This document shows, one piece after another, positions 1 to 64,000 of a DNA stretch of 64,000 nucleotides. Source of the DNA: Macrostomum lignano (Eukaryota); contig NIVC01000899.1 of assembly GCA_002269645.1 (NCBI GenBank), positions 1-64,000 of the forward strand. The letters are read 5' to 3'. Every line of letters begins with the position of its first letter. Positions within the stretch are counted from its first letter, which is position 1. The notes beneath the pieces were generated by a model. It saw nothing but the letters and a program-made list of their open reading frames with translations. It was not told where the DNA came from and made no database searches. The translations under genes and the position numbers were made by a program.

Positions 1-357
1 TGAAGCTTATTCACGCAGACTTTATTTTACTTGACTTTATATGTAGAAATGATTTGCTAATATCTTTAATGTATCTGTACAAATCGAATTACTGGCTTGA
101 CAGAAAGGCAAAATTATCAACCCTGTTTAGCTGAATTGCACTGCAACTGCACTCCAGCTGCTTTGTCTTAATTCATAAAGGCGCTTTTATCAATGACGGG
201 TAATTCAAATTATTGCATTCCATTTAATTAGTTTTATAATTAGATTTTTCAATTTAGAGATTTAAGATTACGAGTGGATTTTGAAGTGGAAATCGATGTT
301 TGATCCCACTAAATATTGTGCCAGTATTGACGCACCACCGAATTCTTCTTCCTCCAG

Positions 358-12074
<11,717 letters not shown>

Positions 12075-12274
12075 TTATTAACAGTTGCTGAGAACTGTAC
12101 AGAAGCACCGGCTATTGGGGCCAAAGCAGTAGTCAAAACAAACTCAAAACAGTAGTCAATGAGTTTAACATTTTTCTATCTGACCGCCTTTGGGTTATAA
12201 CAGTTCGTATACTGAGCCATACGCAGAGCTCGACACCAGCTCCGATCTGTGGGTTACATCCACTGACTGCCTGC

Positions 12275-12700
12275 CCCCTCCGCACCTCACTTTACGCTTG
12301 CCACCCGTCGCGCACCCACCCATCCGCTCCTTGCCCTTCGCACCCCACTAGGCACGCCCGTCGCATGCGACCCCACTCCCTGCCTCTCCGCACCCCACTT
12401 TACGCCCGCCGCCCGTCGTGTGCAACCCCACTCCCTCCCACTCCCTACCCCTCCGCACCCCACTTTACGCCCGCCGCCCGTCGTGTGCAACCTCACTCCC
12501 TGCCTCTCCGCACCCCACTTTACGCCCGCCGCCCGTCGTGTGCAACCCCACTCCCTACCCCTCCGCACCCCACTTTACGCCCGCCGCCCGTCGTGTGCAA
12601 CCTCACTCCCTGCCTCTCCGCACCCCACTTTACGCCCGCCGCCCGTCGCGTGCAACCTCACTCCCTGCCCCTCCGCACCTCACTTTACGCCCGTCGCACG
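12275..12700. repeat. 55-bp C-rich minisatellite downstream of PKC
   Basis: GCCCGTCGTG recurs at 12411, 12476, 12531 and 12586 (period 55, one 65-bp variant). Confidence 0.95.
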
Positions 12701-13981
12701 TCTGTCCCTCTATAATCGAGGACAAAATTAGGTATCTCAATTAACTGCGAATTAAAGTTAATTAAAACCTTTTCCCTCTGTGCAGTTAGAACATAGGGTT
12801 ACTATATATAGCGGTGTAAAACTTGTTATATATTTAATCAGTTTACACCAAAATTATGTCGTAGAGAGCCTAAAATCAAATATATATTGGCGCTCTTTGT
12901 GCCATGTGATTTTTATTTATAAATAGTTTTTCTTTGCGCGTTTTCTGTCTATCCATTTATGCCCGTTTAACGACCCCCGTTTCATACATTAAAGCTTTTC
13001 CTATACAGCTCCAGTGTTGTACCATTTGCTGTCGTGTTCTTATTTGAGATTTTGTACTCCAAATTAATTTTATATTAGTATACGGAATTCGTGGTTTGAT
13101 TACTAGATGGCTTAGATGGCTTACAGGTTTATAGATGAGTTAAGTATGAGCAGTATTTATGCACTAGTCTTGTACACAGAACTCAGTTATCATGAAAAAC
13201 TACCCTCTGTGTATTAATTTGACTTTCTGCCTCAGTTTTTTTGTCCCTGTTCATTCAATGATGACACGAATCTTATTATTAAAATATTAACGTACTAAAG
13301 TTATTGCGAATAATTCTATATAATCAATGGTGGCAGAAATCAAATGGATTGCTATTCTATAGCTCATAAATGAAGGAATGGAATGGATTGCTAATTTATA
13401 GCCAATGTACTCATACTATCTGATTTGTGTATTTTACCCCTAGTCGATTTTCTCGCAATAAAATGCCTTTATTAATAATAATATTTGCAATAAACAGCAG
13501 TTGTATCCCTGTATTTATTAATTCCTCTGTTTATTAATACCAAAGTCTCAATTATTCAACTTTAATAATTGCTTTTACCTACTCAGAATGCTTTATAATC
13601 CAGTCAGCAGTTCTCGAGTGCTAAGCGCAGTTGCCTCTTAACTCGTCTGTCTACAAGGCGTGACATTTTGACTTTGCTGGAATTATTCAACTTTCTACTC
13701 TTATTGGTCAATGATGTTTCTGCTTTTGCTATTCTCTACACTCACAGTCACAGCGCACTTTCTCTTCGCTTTGTAAGGTCCTTCGACTTTGCCGCTTACA
13801 ACTTCTTGTCTTGTTTTCTGTCAGATTAATTAAAAATTATATGGATTATTCTTTAGATTTTGAAATAATTGAGCTTTTTTCTGTCTATTATATTTCCTTA
13901 TTGCTGTGTTACCACTGAATTTTAACTGCTAAGGATTGCAGTAGCTTGATTTTTCTTCTTTTTTTACCCTAAGTTTCAGCC

Positions 13982-14330
13982 AGTCACTCCAGCTCACACC
14001 TGCCACTCACTAATCACTCCAGCTGACACCTGCCATTCACTAATCACTCCAGCTCACACCTGCCACTCACTAATCACTCCAGCTGACACCTGCCATTCAC
14101 TAATCACTCCAGCTCACACCTGCTACTCACTAATCACTCCAGCTGACACCTGCCATTCACTAATCACTCCAGCTCACACCTGCCACTCACTAATCACTCC
14201 AGCTCACACCTGCCACTCACTAGTCACTCCAGCTCACACCTGCTACTCACTAATCACTCCAGCTCACACCTGCTACTCACTAATCACTCCAGCTCACACC
14301 TGCTACTCACTAATGACTCCAGCTCACAGC
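13982..14330. repeat. 30-bp minisatellite (CCAGCTCACACCTGCCACTCACTAATCACT)
   Basis: About 11.5 tandem copies; alternating variants give a 60-bp dimer in the first half. Confidence 0.95.
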
Positions 14331-14444
14331 TGGCCCCTCTGGAATCGCTGTAAAGCTGTTAATTTCTTTTGGAATACCACCCTCTCCACACATGTATAAT
14401 TAGTGACATTAAATATAGCAATTACGAGCGTATTATCTATTTTT

Positions 14445-15177
14445 TATTATAGCATTTTGCAGTCAAGTTTGAACTGCGGGCATTCAAATTAGACGCTTGA
14501 CCAGATCTCACTGCTGGCACAAATGCTATCTATGGCCTAGACAAAATCACACTGGTGGGCACTCAATTTAGACAAGGGGCATTCAAATTAGACAAGTTCT
14601 CAGGCGCATTGGCTGGGCAATTCAAGATCGTGTTGCGTCTGTTGTCAGACAACCATTCTGTGAACCCTGAACTATGAAGATAAGAACAAGTTATAACAAA
14701 GTAAGCATGTGTGAACAAACAAAACAGGGTGCTCAGCACATCAATGAACAAGAGTCCTCCTCCTCCCCTGGAGGCCTGGCTCCTCCCCTTGGTAGCGCGT
14801 ATCGCTGGCCATCCTGAACAAACTTGTTCCAGATGTTGTACTCTGATGATCTCTTGACATCCAACATGTTGGCAATTTCAGCCACAGAGTCACCACGTTG
14901 GCATGCCCCAATAATGAGGTCACGCTTCTCTCTGGAAATTCTTGCATAGCGACGAATCGGATTGTCCATGGTCTTTCTCTCTGGCACACGTAGACTTTCC
15001 GCTGCTTGTCTAATTTGAATGCCCGTTGTCTAAATTGAGTGCCCGTCAGTGTGTTTCAGTTTGTGCCACAGACATAAAGTTCTGCTTGACTTGGGGACGG
15101 ATTCTGAAATTTGGCTCTTCCCTTCTTGTCTAATTTGAATGCCCGCAGTTCAAACTTGACTGCAAAATGCTATAATA
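14445..15177 (-). mobile_element. Non-autonomous, internally deleted Tc1/mariner-type DNA transposon retaining the transposase N-terminal HTH
   Basis: Perfect 50-bp inverted repeat including terminal TA (14445-14494 / 15128-15177); inner paired copies of the GGGCATTCAAATTAGAC motif (about 14550-14597 / 15005-15050); ORF 14733-14987 (ISREKRDLIIGACQRGDSVAEIANMLDVKRSS...PRGGARP) resembles a Tc1-family HTH plus GRP-like linker; no DDE domain. Confidence 0.85.
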
Positions 15178-15438
15178 TAGAAGAGACTACTAACCAAGCT
15201 ACGGTTTAGCGGATCAAGACTCTGCATCAATCAATAGTCTATGGTCGCAATCATCGTCTTCACTCTATGGGTCAGGCGGCAAAATCAGTTGGCTAGCAAA
15301 GTAGGAAGATGGGTGCGGTATGCGCAAAACTCAACTTGTCTGCCTAAGTCGCTTGTTTTCTAGTCAGCTTTCTTTCTTCTTGAAAGCGAAGGCGTCATTT
15401 TTTTGCTGGGATTGCTTTCAATTCTGAATTTAGTCGAC

Positions 15439-18400
15439 ATGGAGCCAGTTGCCGCTATGGAGACCGTTACTATGGAAACCGTGGCCGCGGAATCCGTCAC
15501 TATGGAAGCGTTTGCGAGGCAGCTAAATTCGCAGGGCAATAATAATGCCCAGGGCGCGGGGCAGAAGAAGACGCAGGCGGATATTGAGGCGGATGCCAAG
15601 GCGGCCAAACGGCAGGCTTTCATCAAAAAGAAGCTGCAAGATCCCAGCAACCTGCGAATGTTCACGGCCAGTGAGTGCTGCTCAATGTTAAATGTGTTAT
15701 GCAAGAGGGCTGTGGGCCTGTGCGAGCCCGATGTCGGCCACACTTGTATAACCGATTGTCTCCTCACTAACTGCCTGTTCACTTTACTTCTCTCCTTATC
15801 ATTGTTACCAGAATAATTATTATTATTAAGATCTTTTGAATGCGATTGTAACTTTAACAGTCGAAGGCCATGCTTTATAATTGTTCACTTTTTGCTAAGT
15901 GGGCTTATAATTAACTACTTTGCTGTTTGCAGCCAGCCCCTGTTCGGCAATCAGCTGACTATATTTCTCAAGCTAATTGCTCCCCATTTGCTCCCTCCAA
16001 TTCATAGGCGAGAATCAGGTTGCGCCCTACTGGGAGACCATCACCATGGCCGATCCAAGGGAGACATTCCAGTCCAGGCAGGAGCCGCCAGGCCTCACGC
16101 CGGAGCTTAAGCGACAATTCGATGCGGCGGTGAAACTGGGCAGCAACACGGCCAAGTGGCACCACGAGAATAAAGGCGTTGTAGTGGAGTACCTGCTGTT
16201 TATGAAGGGTGAGACTGATTCACTGCACAAACCTCACTAAACACACCTCACTGAAAACACCTCACTGCACAAATCTCACTGCACACATCTCACTGAACAC
16301 ACCTCACTGAACACACCTCACTGCACACACCTCACTACACACACCTTACTGCACAAACCTCACTAAACACACCTCACTAAACAAACCTCACTGAACACAC
16401 CTCACTGAACACACCTCACTGAACACACCTCACTGCACACACCTCACTGAACACACCTCACTGCACACACCTCACTGAACACACCTCACTGAACACACCT
16501 CACTGAACACACCTCACTGAACACACCTCACTGAACACACCTCACTGAACACACCTCACTGAACAAACCTCACTGCACACAAGCTATTCGCACCTCACCA
16601 ATCCGCAGACGAAAGCTTGAACTTGCTGAAGCCGCAGTTCGCCGCCATGATCAAGAAGTGCTCGCGACGCACCAAGTGTTTCATCCTAATCACTAATCGA
16701 ATCTTGAATCGGCAGGTTGGCAAATTTAAATGGATCAAATATTTGATTGTGCAGATTCAAGGCCCTGACTACACTATGGTGAAGGTTTGCAACACCATGC
16801 TGGAACGCTGGTTTCCCGAGTACAAGCAGCGAGTTGTCTACAACAAGCAGCGGTGAGGATGCGTCGATGGGAATAAACATTCGAAGTAGGCAATAACAGT
16901 TTAGGTCAAATATAGAACTGTAGGCATTTTGGTTGATGTATCCTTTAACTAGCATGTAGCATACTGAGGAATGTGCTATAACAGAATAAGCAGGATGCGC
17001 GTTATAATTATCCCTAATGCTGATATACCAAGCTTCAAGTGGGAGTTGCTGGCCAAGCATCAGTCGGGAGAGTTAGGGTTAGGCCATGGCTTTAGGGGAG
17101 ATTCTGAGATGTCGAGAGTCAATGGGAGGTTTTGATGTCAAAGCTCACAGGGGATGCTGATATCTTTGGCCAGATAACTCGGTTTTAGGGCTGATGCTTG
17201 TTTGCTTTAAGCATCTTAATCTTAAGAAGCTAACTTTTCTGTACAATGCTTTCTACGCTCGTGCATGCACTGTTTCCGAGCGACGGAGTCATGCACGCTA
17301 AGCAATTATCCCTAACGCTGGAAACAGATGCGAAGAAATTGCGGTAAATGCTATCTGCGATCCGCGTTATCTTTATTGACTGAAGATGTCATTAATTAAG
17401 GCGGCTGATAGCTACCTCTAGTCTCAAATGACGAACACAAAGAGCCACTTATAAAGAGGTTTCTCGGCCTTGCTGCTGTACTTTATTGTCTCTCTTCTTG
17501 CTCTTGCCTTTTTAGAGAATCAATTCTCTCCACCGGCACCATACTGCTACTGCCAACGGCCGGTCCACAGATAATAAAAGTTCAATAGACAAACATGAGC
17601 TATGTTAATGTCCTTTTAATGTAGAAGCTATTGACACTGCCAAAGCGTCGAAGAGACGAACGCTCGGTTTCAGTCTTGAATCTCATCTTTACGTCATACA
17701 TCTATCCCGACATAACTTTAAGAAATCGTTATGAATACTGCCTTAAAGTCATCGCAAAATTTGTAGAAACAATTGCCACGTCTACTCACTCGTAGACAAT
17801 AACAACATTGAAATGATAGCTATTGCCCTGGCAAACAACATTAGTTATGCATTTATTTATATTTAGACAAGCTGTTGAAACCCGCGGATTTTGAACCCGA
17901 TGAATTCCAATCCCGGAACTATTATGCATACATTCTTAAATCCGAAGTCATACTCAAACAAAAAGTTATTAGTTATTATTACTTCGGGTAGAAGTAAGCA
18001 AACCTGGAGTAAATTCGTGTTAAATTTAGATTTGAGTCCTTTGAAAATTCTCTCCTCTCCTCTCCTTTCTCTCTCCACTCTGATCTGATCTCTCTCTCTC
18101 CTCTCTTATCTCCTCTCTTCATTCTACTCTCTTCTCTCTCTCTCTTCTTTTATCTGCTCTATTCTCTCTCTTTCCTCTCTACTCTCTCATCTCTCATTTA
18201 TACTCTTTCTTCTTTCTCTCCTCTCCTCTCATTAACAAACTACGGGTTTTTCACAGAGACAGGATCGAGATGGACCCAAGCAAAAATATGGGAAAACTGG
18301 GACTGCATTGGCAATTTTTGGCTTCTACTAACGAAGTGGAAAATTGTTGAGGTAGAAAATAACAGGGCTATGAATTTCGGGCTCTGTTTCGTTCTTATTT

Positions 18401-21400
18401 TTATGCACTGGTCGGAGAAAGTAAAGTAGTAGTTCTTTACCCTACACGTTATAGCAGAGTCTAATCTACTTGTACCATTCCAAACAGCTACAAATTCGGC
18501 ATCTACACAAACGAGAGCGTGGTGGACAACGTTGATTTGTACTTTCCTTACCAGCGCACCGGTAAGTGCGCCACCAGCTTCGGCGATTTGCCCTGCGAGA
18601 CGCCCTACGGCGCTACCGAGTCTCGTACGGCTCTGAGCACAGCCTGGAAAGCCAACAACAAGATGTTCGCGGCTGGCAACCTGCTGCCAAACAATGGCCC
18701 AGTGCAGAACGTGCAAAGCTACGTGTACGCCTATCATCCGCTCGGGCCGCACGATCGATTTCAGTTCCGCAGCCAGTTCGGCCTGCGCGAGCCGCCGCTG
18801 TCGTTTAAAATGCGCAGCAACATGGGCTACCCGCCAAGCAACGTGTGCGGCCCGGACTATCCCAGCCATCCGCTGTACTACGACAAAGGTGCCGAAGGTG
18901 GCGAAGACGATTCGGAAGAGCAGCAGGTGATTGGTTTTTTTAGCCGCTTTCATAGGTTTTTATGCTGAAAGAAAAGGCTGTGCTGGAAGACCGATTTTAT
19001 GGAATGTTGCGAACACAAGCTTGACCTCCAATTAGTAGCTTTCTGATCGTCAGGCCTGCACACAGCCTGTGCCTGAGGGGTTGGCTCTCATAGTTGTGAA
19101 TCACAGAATCCTTCAGACGCAGGGGCGTCGCCCAGTGGTCTTGCGCGGCGGCTCTGATGTGCCAGCGCGGCTCAGGCTCGATTACAAGTGCAGTCACCTT
19201 AACTTGTTGCTTAATTGGAATCTCGGCTTGGCTCTGCTCGTGCAATTAACGGCCTTGAGCGCCAACTTCGAAGTCACAGTGAAGTGTACATGCCTTAAGA
19301 TAAACATATTTAGGGCCGCTGAACACTCCTGTGTGAGTGTGCGCCTGTGCGTATGACTGTGCACGTATCCGCGCGCTTGTGTGCCTGCTCAGGGGTGTCG
19401 GTGGAATAGGCAGTAATGCCTCTATCCGGTTGTGGGACAATGTCTAATAATTTGTGCCAGGGTGCTCACAGCCCCTGCCTCTAATAAAACAGATCCTCCA
19501 GACGGGGAATCCAGTCTATGAACTTTTTGTGCGGGACTTGGAGATACATGTAATCTATCCTCCGACCGACCTGCATTGAACGTAAATAAACATTGCAGGT
19601 TGAAGGCAAGCTATGAAGGACAGGTAAATCAATGTAACAGAGCATCGCTTTAGTATTCGTAAATAGGGTCAAGAGTTAATCAGTTCTAAAGTCCGTTTTA
19701 AATTCGTGTTGATATAAGTGGTTATCTAAAAAATCCTTACTTAGGAGGACGCCTCCGAGGAGGAGGAGATCCTGGATTCGTCTCACTTCATCCTGGCCGA
19801 CCGAGAAATGAAAGCCAAATTCAAGCTGAAGAAGATGAAGCTCATTATGAACCGGAGACGAGAGTGGATTTTTGGTAATAAGCAGCTCGGCGTGCCTTAC
19901 CCCCAGGTGTTGCTTCCTACAACCTCCATTACGGAGAATCGCGCTTTGACTCGTAAGCTGAGGCCTGCTGCGTAATTTTTGCTAATTCACTTCCTGCTCA
20001 AAATTCTGCTTCTAAAGTACAAATCTCCAACTGCTCTGTCGCTTTCTGTTTCAACCAGGCAAGGAGGACGCCAGCTCCAAGGGTAAGAAGACCAAGAAGA
20101 AGGTGCGAGCTGAGATTCTCATACGCAACATCCGATTCATCAACGAGGACAACATCTACATGGAGTACTGCTTCGAGAAGGAGCACCTAAAACGGAATCC
20201 GATATCGCCATATCCGCGCTCTCTGGTGCCCGGCAGAGAGCTTGCCGAGCGAGTCAACGTGAACAAGGTCTACATCGGTGAGGGCGCATCGTTGGTTTTA
20301 CCATTTTCCATTCTGAATAGTGTTTGCGTACTCTACGGCCATTTCGATGTGTAACCCAAAGTAATAACCTTCAGCTGAAATTTCTCAGGATGTTCTGATT
20401 CAAACCGATTTCATCCGAATGCAAATTTGCAGATTTAGTTTTTTATTCTACCCACTCTGGTAACTCACAGAAATGAGATTTAGGGAATGGTGTCCAAACT
20501 TGATTAGAATCAAATCTGTTTTGTTGTGTGTGTGTGTGGCGATCCCCCAGTCCTTGGACTGAACAGCCGTACCCAGCCTTCAGAGACGCCGCGTAATAGC
20601 TGCAGCTGAGCTGTCGATTGCACATCAGCCCGTTGGGGCAGGTGAAATCAATTATTTATTATTAATTTGTCGCACTTTACGGAACAATTCTAAGAATAGC
20701 TTAAATAGCTTAAACATTATCTTAGCTGAGCTTAAAAAGAACAATAATTACCAATATTATCTTAACAAAGTTAACAACTTCATGCATCAGACTTCATGCG
20801 CAGGTAGTACAACGTAGAATTAGCGGCCTTTGTTATATAAATAAACTTTATATGAAATTCGGATATGTTGCTCACATGAGCAAAAAGCTTCCAGTCCATT
20901 TTCTGTGTCTAAAAGTCCCTGATTATAGAAAAAGCCACAGACTAACTAACAGTGCGGTATCAGTTGAGGCCGCCACTGAATTGAAAATATGCTTGCAACT
21001 TCTTGTGCATCGGCCTGGTGAAACTTCTTATAAGTTCTTCTGTTGGCTATTTTTTAGGGGAGATTGCTTTGTTTTTGCAGCCTAATTAGAATTTTTGTAT
21101 AGATTTTATCTTTTTTCGTCAAAAATATAGTCTTTTAATAAGCGGCGTACTAAAATTAATTACACCGATCAACCGGCAAACAGGCCCGATCAAGTTCGAC
21201 TTTGTGAAGGACAGACGCGACGAGCTCAACCAGCGTTTCCAGATGCTTGGCCAGGCCGGCAGCGATGTGGGTATGGCCAGCCAGACCCTGTCGGAGAAGT
21301 CCGCAACCGGCGGCGGCAGCGGCGGTGGCACCGGCTCTGGGCAGTCCGGTAAGCGTGCCAAAGCCAAATCGGACATGTCCCAGCAGTCGACGCCCGATCA

Positions 21401-22857
21401 CAAGTCCAACATTGCCGTAGTCTCGTTCAGCGAGTTTAAAGACAAGCTCACGCAGGACGCCATATCTGCTGGTAACGATCCGGAGGATCTGCTAGGCAAG
21501 GACCGAATCAGCGCCAAGAACGTGGATAAGATTGTGCCCGGCTGGCGGTCTCTGGTCGGCCGAACTGACAATATCTTCGAGGAGGTCAAGACTCGACTGA
21601 ATGTGCACCGGACGCTTAAGGACAAGTGAGTTTTTCTGTTAGATGGGTCACCCTGAGCACTTAAAACAAAAAGTAGTAGTAGCAGTAGTAGTAGTAAGAA
21701 TTTGGCTCAGTTAATTAGCCTGTTTGGCCAATATATTATACGGCAATGTATTTGGAAAATTTTTCGAAATAGAAGTTTATAAAGACGATTCGACGTTATT
21801 GTAAAATATAAAGTATTTGAAAGCGCACCAGAATTTTTTACGGAATTTTTGGACGAAAAGTGACAACCAACAACGAAACGACAAATTTAAAGTATTTAAA
21901 TGAGGGAATTATAATATGACTATGAATATGAGTATGGATGAATATAAATATGAGTACAAAAATGAGTACGAATTACGAGGTATTGCTTTGATTTCGAAAT
22001 TGCGAGATAAGGTACGAATGAAGTTGGAACGAAAAAATCGAAAAAAAGGTGTACACTAGTTTTAAAATGATCGCGAATAAGGATAACGATAAATAACCGT
22101 ATTTTATGTCAATATACCAAAGCACATATAACCGTATTACAATTAGCATTTTAAATATTTGTTTTAACTGGTAAATAATTCGTTTTAACATTTGTATATA
22201 ATTAAGAGTATGCGAAAGGGTATGCGTAATGCGTAAAAATTCATAGAGAAGTTTTGAAAGGCTAACATTTGACGCACAGTAAAACGGGAAAAAAGACAAA
22301 ATAGCACCTCAAAGAACGAAGAAATGCAAACAGATAGCACCCAGGAAGAGAAAGCAATCATGATATCAACAAAAAAGAGGAGATTAGAGAACAAAGATTC
22401 CCTCTTTTCATAGTTTCGGGCATTTAAAAAACAGGTCCTTTCAGACGAAGCAGTGATAGAACTTTATGGTATGAAATCCGCAAAAAGATCTTCAAGTCAA
22501 TCTATATCAGATAGGAAACTATAAATATTTTGGATTGCATTGAGCTGGTCTTTTCTGAATAGTCTCTCCGCTATGCGCGTATTTGAATGTTTGACCGAGT
22601 GACTGCTTTTGAACTTATGCGATGACTAAATCTCCACCGCCAGGTACTCGAACGTGAAGGGCTTCTTCAACCCGCAATTCGACCCCTACGAAGACATCGT
22701 TGTCACTGAGCCGAAGAGCCGCGTACAACCGCGGGTGAAACGCCAGCTGGTTAAGGGAATCCCCATCAGCGAGGCCAATCCGCAGAAGGTGGCCTCCATG
22801 GTTGACGAGCTCATGGACATGTTCAAGAAGGAGGACGCGCAGCCAAGGTCAACCTGA
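15439..22857 (+). CDS. Uncharacterised multi-exon protein, about 732 aa, no domain recognised
   Basis: Phase-consistent GT-AG exons 15439-15670, 16008-16208, 16609-16852, 18488-18926, 19745-19952, 20059-20277, 21184-21625, 22644-22857 (2199 nt, open to TGA); exon-like GC content. A possible extra 39-nt in-frame intron lies within exon 3. Confidence 0.8.
16218..16580. repeat. 14-bp minisatellite (ACACCTCACTGAAC) filling an intron of the orphan gene
   Basis: Tandem units between donor 16209 and acceptor 16608. Confidence 0.95.
18051..18232. repeat. CT-rich low-complexity polypyrimidine tract
   Basis: Near-pure C/T run of about 180 bp in an intron. Confidence 0.9.
19120..19488 (+). mobile_element. 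SINE family A, full-length older copy
   Basis: Colinear with 7479-7842; diverged TSD ACAGAATCCTTCAGACG (19103-19119) / ACAGATCCTCCAGACG (19489-19504); AATAAAA tail. Confidence 0.88.
20530..20672 (+). mobile_element. 5'-truncated copy of SINE family B (3' part)
   Basis: CCCCAGTCCTTGGACTGAACAGCCGTAC...GCAGGTG..ATCA.TTATT matches about 42745-42890. Confidence 0.85.
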
Positions 22858-24247
22858 TGGAGCTGTCGCAGTCATCCCGGATAAAACTAAAATAAAACTG
22901 CCGTCCCAATAGATGACGCAAAGCAGCACGCTAGGTCCCTAGCACTTCTGAGTTAGCAGCGCCTGATTTGTGCAAGCAACCCCGGTTTCTCAGGTCTAGG
23001 GAATCGTTTCAATAAGCGCAGAGTTTTACACAGGGTTCATGCGTTCCTTATACCGACTACCATTTCCGACGAACAAAGCACGCGCGGATGACGCTTCAAA
23101 CTTTTTGTTTTAATGCTCTTAACTTTTGCTAGGCATTTTCGTTTTGCTGTGAATGCTCGAGGCGTCCATAAATGCCGCTATTGAAGAAATACACCAACTT
23201 GGAAGACGCCGTCGATTCACGCATAAAAAATCAGTTTCGCTGTGAGTAGCTAAGAATAAAGACTGAAATTTTGCGAGACTACATTCTCTTGGGATGTCTA
23301 AATGATTTTATCAGGAATTGCCTCAGCATTAAAATAGATTTGTTATTTTGAAACTGACCCAGTTGTTGAGGATTAACCATCGATAATGTGTAAGTATTGA
23401 AATATCCTTAAACATCCTTATTTCATTATGAAATAAGTACATTATGTGTGCATAGAAATTTATTTAGGTAGATGGATTAATGTACTTTTACTGCTCGTAC
23501 TAGCACTACATTAAATTTACCTTCTCTACCTTCGGATATTTTCTCCTCCATAATTACGATCGTACTTTTAATTAATAAAGTAATTTTGAAGTCAAAAGCT
23601 GGAAAGGTAGTAAGCAAATAATCGAAAACTTATAAATTCTTTCATTAAGTTATGCAGACAAGCATTTGAAAAATAGAATTTCAATAATTTTCGTGATACG
23701 AGCTAGTTATAGTAAAATAATATAGTGACGAAAGTCTGAGAGTTTATATACGAGAAAATAGTTTATTGCATATTAGTTTTGAATTTGGGGAGTTCAGATA
23801 ATGTTTGTAAAGATATGGTAGGTAACTAAAACATTTAAATATTAGATAATATTTACAAATTATCTAAAAAAATTTCTTAGCTAACATTTTTATTTAATTA
23901 TAAGGAGTAATTAAGTGTCAAAAGCCAAAATTATGTGAACAAACTCAAAAGAATCAAAGCGAATTTATAACAAAATAAAAAAAGAAGTCGCTGACGGCAC
24001 AATTATTTGATTCTCGCAACTTGAACTGTGGTCAAGAAAATACGACACAAATTTCTGGTACAAGGTTACCAGATTTGTGTATTAAATTTTTTCCCGATCT
24101 CACGAGTGCATTTTAACAATTTTTATCGCTTTATATAATTAGTTAAGCGCTATTTTATTAAAGTAGGGGTTTAACGGTTCCATTCCGGTGTCACAGCTCC
24201 TGAGACTGTTAGCTATATTCAGCACAAAAACGTTTTTCGATGTCGAA

Positions 24248-27200
24248 TCACTGCCCGGTCAGCGACTCCCACTGGGCTCGATTGCTCAGGCAGCCGTTGC
24301 GCAGTTCGTGCAGTTCGCTGCAGATTTCGCACAGCAGCTGAAATTGCAATTGAAATAATATGAGCCGGCAATCTACTTGTAGTAGCGTATAGTTCGAATA
24401 ATTTTTTTCTACTAGATGTACTCTAGATGTATTCAACGATTGCAATCTGTACGCCGCAGCAGAGATGTCGGAATTAATGTAACCAGGTACATATACAGGA
24501 GTTTCTACCTCGTATCCGTAATCTACAGAAAAAAGAATTCCAAGAATCCCTTATGTGTTTTGTATGCATTTTCAGTCAGCCTTGATTGTCATAATCACTC
24601 TTTTAACTGTTGATCAACTATAGCATCAATTTTGAGTTCAGTTCAGGAGTCGGCAAACTTTTTAACTTAAGGGACAGATTTGGAATCTAGCGAGGGACAG
24701 ATTTGGAATCTAGCGAGGGACAGATTTGGAATCTAGCGAGGGACAGATTTGGAATCTAGCGAGGGACAGATTTGGAATCTAGCGAGGGACAGATTTGGAA
24801 TCTAGCGCGTGACTGCGGACCACACAGAGGAGAGAAGAGGAGAAGAGAAGAGGGGTGGAGAGTGGAGAGAAAGAAGAGGAGAGGGGAGAGGAAATTAGAG
24901 AGAAAAGAGAGTTGAGATAAGACACCAATCTTGAGTGAACCAGATTGCTATTGAAGCCGTACGTGACCTGTGGGCCAGAGTTGCCGCACCCGCTGACCGA
25001 CCGGAGTTTATCCCATTCGGTATGCCCGATTCAAACTACTGATGACTGACTCACAGTGTAGACGGGCAGGCAGACAAAATCGATGAAATCCACCTGCATC
25101 TTTGGCAGCTTCTGCTGCTTGGCGCGATCCTTCTGATCCTGAAAAGGCACAAGTTGAGAGATTGCTGCCCAGCTTTTCGATCAGGACTTTCAGGACCCAA
25201 CAGAAATGAAGTTCGCTGGTTACACCCGAGCAGTCACACAGCACGTAAACATATCCCCCCGACTCTCTAATTGTCACGCAGATGTTGTATTCTGGCCCTC
25301 ATCAGCGGAGAATGCAGAAGTCCCACAAATGTTGGAATCAAACCCGGGATATTTGATACGGGTGCTGTACTTTGCTCCTCTTTCATTCATAATTCATTCA
25401 TTTCAAGATGAAGTTTGGCCATCAAATCCAGCTACCTCATTTCTTACTAGTGTTGAAATTTAGTATATAGGATGTTAAAAGTGTAACTTTTAAACATCTA
25501 GAACCAGTAAGAATTGAATTTTCAACTGTTCGTGATTCGAAGTTCAGACGCGTTTGCCGCTGAGCCACTCTGACCTCGGCTCCAGCCCAAAGCTTCAATC
25601 CAAAACTTACATCAGGCTGCAGGTGCAGCTCCTGCTTCTCCCTGTCGCCCTGCTCGTAGAACTCGCTGGCCACCAGAAAGGCGACCTTTTTTTGCACCGA
25701 CCAGGGCTTCGTGATGGCGCTGAGATCCGCTGCGGTCATCAACAGTCCCAGCAGCAGGTCCTGGTGGGCCGTCTCCGACCAGTTGAATGCTCTGTCGGTG
25801 ACGAGCTGCTGTAGAACTTTCCTGCAACAGAACGGAATTGCAAAAATTTACAATTCTGCAATGTTTATCAAAATTGATTTAGAATCACTGGTTCTGATAC
25901 TCGTTGACAAAGTTTGCATCAACAATTTCACCTGGCGGCCATGTGCTTCTGTAAATCTGTAGCTAGAATGCACTTCTCTATGGTGGCAATGCAGCGCTCG
26001 TACTGCGACTGGGACAGTGACGACAGGATGTCGCAGCCGTTGATGGAGAGCAGCATGATGCACTGGTTGAAATGGTGCCTCTCCAGCATTGATGACGAGT
26101 ATAGCTGGGCGAGCGGGGACAGGGTCAGCCGTTGAAATTTGTTGTCTGTGCCTCGATGGTCCAGGTCGTGGCAGATTGAAGCAACTAGCAGGGCCAGCTT
26201 GTCCAGACGATTGAGGCCTCTGAGCTCTGGCGATGTCTGAAATGAAATTGATGCGAATAAAAGAAAAAATTTGTGCATGGAAATACATTTTTAGAATGTT
26301 AGAAAGAAGGAAGCCATCTTATTTAGGTAGACAGGAGAAGCTTTATTAGCGTGGGAGGCAGCTGGTCCAGGAAGAAAAGTCCGATGAAGGTGATGGGAAG
26401 CTAATTCAAGTTAGAGAGCTCTTTTAACGCAAGAATCTTATTAAAGTAGGGAAGCTCGTTCAAGTAGGGAAGCTTGTTTAAGGAGGAAAGCTCGTTTAAT
26501 TGAAGAAGCTTGTTTAGAGAAAGGTAAGCTCAATTCAGGAGTGCCACACGGGTCGAAACGGAGTTGGAAGGCGTACCCTGCCATGCGTTTCCTACTGCTT
26601 GCTTTGTCGAACTGTCTCAATGCTCTTCTACCTAAAGTTTACCGCAGCTCAGTCACGTGTATATTTCCATATTACCTTCTATTCAATTGCTCTTATCAGA
26701 ATATATAAGCCTCTTTACTCCACTGTTTTATTCCTGAAGAGGAAGCAAAGGCAATTCTGCGTGGCTCAGTATTTGAGGAAAATATGATCCCCGTGCACTG
26801 CTAAGCTGCAGTTGCATTCGGTTGCAGGCAAGCAGCGTCTTGTGCTGCTGAGGATTGTCTGATAAGAGCATGAGCACCCAGCTCTGCCTATCCGATCCGT
26901 CACCGAAGGGATCCCGCAGCCTCCAATAGGGATCAAATCAAGTCGTGATTATACTAGCAAAGATTTGCGTGCAAGCCTGACGAGAAGACTCGATTTTTTG
27001 CTGATTGTACGACAAACTGCATGCAAGGCTCGGTTCTTCACATGGCACGAATGTAATAACAATGTATAAGATGTAGGATTTCTCTGTAACTAAATGCATT
27101 GTCGTGCAGCAGCGATATGCTCGTATTCTTTTCCTGGAGTAAATACAGCGGCAAAATGCTATAGAGCAAGCACTTGAATCCATTGATAACGAAGTTAAGC

Positions 27201-30200
27201 ATTAGCCTCGGACATAGTCGAAAGATTATGCTATTGAGGCTATTTGAGCAGACTGATTCGCTGGGTTTTATGGTACAGAATCAGCATCAAAGCATAATAT
27301 TAAAATAATTTCAGGAAGGCTGTGGGGCACCCTGGCGCAATTCCTTCGGTGACATCATCTCACAACCAGCACTGAGGCAATTCTACTCATTCCGCTGACA
27401 CCTGAGCACATGCAGGCACACGGATAGCTCGTATCCTGTTATGTAGGCCCTCAAGGCACTCATTGCAAGACAACACAAATTTTCGTTTTGACGCTGAGCT
27501 GCTCTGTCTTAACGTCAAAAACTTATAGGTACTAAAATTATAGATGCAAACTTTTTGGGGAGAGCGAAGTGACGATAACCGTTTCCTTGCCACAGGTCAC
27601 CGCCATCAAGATATTGCCCTCTCTGTATTTTAGACACTTTTTAGGTGCACTTATTGATCTTACAAGGCAGTCATAAATTCTACCCTACCGCTTCTTGCTA
27701 GTGCTTATGAGCTGAAATGAGTCTGAACTATGGGCCGTTAATTAAAAGAATTATGCTTATTTCGGCTCACCCGCAGCATGGCGAACATGCACTGCGTCAC
27801 GTTCAGCGCGTGCCGCCAATTGTGGTAGGTGACCGCCCGGTAGTTTTTCTTCACGGACAGAATCCAACGGCAGAAGCTGGCGTAGTTTAACTTGAAGGCC
27901 GAGAACAGGCCGGTGTCTTCGAACATTTTGATCACACTTATCAGCGTTTCCTCGTCGCTCATTCTATCCGGTTCGGTTAGACAATGTTTTATGTTTCAAC
28001 ATTTAGCATAGTAGATGGATGAAAGATAAAAAAGCTTTTTTGGAGCAATTTTCCAAGGTGCTTTTTTTCCAGGGCACATAATATCCCGAGCTTCATATTC
28101 CCCAAGTTTCATTTTCACAGTTTAGTACAAGCTGGCACTTTCATAGTCCATATACTCATACCTAATTATACCCAAGAGTACGAGGCGTTTTGAAGCCGTA
28201 AAAATTGGGCAATGTGCAATCTAGGTGATGGTTACTTCATTTTCCATCTATAACTGCAGGAAACGTAAAAAACGTATGAGGGTGTAGTTTTTGCATGCGT
28301 AATGTCGAAAATTTAGAACTGCCGCATCCACATACAAATAAATACGAGCTAGTAGTTATTGTACGTCATTCATCAATCTCATTCCCCGTTTTTGAGCATA
28401 GCAATAGAAAAGCTGCTCACGCCAGATCCGAGAAGGAAAACTCGTTGATGCCCAAGAACCTCGACGACGGTATCAGACACTTGGCCAACTTTTGCGCGTC
28501 CTCACTGGAAGCGACTGCGTGATAGCTGAGCACCTCCAGCGCCACTTGCTGCCGGCGTTTGGCCACCTCGGCTCGTTCGAACATCCGCGTGTTGTGAATG
28601 CCGAGGCCGCAGAACAGGGCGAAGGCCTCCGCCAGCTGCTGGTCGCCGGACGTGAAGGCGCCGCCGTCAGACTTGTTCATCAACAGGCAGAGGCCGGCAA
28701 CGCGCGACTGGGCGTTCTTGATTGGCAAGCAGAGCAGTGCGCTGATGCTCAGGCGCTCCAGCTCCTAACGAGGATTTTAATTAGTATACAAAGTCGACTG
28801 ACCCTGAGCACAACCGAGAATCCGAATACTGTGGCGTATCATAACTTGATTCGAATTACTGCTTGACGATAAATCAGGGAAAGCTTATGAATCAATATTT
28901 GCAAGGATCCCTCCCGTGCGTGTGCCCTGAAAGTCACACAGGCCTCAGGCCAGCATTCCGTGCGGAAGCCCAAATTAATGTGAAATGGTTGTCATCCGAA
29001 AACTTTGATGTCGGACGCGTTACCACTTTGGCCCCTCTTGTAAAGGAAATGAAAATTTTTGATTAATTCCGGCTACACATCACGCAGATGGCGCACTAGC
29101 AGTCACTACGTCCAGGTTCAGTGACGGTGAACTTACTGTCAACCGCATGTCTTCCCTGGGATTCGAAATGTTGAGCGGCTAAAATTCCAAAGTAAATAAA
29201 CAACGTAAGGATATAATACCATTGAAAGATAGAAAATAAAAAATCAGCAATAAAAAATAGGTCTACTAACCTCTCCAGTGTCGCATACAAGACTTATGAG
29301 TTCGCTGTTAAGTAGCATCCTGAAATTGTAAAACAGAAGTCAAAGCGAAGCCAGTAGAGCAAATTAACTTTCGTTTTTAATGGCTTAGCTGAATAGCACA
29401 AAACCGGCCCAACCTGCAATAGTCGGTGACAACAGGAGCCGCTGGCTGTCGGCTTTCTCCGTCGTGCACTGTCGCTGAGTTTGCGTCGTCGTCCTCGAAG
29501 CGCAGCTCGAACGCGTGATCGAACATGCCCTGCAGTCAGGACAACGTTAGGAAATTCTTCAGTATGTGGTGAGGCGTAGCTCGAACTTAATCTAAAACCC
29601 TAGCGTAGTTTTTCTGTTGTATGTCAGTTTGCAAGGAACAGTTTCCCCACATGCACTACAGTTGGCAAGGTTTTTTTAAACTTTTTTACTCCAAAAATAT
29701 CTTGCGATCCTTTGCACGCACCTCAACTGACGTTGGATCGTCGATTAGCAGAATTTGGCACCACCTGCAGGTTGTTATCAACTGCATGTAGTGCATTATC
29801 TTCCTGACCAGGGGATCAAGGTTGTCCTGCTGCTCCGATATTATGCGAACCATGTCTAGAAGTACCTGCGTAGGAGGTTTAAGGGCGAGATTCAAAGGTG
29901 TTTAATAGAAAGAGTTCGTTAACTTTTGTTCAGAATGAATTTGATGAACTCAAAAAGGTACGTAAACTGTCAAAACTTTAAGAAATTTGATCATTTTTTC
30001 CTGATAATTAAAAAATACAGTATATTTTCTTATCAAAAGTTTAGGACTCTTCACTAACTTTATAGTCTGATTGCTGTGCAAACTATATTCCTGTCAAACA
30101 GTCAGAGATCCATTCTCAACGCACGGATAGTAAATGCATGGTAGATTCTGGATAACCGCTCAATTTCTATATTCTGCTGACCAAAAGTCCAAAAGGATTG

Positions 30201-33200
30201 GGAATTGAGTTAAAACAGCCTGTCATTTTACTTGAGAAATTACTGATGAGTAGAAAATATTTCCCGCATTCTCAATGAAGAATGGATAAATTTTGGATCT
30301 ATTACCATCCTTAACGAAGGTAGAAAGCACAACCAAATCATTCCAAAAAAATTAAACCTGATTTCTCTTGGTCTCCAGTTGCGACTGCTTGTACAGTTTG
30401 GCGTTTCGAATTCCAATGCCGCAGAAGGTGAGAAAGGTTTCGAATGTCTGAAAGGAGTGCAGTGTAGAATCATTGCCATCAATTCTGTTTGTTTCCTTGC
30501 CTAATGAAAAGCGACATTACCTTCTCGTCAGTCTCGCTGAACACGCCGCCGTCCCTTTTGTTCACGGCCTGAGTCACCCCGATCACTGCGCCAGTGTGGT
30601 CCTTCACGGGCAGGCACAGGACGCTCTTGGTCCGATAGCCGGTCTGCTTGTCTATCTCGGCGTTGAAACGCTCGTCCTAACGAATGGGGGTTGCGGTTTG
30701 TTTTTGTTGCTTTTCAATCGCAGAGGGTATTCTTCGGGGTGTACAACAGCCCTGATTTTCTCATCGTCCGACATGTACACACTCGTAGTCTTTTTTGTTA
30801 ACGAATCCTCCAACTAAAGTGACCGCGCACGAAGTCGAAGCTGGATACTTTGGTCCACGATTGGTGGTGCAACTTACAGGTAAGTTTCTTCGCAAGCAAC
30901 GCATCTTGAGCTAGATTGTAGGGCTCGATAATGATAAAAAAGGTAAATTTTCTCTAATATTGTAGCTGCATACTCGTAGCTACTGTGACGAGACCCTTTG
31001 TAAGTTCGGTACTAACGGCCATGTAATAAATTGAGTCTTCGCAGTGAGAGACCGTCTTACGGCCTATATATTTGAACAGACAGGATAAACTTCATTGCCG
31101 TTAAATTCTTGGTGGTAAGCTATTGCGGACGGGCTCCACGCGGCGGACCAACCGAAAAGCACGCGCCGAGCGCAAAATAGCGATTTAACAGTCTTTTAAA
31201 TAATATAATATTTCTGTGAAAGATACCGTAAAACAAATTGTAAGCGTACATATTGAAGAACTTGTAAAATTCGCTAATGAATAGTAGATAAATTAATACA
31301 ATACTAAGGAGACATTAATCATACCATATTATTTACGAACAACTAAATATCAACACCGTTACACTACCGTATATAATGAGTCATAATTTCGTCCTTCAAC
31401 CTAAATGGACTGCTTCACACTGTTTCAGAGTCTTTATGAATAAATGTGCATCATGGACCTAGTGCTCTTAGGCATATCTAAGATCGTATAAAACTGGTAT
31501 GTACACATTACCGCTAGACTCATGTGAGGGGGTTCTTTTCTTGCCTTAGCTCAGATTGCGGCGATCTAAATGCAATTAGCTCGCAGTTTCCAAGCTTACC
31601 TGCGGGAAATCAGCCAGACAGCTAAGCTAATTAGCTATAGTGAGAGCGCTCCTCCAGGGAAATCTGCTTTTGACGAATAGGGGCGGTGACAATGTGCCGG
31701 GAGAAAGTTAACGGTCGATTAGGCCAAGGTTGGTAGGAAGAAGAAAAATAAAAGAGATTGAAGATGGTTAGTTGGTTCATAGTAATGAATATGGACAAGT
31801 AAATAGATATGAACAAAGTCTTGTGGGATAGAAATGTTTGAGAGAATCCCCAAGCTACGGCTGTAAGGCTGAACGTTTGAGCCGAAAATTAAATTAATCA
31901 GAAACCTCCTGCCAGGCTGCAAAGGCTTTGGAGAAAGCAGCATTCATCACGGCAAACCTCCTTTACTTCCTGTCAAAGCCAGCTGGGTTTCGTTTGGCAA
32001 TTTGGAAAATTTCTCTCAGTTGCTTTCTCTTCATTATCGAGAAGTTTCTAAGGGAGGAAGATTCTGGCCTCAGTGTGCACTGTTACTCGGCTCAGTGGAT
32101 CGTCCAAGTAATATCTGGGCAGGTAACCACGTTTACTCTCGACATTGGTCTCTCTGCGTAACGACAGAGAAATGACAAATTGAATTAAGTAAACTGATGA
32201 ATATTCCTAAATAGTAGACCCATTGTGAAGACCTTCATTGTAGTCGCTAAGCACACACAAGAACAAGGCTACGCACACAGGCGCACGCTCACGTTTAATG
32301 TTACACTTGCCACAACTTTCTCAACCTCAGGCAGTGTACACTTGCTGATAGGGCTTCATGAGCGGGCCCAAAGCTCTAAATCGCAAAGATCCCAGGTCTT
32401 GCCCCCTCGAAATCTAATCCAGAAACTGGTGATTTGTGAGTAAGTGAGTGGTGAACACAATGAGAGGCTGTCTCTGACGCACTATCCTCAGCGCTACAAA
32501 TGGTCCACTCACATTTTAAAATTCTCCCTTATCTGGAATGCGGCTTACCTGGTACGCGTCCGCAATGCGCACTGGCTCGCCAGTGAGAGCGACGCTGCCC
32601 ACAATGCCCTGACCGATGGGGATGCGGATGGAGCTGTGGTTGGCCAAGATAGTTTCCAAACAGCTGTCCGCAGTGACGTCGAAGAGATTGCTGACCAGCT
32701 CCAGTTGAGACCGACCTGGTGCCGATTCCACCAAAAATAGCGAGCACCTATCTGCGCCTATCAGCAGGCAGACATTGCGCAGGATCTTGTGGCAGAGGGT
32801 GGCCACGTCCAGTTCGTGGAAAATGTCCAGTACCAGCTCGCGCAGCATGCCCTCCTCGGCGAAAGCACGCAGCCCCTGTGCGCCAGACGATGCCGCCGCT
32901 GGCGCTTGCTGCTGCTCAGCAGTCGGCTGCGCTGGCTGTGGAAGAGGCTGCTGCTGAGATTGCTGCTGATGTTTGTTGCTCGTTCCCAGGCCGCTCGGTG
33001 TTCGGCAGCGTGGGTGACGCCACCATGGAGTCAATAATAAAGGAGGCTGAGCCGTCCGTAAATCTCGTCAATAGCGGCGATGAGCTCTGGTTTCGATCCA
33101 GGTAGACGAACTCGCTGGACACTTTACGGATGACGTTGCTACTGCAGGATGTGGACCGAGATACGTTCACGCTGCTTTCGATCTCCTCCTGGATGGCGGA

Positions 33201-33479
33201 GTCTCCCCCGGCTGGCTGCTGCTGCTGGTTCTGCTGCTGGGCTAGCGTTTCCGGGATGCTGTGCCAGTCAAACGAACTGAAACTTGCCCCGTGCGAGCTC
33301 GTAGTTGTTGCCGTACGGACCCGTCGATAAACCCAGGTGTCCACCAGGCGGCGAGTGGCCTTTCGATAGAAGTAGTCCTCAAAGAACTCTGGATGGCTTT
33401 CGAGCCAGGACTCCACGGCGGTTTCGTCAATGGCCGACGAAGGATGCACGGCCTCGCCTGCCTCAGGAGGGTCCGTCAT
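24248..33479 (-). CDS. Dual-GAF cyclic nucleotide phosphodiesterase, PDE5/PDE11-like, about 917 aa
   Basis: Exons (minus) 33479-32549, 30676-30521, 30447-30358, 29865-29722, 29529-29414, 29319-29271, 29178-29137, 28764-28421, 27963-27771, 26236-25932, 25821-25611, 25138-25055, 24337-24248. N-terminal WLESHPEFFEDYFYRKA, GAF-A DERFNAEID..NK..D, GAF-B NKSDGGAF, catalytic YHNWRHA, HDLDHRG, TAADLSAITKPW, invariant Gln in MQVDFID. One +1 frameshift near 32972-32974. An upstream coding exon cannot be excluded. Confidence 0.92.
24644..24995. mobile_element. Decayed hAT/Charlie-like MITE containing a 23-bp tandem array
   Basis: Ends CAGGAGTCGGCAAACTTTTT and GGGCCAGAGTTGCCGCACCCGCTG resemble recalled MER58/Charlie-type termini and are imperfect inverted repeats; no 8-bp TSD found. 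Confidence 0.5.
24670..24807. repeat. 23-bp tandem repeat (AGGGACAGATTTGGAATCTAGCG) x6
   Basis: Six essentially identical units. Confidence 0.97.
31020..31062 (-). ncRNA. Flatworm spliced-leader (SL) exon-like sequence in PDE intron 1 (SL RNA variant, pseudogene or 5' end of a retrocopy)
   Basis: Minus strand reads CCGTAAGACGGTCTCTCACTGCGAAGACTCAATTTATTACATG: 5' CCGT/ACGG mini-hairpin and terminal ATG as in flatworm SLs; about 3 differences from the Macrostomum lignano SL as I recall it. Followed by GCC, not GT; no clear Sm site. Confidence 0.7.
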
Positions 33480-35560
33480 GTTTACGGGCTGACTTCGGTC
33501 CTCTGAATTCACACGGAAGGTTTCAGTTGAGATTCACAATTGTAGGCTCATGAGGAATAAATTCTGACACTAAAATTTTAATAAACCGCTTCTTTCGCTG
33601 AACCCAGTAATTGCTATAGCTACTGCAATAGTTTGTAAACTATTTAAGAACAATTTTCGATTCTAGCCTCGAACAAGCGACGGACATAAAGCCGATGTCA
33701 CCCCTCTCTCTCTCTCTTGGAACTGTGAGCATACTACAAGCTACTTTATTTTGTAATTTTAGATTCTCTCACCTCGGAGTGAAGACGATGTCAGACAGAA
33801 ATTGACCTCCACTGACGGGAACGAATTTTTCTCTAATGAGGATATTCGAACAGCTTTGGAGCAGTCTCTGCCAATTTAAAGCTTTCCTCCCGGAAGATGG
33901 GATTTCCTAGCTGAGCCAATGGCTGCCTGCCCCTACTTCTACTCACTGACTGACTTGCTACAATGCGGGGCAGCACAAACCAGGCATTGTTCAGCTCTAT
34001 CTTGCGGTCTAGACAAGCTGACATATTGACATGAATAAACATAAACTTCCAATCAAAAGCTCACTTCGCTTGGAAGTTTCTTCCAACTGCTTACCTGGGC
34101 CAACACTGTCTTTGGGGGCACTGATTTCTGCAAGCAACTTTTTTCCTGTCGCGTCACTGCTGCTGCATGCTTTGAGCCTTTGTAGCCAGCTTTGTATTGT
34201 CTGCCTGTCTCTCTGTGACGCCTCGATTCACTCCAGTGACTCGCTGAACAGGCTGGCTCAGAGGGCAAAATTTGCTTTGGGCTTTGCTTCTTCCAAACTC
34301 AGTTGTGTGAAAAACCGGGATAAGAAACACACAGAGGGAGAGAGAGAGAGAGGAACAGAATTAGGCCGTTCGCATAGGTGAGGCACGTGGCCGAGGCATA
34401 CGGGCTAATGGAACGGGCCGAATGAGCCTTCCCATGTCCTCACCACTCCACCCACCCATGCACCCACCCCCCCCCAGGTCGGTGTTTAGTGACAGGTCGC
34501 CAGCGAAGCACAGCGCTGCTCGAGCATGGCCCAGTCTGGGGGAGGGCGGGCAGGCTCTGGCTCCGGAGCCTCCGGGGGAGGGGGGAACACGCCGCTGTTA
34601 AAGCAAATAGGTGTGCAGCGGCAAGGCGGCGGAGGGCTGGCCTTGGAGATAACATTTTCAGCTCTAGCGAAGTCTGTTGTCCACCTGAAGCCCCTTCTCC
34701 CCATGCAGCGAAGCGAAACACGACCAGAAACGAATGCTACAGCCGATTGCAGGCATAGAAATGGTTGTTTGAGCACTTCGCTCACACTCAAGCTCTGGCG
34801 CAGCACAGCTGATCTCAATAAGCTTAGTAAGCTAAATGAGCAAAGCCGAACAACCCAGCGAACTAATCGGCAAAATAGATAAAAAGTCTTCACAGCCTTC
34901 ACAACGTGCGACTGGGTCAACCGCCCTACCCGTCCTGCCTTCCATTTGCTAAATACAATTGACAGCGAAGAATTTTTTCAGTTCATTTCAAATTTAAATA
35001 TGTTATAAACTTACCTCTCTACTCAATAGTATAGTAAATATGATGAAGTTTTCTCTCTAAGCTCGTTTAGCTAAATTTAGGAAATAAAAACAATAGAACA
35101 AAAAGTTTTTTCCGCAATGCCGCTTGCACAACATAAAATTATTTCGCTTTGTTGGGCGTACGGTATCAAGTCTTTGTCTTTTCGGATAAGTAGGTAAATA
35201 ACGGGTTGCACAAAGACTTGTCTTCAAGCCAAATTGGATTTTTGATATTTTTGGGCACAACAAGCATTAAAATTCGGAGGGTCAGCTGCTGACTGGGAGC
35301 TGTTAAAAGCTTATTAGCGAGCAAAAGGATCCAACACCCATGTTGTACTGTACAAATCAAGACAAAATCGGGTTTAGAATATTGTTTAATCATTGGTGAC
35401 TACGTGAACATCGAAAATTAAAGCATAGATAAAATCACTGTAAGAGCTGTATAATAGAGACATGCAGACGTGATGAATGGTAAATGATAACAGTTCAGCA
35501 TAAGGTCAGGTCTGACCGTCTGTCCACTTTGTCCCGAAACTCCGAACTCTGTCGCCTTCT

Positions 35561-37556
35561 TCACACGCGACTTCCAGAGGCGGCGCCGGCAACAGCGGGC
35601 GCTTCAACCGTCACCATGACGGACAGCGAGGCAGCCGAATTGGCCAGCGCCTCGTTCGGACAGTTGGTGCCGAGATTCTTCGACCGTTGCATTCTACGGG
35701 AGCGCTCGCGAGCGAACAGGCTTTGCTGCAGCTGGTGCTGCGGCTGGTGCTGGCGCTGGGCCAGAAACAGAGACTGATGATGAGGCGCTCGCGATTCGCT
35801 CTTAGTCAAACTGTAGGCGAAGTTGGTGTGCCGGCGCTGTCTTAGCAGTTTGTACTTCTCCATTTCGATTGTGACGCACGGGCACCAGGCGAAGGCCCGC
35901 TTGAAACCGAGGCGAAAGCTGCAGAGAAACGATTCGAACTTATAACCAACCTAGTCATTTTTAATTGCTTCGTAGTTTTAGTGCCCCAGGCTGATAAGCC
36001 CTACATGTTTGGGTGATTGGCTTACTTGTGATTCATCTTGCAGTAGATAAACGGATTGGGCACAGTACTGCACACGGCTATGAAGTACAGAATGATGAAC
36101 TGCCAAGCCTCCTTCACAGTGAAGAACATCAACTGGTAGGGGATCCAGCAGAGTGCGAAGATCAGCACTACGATGATCATCATCTTTACAATCTGCGAGG
36201 CGAGGAATTCGATGGCTTTTTGTTTTATCGACAGCACCTTTAAAATTTCTAAATTCTAAAGTCAAGTGTCACTGCTTTTTTCACTCTTTAAAGTCTGTGC
36301 ATTTTGCATATTGATGGCAATTTTTATGCTTGTAAGTGTTCATTAACTTTGCCTAAATCACCTTTCTCTTGGCGCGGATATTCTCAGCCTGATGTGTTGA
36401 CACCTGCTCGCCAATTGGCTGCTGCTTCCATAGCCGGATAGCGATGACAATGTAGGTGAATCCGACCACAATCAGGGGCACCAGGCACTGCAGCGTCAGC
36501 AGAATCCAGTTGTACCTGGACGGTTTGATACGTATTCCTAATGTACTTATCTGTAGTTAACAAAACATTCAACAGATGTTTAAAATATGAGTAGAATCTT
36601 AATCTAAAATAGAATCCGCTCACGTCCTTGTCATGTTTTCCTCCATCTTGCAGGACACGGAGCCTGTCAGCTCGTCCACAATGTTGCTGTTCCAAGCCAC
36701 CGGAGCAGCTGTGAGGGTGCTGAATGCCCAGATGAAAACCAGGCTGGATATGATGGTGCCACGTCTTGGCCGGGGGCGCAGTGGATAGACGATTACCATG
36801 TACCTTGATAGTGATTAGAATGAGCGACTGCGTTAGCTTTTAGTACTGGGCTTAACGCAGGATGCTAAGAGTAGTAAGTCAATTCGTAGGAGGGCTTCGG
36901 TCGCATCAGCAAATCCAATGCGACAGTCGGCCCTCATCAGGCCTACCCGCTGACGTCTTGAGCACGCCCACGGATACGTACGCAAGCACACTCACAGGTG
37001 TACAACGCCACGGCCTTGACTTTCTCTTTGTCAGACATGTACGCTCGGTGACTCAGAGGTCACTCCGTCTTCGTAGACAAGAATCATACGAAAAGCCCTA
37101 AGGCCACTTTTTTAATACGACCCCCGAGTGCAGAATCGAACCCGGCTGAGCTGCTCTGCCCAGCTCCGCATTCAGAATGCTAAAATGAAATTCAATCCTC
37201 ACAGGTTTTATTGAAGCTTACCTCTCAATAGCGATAGCCATAAAGGTGAAAACAGACAGAGAAATGGAGAAGGTTGTGATAAAATTAGACAGTCGGCAGT
37301 AAAACAGGCCGAACTTCCACGAGCTGACGATCGCGTAGCAGACGTTCGGCACCACCTGCAGGGCGCAGAGCAGAATGTCCGACAGGCTCAGGTTGAGCAG
37401 GAAGATGTTCGTCACGCTGCGCATCTGGGCGTGCGCCAGGATTATCCAGACCACAACGCCGTTGCCAACGATTGATACGATCATCAGGGCTGAGAAAGCT
37501 GTCCAGATGGCCGCTTGGCTGGCATCGTTGAAAGTGACGTTTTTCTCTGATGGCAT
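35561..37556 (-). CDS. Class A neuropeptide GPCR, tachykinin-receptor-like, about 397 aa from ATG 37556
   Basis: Exons (minus) 37556-37222, 36803-36624, 36515-36362, 36192-36026, 35918-35561, phases consistent. [78 protein letters not shown]. Ligand not assignable. Confidence 0.88.
36900..37190 (-). mobile_element. Diverged SINE related to family A in GPCR intron
   Basis: Minus strand has B-box GGGTTCGATTC and the core GTTGTACACCTGTGAGTGTGCTTGCGTACGTATCCG shared with family A. Confidence 0.6.
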
Positions 37557-37574
37557 TGTCGGAGCTGCAACGGT

Positions 37575-37780
37575 GAGGGCGGAACTGGCGGTGAGGATGA
37601 AGGCGGAACTGGCGGTGAGGATGAAGGCGGAACCGGCGGTGAGGATGAAGGCGGAACCGGTGGTGAGGATGAAGGCGGAACCGGCGGTGAGGATGAAGGC
37701 GGAACTGGCAGTGAGGATGAAGGCGGAACTGGCAGTGAGGATGAAGGCGGAACCGGAGGTGAGGATGAAGGCGGAACTGC
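37575..37780. repeat. 24-bp tandem repeat (GGCGGAACTGGCGGTGAGGATGAA), about 9 copies, immediately upstream of the GPCR ATG
   Basis: Tandem units; open in the receptor frame as (ASSAFILT)n. Confidence 0.95.
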
Positions 37781-38099
37781 CAGCACTGAGGGAAGCAGGT
37801 GCTCAGGAAGTAACTAGATTTATAACGTCCCAGAAACACAGAATGCATAAATATTGAGTATTTTATTTCACTTTCGACTCACCTTTCTCTGGTATCGGTT
37901 TTCCGTGCTACCTGGAAAATTTGAAAGCTATTTTTCAAAAAGTGCCGCACAATGCCAGTCCTCCAGTTCTTGACTACTGCGGTAGATAGCAGTTCGCATC
38001 GAGTGCTCTATTGGCCCTCGGTGGCCAAAACGAATCAGAACTTGCAAGCAACTGCTTGGGGGGGGCACTCCCCCCAGGTGGGGGGGGCAACTGCTTGGG

Positions 38100-39020
38100 T
38101 GTCAAAATCCCTGACACTCAAGCTGGAATACCTGACACTCAAGCTGGAATCCCTGACACTCAAACTGGAATCTCTGACACTCAAAATCGAACCCCCGACA
38201 CTAAAACTGGAATCTCTGACACTCTAATTGAAATCCTGACACCCTAATTGAAATCCTGACACCCTATTTGAAATTCTGACACTCGAATTGGAGCCACTGA
38301 CACTCAAATGGAGTCCCTGACACTGAAAATTTAATCCTGACACTCAACCTGGAAGCCTGACACTCAAGCTGGAATCCCTGACACTCAAACTGGAATCTCT
38401 GACACTCAAAATCGAACCCCCGACACTAAAACTGGAATCTCTGACACTCTAATTGAAATCCTGACACCCTAATTGAAATCCTGACACCCTATTTGAAATT
38501 CTGACACTCGAATTGGAGCCTCTGACACTCAAATGGAGTCCCTGACACTGAAAATTTAATCCTGACACTCAACCTGGAAGCCTGACACTCAAGCTGGAAT
38601 CCCTGACACTCAAGCTGGAATCCCTGACACTCAAGCTGGAATCCCTGACACTCAAGCTGGAATCTCTGACACTCAAAATCGAACCCCTGACACTAAAACT
38701 GGAATCTCTGACACTCGATTTGAAATCCTGATACTTTATTAAAATCCTGACACTCTAATTAAATTCCTGACACTCTAATTGAATTCCTGACACTCTAATT
38801 AAATTCCTGACACTCTAATTGAATTCCTGACACTCTAATTGAATTCCTGACACTCTAATTGAAATCCTGACACCCTAATTAAAATCCTGACACCCTAATT
38901 GAAATCCTGACACCCTAATTGAAATCCTGACACTCGAATTGGAGCATCTGACACACAAATTGGAATCTCTGACACTCAAGCTGGAATCCCTGACACTTAA
39001 GCTAGAATCCCTGACTGTCC
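38100..39020. repeat. 20/21-bp minisatellite (CTGACACTCAAGCTGGAATCC variants) with 225-bp higher-order duplication
   Basis: Variant ACCCCCGACA at 38191 and 38416. Confidence 0.95.
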
Positions 39021-40587
39021 CGATTCCTTTGAGAAGATCGAATGCTTTAAATGACCTCATTATCCAGTTTTTTATCCTCAATAAAAACCAGTTCGATGCA
39101 AAGCATTCTTCTGAGGCGCCAACGAAATCTGAATTCATTGAATCGTCAGCGTGACGAACCCCCCCCCCCGAGATACACACGCGGTAAAAAATTTTATTGA
39201 AGTTTCCCCCGCTCCCCTTAATTTTAGCTTGGTCGAAGCGAAGCTTTTCATTTACTCGTAGTTCGACTTTTGACTCCATTTTTCACCGCGCGCTACCGAG
39301 CAGAGCTCAGCCATAAACTCTGGCAGCTTTTACCAACTTGAAAAGGCATTAAATTTGTCGTAAAGTTGAAACCGAAATATCGGATCCGCTCAGAGATTTC
39401 CTCCGGAAATGATCTCAGTAGAGAATATCCGAAAAAATAAAGATTCGCGAAGATCTCTCTTAGTCTCGGGTCACGATCAGTAGAGATGCTTCTGCAACAG
39501 AAAACTTTATGAAACGAAAAAGCCAAGAAGCAGTTCGATTCAATGTTGCTCAAAGGTCGATATGGTGTCAGAATTAATTTGAGCAGGAACCGAGTCTGAG
39601 CAGGCCTGAAACATTACCGGCATCCCGCCTGATTCATTAGACCAAATGGATGGGGCGGGAAGAAAAGGGAAGATGATGAATTCTGCTGTTTGTTTGAAGA
39701 GTTTCCCAAACCAAAGAGAATTGTTGAGGTCAGAATCCATTGAGAATTTCCTGTTCCCGAGGAGACGGCTGAACAAGCAACTGCTCATGCAACCCGGATC
39801 CCGTGCGCAGGTGATCCCATCTTCGAATTTAATCCCCACCTTGAGGCCACTGATTGATCCTTTGAGCTGCTAATGCACTCGCTATTGGAGTAGCCTTGAA
39901 GAGAAACAGGGGTCGTAGTATAAAGCTGTCGTAGCTTAAGTTCGATCGTACGTCGGAACTTTTACACGGCGGAGATAGGAGCTAAGAACGATCTTATCTT
40001 ACGATGGCTTTATAGAACGGGCCCACAGTCTTTTCTCGCAGCATCGAACGACAAGAGGTGAAATGCACCTCTTTGCTGTTTATTTGAGACATAGAAGAAT
40101 TCACAAACACTTCCATGTGAAATACGAGTAGTTCAATGAGTTTGAAGTGTGCTAGAGAATCCATGCAAAACATGTCTCCTGGTCTGGAGTATGGAGTAAA
40201 GTTTGGTGAAGTTCATTCAGTTCAAACTGTAAATTGAACTTAAACTTATATTTATAGACGGGGCAATGGCAAGTAATAAAAACGTGTAAATTGAAAATCT
40301 TTAGCAACTTGTACTTGTTAGTCCTAGTCCTAGCACTTGCTATGGCATTATCCGGTAGAGGACTGGTCGGAAACAAAATCTAAAAACTGAGATTCTCATG
40401 GATATCGTTGTCGCCATTTGCTCTGGTGTTCATGAGATTCTTGTTGATCCCCTTGCTAACAAGTGATGGTTGATGCTAACAAGTTGCAATGATCTTCACA
40501 ACCATGAGCATGCAAGTTTTATCAATTTTTCAGCAATATTCGATAGGCAGGGGTCACTCGGAAGTTTATTCACATTTGGCTGAGTCA

Positions 40588-43124
40588 TCACTCCACCAAT
40601 CCCCGGAGGAAGTCTTCGAACTCCATGGTCAGGCCCGTGCCGGAGTCGAATCTGCTGTTGCCGACGAACCGGAAGACACGGAAGGCGGCGCCGCTCTCGG
40701 CCGGGCAAAACTCGACGCGCCGGTTGCCGTTCAGCGCGCAGCGGAAAGTCTGCTTCAGGACCGAGTAGCTTCGCTTGTGACCGGAGGCGCCTGAGTTTGG
40801 TGAGCAGTAGGTTTGAGATATTATTCATTTATTGAGCTGCAGATTGTAATATTAAAGTGCTTACTATTATGGACATGGTCGTGCTTAAAAAACTGTATCA
40901 CATTAGGCTAAGGGCAGAGAAACTCAATGGCAAACGCATCTGACTCTCGCACCACGACCCCTGGTGGCCGCATTTATTTGAGCTTGAAAATTGACCAGGG
41001 GTTGTCGTGAGATTCACAGACATGAGAGCCAACCTTTTTTCTAAGTTAGACCTGTACACCCTGTGTGAGCGTGTATGAGTGCGGGCCTGTGTACAGCATT
41101 GGCGCGCTTGTATGTGCTCAGGAGCCAGCGCTGGTTGTGGGACGATGTCGCTGAAGGCGCTGCGCCAGAGTGCTCGCAGCCCTCCTGCAAACTCTTTCTG
41201 AAATCCTCTGTGAAAGAAATTCACTCTGTGACCTTTAATATGAATGCCGAAAAGTGAGATGCGAAACTCGCATTAGTTTAGCGACCGGTTTCTTAGTCGT
41301 TAATAATTGTTAGCCTGCATTAGTCACACTGAGCTGGAGGACTTGACCGTAGACACGGTTAAAGTGGCGTCGCTTTGCTTTCTCTTCTCGCTACTCGTTA
41401 GTAGGCGATGTCATAAAACTTTTGCAACAGCTGAAATTTCAAGTCACTCTATGCACTGGAATTTCCCTCACGGGCTCTCGTGTTGTTTAGACTGTTATAG
41501 TTCCGAAAGTACAGAAATCGGTGAAGATGCCACGGGTGCGTCACAACTTGACCTCAGAGATTTGAGATTTTTTTAATTCCAGGCTCTTCACAGGCGACGA
41601 AGGTTAGATCTCTAGGAAGGAAGGCTTTCAGCACGATTTGAGCTCCCATCAACCAGGTCAGTAAGTAACGGACAGGCTGATTCAATGAGAAAGAGCAGCT
41701 GGGTGTTAATAGTTCATGCCAAGCATAGAACCCGAGACAGTTACTACTTCCCAGGCTGAAACCAGGACGGGCCTTTGGGCTGTGCCCGCCCCTAGCCAGC
41801 AAAAGAGGAGCTCGCAATGGCGGCTTCTGCGATCTTCGAGGAGTTCACTCTCGAAGAATCGCTCAGGGTTTGATTCCACGCGAGATTTCATTGATTTAAG
41901 GTTTGTTCGTGTATGCAACTTAACATGGGGCTTTTCGTGTCGTTCGATTGATCCCACTGAAACCCGACCCCCAAGACACTGACCCTGTAAATTACGATTG
42001 GGCGATGAGGCCAGAGATGCTGTAGCCTGCTGTGAGTTCTGGCTATGGGAACTGTCACCTTACTCAGTACCCTAGGAAACTAAACCTGATTGCTAGTAAA
42101 ACTGTTGCTAGTAAAAAAGCGGATGCAAATTCTCTGATGATTGTTTCTACCTGCCTGTCGGCATGGGGTGAGATAAGAGCCTAAGAACAGATAACTAATA
42201 TAAATTCTTTTTGAGTTTAGTGTAACAAATTCAGCACCAATCGATTTCAGTACCAATGGGAAGATGTTCCCTAATTCAAGAACCGCCCAAAGTTACCGTT
42301 GCCGCCATGACTTTCGCGTTCTATGGAAGCATATTAGGAGGCTCAACTTCGCTTAAAAGGTGTTAGCAAAAAAAATTATAGAAAAATAGTAGATCGACCC
42401 ATTTAGTCAAACACACATCAGGTTTTTATGCATATTGAAAGTCTTGAAGGGGTATTGACAATTTATTAGTAGAAAAACAGAAGCATTTTCAAGCCTTCCA
42501 ATATTTTTCCATCGAACGCGAGTGTTACGTCCAGATAAACGGTAGCTTTTAGTGGTCCTTGTTCCCGTGTTAGGGGGTTGTAGCCTAGTGGTCAGAGCGT
42601 CGGACTTGCGACTTGAAGGTCGGGGGTTCGATTCCCGATCCCACTGGAACAATTTGTGTCCTTGAGCAAGACACTTAATTCTGCATTGCTTCAGTTCACC
42701 CAGCTGTTAAATGGGTGCCAGCATTAGCTGGGGTAATTAAGGGTCTGTGTGGCGACCCACCCCCCCCCCCAGTCCTTGGACTGAACAGCCGTACGCAGCC
42801 TTCAGATGTGCCGCGCAATAGCTGCGGCTGAGCTGTCGGTTGCACATGTGGCCATTAGGGCAGGTGTAATCAGTTATTATTGTTTATTATTATTCCCGAG
42901 TTAAACCCGCTAAACGGCCAGTCAGACTCACAAGCGCCTCTGTACCGAGCCCAGGCAGCAAAGATGCTCTGACGGGCGGCCTCTTCGCTGTTGAAGGCCT
43001 TCAACTTGCCGTGCGGCCAGTCGACTCGGAACTGGCCCTCCTGCTGGTTGAACCATCGCAGATCGGCGAAATCGCCGCTGTGCAGCCGGTCCAGCAGCCA
43101 GGCGTCGATCGGGTCTTTTGGCAT
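40588..43124 (-). CDS. IRF: Interferon regulatory factor IRF-B, about 131 aa, DNA-binding domain only
   Basis: Exons 43124-42932 (MPKDPIDAWLLDRLHSGDFADLRWFNQQEGQFRVDWPHG..IFAAWARYRG) and 40790-40588 (SYSVLKQTFRCALNGNRRVEFCPAESGAAFRVFRF...GLVE*); phase 1 intron consistent; Trp repeat, WxH and K..FRCALN recognition helix of the IRF fold. An in-frame ATG at 43181 is an alternative start. Confidence 0.85.
40910..41190 (+). mobile_element. Diverged SINE related to family A in IRF-B intron
   Basis: Core CTGTACACCCTGTGTGAGCGTGTATGAGTGCGGGCCTGTGTACAGCATTGGCGCGCTTGTATGTGCTCAGG from 41051; weak tRNA-like head upstream. Confidence 0.6.
42573..42892 (+). mobile_element. tRNA-derived SINE family B with CORE-like central domain
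   Basis: tRNA-like head with A box (TAGCCTAGTGG) and B box (GGTTCGATTCC); central GTGTCCTTGAGCAAGACACTTAA..CAGTT..CAGCTGTTAAATGGG; (TTA)n-like tail; 11-bp TSD TTCCCGTGTTA (42562-42572) / TTCCCGAGTTA (42893-42903). Confidence 0.88.
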
Positions 43125-44369
43125 ATCGGCGTGCGAGTTAAGGCTGAATCTAATAGGAGACTCCGGGAGCAATGAAGACATCAATTATAATATATTGAGC
43201 TAGGCTTGCAAATCCCCCGTTAGTCCATGGCGTTTCCTTGTAAAATGAGACAGACGGACAGAAGAGAAGACAGTATATAAATATTCTATCGTTTGTGCGT
43301 ACTTTGGCATTGCTGCCAAGACATCATGGGGCTATTTTTAGGCTATCCACAGCTATTTGCAGAATTAACTGTCGCTTTGAATTTATACACCTCCTCTTGT
43401 GCACACCTGGCGAGACAAAAAATGCACCTCTGCTCTTCTGGAATTTCCAGGTTGAAGAAATTCATAATCATCATCACGCTAAATTTAGACTCGAATGTCA
43501 CGAAATTAGAAATACATATTCGGCACAAAATCACGGAGTCTAACGACCGAAAGACATTTTCAATCGTATGTCGAGAAAACGTCATAGTAGAGCCGATACA
43601 GTCGTAGTCCTTGCCATCAGCTCCTGCGCCGCAGGAGTTTCTCGTCACTAGCGTCATTGGCCGGTACATCTTTTTTATTTACAATTCAACAGGGATTCAC
43701 AGACTAAATCACCCTTAAATGAGTGCCCGGGCGCGTGGTAATCAAAGGGCGCCACTGGATCCTCCGTTGGGCCGTAGATCAAGACCCAACATCTCTCAAT
43801 CTGGGCGAAATTTTCTACCGGCAGGCAGTCCAAAGGCGCTGTCCCTCAACCCTCTAATCAGCTCCGGAAGCTTCTAATAAGCCTTTCGCAAAGAGACATC
43901 CCGGCTGCTATCATGGCTCTCTCCGGTCACGGCTGATTTTCCAGGCACCAGTACTTTCAGGGAAATACCACTAATGCAAACTGTAGTTTTTGCAACTCAG
44001 CTCAAACAGTGTAAGACATTTCGCAGATAATCCCAAGAAGCGGCACCTAAAGTTCACATCTACAAAATTAGTTCCAGTAAGACTGCAGGAAGGTAGGTAT
44101 ATCCCTACATTACATAGCCCTTGGCAATCCTTTCCTTTTCTTCATCTTTGGTGCACACGCACTCTTCAAAGGGCTAAAGAGTTCACTCCAACAAAGAAGC
44201 CTCATGATCATTTTGCGCTGAAAGAAAATACCACCTAAGTGACTGAGTATACGATCGTATATTTTAAGCGGAATAATTTTACAAAATTATATTTGTTTAA
44301 AGTAGTAGTTATTCGTTTGAAAAATATTTATTATATCATAAATATTATAAATTATTATATCTAATATCA

Positions 44370-45670
44370 TCTTACCGGAGATGGTGTGGAAAAGGCATCT
44401 TATCGAAGATAGTGTAGAAAAGGCATCTTATCAGAGATGGTGTAGAAAAGGCATCTTATCAGAGATGGTGTGGAAAAGGCATCTTATCAGAGATGGTGTG
44501 GAAAAGGCATCTTATCGGAGATGGTGTAGAAAGGCATCTTATCAGAGATGGTGTGGAAAAGGCATCTTATCAGAGTTGGTGTGGAAAAGGCATCTTATCG
44601 GAGATAGTGTAGAAAGGCATCTTATCGGAGATGGTGTAGAAAGGCATCTTATCGGAGATGGTGTGGAAAAGGCTTCTTATCAGAGATGGTGTGGAAAAGG
44701 CATCTTATCAGAGATGGTGCGGAAAAGGCATCTTATCGGAGATAGTGTAGAAAGGCATCTTATCGGAGATGGTGTAGAAAGGCATCTTATCGGAGATGGT
44801 GTGGAAAAGGCATCTTATCGGAGATGGTGTGGAAAAGGCATCTTATCGGAGATAGTGTAGAAAGGCATCTTATCGGAGATGGTGTGGAAAAGGCATCTTA
44901 TCAGAGTTGGTGTGGAAAAGGCATCTTATCGGAGATAGTGTAGAAAGGCATCTTATCGGAGATGGTGTAGAAAGGCATCTTATCGGAGATGGTGTGGAAA
45001 AGGCTTCTTATCAGAGATGGTGTGGAAAAGGCATCTTATCAGAGATGGTGCGGAAAAGGCATCTTATCGGAGATAGTGTAGAAAGGCATCTTATCGGAGA
45101 TGGTGTAGAAAGGCATCTTATCGGAGATGGTGTGGAAAAGGCATCTTATCGGAGATGGTGTGGAAAAGGCATCTTATCGGAGATAGTGTAGAAAGGCATC
45201 TTATCGGAGATGGTGTGGAAAAGGCATCTTATCAGAGATGGTGTGGAAAAGGCATCTTATCGGAGATGGTGTGGAAAAGGCATCTTATCGGAGATAGTGT
45301 AGAAAGGCATCTTATCGGAGATGGTGTAGAAAGGCATCTTATCGGAGATGGTGTAGAAAGGCATCTTATCGAAGATGGTGTAGAAAGGCATCTTATCGGA
45401 GATGGTGTGGAAAAGGCATCTTATCGGAGATGGTTTGGAAAAAGCATCTTATCGGAGATGGTGTGGAAAGGCATCTTATCGGAGATGGTGTGGAAAAGGC
45501 ATCTTATCGGAGATGGTGTGGAAAAGGCATCTTATCAGAGATGGTGTGGAAAAGGCATCTTATCGGAGATGGTGTGGAAAAGGCATCTTATCGGAGATGG
45601 TTTGGAAAAAGCATCTTATCGGAGATGGTGTGGAAAAGGCATCTTATCGGAGATGGTGTGGAAAAAGCAT
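44370..45670. repeat. 27/28-bp minisatellite (GGCATCTTATCGGAGATGGTGTGGAAAA) with 331-bp higher-order duplication, between the two IRF genes
   Basis: About 1.3 kb of tandem units; variant CAGAGTTGG at 44571 and 44902. Confidence 0.95.
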
Positions 45671-45960
45671 CATAGTTTTCAAATTGGCCCTTCCTAAAGT
45701 TCGGAAGAGAAGAAAAATGTGAAACCATCCACATGTTGACGTTTTCGGTCAAAATAATATTTTCTCTCCTGATATCTTGAAATTTAGCTGAAAGAATTGA
45801 CTTGCTTTCAAACAAAGCAATTTCATTACAGAATATGGCAGATTCAAAGAAAAAATAACATGTTTCAAGTGTCAAAACGAGTCTAATTCTCATACCGGGG
45901 TAGTTTCCAGTTATGTAGGCTAAAAAATTCTGGAAAAGCGAATGCAGACGTCACCGATTC

Positions 45961-47164
45961 TTATTTCGAGTTTCTCTGCTCAAGAATGTCGGACAGGAGA
46001 TCATTCGCCACAACAGGTTCGGTTTGCTGCAACGGCTCCAGCCAGTCCTTGCAGCTGGACACAATGTCATTGTACTCGGGGCCGCTCAGCAACGATTCCG
46101 GACAGTTGCTGTCCAACTGCGGGTCGTCCGGATTGCCTGTTGCAGACGCCTGGTCCAGGGCGCTGGTGCTGAGCGCGACGTCGTCTCTGCCTGAAGAGTC
46201 TCCTCTGGCGCTGAAGGAGGGTGCGGTGCTCAAGTCGGGAGCGCTCGAGTGCACGGGAGCTCGCAGGCGGTAGACTCGGCAGGCCGAACTGCCCGAGTGG
46301 AGCTGCGAGCAGGCAAGTAGTCAATGCTTTTGTTGCCAGTCAGGGCGCATCTGAGTTTCTGCTTCAGCACCGTGTAGTCTGTAGTTGATTCGCCTTAGGT
46401 TTTTTAAAAGAAGTTCAAGAATTAAGAATTTTTAAACTAAATATTAGTTATACGATGTGGACAAGTATCTAGCGATTAGATTTTTTATCACAGAATTTCA
46501 CTATCAATTTTGAGTTCAATTTCTAAATGCTATCATTGGTAGTGACATAGTTCGTAAAATAGGGTTTATTTTGTTTAACCTGCCTGCAAATGAACTAGTC
46601 TGTAGTATTGTGCTTAATCCATTTGTGGCTTGGGTTGTGTTCGGGGTCGAAAGGAGTGAAACCAAATCGCAAATATTAATTTTTTTAAAGTGAGATTCCC
46701 AGAACGAGATTATCATGTGAGATATTAAGTATCTAATGGTACGAGTAATCACGGGCTATCTTTTCCTGAGATACTCTTTCTTAGGGTGAAGATCTTAAGG
46801 CGATGCTTGCATTCTCAGGTCGAGGTTCTTAGGGCGAAGTTCTCAGGGCGAGATTCTAAAGGGCGAGGCTTTGATTCTACTACGTGTCTAAAGAAGACCT
46901 ATTAAAATTTTGGAGAAGAGCGAGAACATGCCCTCCGTCATACTTACCCCTGTGCCGCGCGTACGCCAGGAAGACATTATTCTCCCTGCGCGCCAAATCC
47001 CAGTGCGCCGCCGACATGTGCGGCCAGTCAATCCGGAAGACGCCCTCCGACTCGTCGACCCAGCGCAGGTCGGCGAGGTCGCCCATGTGCAGGTGCTGCT
47101 GAATCCACCTGTCGATGGTGCAGCCGGACTTCTCAGTTGCTGCTGTTGTTTTTGCTGAGTCCAT
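45961..47164 (-). CDS. IRF: Interferon regulatory factor IRF-A, about 216 aa (DBD plus Ser-rich/acidic tail), one frameshift
   Basis: Exons 47164-46948 (IDRWIQQHLHMGDLADLRWVDESEGVFRIDWPHMSAAHW..FLAYARHRG) and 46393-45961 (YTVLKQKLRCALTGNKSIDYLPA..CRVYRL..); same intron position and phase as IRF-B; one base missing around 46280-46310. Confidence 0.82.
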
Positions 47165-49214
47165 CGACCGCGAAGTTTAAGCCTGACTCTTCAGCGCTTA
47201 GCGACAGGGAAGCTGGGGTTCGGTACCTGAGGAGATGCCATTCTTCCAATGCGTTCTTAAAGTAGCCTTCCCCGGCCCTCCGATCCCGAAATTCCGAGGC
47301 AAAGCCGGGTGAATTTCCTTCTGTTTGCGGCAGACTGTAATAATACCAATAAAGCCTTTCTAACTTGATCCAAAGCTTCAGTTTTCGCTATAAAATTTGG
47401 CCTCGGAATTCCCGGATTTTCCAAGGCAACGCTCGCTTCAGTCCCGTACTTGACCTAGTGCGTACATTGGCCAGTTGAGCGTACAGTCAGCCCCTCCCCT
47501 TTCTGTCCACCCCTGTGCCTATGTACATTCTGTTCCAGTTAGTGTACGCGCTTATTTTAAACTTCTTAGAAAGTATGGTTTAGATTAAAATACCACTGAA
47601 TTCCGGCCTGTAATGAGTGGCCGAGAGAGAATATTTGGGCAAGTTTAAAGCAACTAAAGTAATTATCAGTAGTTATCTGCTCAAATGCAAAACTTTTAAT
47701 TCAACAGTTAAAGTAAACAAGTAACAAGTGTACTTTGCAAGCAGATTATGCCCTTTAATGAAAAGTTGTAGGTATTGTTAATGGCAGGAGCCAGTGTTTC
47801 GCGTTTGATTCTAAATACCTGTTGATCTGTACAAGATTAATGAGGATGAGAAAATCAAAATGGTCAGAAACTCATGATCAAAGAGCATCAGATCGAAGAC
47901 GGCTTTCTGTAGGTAATTACCAACTAAAAAAGTAAGCCTGCTCATATCCTAAACTACTCAGTAAATCAGTAGTACAGTAGTATATTCGTTAAAAACATTA
48001 AAAAATGTATTCAAAAGCGCATTTCAAGTTTCTCAGCTATGAAATGTTCTGACAGGCCCAGGTCACGAACTCTCTCTCTCTCTCGTAATTTTCCCAGTTC
48101 TGTCAAAAGCGTGCGTCATTCAGCTGGGATCCGCTGAGTTCGACTGGAGCATAGTGAGATAATGCCCGATCTAGACTGGCTGAATGCTCAGCAGCAGTCA
48201 ATTTGTTTCCTGCCGGCACTGCTAAGCTAGTGCGAACTCGCGCTCCGCATGGCAACACTGCTTCAAAGCGAATAGCGAGACTTAATAATCACCAGCGCCG
48301 GTCTCTCCGCTTTCAATTTCATCTCTCATCCCCCCCCCCAACCGACTCACAGCGCTCCGGGCCGCTTCATCACTGCCCGAGTTCGTATTGCAGTCAGTCA
48401 CGCGACACAGTTCGAGGGCTGGTCCAGTTTTTCACTCAATTAATCATTTTAATACACCTTTCCTTGCCGCTCCTCGGCCCCATTCTCTTTGGTGCGCATG
48501 GCTGGCCGCCTCCCGCGCCCGGCTTGAGCTGCCTAATTAACTACGGGGGCTCGCTTGATTGAAGAATTTTGGGCCGGGAAGCGGTGCAACTCCCGTGTGG
48601 CTGACTGACGGGCTGGAGCTACAGGACTGCATAGAATTGGATTCCTGTTGAACAGGTATGAGACAGGTGTGTGTGTGCGCGCTCTCTGTTGCTGTTGCTG
48701 CATCTGCTTGCTGAGGACTGTCGGTTGTCGCCCCGTGTCATCACCCAGCGTTTGCATTTAATTTACCCCCCATGCATGGGCTGAGGTCAAAAAAGACCTT
48801 TTTTATACGTGTACAGCTTTCCTTCCCAAAATCCAGGTACGCTCGTACAGTGTATATACGATTGTTTCATTTCGTCCGGGTAGTGGAAGGGACTGCAGGT
48901 ATAATTCAATTTGGTAAGATTGGGCGCAGTCAAGCGTGGAATTGTGAGAGCTGCATCTGCGAGCAAGTCAGCCTGGATACCCTGGATGAGACTGTCTAAT
49001 GTTAGACTATTTTTGGAACGAATAATTGTCAAGCATGCGAAAACCCGTACTGGTGTTTTGTGCCATTGTGTCTAGATTTTATGCTTGAGCTTAGCCAGAC
49101 TCAGCGGCTCGACAGGGATTAAAAGAGTGAGCATTGTCTTCAATGGCTGTCAGATCTGGGAGAACATATTTCAATTGCTGAGTCCTGCGACCTGAGTCAT
49201 TAATACGGCCTAGG

Positions 49215-49460
49215 GAGCACTAGTGAGCACTAGTGATTACTAGTGAGTACTAGTGACTACTACTGAGCACTAGGGAGTACTAGTGGGTACTAGTGAGTAC
49301 TTGGGAGTACTAGTGAGCACTAGTGACTACTAGTGAGTACTAGTGAGTACTCCTGAGTACTAGTGGGTACTAGTGAGTACTTGGGAGTACTAGTGATTAC
49401 TAATGAGTACTAGTGAGTACTTGGGAGTACTATTGAGTACTAGTGAGTACTTGAGAGTAC
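49215..49460. repeat. 10-bp minisatellite (GAGTACTAGT variants)
   Basis: Tandem units made of overlapping AGTACT/ACTAGT palindromes. Confidence 0.92.
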
Positions 49461-51756
49461 CAGGGCGGATTGTACCCTTAGCTGTGGATCAGTCCTGAGT
49501 CCTGTATCATCGATCCCCAGTCCCGAACCAGTAACTCTAATTCCTCCTTAATCGGGTCCTCTAATCCGAAACCATTAGTCTCGTCCTGAATACTTAGTTG
49601 TGGATTCTGAACCCTGATTTCTGGTCCCCTGAAGCCTGATAATCAGGCCCTGATTCTGAGTTGTGAAACCTGAAATTTAGATACGATCTGACTTCCATTT
49701 TTAGTATATTGGATCTGACTCCCAAACACGCACAATGCACCACAGATCAAATTACAAAACTGTACAACTCATAGCTTTTTCTAAACTAAATCATTCATAA
49801 CAATTGAGTCCTATGTATGCTGTAACTACTCCAAAGAGCTAAATATTCTAAAAAATCACAGTAAACCCAGGAGTCTGCGTCAACCTACATGTACTATGAA
49901 ATGAAAATCAGCCAGCCTAACTATTCTCAAACATCATGACGTCCTTTGAAATTCAAAAAAACCTAATAGTCGTAAGAAATGACATGAAGTTCGTATTGTT
50001 AAAAAGAAGGCGTCTTGAGCTTTGCAGGTGTTATTTTGCTGCTTTTCCTGTCAATCTATCGATGCGGAATACAAGAAAGCGGAATTCGTAGAAGATTAAA
50101 AATGAAATAAAAAACTAATATTATAATTCTCGTATATCTAGTTATCGTCAGGATAAAAAAGGGCTGGCTGCATAGATACGATAGTAAGCCCTTGAATATT
50201 CCCCAATGCCTCAAGCTGTTCGACGCGCGTCTCTACTTCTCTAATCGCCTCGTACTTGGGCGCTTCTCCAGTTAGTGGGAAAAATAATTAATTACTTAGA
50301 GAGAGAAAAATCAGCTGCTAATCAGACTCGCATCTCCCTCCCGAGGCACAGCTGTCAGGCGTTGCGGCTCACTCTCAGCGGTTGTTGCTCACGTGACCCC
50401 TCCGTCCCTCCGTGGATAGAAGGCTTGAGAATAAATTAAAGCGATATCTGGAGTCCCAAGCCTTCAGTGCTGAGGCTATACGAACCCTCGTGTCCCAATG
50501 CTGAGCACAGTTGATCTCAGCCGAGAATTTCTACTTATCCCACAATTTCATATCGCAGAATCTGCCGGCAATATTGTCTAATCCGCTGCGTGAGAACAGC
50601 TCAGTGCGACAGCAATCAAAGCAGTGGACCAAAGCGGAGCTATTAGTTCCTTAGTTGCGTGTCTCTGCGAGTTGAGGCTTGCAGGAAAATCCTCCCCCAC
50701 CTTCACCCATTTCTGCAACACGGAGCCCAAAAAGGCCTTTCCAGCAGACAGAGAGAGTTAAATTACAGATGAGCTGCGGGTCTTTGGACCGTTGGACGCG
50801 TGGATATTGAGCCGGCGAGTTGTCACGCAGCGCTCTGAAAAAGGGCGGATTTGAGCCGGTATCCGATCCCTACTCTGTGCTAGCCTCTCATTGATTTTCT
50901 TGGCCTCTCCTACTCGCTTCCACTCTCCCCTCCTCTGTCTTGTGTTTTTCAGCAGCTCTTCTACCCAGAACCCGGCGCTTTATTTGGATAATGAGAAAAC
51001 CGGGGGTCAGATCAAACTGGATTTCAGATTTCAGGGCCTCCCCGAGGTCCTTCCGCGGTCTTAAAAGCTTTCCTACTCTGCTTTGCCAGTATCGCGCATA
51101 GGGCTGGTCGGACCAGCGTGAGAAAAGCGAGGGCCTGGGCTGTCCTTCCTCCCATACAGCCAAGACAGGCGGAAAAGCCGTGTGAGAACCGCCATGGTCC
51201 GGTCCAGATGCGCTAATTAGCAATGAGCTGATATTGCTGGCTGCTACCTCAGCCCCGCCCGAGGGCGGCATTGGCCAACTCTCACTCACTCATGGAGTGC
51301 GTCAGATTGACAAGCCGGGTCCCGAATCCATTGCCATTCTGTCCCCAACCCCTTGCTGTCAGTCTCTCCTACTCTGCTGAGAAATTTCTCCCTATTCTCT
51401 TCTCGGCGATTCTCAGGTTGCCTGAGTTTCATTTGTATCTCCTCTGAGGCATCTACTTTTCCTATTTATTCCAGGACAGTGGGCCGGGATCGCCCACCCT
51501 ACCCCCGGGGCGGCCAATGGCAGCGGAGTTGGCGAGGACACGGGAATCGCGGCAGCGGCCATGGTGATATGGCGTATAAAAAAGCCTCAAACGGGAATGC
51601 ACTTGTCGCTGCAGATCTCCCCTCCAATTATCCCAGAATCCTTCCGCCGCATCTCCGTTTGTTGCTCCCCTGACGGCGCCGGAACTCCTGAAAGCAGATA
51701 TTTTGATAATAAGTTCACCTGGTTTCTAAGACACCGCCCTCCCGAACAGATCCGAC

Positions 51757-54700
51757 ATGGACCCCGATGGCAAGGAGGCCGAGGACGCCGTCGCCGAAGC
51801 GAAGGTGCCTCTGCGAGACGGCGAGGAAGCTACAGCGGAAGCAGCCAAGGTCGCTGGATTATTAAACACAGATGCTTCTGCACATATTCTGAACTAACTG
51901 CGAGCTTTCTTTATTCGCTCTTTCAGGCGTCAGGGCCGGTCACTGTTAGAGAGAAATGGAGCAGCAAGTTGGACTTCATTCTGAGCTGCATTGGACTCTG
52001 CATCGGATTGGGCAACGTGTGGCGCTTTCCCTACCTCTGCTATGAGAATGGCGGCGGTGAGCTTTTAGGGAGGGGTCTCAATGCCTAAGCACTTTTTGGG
52101 ATGCTGAGACAATAGAGAAAGAGCTGAGGCAGTAGAACTACTGTGCGTAGAACATCGGAGGAATTCGAATTTGACTTTGAATGCGAGCGGAGGGTCTCAT
52201 GGAGGTCAGGATAGGGCTGATCAGATGCGCCCCTCCTCTATGAGGATCTGGGAGTCCACGGTCTTTTACAATAGTCAGCACACAGTCTACTCTTTAAAAA
52301 CTGCAAATGTAGTCTTATTTGGTTTTTTAGTTAAAAAGTTAAAAATTTTGCGGTAATAAGGGTCAGTGATCCACCGGATACCTTTGACATTTGCCATAAG
52401 CAGTTTACACTTGCGAATGCCTATTTTTATTCTTCCAAACCATCTTCGGCCAAACCAGGCACCTTTCTGATCCCCTATCTGATCACGCTCTTCTTCGGCG
52501 GAATCCCCATGCTGATGCTGGAGCTGAGCCTCGGCCAGATGCTGAACGTTGGTGGCCTCGGAGTGTGGAAGTACTGCCCAATCTTCAAGGGTAAGAAAAA
52601 CCATCGGCAGGCCGCGGTGCGACCGTCGTTAAACATTGTTTTATTTGGCTGTCTGCTCTGCGCTCGCAGGCACAATCAGCCATGCAATCTTCCCCTGGCA
52701 ATGTTTGCTTACACACCACCGGTCTCTGCGGGGTCGGGGCGCCGGTCCAACTGAGATGAGGAATCTGTCATCTTCGCTTTCCTCCGCCTGCTAGCTTCTG
52801 GATGGGACAACTCGTGGAATGGGAAGGCAGGCATCCCGTCTGAGCCACAGTGGAAGCGACAGCTGGGTTGCAACAGAGCGATAGAGACGAGATGAAGGGA
52901 GCCTTGAGAGATTGTCTTTTTTCAGAAAAAGCCATTCGGCTTAATTAATTGTCTCTGACAGAGTGGAATGGCTTTCAAATTTCTCGTCTCCGACAGGAAA
53001 CACAATTGCGACAACTGCCGAAGAGGGTCAGGAGAGTTTTGCTTTTTCAATTTAATTTTTGCAGCCCCAGTCAGCCTCGGTTCCTTGAATCCTAGATTTC
53101 TATCCGATTTGGCAATAACAAAATTCATGACTTGCTGCCTGCGAATGCTTGCAAGGCCCCACTGTCGGTCCGTCCAGACGGAATCGACGCAAGCTAAAGG
53201 TCAATTCATGTAATCGGGCCTTTTCACGCAGCGCTCTTTGAACTTTGATTTCAGGTGTCGGCTTCTGCGCCAATATAATGGCTTTCTGGCTCAACGTGTA
53301 TTATATTGTCATTGTGGCCTACGCGCTTTATTATCTTGGCAACAGTTTCACCATGGGCGAATTGCCCTGGAAGAAGTGCAACGAAAGCTGGAATACGCAC
53401 TGCTGCATGTCCACTTTCGCCAACAATACGGGCTTCAACTGCACCATGGTCAACATCTCCTACTCCGCCACGAATTTCACCCGCGGTCTGCTGCCGACCA
53501 CCCTGATCCCATCCGGCTACAATGACAGCTGGGGCCCAATCTCCGTGATTGGGACAACCAGCGAGATGGAGCAGTGCCAGCTGTGCGGCAAGGACAGCTG
53601 GAACTCGCCGGTGGCCGAATTTTGGGAGTGAGTTGCTTTTTCAATCTGTTTTGTACTCGTATGATGCCTGTGCACTGTGGGCTACTCAGGCGGATGGAGG
53701 CATGGGCCCATGCCTGAACGGGTCCAGAAGTATTGAGCCATTTTATTAATTTCAACCTCTCCAGACGCCAAGCGCTGAGCATGTCCACCGACATTGGAGA
53801 GGCCGGAGGGCTGCGCTGGCAGCTGGTGCTGACGCTGGGCATCGCTTGGATCGTCTGCTACTTCTGCATCTTCAAGGGCGTTCAGTGGACCGGAAAGGTT
53901 GTTAATTTGGTTGAGCTTGCTAGTTGTGTGAGCGCTTTGCTGCGGGAAAAAAGGAAAATAGTTGAATGCTTTTCTGGAAGATATACTGGTTAATAGCTTT
54001 AGGATTGAGAATTTGAAATTCCTAATAATGACTTGGGCTGTGTAATCTTGTGGAACTCACGTCCAACAGCTGTCAGAATCCGCTTGGAACTGATTGCAGA
54101 TAGTGTACGTCACAGCTCTGTTCCCGTACATGCTGCTCATCATCCTGCTGTTCCGGGGCATCACACTGGACGGAGCGAGCATTGGCATCGAGTACTACCT
54201 GAAGCCGAACTTTACCAAAATTCAGGAGTCAAAGGTGGTCTTTAATTTTTAACCAATAATAATTCCAGCAATGTTAAATTTTAAGTCAGTTATGTCAACA
54301 ACAGTTAATCAAATCGAATGAAGCTGAACTTGAGTTTGCATTCCCACTCGCAGGTGTGGCTCCAGGCCGCCTCTCAGATATTCTTTTCCCTGGGCCTAGG
54401 CCTCGGCACGCACATAGCTCTTGGCAGTTACAACCCGCTAACCAACAACTGCTACAAGTGAGTGCCTGGCAATGCTCCGTTTTTCGTTGCATGCACCCAG
54501 GGTCTACCCTATTTGCTTATTCCGTCAATGCTTTTTATCAACTGCAACCACAAACTGTCTTCCGCAAAGGGATGATGAGTTGGCTCATTTGTCTCTGTGT
54601 CTCTCGTTCTCCTTTTTTGTATTTTTTTTCCATCAGGTGCTTTACACATGTAGCTTCAGGGTATAGTGTCAGGTAATCGCGTATTCTCTTTGAATATAGC

Positions 54701-57700
54701 CCCACTGTCCCGCTCTAACCCCCACCCTCGTCTCTCCGCGCGTGAAGCCACGGAGAGGCGTCATAACTCACGGAGCCTCAGCGCAAGGCAAAGGTTCTCT
54801 ATAGCTTAGACAGCTGAAGGGATTCAGTTCCCAGTTTATTCTGTTAGCTCCCGAGCCTCAGTGTCAACTAGCCATATCAGCTATGCCAGGTGTCTCATCC
54901 CGTCAGTAAGGGCTCACCGTTACTCGCTTCATTGCGCCCCAACCTGAGGCCTGGGGAAGAGTTCTCCGTTTCAGCACTGAAAAAGCCATAGGGAATTGTA
55001 AAAAAACGATTCCAAAAAAAATCCCTCTATCGCTCCACTGCAGAGATGCACTTTTGGTTGGCACCATCAACTCGTGTACCAGCATCTTTGCCGGTTTTGT
55101 CATCTTCTCAGTAATCGGATTCATGGCCAAAGCGCAGAAGAAGAGTGTTAGCCAGGTGGCCGCGTCAGGTGAGGCTTTTGACGAGGGTAAAAATGCAGAT
55201 TTTCAAACAGGAATTCAGCTCTAAAATAAAAGCCCAATGCAGCAAGGTGAGTAAATAAACTGCCAATAAGCTCTTCAAACCATTGAGCTTAAAAATAAAT
55301 GCAGTTGAGGAGATGGAATAGAAAATCGTAGGCGCTTCTCCAGGCGTAGAAGCTGCCGCCAGCTAGTCGGCTCTAGAATGCAGCACTTTTGCAATTATTC
55401 TTTTGTTCCAATTTCTCATAATCATATGCAGTTTTGTAGTGGAAATATAACAAAACAGATGTTCGCAGATGAGTAGCTTGTTTAAATTACTCGCTGGTGT
55501 TATGCCAAAAACTACTTAACTACAGTAGCATAGTGCGATGTTTCTACATAACTTTTAGGTGAATGCCTCAACGATCTCGCAATATGATACACTATCATTT
55601 ATTTGCATGGGAAATTCACTAAAACATGATCATCACTCTCCAATCACTCTCGAATCACTTTGCAATCACTTTGCAATTACTTTGCAATCACTCTGCAATA
55701 TCTCTGCAATTAATCCACAATCACTCTACAATCACTCCACAATCACTCTGCAATTACCCCAAAATCACTCTACAATCACTCCACAATCACTCTGCAATTA
55801 CTCCTCAATCACTCTGCAATTACGCCACAATCACTCTGAAATCACTCCACAATCACTCTGCAATCACTCCACAATCACTCTGCAATTACTCCTCAATCAC
55901 TCTGCAATCACTCTGCAATCACTCCACAATCACTCTGCAATTACTCCTCAATCACTCTGCAATTACGCCACAATCACTCTGAAATCACTCCACAATCACT
56001 CTGCAATTACTCCTCAATCACTCTGCAATTACGCCACAATCACTCTGAAATCACTCCACAATCACTCTGCAATCACTCCACAATCACTCTGCAATTACTC
56101 CTCAATCACTCTGCAATCACTCTGCAATCACTCCACAATCACTCTGCAATTACTCCTCAATCACTCTGCAATCACTCTGCAATTACGCCACAATCACTCT
56201 GCAATTACCACACAATCACTCTACAATCACTCCCCAATCACTCCGCAGGTCCGGGCCTGGCTTTCCTGGCGTATCCGTCCGCTATTTCTGAGCTGCCCGC
56301 AGCTCCGATCTGGGCTGTTCTGTTCTTTCTGATGGTCTTCTTTGTTGGCATTGACAGCCAGGCAAGTGACGGCCGTTATTTCAGGTGTTAATGTTTCTAG
56401 ATCAAGATCATTTAACAACGGCGCAATGCTAAACAAATTGTAGTTCTGCACCGTCGAAGGCTTCATCACGGCGGTGGCAGACGAGTGGCCACTGCTGCGT
56501 GTGCACAGAAAAAAGTTTGTGCTCGTCCTCTGTATGGTCTCCTTCGTTATCGGCCTGTCCATGGTCAGCACGGTGAGAAGAGCGTTAAATTTTCCACAAA
56601 GATGTTCAGAATTTTTAATCCTTTGAACTCTGAATCCCTCCATGACTTTTATGCAGTTACTTGAAGTAACTGATCCTTGAAAGGCCAGTTGACATTATTG
56701 CTAGTCGCTCAGCAGGTTAAGTATTGCTCAAATCAATCTTGAGCAATCTTGGACCCTCGGAGCTAATTAGAGGAAATTTGAACGGAATTCAGTGTCAATA
56801 CTCTACTCAACGTAGTTTGATGAGACTTGCAACCATCAGATCAGCCTCGAACTCCTCAACCGCTGCTGCCGCAGGGAGGCGCCTACGTGTTCAACATGTT
56901 CGACAGCTACGCGGCCAGCGGCCCGGCCCTTCTGCTGCTCATCGGATTCGAGTGTATCGCTTTTGCCTGGTTCTTCGGTAAATTGTTCTGCTATACTTTT
57001 ATCACTGCCCTCCGGACCTGTTGATATATAGACAACGCTTAATCATACGGGCCAACCCCCGAGGGCCCAAGAGGGCCGCCAACCCCCGGTACACAACCTG
57101 AAAATCAGATTTGAGCGCGTCTGTGTACTCAAGAGTTACAAGCCCCATTTACAATGTTTATATTAAGTTAAGTAATGTATAAACGACCTTTTCAGGTATT
57201 TTCCGCCTCCGTGAGAAGATGAAGATGGTGATTGGACATGCGCCGCCCATTATCTGGCAGATCTGTGTAACCGTCCTGTGCCCTCTGAGTTGCTTCGTGA
57301 GTGCAAGATTTGGTTCCTTACGTTTAAGTCGAATGATAGTACTTTCTAAAACTTGACCTTGCATTTGACCTTGAACTATACCTTCATGCAGGGCGTTTTG
57401 GCCTTTTCTGTGCTGGAGTTTAAGCCGCTGATCTATACGCGGTCCACGGCCCCACCTTACAAATACCCGGACTGGGCCCAAGCCCTGGGGGCCATGCTGG
57501 CCCTGTCGTCCGTGGTTGCCATACCCATCTACGCCATCTATTATGCCATTCGGACGCTCTGCTTCACCGACAATAAGCACAATCTGCCACTGTCTAAGGT
57601 GAGCTTGACTGAGCACACTCAGAGAGGTTGCATAAACTGGTAATTGCTCGGATTTCGTCCTTAAAAGTTTCATTAAGAAGGTTTAAATTGCAATTGGAGT

Positions 57701-58186
57701 CGTCCATAGTCCTTGTTACTAGATACTTGTCCGCTTGTGCTTTTTCTATTGGTTTTAAGTCGTAAAGTACTTCTCAAAGACACATCATGTTGAGCATTCT
57801 GTTTGGGTATGTATTTTTAATGTTCAAAAAATGATGCTTGTTGCTACCTACTAAGTGGCAAAATATTTATTTGTTACATCCGCATTTCGCTGCTGCATTG
57901 CAGCACTAAAAAAGTGTTTAAATTGCTTTGTTACAAGTCAAGTGTCAAGACAAAACAGAAACTCGTCTCAGTAATAAATTATTTCTATCTTGTAAGGTAG
58001 TTAAATCAGTAAACTATTTGAATTGCTTCTGTCCATGGTATTTGACTTCCTCCCCATTGACCTCACAACTCACTTGCATTTGGTCACACGCAGCGCATCA
58101 AGGACATGTTTCGCAAGGACATCCCTGAGATTGACGGGGCGCCGAACCCGCAACTGCAGATGAACCCTATGGCAGCCAGCCTGTGA
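51757..58186 (+). CDS. SLC6 sodium/chloride-dependent neurotransmitter transporter, GABA transporter (GAT)-like, about 656 aa
   Basis: Exons 51757-51849, 51927-52056, 52459-52590, 53255-53627, 53765-53897, 54100-54234, 54354-54457, 55044-55168, 56249-56361, 56444-56572, 56875-56977, 57196-57296, 57392-57598, 58094-58186 (1971 nt, open). [29 protein letters not shown] (Gly, not the monoamine-transporter Asp), GAT1-like [39 protein letters not shown]. One GC-AG intron. Confidence 0.93.
55630..56248. repeat. 11-bp-based minisatellite (AATCACTCTGC variants) running into an SLC6 splice acceptor
   Basis: Tandem units; the last unit (CAATCACTCCGCAG) supplies the AG at 56247-56248. Confidence 0.95.
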
Positions 58187-59264
58187 GCATCGGGGTCTAC
58201 TCATAACAGACGCAGCGCCTTCATTTCGAGGGCAGCTCGCCGACTTTGAACCGGAACTGAACCATTCGGATGAGATTAAATTGCTATTCGGAGACTTAAA
58301 AGACTTCTGAAAAAAATTTACGAACCACACTCATTGTGACGGCAATATATTCATTTTCAAACCTCATTTTGTTTCTTTTCCTATTAAACCTTATTTAACC
58401 CTTGACTCGCTGTTTGAGCAAAACCATCGGCAAGTCTTATCTGCCACCTGGCAATAACTAGCAGCTTTGAGTTCTGTAAATAGGTTTTAATTTTTTTACC
58501 TTTTCTGGACGCGATGTTTATTCACTATTTTAGCACGACCATTTTCATAGAGCACCACAATGAACTATAGATTTTCTATGTGATCCGCATTGTTTATCGG
58601 AATATTGGGACATCTTTGCCTCTGATCTTTTAAACTCTTCAGGCAAGGTTGTCCTCCTAAGTAGTAAAAGTTAGTATTTTTCAATACTTTAGCCTGTATT
58701 CGCTATCTCTCTTATTTATAAACTTTCCTCATTTTTATTTTCTGAATCGCTGCTTAGTTTTGCCTCGCGCACGATGCATATTTTGTCAGAACACTTTTAT
58801 AGTCATATACGGAAGAATTTATATTAGATAGCATTCGATTTTTTAAAAAGAATCGCTACATTTTAATCGTGAGTCTTGACTAGCACGCATATGCTTAAGC
58901 ATATCGCAGAGCAGATATTTTATTTAGCTAATCCTATCGTTATTAATAAACAGACGGCAGTTATCATACTATTATAGTGCTACAATAATTTAGCAGCCCC
59001 AGAGTCGTAAAACATCTCTAAGAAAATGTTCCTTCTGTTTTTTTTCCAGCAAGTGCCAACTACTAACTAAGTAGTATGATGCACTAGTTGATTTCACTTC
59101 CATGCACTAGATGTGAGAGTAAACAGTTTTTAGTGGCAAAAGCAAACAACAGCATGTTGTTTAAGATTATGCGTAGAGGGTCGTGAGAAAAAGCTAAACG
59201 TTTTGACTAATTTTATAATATTTACGACACAGTGTCTTCGAATGAACTACTGTACAAAAAAATT

Positions 59265-59565
59265 GCAAGAAGCTGTGGACACTTTGGCGCAACGCCTTCG
59301 GCAGTTCTGCCCATTCCGCTGGCTCCTGAGCATACAAGCGCGCCAATACTGTACTCAGGCACGCACTCATGCACACGCTCACACAGGGTGTACATCGGCC
59401 CTGACTGTCTAATCGTCAAGCATGTACACTCTCTGTGCCTTGCCTAGGAGATTGGTCCTGATGGATGTGAATCTAACGACAAATTCTGGCCAATTCCCAC
59501 GCAAGCCTTGAATGAATGCGTACAGAATCGATCCAGAGGTCCGAGTCAGATCGCTGAGCTACTGT
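59265..59565 (-). mobile_element. Diverged SINE related to family A
   Basis: Minus strand: A-box TAGCTCAGCG, B-box GGATCGATTC, core GGGCCGATGTACACCCTGTGTGAGCGTG..GGCGCGCTTGTATGCTCAGG. Confidence 0.7.
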
Positions 59566-59566
59566 T

Positions 59567-59818
59567 GTATTTCCTAAGTACACACGTTAACACTCGAATG
59601 ACTCACTGAAGCGGGGAGTATTTCCTAAGTACACACGTTAACACTCGAATGACTCACTGAAGCGGGGAGTATTTCCTAAGTACACACGTTAACACTCGAA
59701 TGACTCACTGAAGCGGGGAGTATTTCCTAAGTACAGACGTTAACACTCGAATGACTCACTGAAGCGCGGAGTATTTCCTAAGTACACGCGTTAACACTCG
59801 AATGACTCACTGAAGCGA
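59567..59818. repeat. 51-bp tandem repeat x5, each unit containing TGACTCA
   Basis: TGACTCA at 59599, 59650, 59701, 59752 and 59803. Confidence 0.97.
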
Positions 59819-60444
59819 GGAAAACTTGCCACCGATTCAGACAGATGTTTTCAGCTTTCACTATGTTGGAAAAAGCTTACAAGTTGACCGGAAAAAAAGC
59901 AATTGTTTTTCTTCGGAAAAAATACACGAGGTAACGCAATGCGAGCACATACTACTTAAGCCAACCCCAATAGGCCCTGGACACGCAAACAGACCGTGTT
60001 GGGGCCACGAGTTTCCAGGTCTCTCAGTGCGCATGGCCCGATCAGTCCGTTTTTCCCTGCCCTACCCGACAATGCCTGGCTCTATTATTTGGTGCTCTTT
60101 CTGTTTCTTGATAAACAATCAAGCTTGGCTGGAAGGCCCTCAAAACCAACTAAGAACTGGCTGTGTTGCCGTGTATCTTGGAGCTATTTTTGGCGAACAC
60201 GATCTCGTGAGAGAGATGCTGAGCGGAGAGAAAACGGAGTGAGGGCTGTTTGGGGTCATTCGGAGAGAATCTTAAGCACATGACTGTCTTCTTTCTCTCC
60301 TCTGTCTCAGCTGCTCAGCTGCTTTTCTCAACCATAATAGTGACCGATTGCGTAAAGAGTAGACAGTACCTGCAGGAGCAGAGAGGGCCCGAATGTTCTG
60401 TTTTGGACTTTTTAGCAGTAAAAAAACTGGAAAGACTGTCAGAG

Positions 60445-62341
60445 ATGTCAGAGAGAAGCGTCAGTCTCGAGCTGCTTGCGGTTGATGGACGGCGGTTTCG
60501 CTGCCGGCCCGACCCAAGGCACTTCGCTCCAGTTCAAGGCCGGTTCGGGCGCATCTTCAGAGTGCGCATCAGCGCAGCCGAGACTAGCGAAAGCACCGCA
60601 GACGAGACGGCGGCAGTTTACTGCGCGGACAAGGCCGGCAGGAAGCTGCTTAGCTGCTTCAGCATCCTAGCGCAGTTGAAGCACGATAACATTGTGCGCC
60701 TCATCGCAGCTGCCAGGGACGCTGACAGCGCCGCCTCGGTGTGCGTCCTCATGGAGTGGGTGGGCGCTGGCAGTCTACGCGACCTCATTGACCGAAGCGG
60801 CTGTCTGACAGAACCCTTGATTGGAGCGTACGCAAAACAGGTTTGTTTTATTCGTACATAGTCATTTAATTTAACTAATTTACATTGTTACATAACAATT
60901 AAAAACAAATTGACTTCGCAAACTGCAACATGGTCTCACTATCGGATGAGCTCTTGTCAATATCTGCTTTCTCTCTGTAAACTCTGATCCCGAAAAGGCA
61001 TTGTAAAAATTTACTTCAATGCGCAGATCGGATCGGCCTTGAATTACCTGCACAGCCGCAGCATTCTGCACCGCAATGTGAAATGCCGGTCCGCACTGAT
61101 CACGGAATCTGGCCATACTAAACTGGCCGGCTTCACCGCCTGCTGCCTCCTTGAAGAGGACGACCCTGACGCGTCGCTAGATGTCCGTCAGTTTGGCTGC
61201 TTTCTGGTCGAGATGGCTACCGGTAGGACCGGCTGCAAGGAGGCACCGGAATCTTCGACGAACCAGCTGCGCAGTCTGTGCGAAGCGTGCGCAGAGCAGC
61301 AGCGGCCTCGCATGGAGCAGCTGTTGCAGCTCGAATTTTTCCAGTGAGTCCTCGCTATTGCCTGAGTCTGGTAATAAAAGCTTAGAAATATCAGAATTGA
61401 GAGTGGCGTTTAGAATGGAAAACATGGAAAGCAAGGTCTTGGTTGAAAAAATACAGAAAAATGTTTTAACCAATGTTCGACAATGTCAAGTCGATTCTAT
61501 TCTAAGAAAGTATGAGCTATGAGCTATAAATATGAGCTAGAAAGTATGAGCTATAAATTAGATTGTCTAAAAAAGAACAAACACATAGACATGAACAAAT
61601 GGATTTCCTCTTCTAAAAAATTACTGAACAATCATTTCCTGTTAAAGTAATGCCATAATAATGCTTGTTTCCGCCGCTGTTGTAACAAACAGAACGATGC
61701 AGTCGCTTAAGCCTCTGCTGTCGCCGTCGCCTCCGACGCCGACGCAAGCCCTCAGACCGGTGAAATCTGATCGCTGCCTCCTGGGCGGCCGAGCTGAAGT
61801 AGGTGCCAGCGCACCCGAGGTCCTCCTGCCACAGCGCCGGCTTGGAGAGAGCGACGCCACCGAGGAGCTGGACGATGATGACGAGGCCGGAGCCCGCGGT
61901 CTGGACAAGTACCGGCAGACAGACGACGAGGATGAGGATTATTTCGAGCTGGAAGGGACGGATTTTGAAGAATTAATCGAAGAGGACGAAAATGAACAAG
62001 ATGAGGAGGATGCGCAGGCCTGTCAAATTGATCGAGAACGCCTGCTGGGCCGCGGCCGGTTCGGCTCTGTATTCCGCGCTGACCTGCACGGAATGCCGGC
62101 CGCTGCGTACAGAACAACGCCCGGATGTCCAGAGGAGACGCTAAAACAGTTTCGGGCAAGCTGTCTTATTCTTGGCAAACTGAGGCACGACTGCATTGTT
62201 CGACTCGTGAAAGTGCTGAGCGACAGCTCCGGCTGTCTGACAGTCCTCACGGAGCTAGTTGAAGGCCGCAATCTGCGCTCCATTCTGACTCAGCGAAAGG
62301 CCGGATTTAGAGAAGGCGACCTCCGATCCTACTGCCGACAG
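60445..62341 (+). CDS. STE11/MAP3K-derived pseudokinase gene, probably two kinase-like domains in tandem; 3'-partial
   Basis: Exons 60445-60840, 61027-61343 (or to stop 61347) and 61693-62341. Domain 1: GRFGRIF, LKHDNIVRL, LMEWVGAGSL, YLHSRSILHRNVKC, KLAGF, DVRQFGCFLVEMATG. Domain 2: LLGRGRFGSVF, LRHDCIVRL, LTELVEGRNL, YCRQ then donor GTATCA. Both domains have a phase-0 intron at the equivalent position. Rest of domain 2 not found in the window. Confidence 0.8.
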
Positions 62342-63089
62342 GTATCAACCATATACTAAAAATGGTCTGTCGGTAGGTAGGTATGTAGGTATGTGTGTGA
62401 TCGGTTTTAGCAAAAATGGCTCAACCGATTTTCTTCGAACTTGCACTGTTCGATCAGAAATTTTTCCGTGACGGTACCAAGGACTACTTAACAACTCCTT
62501 GTTAAGTACTGTAGTCCTTGGACGGTACATGCATCGTAACTAAGAAATTTCTCGATGCTAAAAGGATTAAATATTCGAAAAACATGCTTTTTTGCAAAGG
62601 TCAAGCAGCTCTTTCGACTTGAAATGCATTGTAAGAATGCTAGAGAAAAAAACTGACTGGTTGAATTCTGATTCTGAAATGGATTGCATCACAATTGGCT
62701 TTTTATTTATCGTCTGTGTAGTGGCTGAATTTTGAGACTGAATTGAACTGCGTCACAGTATTGAAAATGCAGTGTGGAAGCATAGCACAATTCTTGATTT
62801 ATATTGCGTAACCATATTGCTAACTTTAATACTGGTACTGACTTGCCTAAGAAATTGATTATGTCATTACTGCTTCGTGTGACTGAGTGTTGAATTATAA
62901 GTGCTACAAATAGATATACTAATTAATTTATAAATTCGATGAGAGCTAACCTAGATGTGACCACACTGGACGGCTAATGCAGCGACCTGAGTTCGAATCT
63001 TAGTAGTGTAAAAATAAAAGTAGCATATTTTTTTTATTTAAAGCTTTTATTAAAGGGCTAATTAAAAAGACCTGGATTATGGCGCTTGA

Positions 63090-63425
63090 TACACCAAGGA
63101 TTATTGCACTTGATAAACCAAGGATTACTGCACTTGATAAGCCAATGATTACTGCACTTGATAAACCAAGGATCACTGCACTTGATAAGCCAAGGATCAC
63201 TGCACTTGATAAGCCAATGATTACTGCACTTGATAAACCAAGGATTATTTCACTTGATAAACCAAGGATCACTGCGCTTGATAAACGAAGGATTATTGCA
63301 CTTGATAAGCTAAGGATTATTGCACTTGATAAACCAATGATTATTGCACTTGATAAGCCAAAAATTATTGCACTTGATAAGCCACGAATTATTGCACTTG
63401 ATAAACCACGGATTATTGCACTAGA
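63090..63425. repeat. 24-bp minisatellite (ATTATTGCACTTGATAAGCCAAGG), decaying to about 63640
   Basis: Tandem units; source of the RIIALDKP-repeat ORFs. Confidence 0.93.
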
Positions 63426-63779
63426 TTAGAAAGGGCTATTGTACTAGCCGAGACATTGATTTTTGGACTTGTTGAGTAAATGATTATTGCACTAGATGAG
63501 AAAATGATTATTTCACTGGCTTAGAAGCTGATTATTGCGCTGTCTAAAAAAGAGATTATTGCGCTAGCTGAGACGTGGATTGTTGCACAACCTGAGAAAG
63601 CGATTATTGCATTAGCAGAGGTAACATTTGCACTAGCTACTTGCTGTCTGGTGGATGCTTGCTCTCGAGGGGGGGGGTACCTGCTAATTGAGAGAGGGGG
63701 GGGGGTACTGGCTACATGTATGGTATTTTTTCTATCCAGGGATGCTTGCTATTCAGGGATTCTTGCTATCTGCAGGATG

Positions 63780-64000
63780 CTTGCTATCTGGGGTGATGCT
63801 TGCTATATGGGTGGATGCTTGCTATCTGCGGTTGCTTACTTTTGGAGGGGGTGCTTGCTATCTGCGGTTGCTTACTTTTGGAGGGGGTGCTTGCTATCTG
63901 CGGTTGCTTACTTTTGGAGGGGGTGCTTGCTATCTGCGGTTGCTTACTTTTGGAGGGGGTTTCTTGCTATCTGCGGTTGCCTACTTTTGGAGGGGGGTGC
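63780..64000. repeat. 36-bp minisatellite (TTGCTATCTGCGGTTGCTTACTTTTGGAGGGGGTGC), runs off the window end
   Basis: Tandem units. Confidence 0.93.

Follow-up and report, generated by a model that had tools for sequence, protein, structure and literature searches.

Two tandem genes for short, divergent IRF proteins in the flatworm Macrostomum lignano

Gene structure at the locus

The window (the whole stretch of 64,000 nucleotides that was analysed) contains two IRF genes on its minus strand, IRF-A (43124-40588) and IRF-B (47164-45961), each with two coding exons (Table 1), as had been proposed in a preliminary description of this DNA. A protein database match identified the locus as UniProt A0A1I8JFR9 of Macrostomum lignano, which bears out the earlier reading of the genome as flatworm-like. 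This UniProt entry is a 1530-aa chimeric model named "Phosphodiesterase", with both IRF genes buried inside it, and separate gene models for IRF-A and IRF-B would mend the annotation error. The two products are 44 % identical in a pairwise alignment, and the genes are tandem paralogues.

Table 1. Features of the IRF-A and IRF-B genes (positions in the window; a slash marks a splice site)
Feature	Position	Strand	Details
IRF-A coding exon 1	42932..43124	-	ATG 43124-43122; 64 codons + 1 nt; donor T/GTGAGT, phase 1
IRF-A intron	40791..42931	-	2141 nt
IRF-A coding exon 2	40588..40790	-	LKQTFRCALNGN helix, wing, 25-aa tail with predicted short helix; TGA 40590-40588
Polyadenylation-type hexamer AATAAA	40565..40570	-	17 nt past the IRF-A stop codon; read directly
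Leader motif AGATTCAGCCTTAA	43138..43151	-	directly 5' of the IRF-A ATG; common to the IRF-B leader
IRF-B coding exon 1	46948..47164	-	ATG 47164-47162; 72 codons + 1 nt; covers the N-terminal half of the DBD
IRF-B intron	46394..46947	-	554 nt
IRF-B coding exon 2	45961..46393	-	recognition helix LKQKLRCALTGN, wing, Ser/Asp/Glu-rich tail of ~100 aa; TAA 45963-45961 in the +1 frame
GGG homopolymer, site of the IRF-B frame break	46292..46294	-	read as GGGG by the UniProt model (…SSTRGSSACRVYRL…)
Premature TGA, literal IRF-B frame	46230..46232	-
Leader motif AGAGTCAGGCTTAA	47177..47190	-	directly 5' of the IRF-B ATG; same as that of IRF-A

IRF-A encodes a product of 131 aa, consisting of a DBD and a 25-residue tail, and the gene probably ends near 40565, given the position of the AATAAA hexamer. 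The CAG in its leader motif serves as an acceptor in A0A1I8JFR9, and the CAG of this motif may be a splice or trans-splice acceptor. A tRNA-like element is present at 42574-42643, within the IRF-A intron. The first exon of IRF-B ends with the phase-1 donor G/GTAAGT, in the Gly codon following ...AYARHR; a second in-frame acceptor 15 nt onward, chosen by the UniProt model, would place the start of exon 2 at 46378 instead of 46393. Taken literally, the sequence of the window puts IRF-B out of frame beyond ...LPARSST, a break that was absent from the preliminary description. The intact reading yields a protein of 216 aa, with a DBD followed by the Ser/Asp/Glu-rich tail.

IRF fold, tryptophan pattern and recognition helix

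Both proteins are genuine members of the IRF family. Against the Pfam IRF profile PF00605 (cut-off 27 bits, 105 positions), IRF-A scored 68.4 bits (E 7.8e-19, profile positions 3-104), and IRF-B scored 58.4 bits with the frame bridged (E 1e-15, positions 2-104) and 55.1 bits when read literally (positions 2-95). The Pfam check that had been proposed thus upholds the IRF identity of both proteins, which also match solved IRF DBDs: a PDB sequence search returned nothing but IRF DBDs up to an E-value of ~1e-4. The AF2 model of IRF-A, which covers this protein alone, supports a winged helix-turn-helix fold (pLDDT 80, pTM 0.71), with the expected order of helices and strands over most of the fold: DBD helices at residues 6-16, 47-51, 54-61 and 73-86, four strands, and a tail helix at 121-130. 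The top 50 PDB matches of this model in Foldseek are all IRF or vIRF DBDs, with target-normalised TM scores of 0.57-0.84 against the chains of cellular IRF DBDs. Apart from a sub-threshold Ets match, neither IRF-3/IAD1 (PF10401) nor any other Pfam domain was found in either protein at E <= 1, in agreement with the earlier statement that both lack an IAD/SMAD-FHA domain.

Neither protein carries the full pentad of five Trp residues. IRF-A has kept Trp 1-4 (four of the five), whereas IRF-B has kept Trp 1-3 (three of the five), with Tyr at the fourth position (FLAYA), and also has the extra "HxW" Trp of the IRF1/2 type. In alignments to the IRF1 structure chain and to IRF4, the fifth Trp is replaced by Leu in both proteins (VLKQ). 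The complementary pattern originally described, in which IRF-A would have kept the fourth Trp and changed the fifth to Tyr, with the reverse in IRF-B, therefore survives only at the fourth position (Trp in IRF-A, Tyr in IRF-B); there is no complementarity between the two proteins.

The IRF1 residues in contact with DNA are Arg82, Cys83, Asn86, Ser87, Trp11, Trp38 and Trp58 (PMC6543449). At the three DNA-side Trp positions (W11, W38 and W58), IRF-A has W, W and W and IRF-B has W, W and Y; the equivalents of Arg82, Cys83, Asn86 and Ser87, as aligned with the IRF1 structure chain, are R, C, N and G in IRF-A and R, C, T and G in IRF-B. Given the loss of the fifth Trp, the Gly at the Ser87 position and the Thr at the Asn86 position of IRF-B, GAAA binding may be weakened or changed. 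The helix pattern LKQxxRCALxGN occurs twice in the window (0.02 occurrences expected by chance) and had been singled out as unusual; this is true of the L for W, the Q and the G for S, but not of RCAL, which is invariant across an alignment of 25 IRF1/2-like proteins.

Introns, paralogues and placement in the IRF1 supergroup

The two genes had been reported to share one phase-1 intron position. Both introns are indeed in phase 1, but the alignment places them 6 nt (two codons) apart, with the split codon being the Gly following HR in IRF-B and the Cys of YRGA/C in IRF-A. In an IRF1/2-like gene of the limpet Patella caerulea, an intron splits the Gly codon (G/GC) that is also split in IRF-B, likewise in phase 1, and the intron of IRF-A and IRF-B is, judging from phase and position, the ancestral phase-1 intron of IRF genes. 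An intron that is ancestral to the family is uninformative about recent duplication.

A third M. lignano paralogue (A0A1I8JBS5, A0A1I8GTL5 and A0A1I8I1F2, annotated as "IRF tryptophan pentad repeat domain-containing protein") is encoded outside the 64,000-nt window. It has LKQNFRCALRGS and VFLAY in common with the locus, carries the same helix signature, L-K-Q-x-F-R-C-A-L-x-G, and displays Tyr at the fourth Trp, Leu at the fifth, an SxxRGxxAxRVYRL wing and an acidic tail. It is 31-34 % identical to IRF-A, and differs from the window proteins by an insertion of about 20 residues ahead of helix 3 and by having Arg for Asn86 and Ser at the Ser87 equivalent. A comparison of its tail with that of IRF-B revealed no significant similarity (E 2.1), and the IRF-B tail resembled nothing else that was searched. 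Among 1.84 billion representative proteins, close relatives were found in M. lignano only, the next match scoring 88 bits as against 578, so this small family looks lineage-specific. The suggestion of a lineage-specific IRF duplication is thus favoured by the tandem paralogy and by this restricted distribution, but obtains no support from the sharing of an intron.

Within the IRF family, the two proteins appear to match the IRF1 supergroup (IRF1/IRF2/IRF11-like) best. A profile built from the M. lignano paralogues scored higher against the single-DBD chains of IRF1 (61.5 bits), IRF11 (60.8) and IRF2 (60.4) than against IRF4 (52.9), and IRF10, IRF3 and IRF7 also ranked below these three. IRF-B alone scored 49.9 bits with IRF1 and 35.7 with IRF4, whereas IRF4 ranked first for IRF-A alone in the PDB sequence search. 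The best named database matches were IRF1/IRF2/IRF11-like proteins of fish and molluscs, with 25-34 % identity. The lack of an IAD1 is normal for proteins of this grouping, as it is the usual state of the IRF1/IRF2/IRF11 group (PMC6543449), and IRF-A has no room for an IAD2-type region. The IAD1 required of the IRF4 supergroup (IRF3-10, e.g. SmIRF) is absent from the window proteins in the Pfam search.

Proposed function, alternatives and known IRFs

Taken as a whole, the locus is probably best explained as two tandem, short and divergent genes of the IRF1 supergroup in M. lignano, split by the ancestral phase-1 intron. Both proteins would bind sites with a GAAA core (IRF-E/ISRE-like) through the retained Arg-Cys pair in helix 3, together with the three DNA-side Trp/Tyr residues that are kept. 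IRF-B and the third paralogue may activate transcription by means of their acidic tails, as IRF1 does, to judge from tail composition, while the minimal IRF-A could be a weak activator or a competitor at the same sites. The presence of N, T or R at the position of IRF1 Asn86 would give the three paralogues somewhat different site preferences. The altered DNA specificity and interferon-independent role in defence proposed at the outset are plausible conjectures. A bolder reading, which we consider unlikely, is that of a Macrostomum clade of at least three IAD-less IRFs that have given up the fifth Trp and varied the Asn86 position, changes by which the paralogues would read different motifs, with IRF-A as a genome-encoded, DBD-only competitor that, in this regenerating flatworm, would tune a programme of stress response or defence independent of interferon. 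Across the window, ISRE-like and kappaB-like motifs were in no excess over the chance level.

It is also conceivable, if somewhat doubtful, that the proteins stand outside the classical IRF role, recognizing a motif other than GAAA or acting in development rather than defence. All three paralogues have Leu for the fifth Trp, and two have Tyr for the fourth; the residue equivalent to Asn86 varies (N, T or R), and that equivalent to Ser87 is G in the window proteins and S in the third; in addition, RNAi of a planarian IRF3/4-like gene left the TBK1-dependent response unaffected (PMC13563047). However, the equivalents of Arg82, Cys83, Trp11 and Trp38 are invariant in the paralogues, and PDB chain 2o61_A, in its IRF7 part, likewise has Arg at the Asn86 position. 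The planarian study, published in 2026, identified neither a clear IRF3 effector nor a clear NF-kB effector downstream of TBK1 (PMC13563047). IRF-A and IRF-B may be regarded as concrete candidates for the wiring of flatworm innate immunity downstream of this kinase. M. lignano lends itself to genetic work, as both RNAi and transgenesis are available.

The frame break raises the question of whether the IRF-B described here has recently been inactivated and is now a pseudogene, or else a null allele or homeologue, leaving only IRF-A, and perhaps another copy of IRF-B elsewhere, functional. The window does have only GGG at the break, the conserved last strand (RVYRL) is missing from the literal frame, which runs into the premature stop, and the M. 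lignano genome has many near-identical duplicated regions. Such inactivation is nonetheless improbable: there is a single lesion, it lies in a homopolymer, a classic site of long-read assembly errors, and the +1 frame remains open for ~117 codons, to 45961, encoding RVYRL and the tail. Adding one G restores ...SSTRGSSACRVYRL, identical to the UniProt model, an independent model of the locus with the intact reading, and the restored GSSAxRVYR aligns with KGSSAVRVYRM of the IRF1 structure chain and with SRGCDAYRVYRL of the paralogue. The shortfall of one nucleotide is most likely an assembly error in the homopolymer, or else a feature of one null allele or copy, and in the species at large the gene probably lacks the frameshift. 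It is very unlikely that both DBDs belong, as exons, to a single larger gene for a multi-DBD IRF protein, as in some annelids and spiders (two to five IRF DBDs per protein in Owenia fusiformis P0008 and Uloborus P0009), because, although A0A1I8JFR9 joins both DBDs and the 20 codons 5' of the IRF-A ATG are open, this model also takes in a GPCR and a GAF-phosphodiesterase, as is typical of ab initio fusions, and requires weak donors (CCT/GTTGTG and TTG/GTGGAG) for skipping both stop codons and a filler ORF without homology (43343-43669), whereas IRF-A starts at an ATG of its own, within a leader homologous to the IRF-B leader, and has an AATAAA hexamer past its stop codon.

Other flatworm IRF-family genes with an N-terminal Trp-rich DBD, like those of the window, are SmIRF of Schistosoma mansoni, published in 2007 (476 aa, closest to IRF4; PMC2194728), and, from planarians, a diverged IRF3/4 homologue published in 2026 (PMC13563047). 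The C-termini of IRFs generally bear a SMAD/FHA domain (PMC2194728); the window genes lack one and match IRF1/2, which sets them apart from SmIRF as described and suggests, from the published descriptions, that they are not one-to-one orthologues of either gene. The closest known systems are IRF1, IRF2 and IRF11 and the mollusc IRF1/2-like proteins, which have the fold and the absence of an IAD1 in common with the window proteins. IRF-B also has the layout of the IRF1 group (an acidic or Ser-rich tail after the DBD), its "HxW" Trp, the GSSAxRVYR wing of the IRF1 structure chain and, as in Patella, an intron that splits the Gly codon past W4-x-H-x in phase 1. Relative to IRF1/IRF2/IRF11, the window proteins are only 25-34 % identical, with Leu in place of the fifth Trp, Gly in place of Ser87 and no similarity to IAD2 detected in the sequence searches; in IRF-B, Tyr also replaces the fourth Trp and Thr replaces Asn86, and IRF-A has almost no C-terminal region. 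Naturally truncated, DBD-only isoforms of IRFs compete for ISRE sites. IRF-A likewise has little beyond its DBD and might compete in the same way, yet it is a gene of its own rather than a splice isoform. IRF-A and IRF-B are further divergent members of a well-known family, rather than a new kind of system.

Two tandem paralogous IRF genes

IRF-A and IRF-B are DNA-binding domain (DBD) proteins of the IRF1 supergroup, encoded by tandem paralogous genes; these are real genes and, as the preliminary description held, lie on one strand, here the minus strand. Both proteins match the Pfam IRF family (PF00605) nearly end to end, scoring 68.4 bits (IRF-A) and 58.4 bits (IRF-B) against a cut-off of 27 bits, and neither contains a further Pfam domain above its cut-off, the C-terminal IAD1/IRF-3 domain included. 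Sequence searches of the PDB returned IRF DBDs exclusively until an E value of about 1e-4; a word-index homologue search with IRF-A as query found no match. An AlphaFold2 model of IRF-A, calculated from a 25-sequence alignment (mean pLDDT 80.2, pTM 0.71), has helices at residues 6-16, 47-51, 54-61 and 73-86 and four strands, plus a further helix in the tail (121-130) predicted with low confidence. The best 50 matches of this model in a Foldseek search of the PDB were all IRF or vIRF DBDs, with target-normalised TM scores of 0.57-0.84 for cellular IRF DBD chains. The proposed IRF identity is, thus, upheld by Pfam for both proteins and by fold for IRF-A.

The products are 131 (IRF-A) and, when intact, 216 (IRF-B) amino acids long, with 44 % identity. 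Degenerate searches of the 64 kb for the LKQxxRCAL helix (0.02 sites expected by chance) and the DLRW....EG strand (0.12 expected) each matched two sites only, those of IRF-A and IRF-B, and the window therefore holds two IRF copies and no third. The leaders directly 5' of the two ATGs are alike (AGAnTCAGsCTTAA; 43138-43151 and 47177-47190, minus strand) despite the 44 % protein identity; the UniProt model uses their CAG as an acceptor, and splicing or trans-splicing may take place there. A 28-bp minisatellite (CATCTTATCGGAGATGGTGTGGAAAAGG; 44368-45671, about 47 copies, 92 % matches, higher-order periods of 221 and 331 bp) lies between the genes, its start about 290 nt past the stop codon of IRF-B; there are 27 tandem-repeat rows across the whole window. 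Upstream of the IRF-B ATG (120-250 nt) is a 21-nt inverted repeat (47283-47303/47397-47417; 86 % complementary, 93-nt spacer), the arms of which contain GGAATT(T)CC, a motif confined to these arms within the window; the repeat may be a palindrome with a regulatory function or mark the two ends of a small transposon.

Features of the window and the Patella caerulea intron used for comparison (a slash marks the splice site)
Feature	Position	Strand	Details
IRF-A start codon	43124-43122	minus	ATG
IRF-A exon 1	end 42932	minus	193 nt; donor GTGAGT
IRF-A intron		minus	2141 nt
IRF-A exon 2	from 40790	minus	stop TGA 40590-40588
AATAAA hexamer	40570-40565	minus	17 nt past IRF-A stop
IRF-B start codon	47164-47162	minus	ATG
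IRF-B exon 1	end 46948	minus	217 nt; donor GTAAGT
IRF-B exon 2	from 46393	minus	second in-frame acceptor, 46378, equally possible
Filler ORF in A0A1I8JFR9	43343-43669	minus
Rhodopsin-type GPCR, exon in A0A1I8JFR9	37218-37556	minus
GAF-domain cyclic-nucleotide phosphodiesterase, exons in A0A1I8JFR9	between 25928 and 33512	minus
Classical protein kinase C catalytic-domain exon	4886-5362	plus	ORF translation only
SLC6-type neurotransmitter transporter	51561-53631	plus	ORF translation only
Two protein-kinase-like ORFs	60250-62359	plus	ORF translations only
Patella IRF1/2-like gene, region of first DBD intron	L001 (JAZGQO010000015.1) 515-782		phase 1; G/GC Gly codon after WAMHT

Annotation, introns and the IRF-B reading frame

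When 1.84 billion representative proteins were searched exhaustively with a profile, one match stood far above all others (P0007, E 7e-170), the next scoring 88 bits, so that the IRFs are, as suggested earlier, lineage-specific in sequence. P0007 is UniProt A0A1I8JFR9, a 1530-residue protein named 'Phosphodiesterase' from Macrostomum lignano, in agreement with the flatworm-like genome previously recognised. It combines five segments, each encoded on the minus strand between 25900 and 47200 of the window: IRF-B, a filler ORF, IRF-A, a GPCR and a GAF-phosphodiesterase. A single gene joining IRF-B to IRF-A, as this model implies, was dismissed, the model being a chimeric ab initio fusion of four separate window genes, and neither IRF is annotated as such at this locus. 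Several database proteins have two to five IRF DBDs per chain (P0008, Owenia fusiformis; P0009, Uloborus diversus; P0011, Acipenser ruthenus), and may be either real multi-DBD IRFs or fused tandem-gene models.

The introns of the two genes had been described as sharing one phase-1 position. Both are indeed in phase 1, but their positions are 6 nt apart: the IRF-B intron splits the Gly codon after HR, and the IRF-A intron splits the Cys codon of YRGA/C. In the IRF1/2-like gene of Patella caerulea (P0166, locus L001), a phase-1 intron interrupts the Gly codon at which IRF-B is also split, again as G/GC (…WAMHTG/KF…). The phase-1 DBD intron is therefore older than the flatworm-mollusc split and is ancestral. 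A tRNA-like element (42574-42643, plus strand; Rfam tRNA, 34.9 bits), at which ARAGORN called no tRNA, lies within the IRF-A intron and probably represents a pseudo-tRNA or the head of a SINE derived from a tRNA; it is followed by a poly-C run (about 42759-42771).

The literal frame of IRF-B reads RAVRPAESTACELPCTRALPT after …NKSIDYLPARSST and stops at 46232-46230, and the +1 frame (…GSSACRVYRLRAPV…) is open for about 100 further codons, to the TAA at 45963-45961. The break falls at a GGG run (46294-46292, minus strand), where the addition of one G yields LPARSSTRGSSACRVYRL. The UniProt model of the locus contains exactly this G-added reading, which aligns with KGSSAVRVYRM of the IRF1 structure chain and with SRGCDAYRVYRL of the M. 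lignano paralogue outside the window. As these three sources agree, the four-G reading is the ancestral coding state, and the three Gs of the window are most likely a homopolymer assembly error. The literal frame, with its early stop, would be that of a real null allele or copy, which is less likely than an assembly error. A micro-intron bridging the two frames was rejected: a GT donor is absent, and the stretch that would be spliced out aligns with IRF-A coding sequence.

DNA contacts and proposed function

The preliminary description had proposed complementary changes in the pentad of spaced Trp residues of the IRF DBD, with Tyr at the fifth position of IRF-A and at the fourth of IRF-B. This is not borne out when the proteins are aligned to the IRF1 structure chain and IRF4: the fifth Trp is Leu in both proteins (…Y-S/T-V-L-K-Q…), and the nearby Tyr is three residues upstream and non-equivalent. 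IRF-A retains Trp 1-4. In IRF-B, Trp 1-3 are retained, as is the additional 'HxW' Trp characteristic of IRF1/2; its fourth position, corresponding to IRF1 Trp58, a DNA-backbone contact (PMC6543449), is Tyr. The LKQxxRCALxGN helix is unusual in its L for W, its Q after K and its G at the IRF1 Ser87 position, but not in its RCAL, which is invariant across 25 aligned IRF1/2-like proteins. The residue equivalent to Asn86 is N, T or R across the three M. lignano paralogues (Thr in IRF-B). IRF-A and IRF-B would bind GAAA-core sites via the conserved helix-3 Arg-Cys and the retained DNA-side aromatics, and the N/T/R difference might alter which flanking bases are preferred.

The Ser/Asp/Glu-rich tail of IRF-B may be an activation region, as in IRF1; it has no significant similarity to the tail of the third paralogue, and the two are alike in composition only. 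The 25-residue tail of IRF-A is weakly predicted to form an amphipathic helix (MEFEDFLRGLVE; AlphaFold2 model), and this protein could act as a minimal activator or a competitor. Participation of the two in defence would be plausible by analogy. ISRE-like and kappaB-like motifs around the IRF genes occur at chance frequency, with no enrichment: nine GAAANNGAAA sites were found in the window versus 4.8 expected (nine being reached in 6 of 100 shuffles), and five kappaB consensus sites versus 4.8 expected. No autoregulatory site is claimed.

Placement among known IRFs

The best named relatives, in searches with the M. lignano paralogue profile, are IRF1, IRF2 and IRF11-like proteins of fish and molluscs (25-34 % identity). 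Among solved single DBDs, this profile ranked IRF1 (61.5 bits), IRF11 and IRF2 above IRF4 (52.9 bits), IRF10, IRF3 and IRF7; IRF-B alone gave the same ranking, and IRF-A alone had a slight preference for IRF4. Score ranking, thus, most likely places the window IRFs in the IRF1 supergroup. IRF1 and IRF2 have no IAD1 (PMC6543449), so the missing IAD/SMAD-FHA domain, correctly reported earlier, is expected rather than peculiar. An IRF was cloned from Schistosoma mansoni in 2007, out of a gene set absent from the sequenced nematodes and insects; this protein, SmIRF, has 476 amino acids and is IRF4-like (PMC2194728). As the window genes lack IAD1 and match IRF1/2, they would, judging by its published description, not be orthologues of SmIRF. 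A planarian study of 2026 listed a diverged IRF3/4 homologue, RNAi of which left the TBK1-dependent response unaltered (PMC13563047), and no publication on the IRFs of M. lignano turned up in a literature search.

The window IRFs are members of a known family and of a known architectural class, and several of their 'unusual' traits were misread (Trp) or are ancestral (intron, no IAD1, RCAL). What remains of interest is the loss of the fifth Trp across Macrostomum paralogues, the variable base-contact residue and the 131-residue DBD-only member, and also the mis-annotated locus with one IRF copy frame-broken in this assembly. The third M. lignano IRF type (P0012, P0157 and P0158; A0A1I8JBS5, A0A1I8I1F2 and A0A1I8GTL5), which bears UniProt's automatic IRF name, has LKQNFRCALRGS and Leu at the fifth Trp position in common with the window IRFs and, like IRF-B, Tyr at the fourth and an acidic tail.

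Follow-up and report, generated by a model that had tools for sequence, protein, structure and literature searches.

Two kinase-fold domains at the locus

The window, a 64,000-nucleotide stretch of the Macrostomum lignano genome (contig NIVC01000899.1), is eukaryotic and contains on its forward strand three GC-rich exons that encode a kinase-fold domain (K1), a linker that is Pro/Ser-rich and then acidic, and the N-lobe of a second kinase domain (K2). The GC content of the exons is 59-62%, against 32-37% for the AT-rich non-coding DNA. Read together, the three exons form an open reading frame of 454 codons with intact splice sites, and the GC3 of this frame is 0.58-0.71, compared with 0.64-0.85 in neighbouring conserved genes. 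Joining exon 1 to exon 2 restores the sequence ..AKQ/IGSALNYLH, which aligns to the αE helix of protein kinases. The sole close protein match is the M. lignano UniProt entry A0A1I8GH17 (P0001), at 906 bits. Coordinates of the features are given in Table 1. The spacer between the second and third exons also contains a 13-bp tandem repeat (61518-61558).

Table 1. Features of the K1-K2 locus; positions are those of the window
Feature	Position	Strand	Description
K1 exon A	60445..60840	+	ATG at 60445; N-lobe through αD; ends CAG/GTTTGT; GC 0.61, GC3 0.70
Intron 1	60841..61026	+	186 nt, GT..AG, 32% GC
K1 exon B	61027..61343	+	C-lobe; ends ..LLQLEFFQ; unspliced stop TGA 61345-61347
Spacer	61344..61692	+	349 nt, AT-rich; either intron 2 or intergenic region
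Exon 3	61693..62341	+	linker and K2 N-lobe; ends CAG/GTATCA at 62341/62342
Linker	61693..62020	+	Pro/Ser-rich, then strongly acidic; GC3 0.65, no other frame open
K2 exon A	62021..62341	+	N-lobe alone; GRGRFG; ends ..SYCRQ/GTATCA
Downstream sequence	62342..64000	+	AT-rich; 24-bp repeats 63074-63615, 19/36-bp repeats 63741-63996

Catalytic motifs and predicted fold of K1

K1 comprises 238 amino acids from exons 1 and 2, and its C-terminus, ..RPRMEQLLQLEFFQ, is a natural kinase-domain end. The Pfam Pkinase profile (PF00069) matches it at 1.5e-22 and 80.7 bits (cut-off 31.7). The states of the K1 motifs were read in a 74-sequence alignment. In the catalytic loop, the HRD aspartate is replaced by Asn149 (HRN) and the asparagine by Ser154; the αC glutamate is replaced by Cys71, and the G-loop is degenerate (VQGRFG). 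K1 is gapped over the whole GT..APE segment, with the activation segment and the APE/P+1 columns deleted, and part of the αG region is also deleted. The equivalent of the DFG motif is G167-F168-T169. The β3 column is occupied by Tyr58 when read by pattern and by Glu54 in the MAFFT alignment, with lysine in neither. An earlier note on this DNA had described K1 as catalytically dead, and the alignment bears this out for HRN, Ser154, Cys71 and the loss of APE; of the individual motifs it listed, the losses hold, its assignment of AGF as the DFG equivalent gives way to GFT (167-169), and the tyrosine of AAVY at the β3 position depends on the alignment used.

We counted a domain as a pseudokinase by sequence if at least one of the VAIK lysine, the HRD aspartate and the DFG aspartate was absent, and K1 has Asn149, Gly167 and no β3 lysine at these positions. 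By its sequence, K1 is a genuine pseudokinase domain, which would be incapable of phosphotransfer by the canonical mechanism. Structural residues have been retained, including His141, His147, Arg148, Asp184 of αF, Gly189 and Arg225, and AlphaFold2 with the 74-sequence alignment predicts a confident, compact kinase fold for K1 (pLDDT 87.9, pTM 0.86).

The profile match and this predicted fold place K1 in the eukaryotic protein kinase superfamily. Among the Foldseek neighbours nearest to the K1 model, ASK1 reaches a TMq of up to 0.79, Aurora A and SLK are only slightly lower, and MST2 and MEKK2 follow; by fold, SLK, Aurora A, ASK1 and MST2 cannot be told apart as relatives of K1. The best PDB sequence matches, at 44-55 bits, are JAK1 (both domains), the GCN2 pseudokinase domain, MAP3K2, SGK1, PAKs and S6K; the best match in a single stretch is MAP3K2, at 51 bits, and identity to active kinases is at most 38% in BLAST alignments of at least 60 residues. 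The presence of MAP3K2, ASK1, SLK and MST2 among the best matches agrees with the description of the domains as MAP3K-like only as a loose STE-group flavour, since these scores and fold matches do not set MAP3Ks clearly apart from other kinase groups.

The N-lobe of K2

The Pfam PK_Tyr_Ser-Thr profile (PF07714) matches K2 at 2e-8 and 34.3 bits (cut-off 23.1), covering profile positions 3-110 only. The glycine-rich loop is intact (GRGRFGSVF), the αC glutamate is replaced by serine, and the β3 lysine is absent (AAAYR). In alignments to ALK and to the M. lignano family member P0221 the β3 lysine position is occupied by arginine, and in one other alignment by tyrosine; with either residue K2 agrees with the sequence definition of a pseudokinase, as judged on the N-lobe alone. 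The retained GRGRFG and the serine in αC had been described correctly, and the tyrosine proposed for the β3 lysine is alignment-dependent. The closest relatives of K2 are the M. lignano family members P0221 and P0220 (51-54 bits); its best PDB matches, ALK, TNNI3K, KSR2 and RAF, reach only ~30 bits.

A C-lobe exon for K2 was not found in 62342-64000, the 1.66 kb to the end of the window, where tblastn with a P0021 domain or the C-lobe of K1 as query gave only noise. Read-through of the 62341 donor in the window yields ..CRQVSTIY followed by a stop codon. In family members the intron at this position is 86-186 nt long, compared with more than 1.66 kb for any intron that follows the K2 N-lobe. 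The intron position of the family is conserved in both K1 and K2, which implies that a C-lobe exon was formerly, or still is, part of K2. The earlier description of two dead domains goes further than this, since neither the window nor the sole database model contains the C-lobe of K2, whose catalytic and activation loops, with HRD and DFG, are either outside the window or lost.

Membership of a species-specific kinase expansion

Dozens of M. lignano kinase models were retrieved with one domain of the M. lignano model P0021 as query. Judged from the sequences of its members, the group that includes P0021, P0180, P0215, P0220 and P0127 is an M. lignano-specific expansion of STE-like kinases. Its nearest relatives outside the species are the plant MAP3Ks YODA and MAPKKK5, and PAKs. 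The majority of the expansion is of the active type (HRDIN, KLIDFG), and a few members possess GFG. Membership was defined by a two-exon unit, a phase-0 intron before I-x-S-A-L in αE, a C-terminus of the form ..LL.HEF(F/L), and best relatives within the species. K1 and K2 have the intron at this same position, the C-terminus of K1 is of the family type (..LLQLEFFQ), and the best matches of K2 are the two family members named above. K1 scores 62-64 bits against P0215, P0021, domain 2 of P0127 and P0180. The identity of K1 and K2 to the family is only 26-31%, and they are therefore outlying members.

In the locus that encodes P0127 (L001; NIVC01001483.1; BOX15_Mlig009993g1), each N-lobe exon ends in ..xQ and is followed by a phase-0 intron of 86 or 117 nt and a C-lobe exon that begins I-C-S-A-L. 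K1 (AYAKQ/IGSAL, 186 nt), K2 (SYCRQ/) and both L001 domains have their intron at exactly the same place. Because this position is common to both L001 domains, it is ancestral to the family and is silent on any duplication specific to K1 and K2. The N-lobes of K1 and K2 align to each other at about 40 bits with 31% identity, whereas K1 reaches 50-57 bits against generic kinases. It had been proposed from the shared intron and a shared Lys-to-Tyr change that K1 and K2 arose by duplication after inactivation. The proposal is not supported, since the intron position is common to the whole family and the two domains are not mutual closest relatives, and the shared Lys-to-Tyr change is itself alignment-dependent, because the β3 residue of K2 is arginine or tyrosine according to the alignment.

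The fused database model A0A1I8GH17

A0A1I8GH17 is an M. lignano 'Protein kinase domain-containing protein' of 432 amino acids that is ~98% identical to the locus over the aligned parts. It shares with the locus the start, the K1-linker-K2 junction (LEFFQTMQSLKP) and an end just beyond the K2 N-lobe. It differs in representing another genomic copy with seven amino-acid differences, and it is an automated, uncharacterised prediction. The model lacks 27 amino acids of K1 (VGAGSL..AYAKQ) through the use of a different, weak predicted donor, and its C-terminus reads through the equivalent of the 62341 donor (..CRQVSSIY).

P0021, which belongs to the same A0A1I8 accession series, strings together three near-identical active kinase copies. 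The fusion in A0A1I8GH17 may therefore be an artefact of gene prediction. The other top matches of the global scan are mostly long models; many contain 5-10 kinase stretches and have the look of merged arrays. Given the 27-amino-acid skip, the read-through end and the triple-kinase model P0021, we down-weighted A0A1I8GH17 as independent proof of the junction.

Apart from this one near-identical M. lignano copy, no relatives were found among 1.84 billion representatives, and no orthologue was found outside M. lignano. A transcript-based Mlig_3_7 protein for the locus was not found either; this is weak evidence, as database coverage of M. lignano is patchy and an upstream SLC6 exon was likewise unmatched. 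The architecture had been put forward as previously undescribed, a claim that is not supported, because a fused model is already present in UniProt and tandem kinase/pseudokinase models recur (P0021, P0127).

A stop codon within a splice donor

The TGA that terminates K1 in the unspliced frame overlaps a GTGAGT donor that starts at 61344. The dominant donor motif of M. lignano is GT[G/A]AG (PMC8629364), and GTGAGT conforms to it. The full donor, CA/GTGAGT, matches the consensus on the intron side only, with CA rather than AG on the exon side. If the AG at 61691-61692 (AAACAG/A, with an upstream pyrimidine tract) is used as acceptor, the frame is preserved and the protein continues ..LEFFQ-TMQSLKP... 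The earlier note had identified this arrangement, and the overlap of stop and donor and the in-frame continuation were both confirmed, although the donor is not the perfect one that it described. The junction is plausible and is identical to that used in A0A1I8GH17.

Within the window, the probability of GTGAGT given a TGA is 2%, and that of GTGAG given a TGA is 6.5-10%; each is multiplied by one third for the frame. The chance expectation for a stop inside GTGAGT together with a matching frame is thus about 0.7-3%.

One gene or two

The evidence at the junction bears on whether K1, the linker and K2 constitute one gene. We give an even chance to a single cis-spliced fusion of two adjacent, diverged family members. 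A stop within a donor is rare by chance (about 1-3%), and this counts toward the fusion, as do the junction in A0A1I8GH17 and the precedent of BOX15_Mlig009993g1 (P0127). P0127 is a transcript-based member of the same family, with the same two-exon unit and the same intron position as K1 and K2. Its domain 1 (HRD/DFG) and domain 2 (HRN/GFG) are brought together by the splicing of a 590-nt cis intron that lies directly after the C-terminus of domain 1. The unspliced P0127 frame stops 7 codons past domain 1. The HRN/GFG of its domain 2 resembles the HRN/GFT of K1. In contrast to the locus described here, domain 1 of P0127 is of the active type, both C-lobes are present and there is no long acidic linker, and P0127 is only ~31% identical to K1. 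P0127 is nevertheless a precedent for a cis-spliced tandem kinase-pseudokinase pair.

Somewhat less probable is a pair of separate tandem genes, one for K1 and one for K2, which may share an operon, the UniProt fusion being a merge of neighbours made by gene prediction. K1 would then end at the TGA and be polyadenylated soon after, K2 would start from the ATG at 61697, and the AG at 61692 would be a spliced-leader (SL) trans-splice acceptor or would lie in the 5' UTR of K2. In M. lignano, 30-39% of genes are trans-spliced and operon spacers are shorter than 1 kb; the 349-nt spacer, between domains on the same strand, matches this spacing. The candidate ATG of K2 lies 4 nt past the acceptor in a good context, with A at -3, and K1 terminates exactly at the C-terminus of its kinase domain. 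The merging of tandem kinases in the A0A1I8 series (P0021), the other defects of A0A1I8GH17 and the long multi-kinase models among the top matches of the global scan also agree with two genes.

Against two genes, GTGAGT would lie over the stop codon and in frame with K2 only by a coincidence of about 1-3%, and where a pre-mRNA carries a cis donor, this is expected to outcompete SL trans-splicing (PMC8629364). The acceptor AAACAG mismatches the SL-acceptor motif [T/C]TNCAG, which is present at only about 44% of M. lignano SL sites (PMC8629364). In addition, the terminal ATG of the SL would open an out-of-frame uORF of six codons (MNDAVA, then a stop) across the K2 ATG. Together, the AAACAG acceptor, the SL uORF and the upstream cis donor lean toward cis-splicing. 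An AATAAA is found at 61373, 26 nt after the K1 stop, and could be listed in favour of two genes. Of comparable AT-rich stretches, 35% contain an AATAAA, and on this ground we rejected the hexamer as evidence for polyadenylation.

A more far-reaching version of the fusion, which we regard as rather unlikely, is that the stop-overlapping donor creates a true double pseudokinase in which the C-lobe of K2 is also dead, that the choice between splicing and polyadenylation acts as a switch from a single to a tandem pseudokinase, and that the locus is an instance of recurrent tandem-gene fusion by cis-splicing, of which BOX15_Mlig009993g1 is another.

Selection or decay

It is improbable that the locus is decaying duplicate DNA, with K1 and the K2 fragment as relics and K2 cut off by a repeat insertion: the loss of every catalytic motif, the deletion of the activation segment and part of αG in K1, the want of a K2 C-lobe within 1.66 kb in a family whose introns here are 86-186 nt, the restriction of relatives to a single near-identical copy among the 1.84 billion representatives and the missing transcript-based model (with patchy coverage of M. 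lignano) would fit such decay, but 454 codons in three exons have remained open despite very deep divergence, their splice sites are intact, their GC3 is of the coding type, and a second genomic copy holds the same open frame at ~98% amino-acid identity. The open frame and coding-type GC3, at an identity of at most 38% to active kinases, argue for selection on the protein. The residues retained in K1 are selectively the structural, non-catalytic ones and its AlphaFold2 fold is confident. A fold core that is kept while the catalytic residues are gone is a pattern typical of functional pseudokinases.

Proposed expression and role of the locus

On the preferred reading, the locus consists of two adjacent, strongly diverged members of the STE-like M. 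lignano family, in which every unit has two exons, one for the N-lobe and one for the C-lobe, separated by a short phase-0 intron. In a pre-mRNA that reaches K2, a cis-splice between 61343 and 61693 would take out the stop codon and yield a single chain of K1, the acidic linker and K2. Where this splice does not take place, as when the transcript is polyadenylated early, the product would be K1 alone. The choice of splicing could thus constitute a two-isoform switch between K1 alone and K1-linker-K2. The C-lobe exon of K2 may lie outside the window, beyond an intron expanded by repeats to more than 1.66 kb, or it may have been lost. K1 would have a non-catalytic role, most plausibly binding or regulating active paralogues of the same expansion or their partners; any scaffold or decoy function is inferred.

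If the fusion is real, its product would be an animal protein in which kinase-fold domains stand in tandem and none is visibly active, and it would exemplify how tandem duplicates become a multi-domain protein when a splice donor overlaps the stop codon. It would then be relevant both to pseudokinase research and to the evolution of flatworm genomes. At present, the locus is one more diverged, lineage-specific pseudokinase of a large species-specific family and does not represent a new type of signalling protein: the pseudokinase is lineage-restricted and uncharacterised, duplicated kinases abound in the genome, a fused prediction is already in UniProt, the second domain is only half present, and the locus opens no long-standing question.

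Comparison with other pseudokinases and tandem kinases

JAK1 (55 bits) and the GCN2 pseudokinase domain (35 bits, over residues 71-170) are among the best sequence matches of K1. The JH2 pseudokinase domain of JAK2 has an HRN catalytic loop and no αC glutamate (PMC13519141), and K1 is similar in both respects. Unlike K1, the JAKs and GCN2 combine an active kinase partner with extra domains (FERM/SH2 in the JAKs, RWD/HisRS in GCN2). We rejected K1 as an orthologue of GCN2 or JAK, as many active kinases score at least as well against it.

The KSR1/2 scaffolds are pseudokinases with arginine in the VAIK motif position (VAIR), and K2 may share an arginine at the β3 lysine position, although it matches them at only ~30 bits. 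Plant tandem kinase proteins such as WTK1/Yr15 and RPG1 contain two kinase-fold domains per chain that arose by duplication or fusion, and their pseudokinase domains are non-catalytic. They differ from the locus in acting as immune receptors; they come from unrelated kinase families, one of their domains is usually active, and they have no sequence relationship to it. Tandem kinase proteins as a group (JAK, GCN2, RSK/MSK and those of plants) were taken to have two kinase-fold domains in one polypeptide, at least one of them catalytically competent; at the locus an in-frame donor/acceptor pair, which an automated model uses, would connect the dead K1 to half of a second domain. Non-catalytic action has been described for the JAK JH2 domain, the GCN2 pseudokinase domain, KSR and viral MLKL, the last of which has a truncated activation loop (PMC13519141).

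Related multi-kinase models in M. lignano

The paralogous tandem kinase-pseudokinase P0127 is encoded at a separate M. lignano locus, and consists of an active-type kinase domain (HRD, DFG) and a pseudokinase-type domain (HRN, GFG), with a cis-spliced intron of 590 nt between the two. The first coding exon of its gene (17051-17143 of NIVC01001483.1) has a duplicate at 10001-10093, 7 kb upstream. The M. lignano kinase model P0021 (UniProt A0A1I8G4U5) contains three near-identical active kinase domains arranged head to tail, with the domain junction ..HEFFIV/RDSWDF.., and represents either a genuine protein with several kinase domains or a tandem array merged into one model. P0021 belongs to a large M. 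lignano-specific kinase expansion comprising dozens of models.

Repeats and other genes in the window

The expected position of the C-lobe exon of K2, the second kinase domain, is occupied by a tandem-repeat array at the 3' end of the window. Long arrays of this kind give rise to spurious long ORFs, e.g., (ALDKPRII)n. Directly 5' of K1, the catalytically dead first domain, and on the same strand, lies an SLC6/SNF gene, the 3' end of which is approximately 2.5 kb before K1; a search of a 5.8-billion-protein database with a 128-aa exon of this gene returned no candidate match. The AGC-type kinase exons are PKC-like by motif, and the gene to which they belong is without relation to K1 and K2.

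Features of the window and of the P0127 locus
Feature	Location	Strand	Remarks
BOX15_Mlig009993g1 (P0127)	NIVC01001483.1 (Mlig_3_7), 16796-19283		transcript-based GenBank gene
AGC-type kinase exons	window 10442-10600, 11826-12074	+	kinase C-lobe and Pkinase_C tail (PF00433) matches
Long tandem-repeat arrays	window 10788-11384, 12365-12744, 55559-56332, 63074-63615, 63741-63996		24-bp, 19/36-bp, others
ORF with interferon regulatory factor (IRF) DNA-binding domain match	window 46880-47164	-	PF00605, E = 1.1e-10
SLC6/SNF sodium:neurotransmitter symporter gene	window 51900-57650	+	multi-exon; PF00209
13-bp tandem repeat TATGAGCTATAAA	window 61518-61558		about 3 copies; within candidate intron/spacer separating K1 and K2
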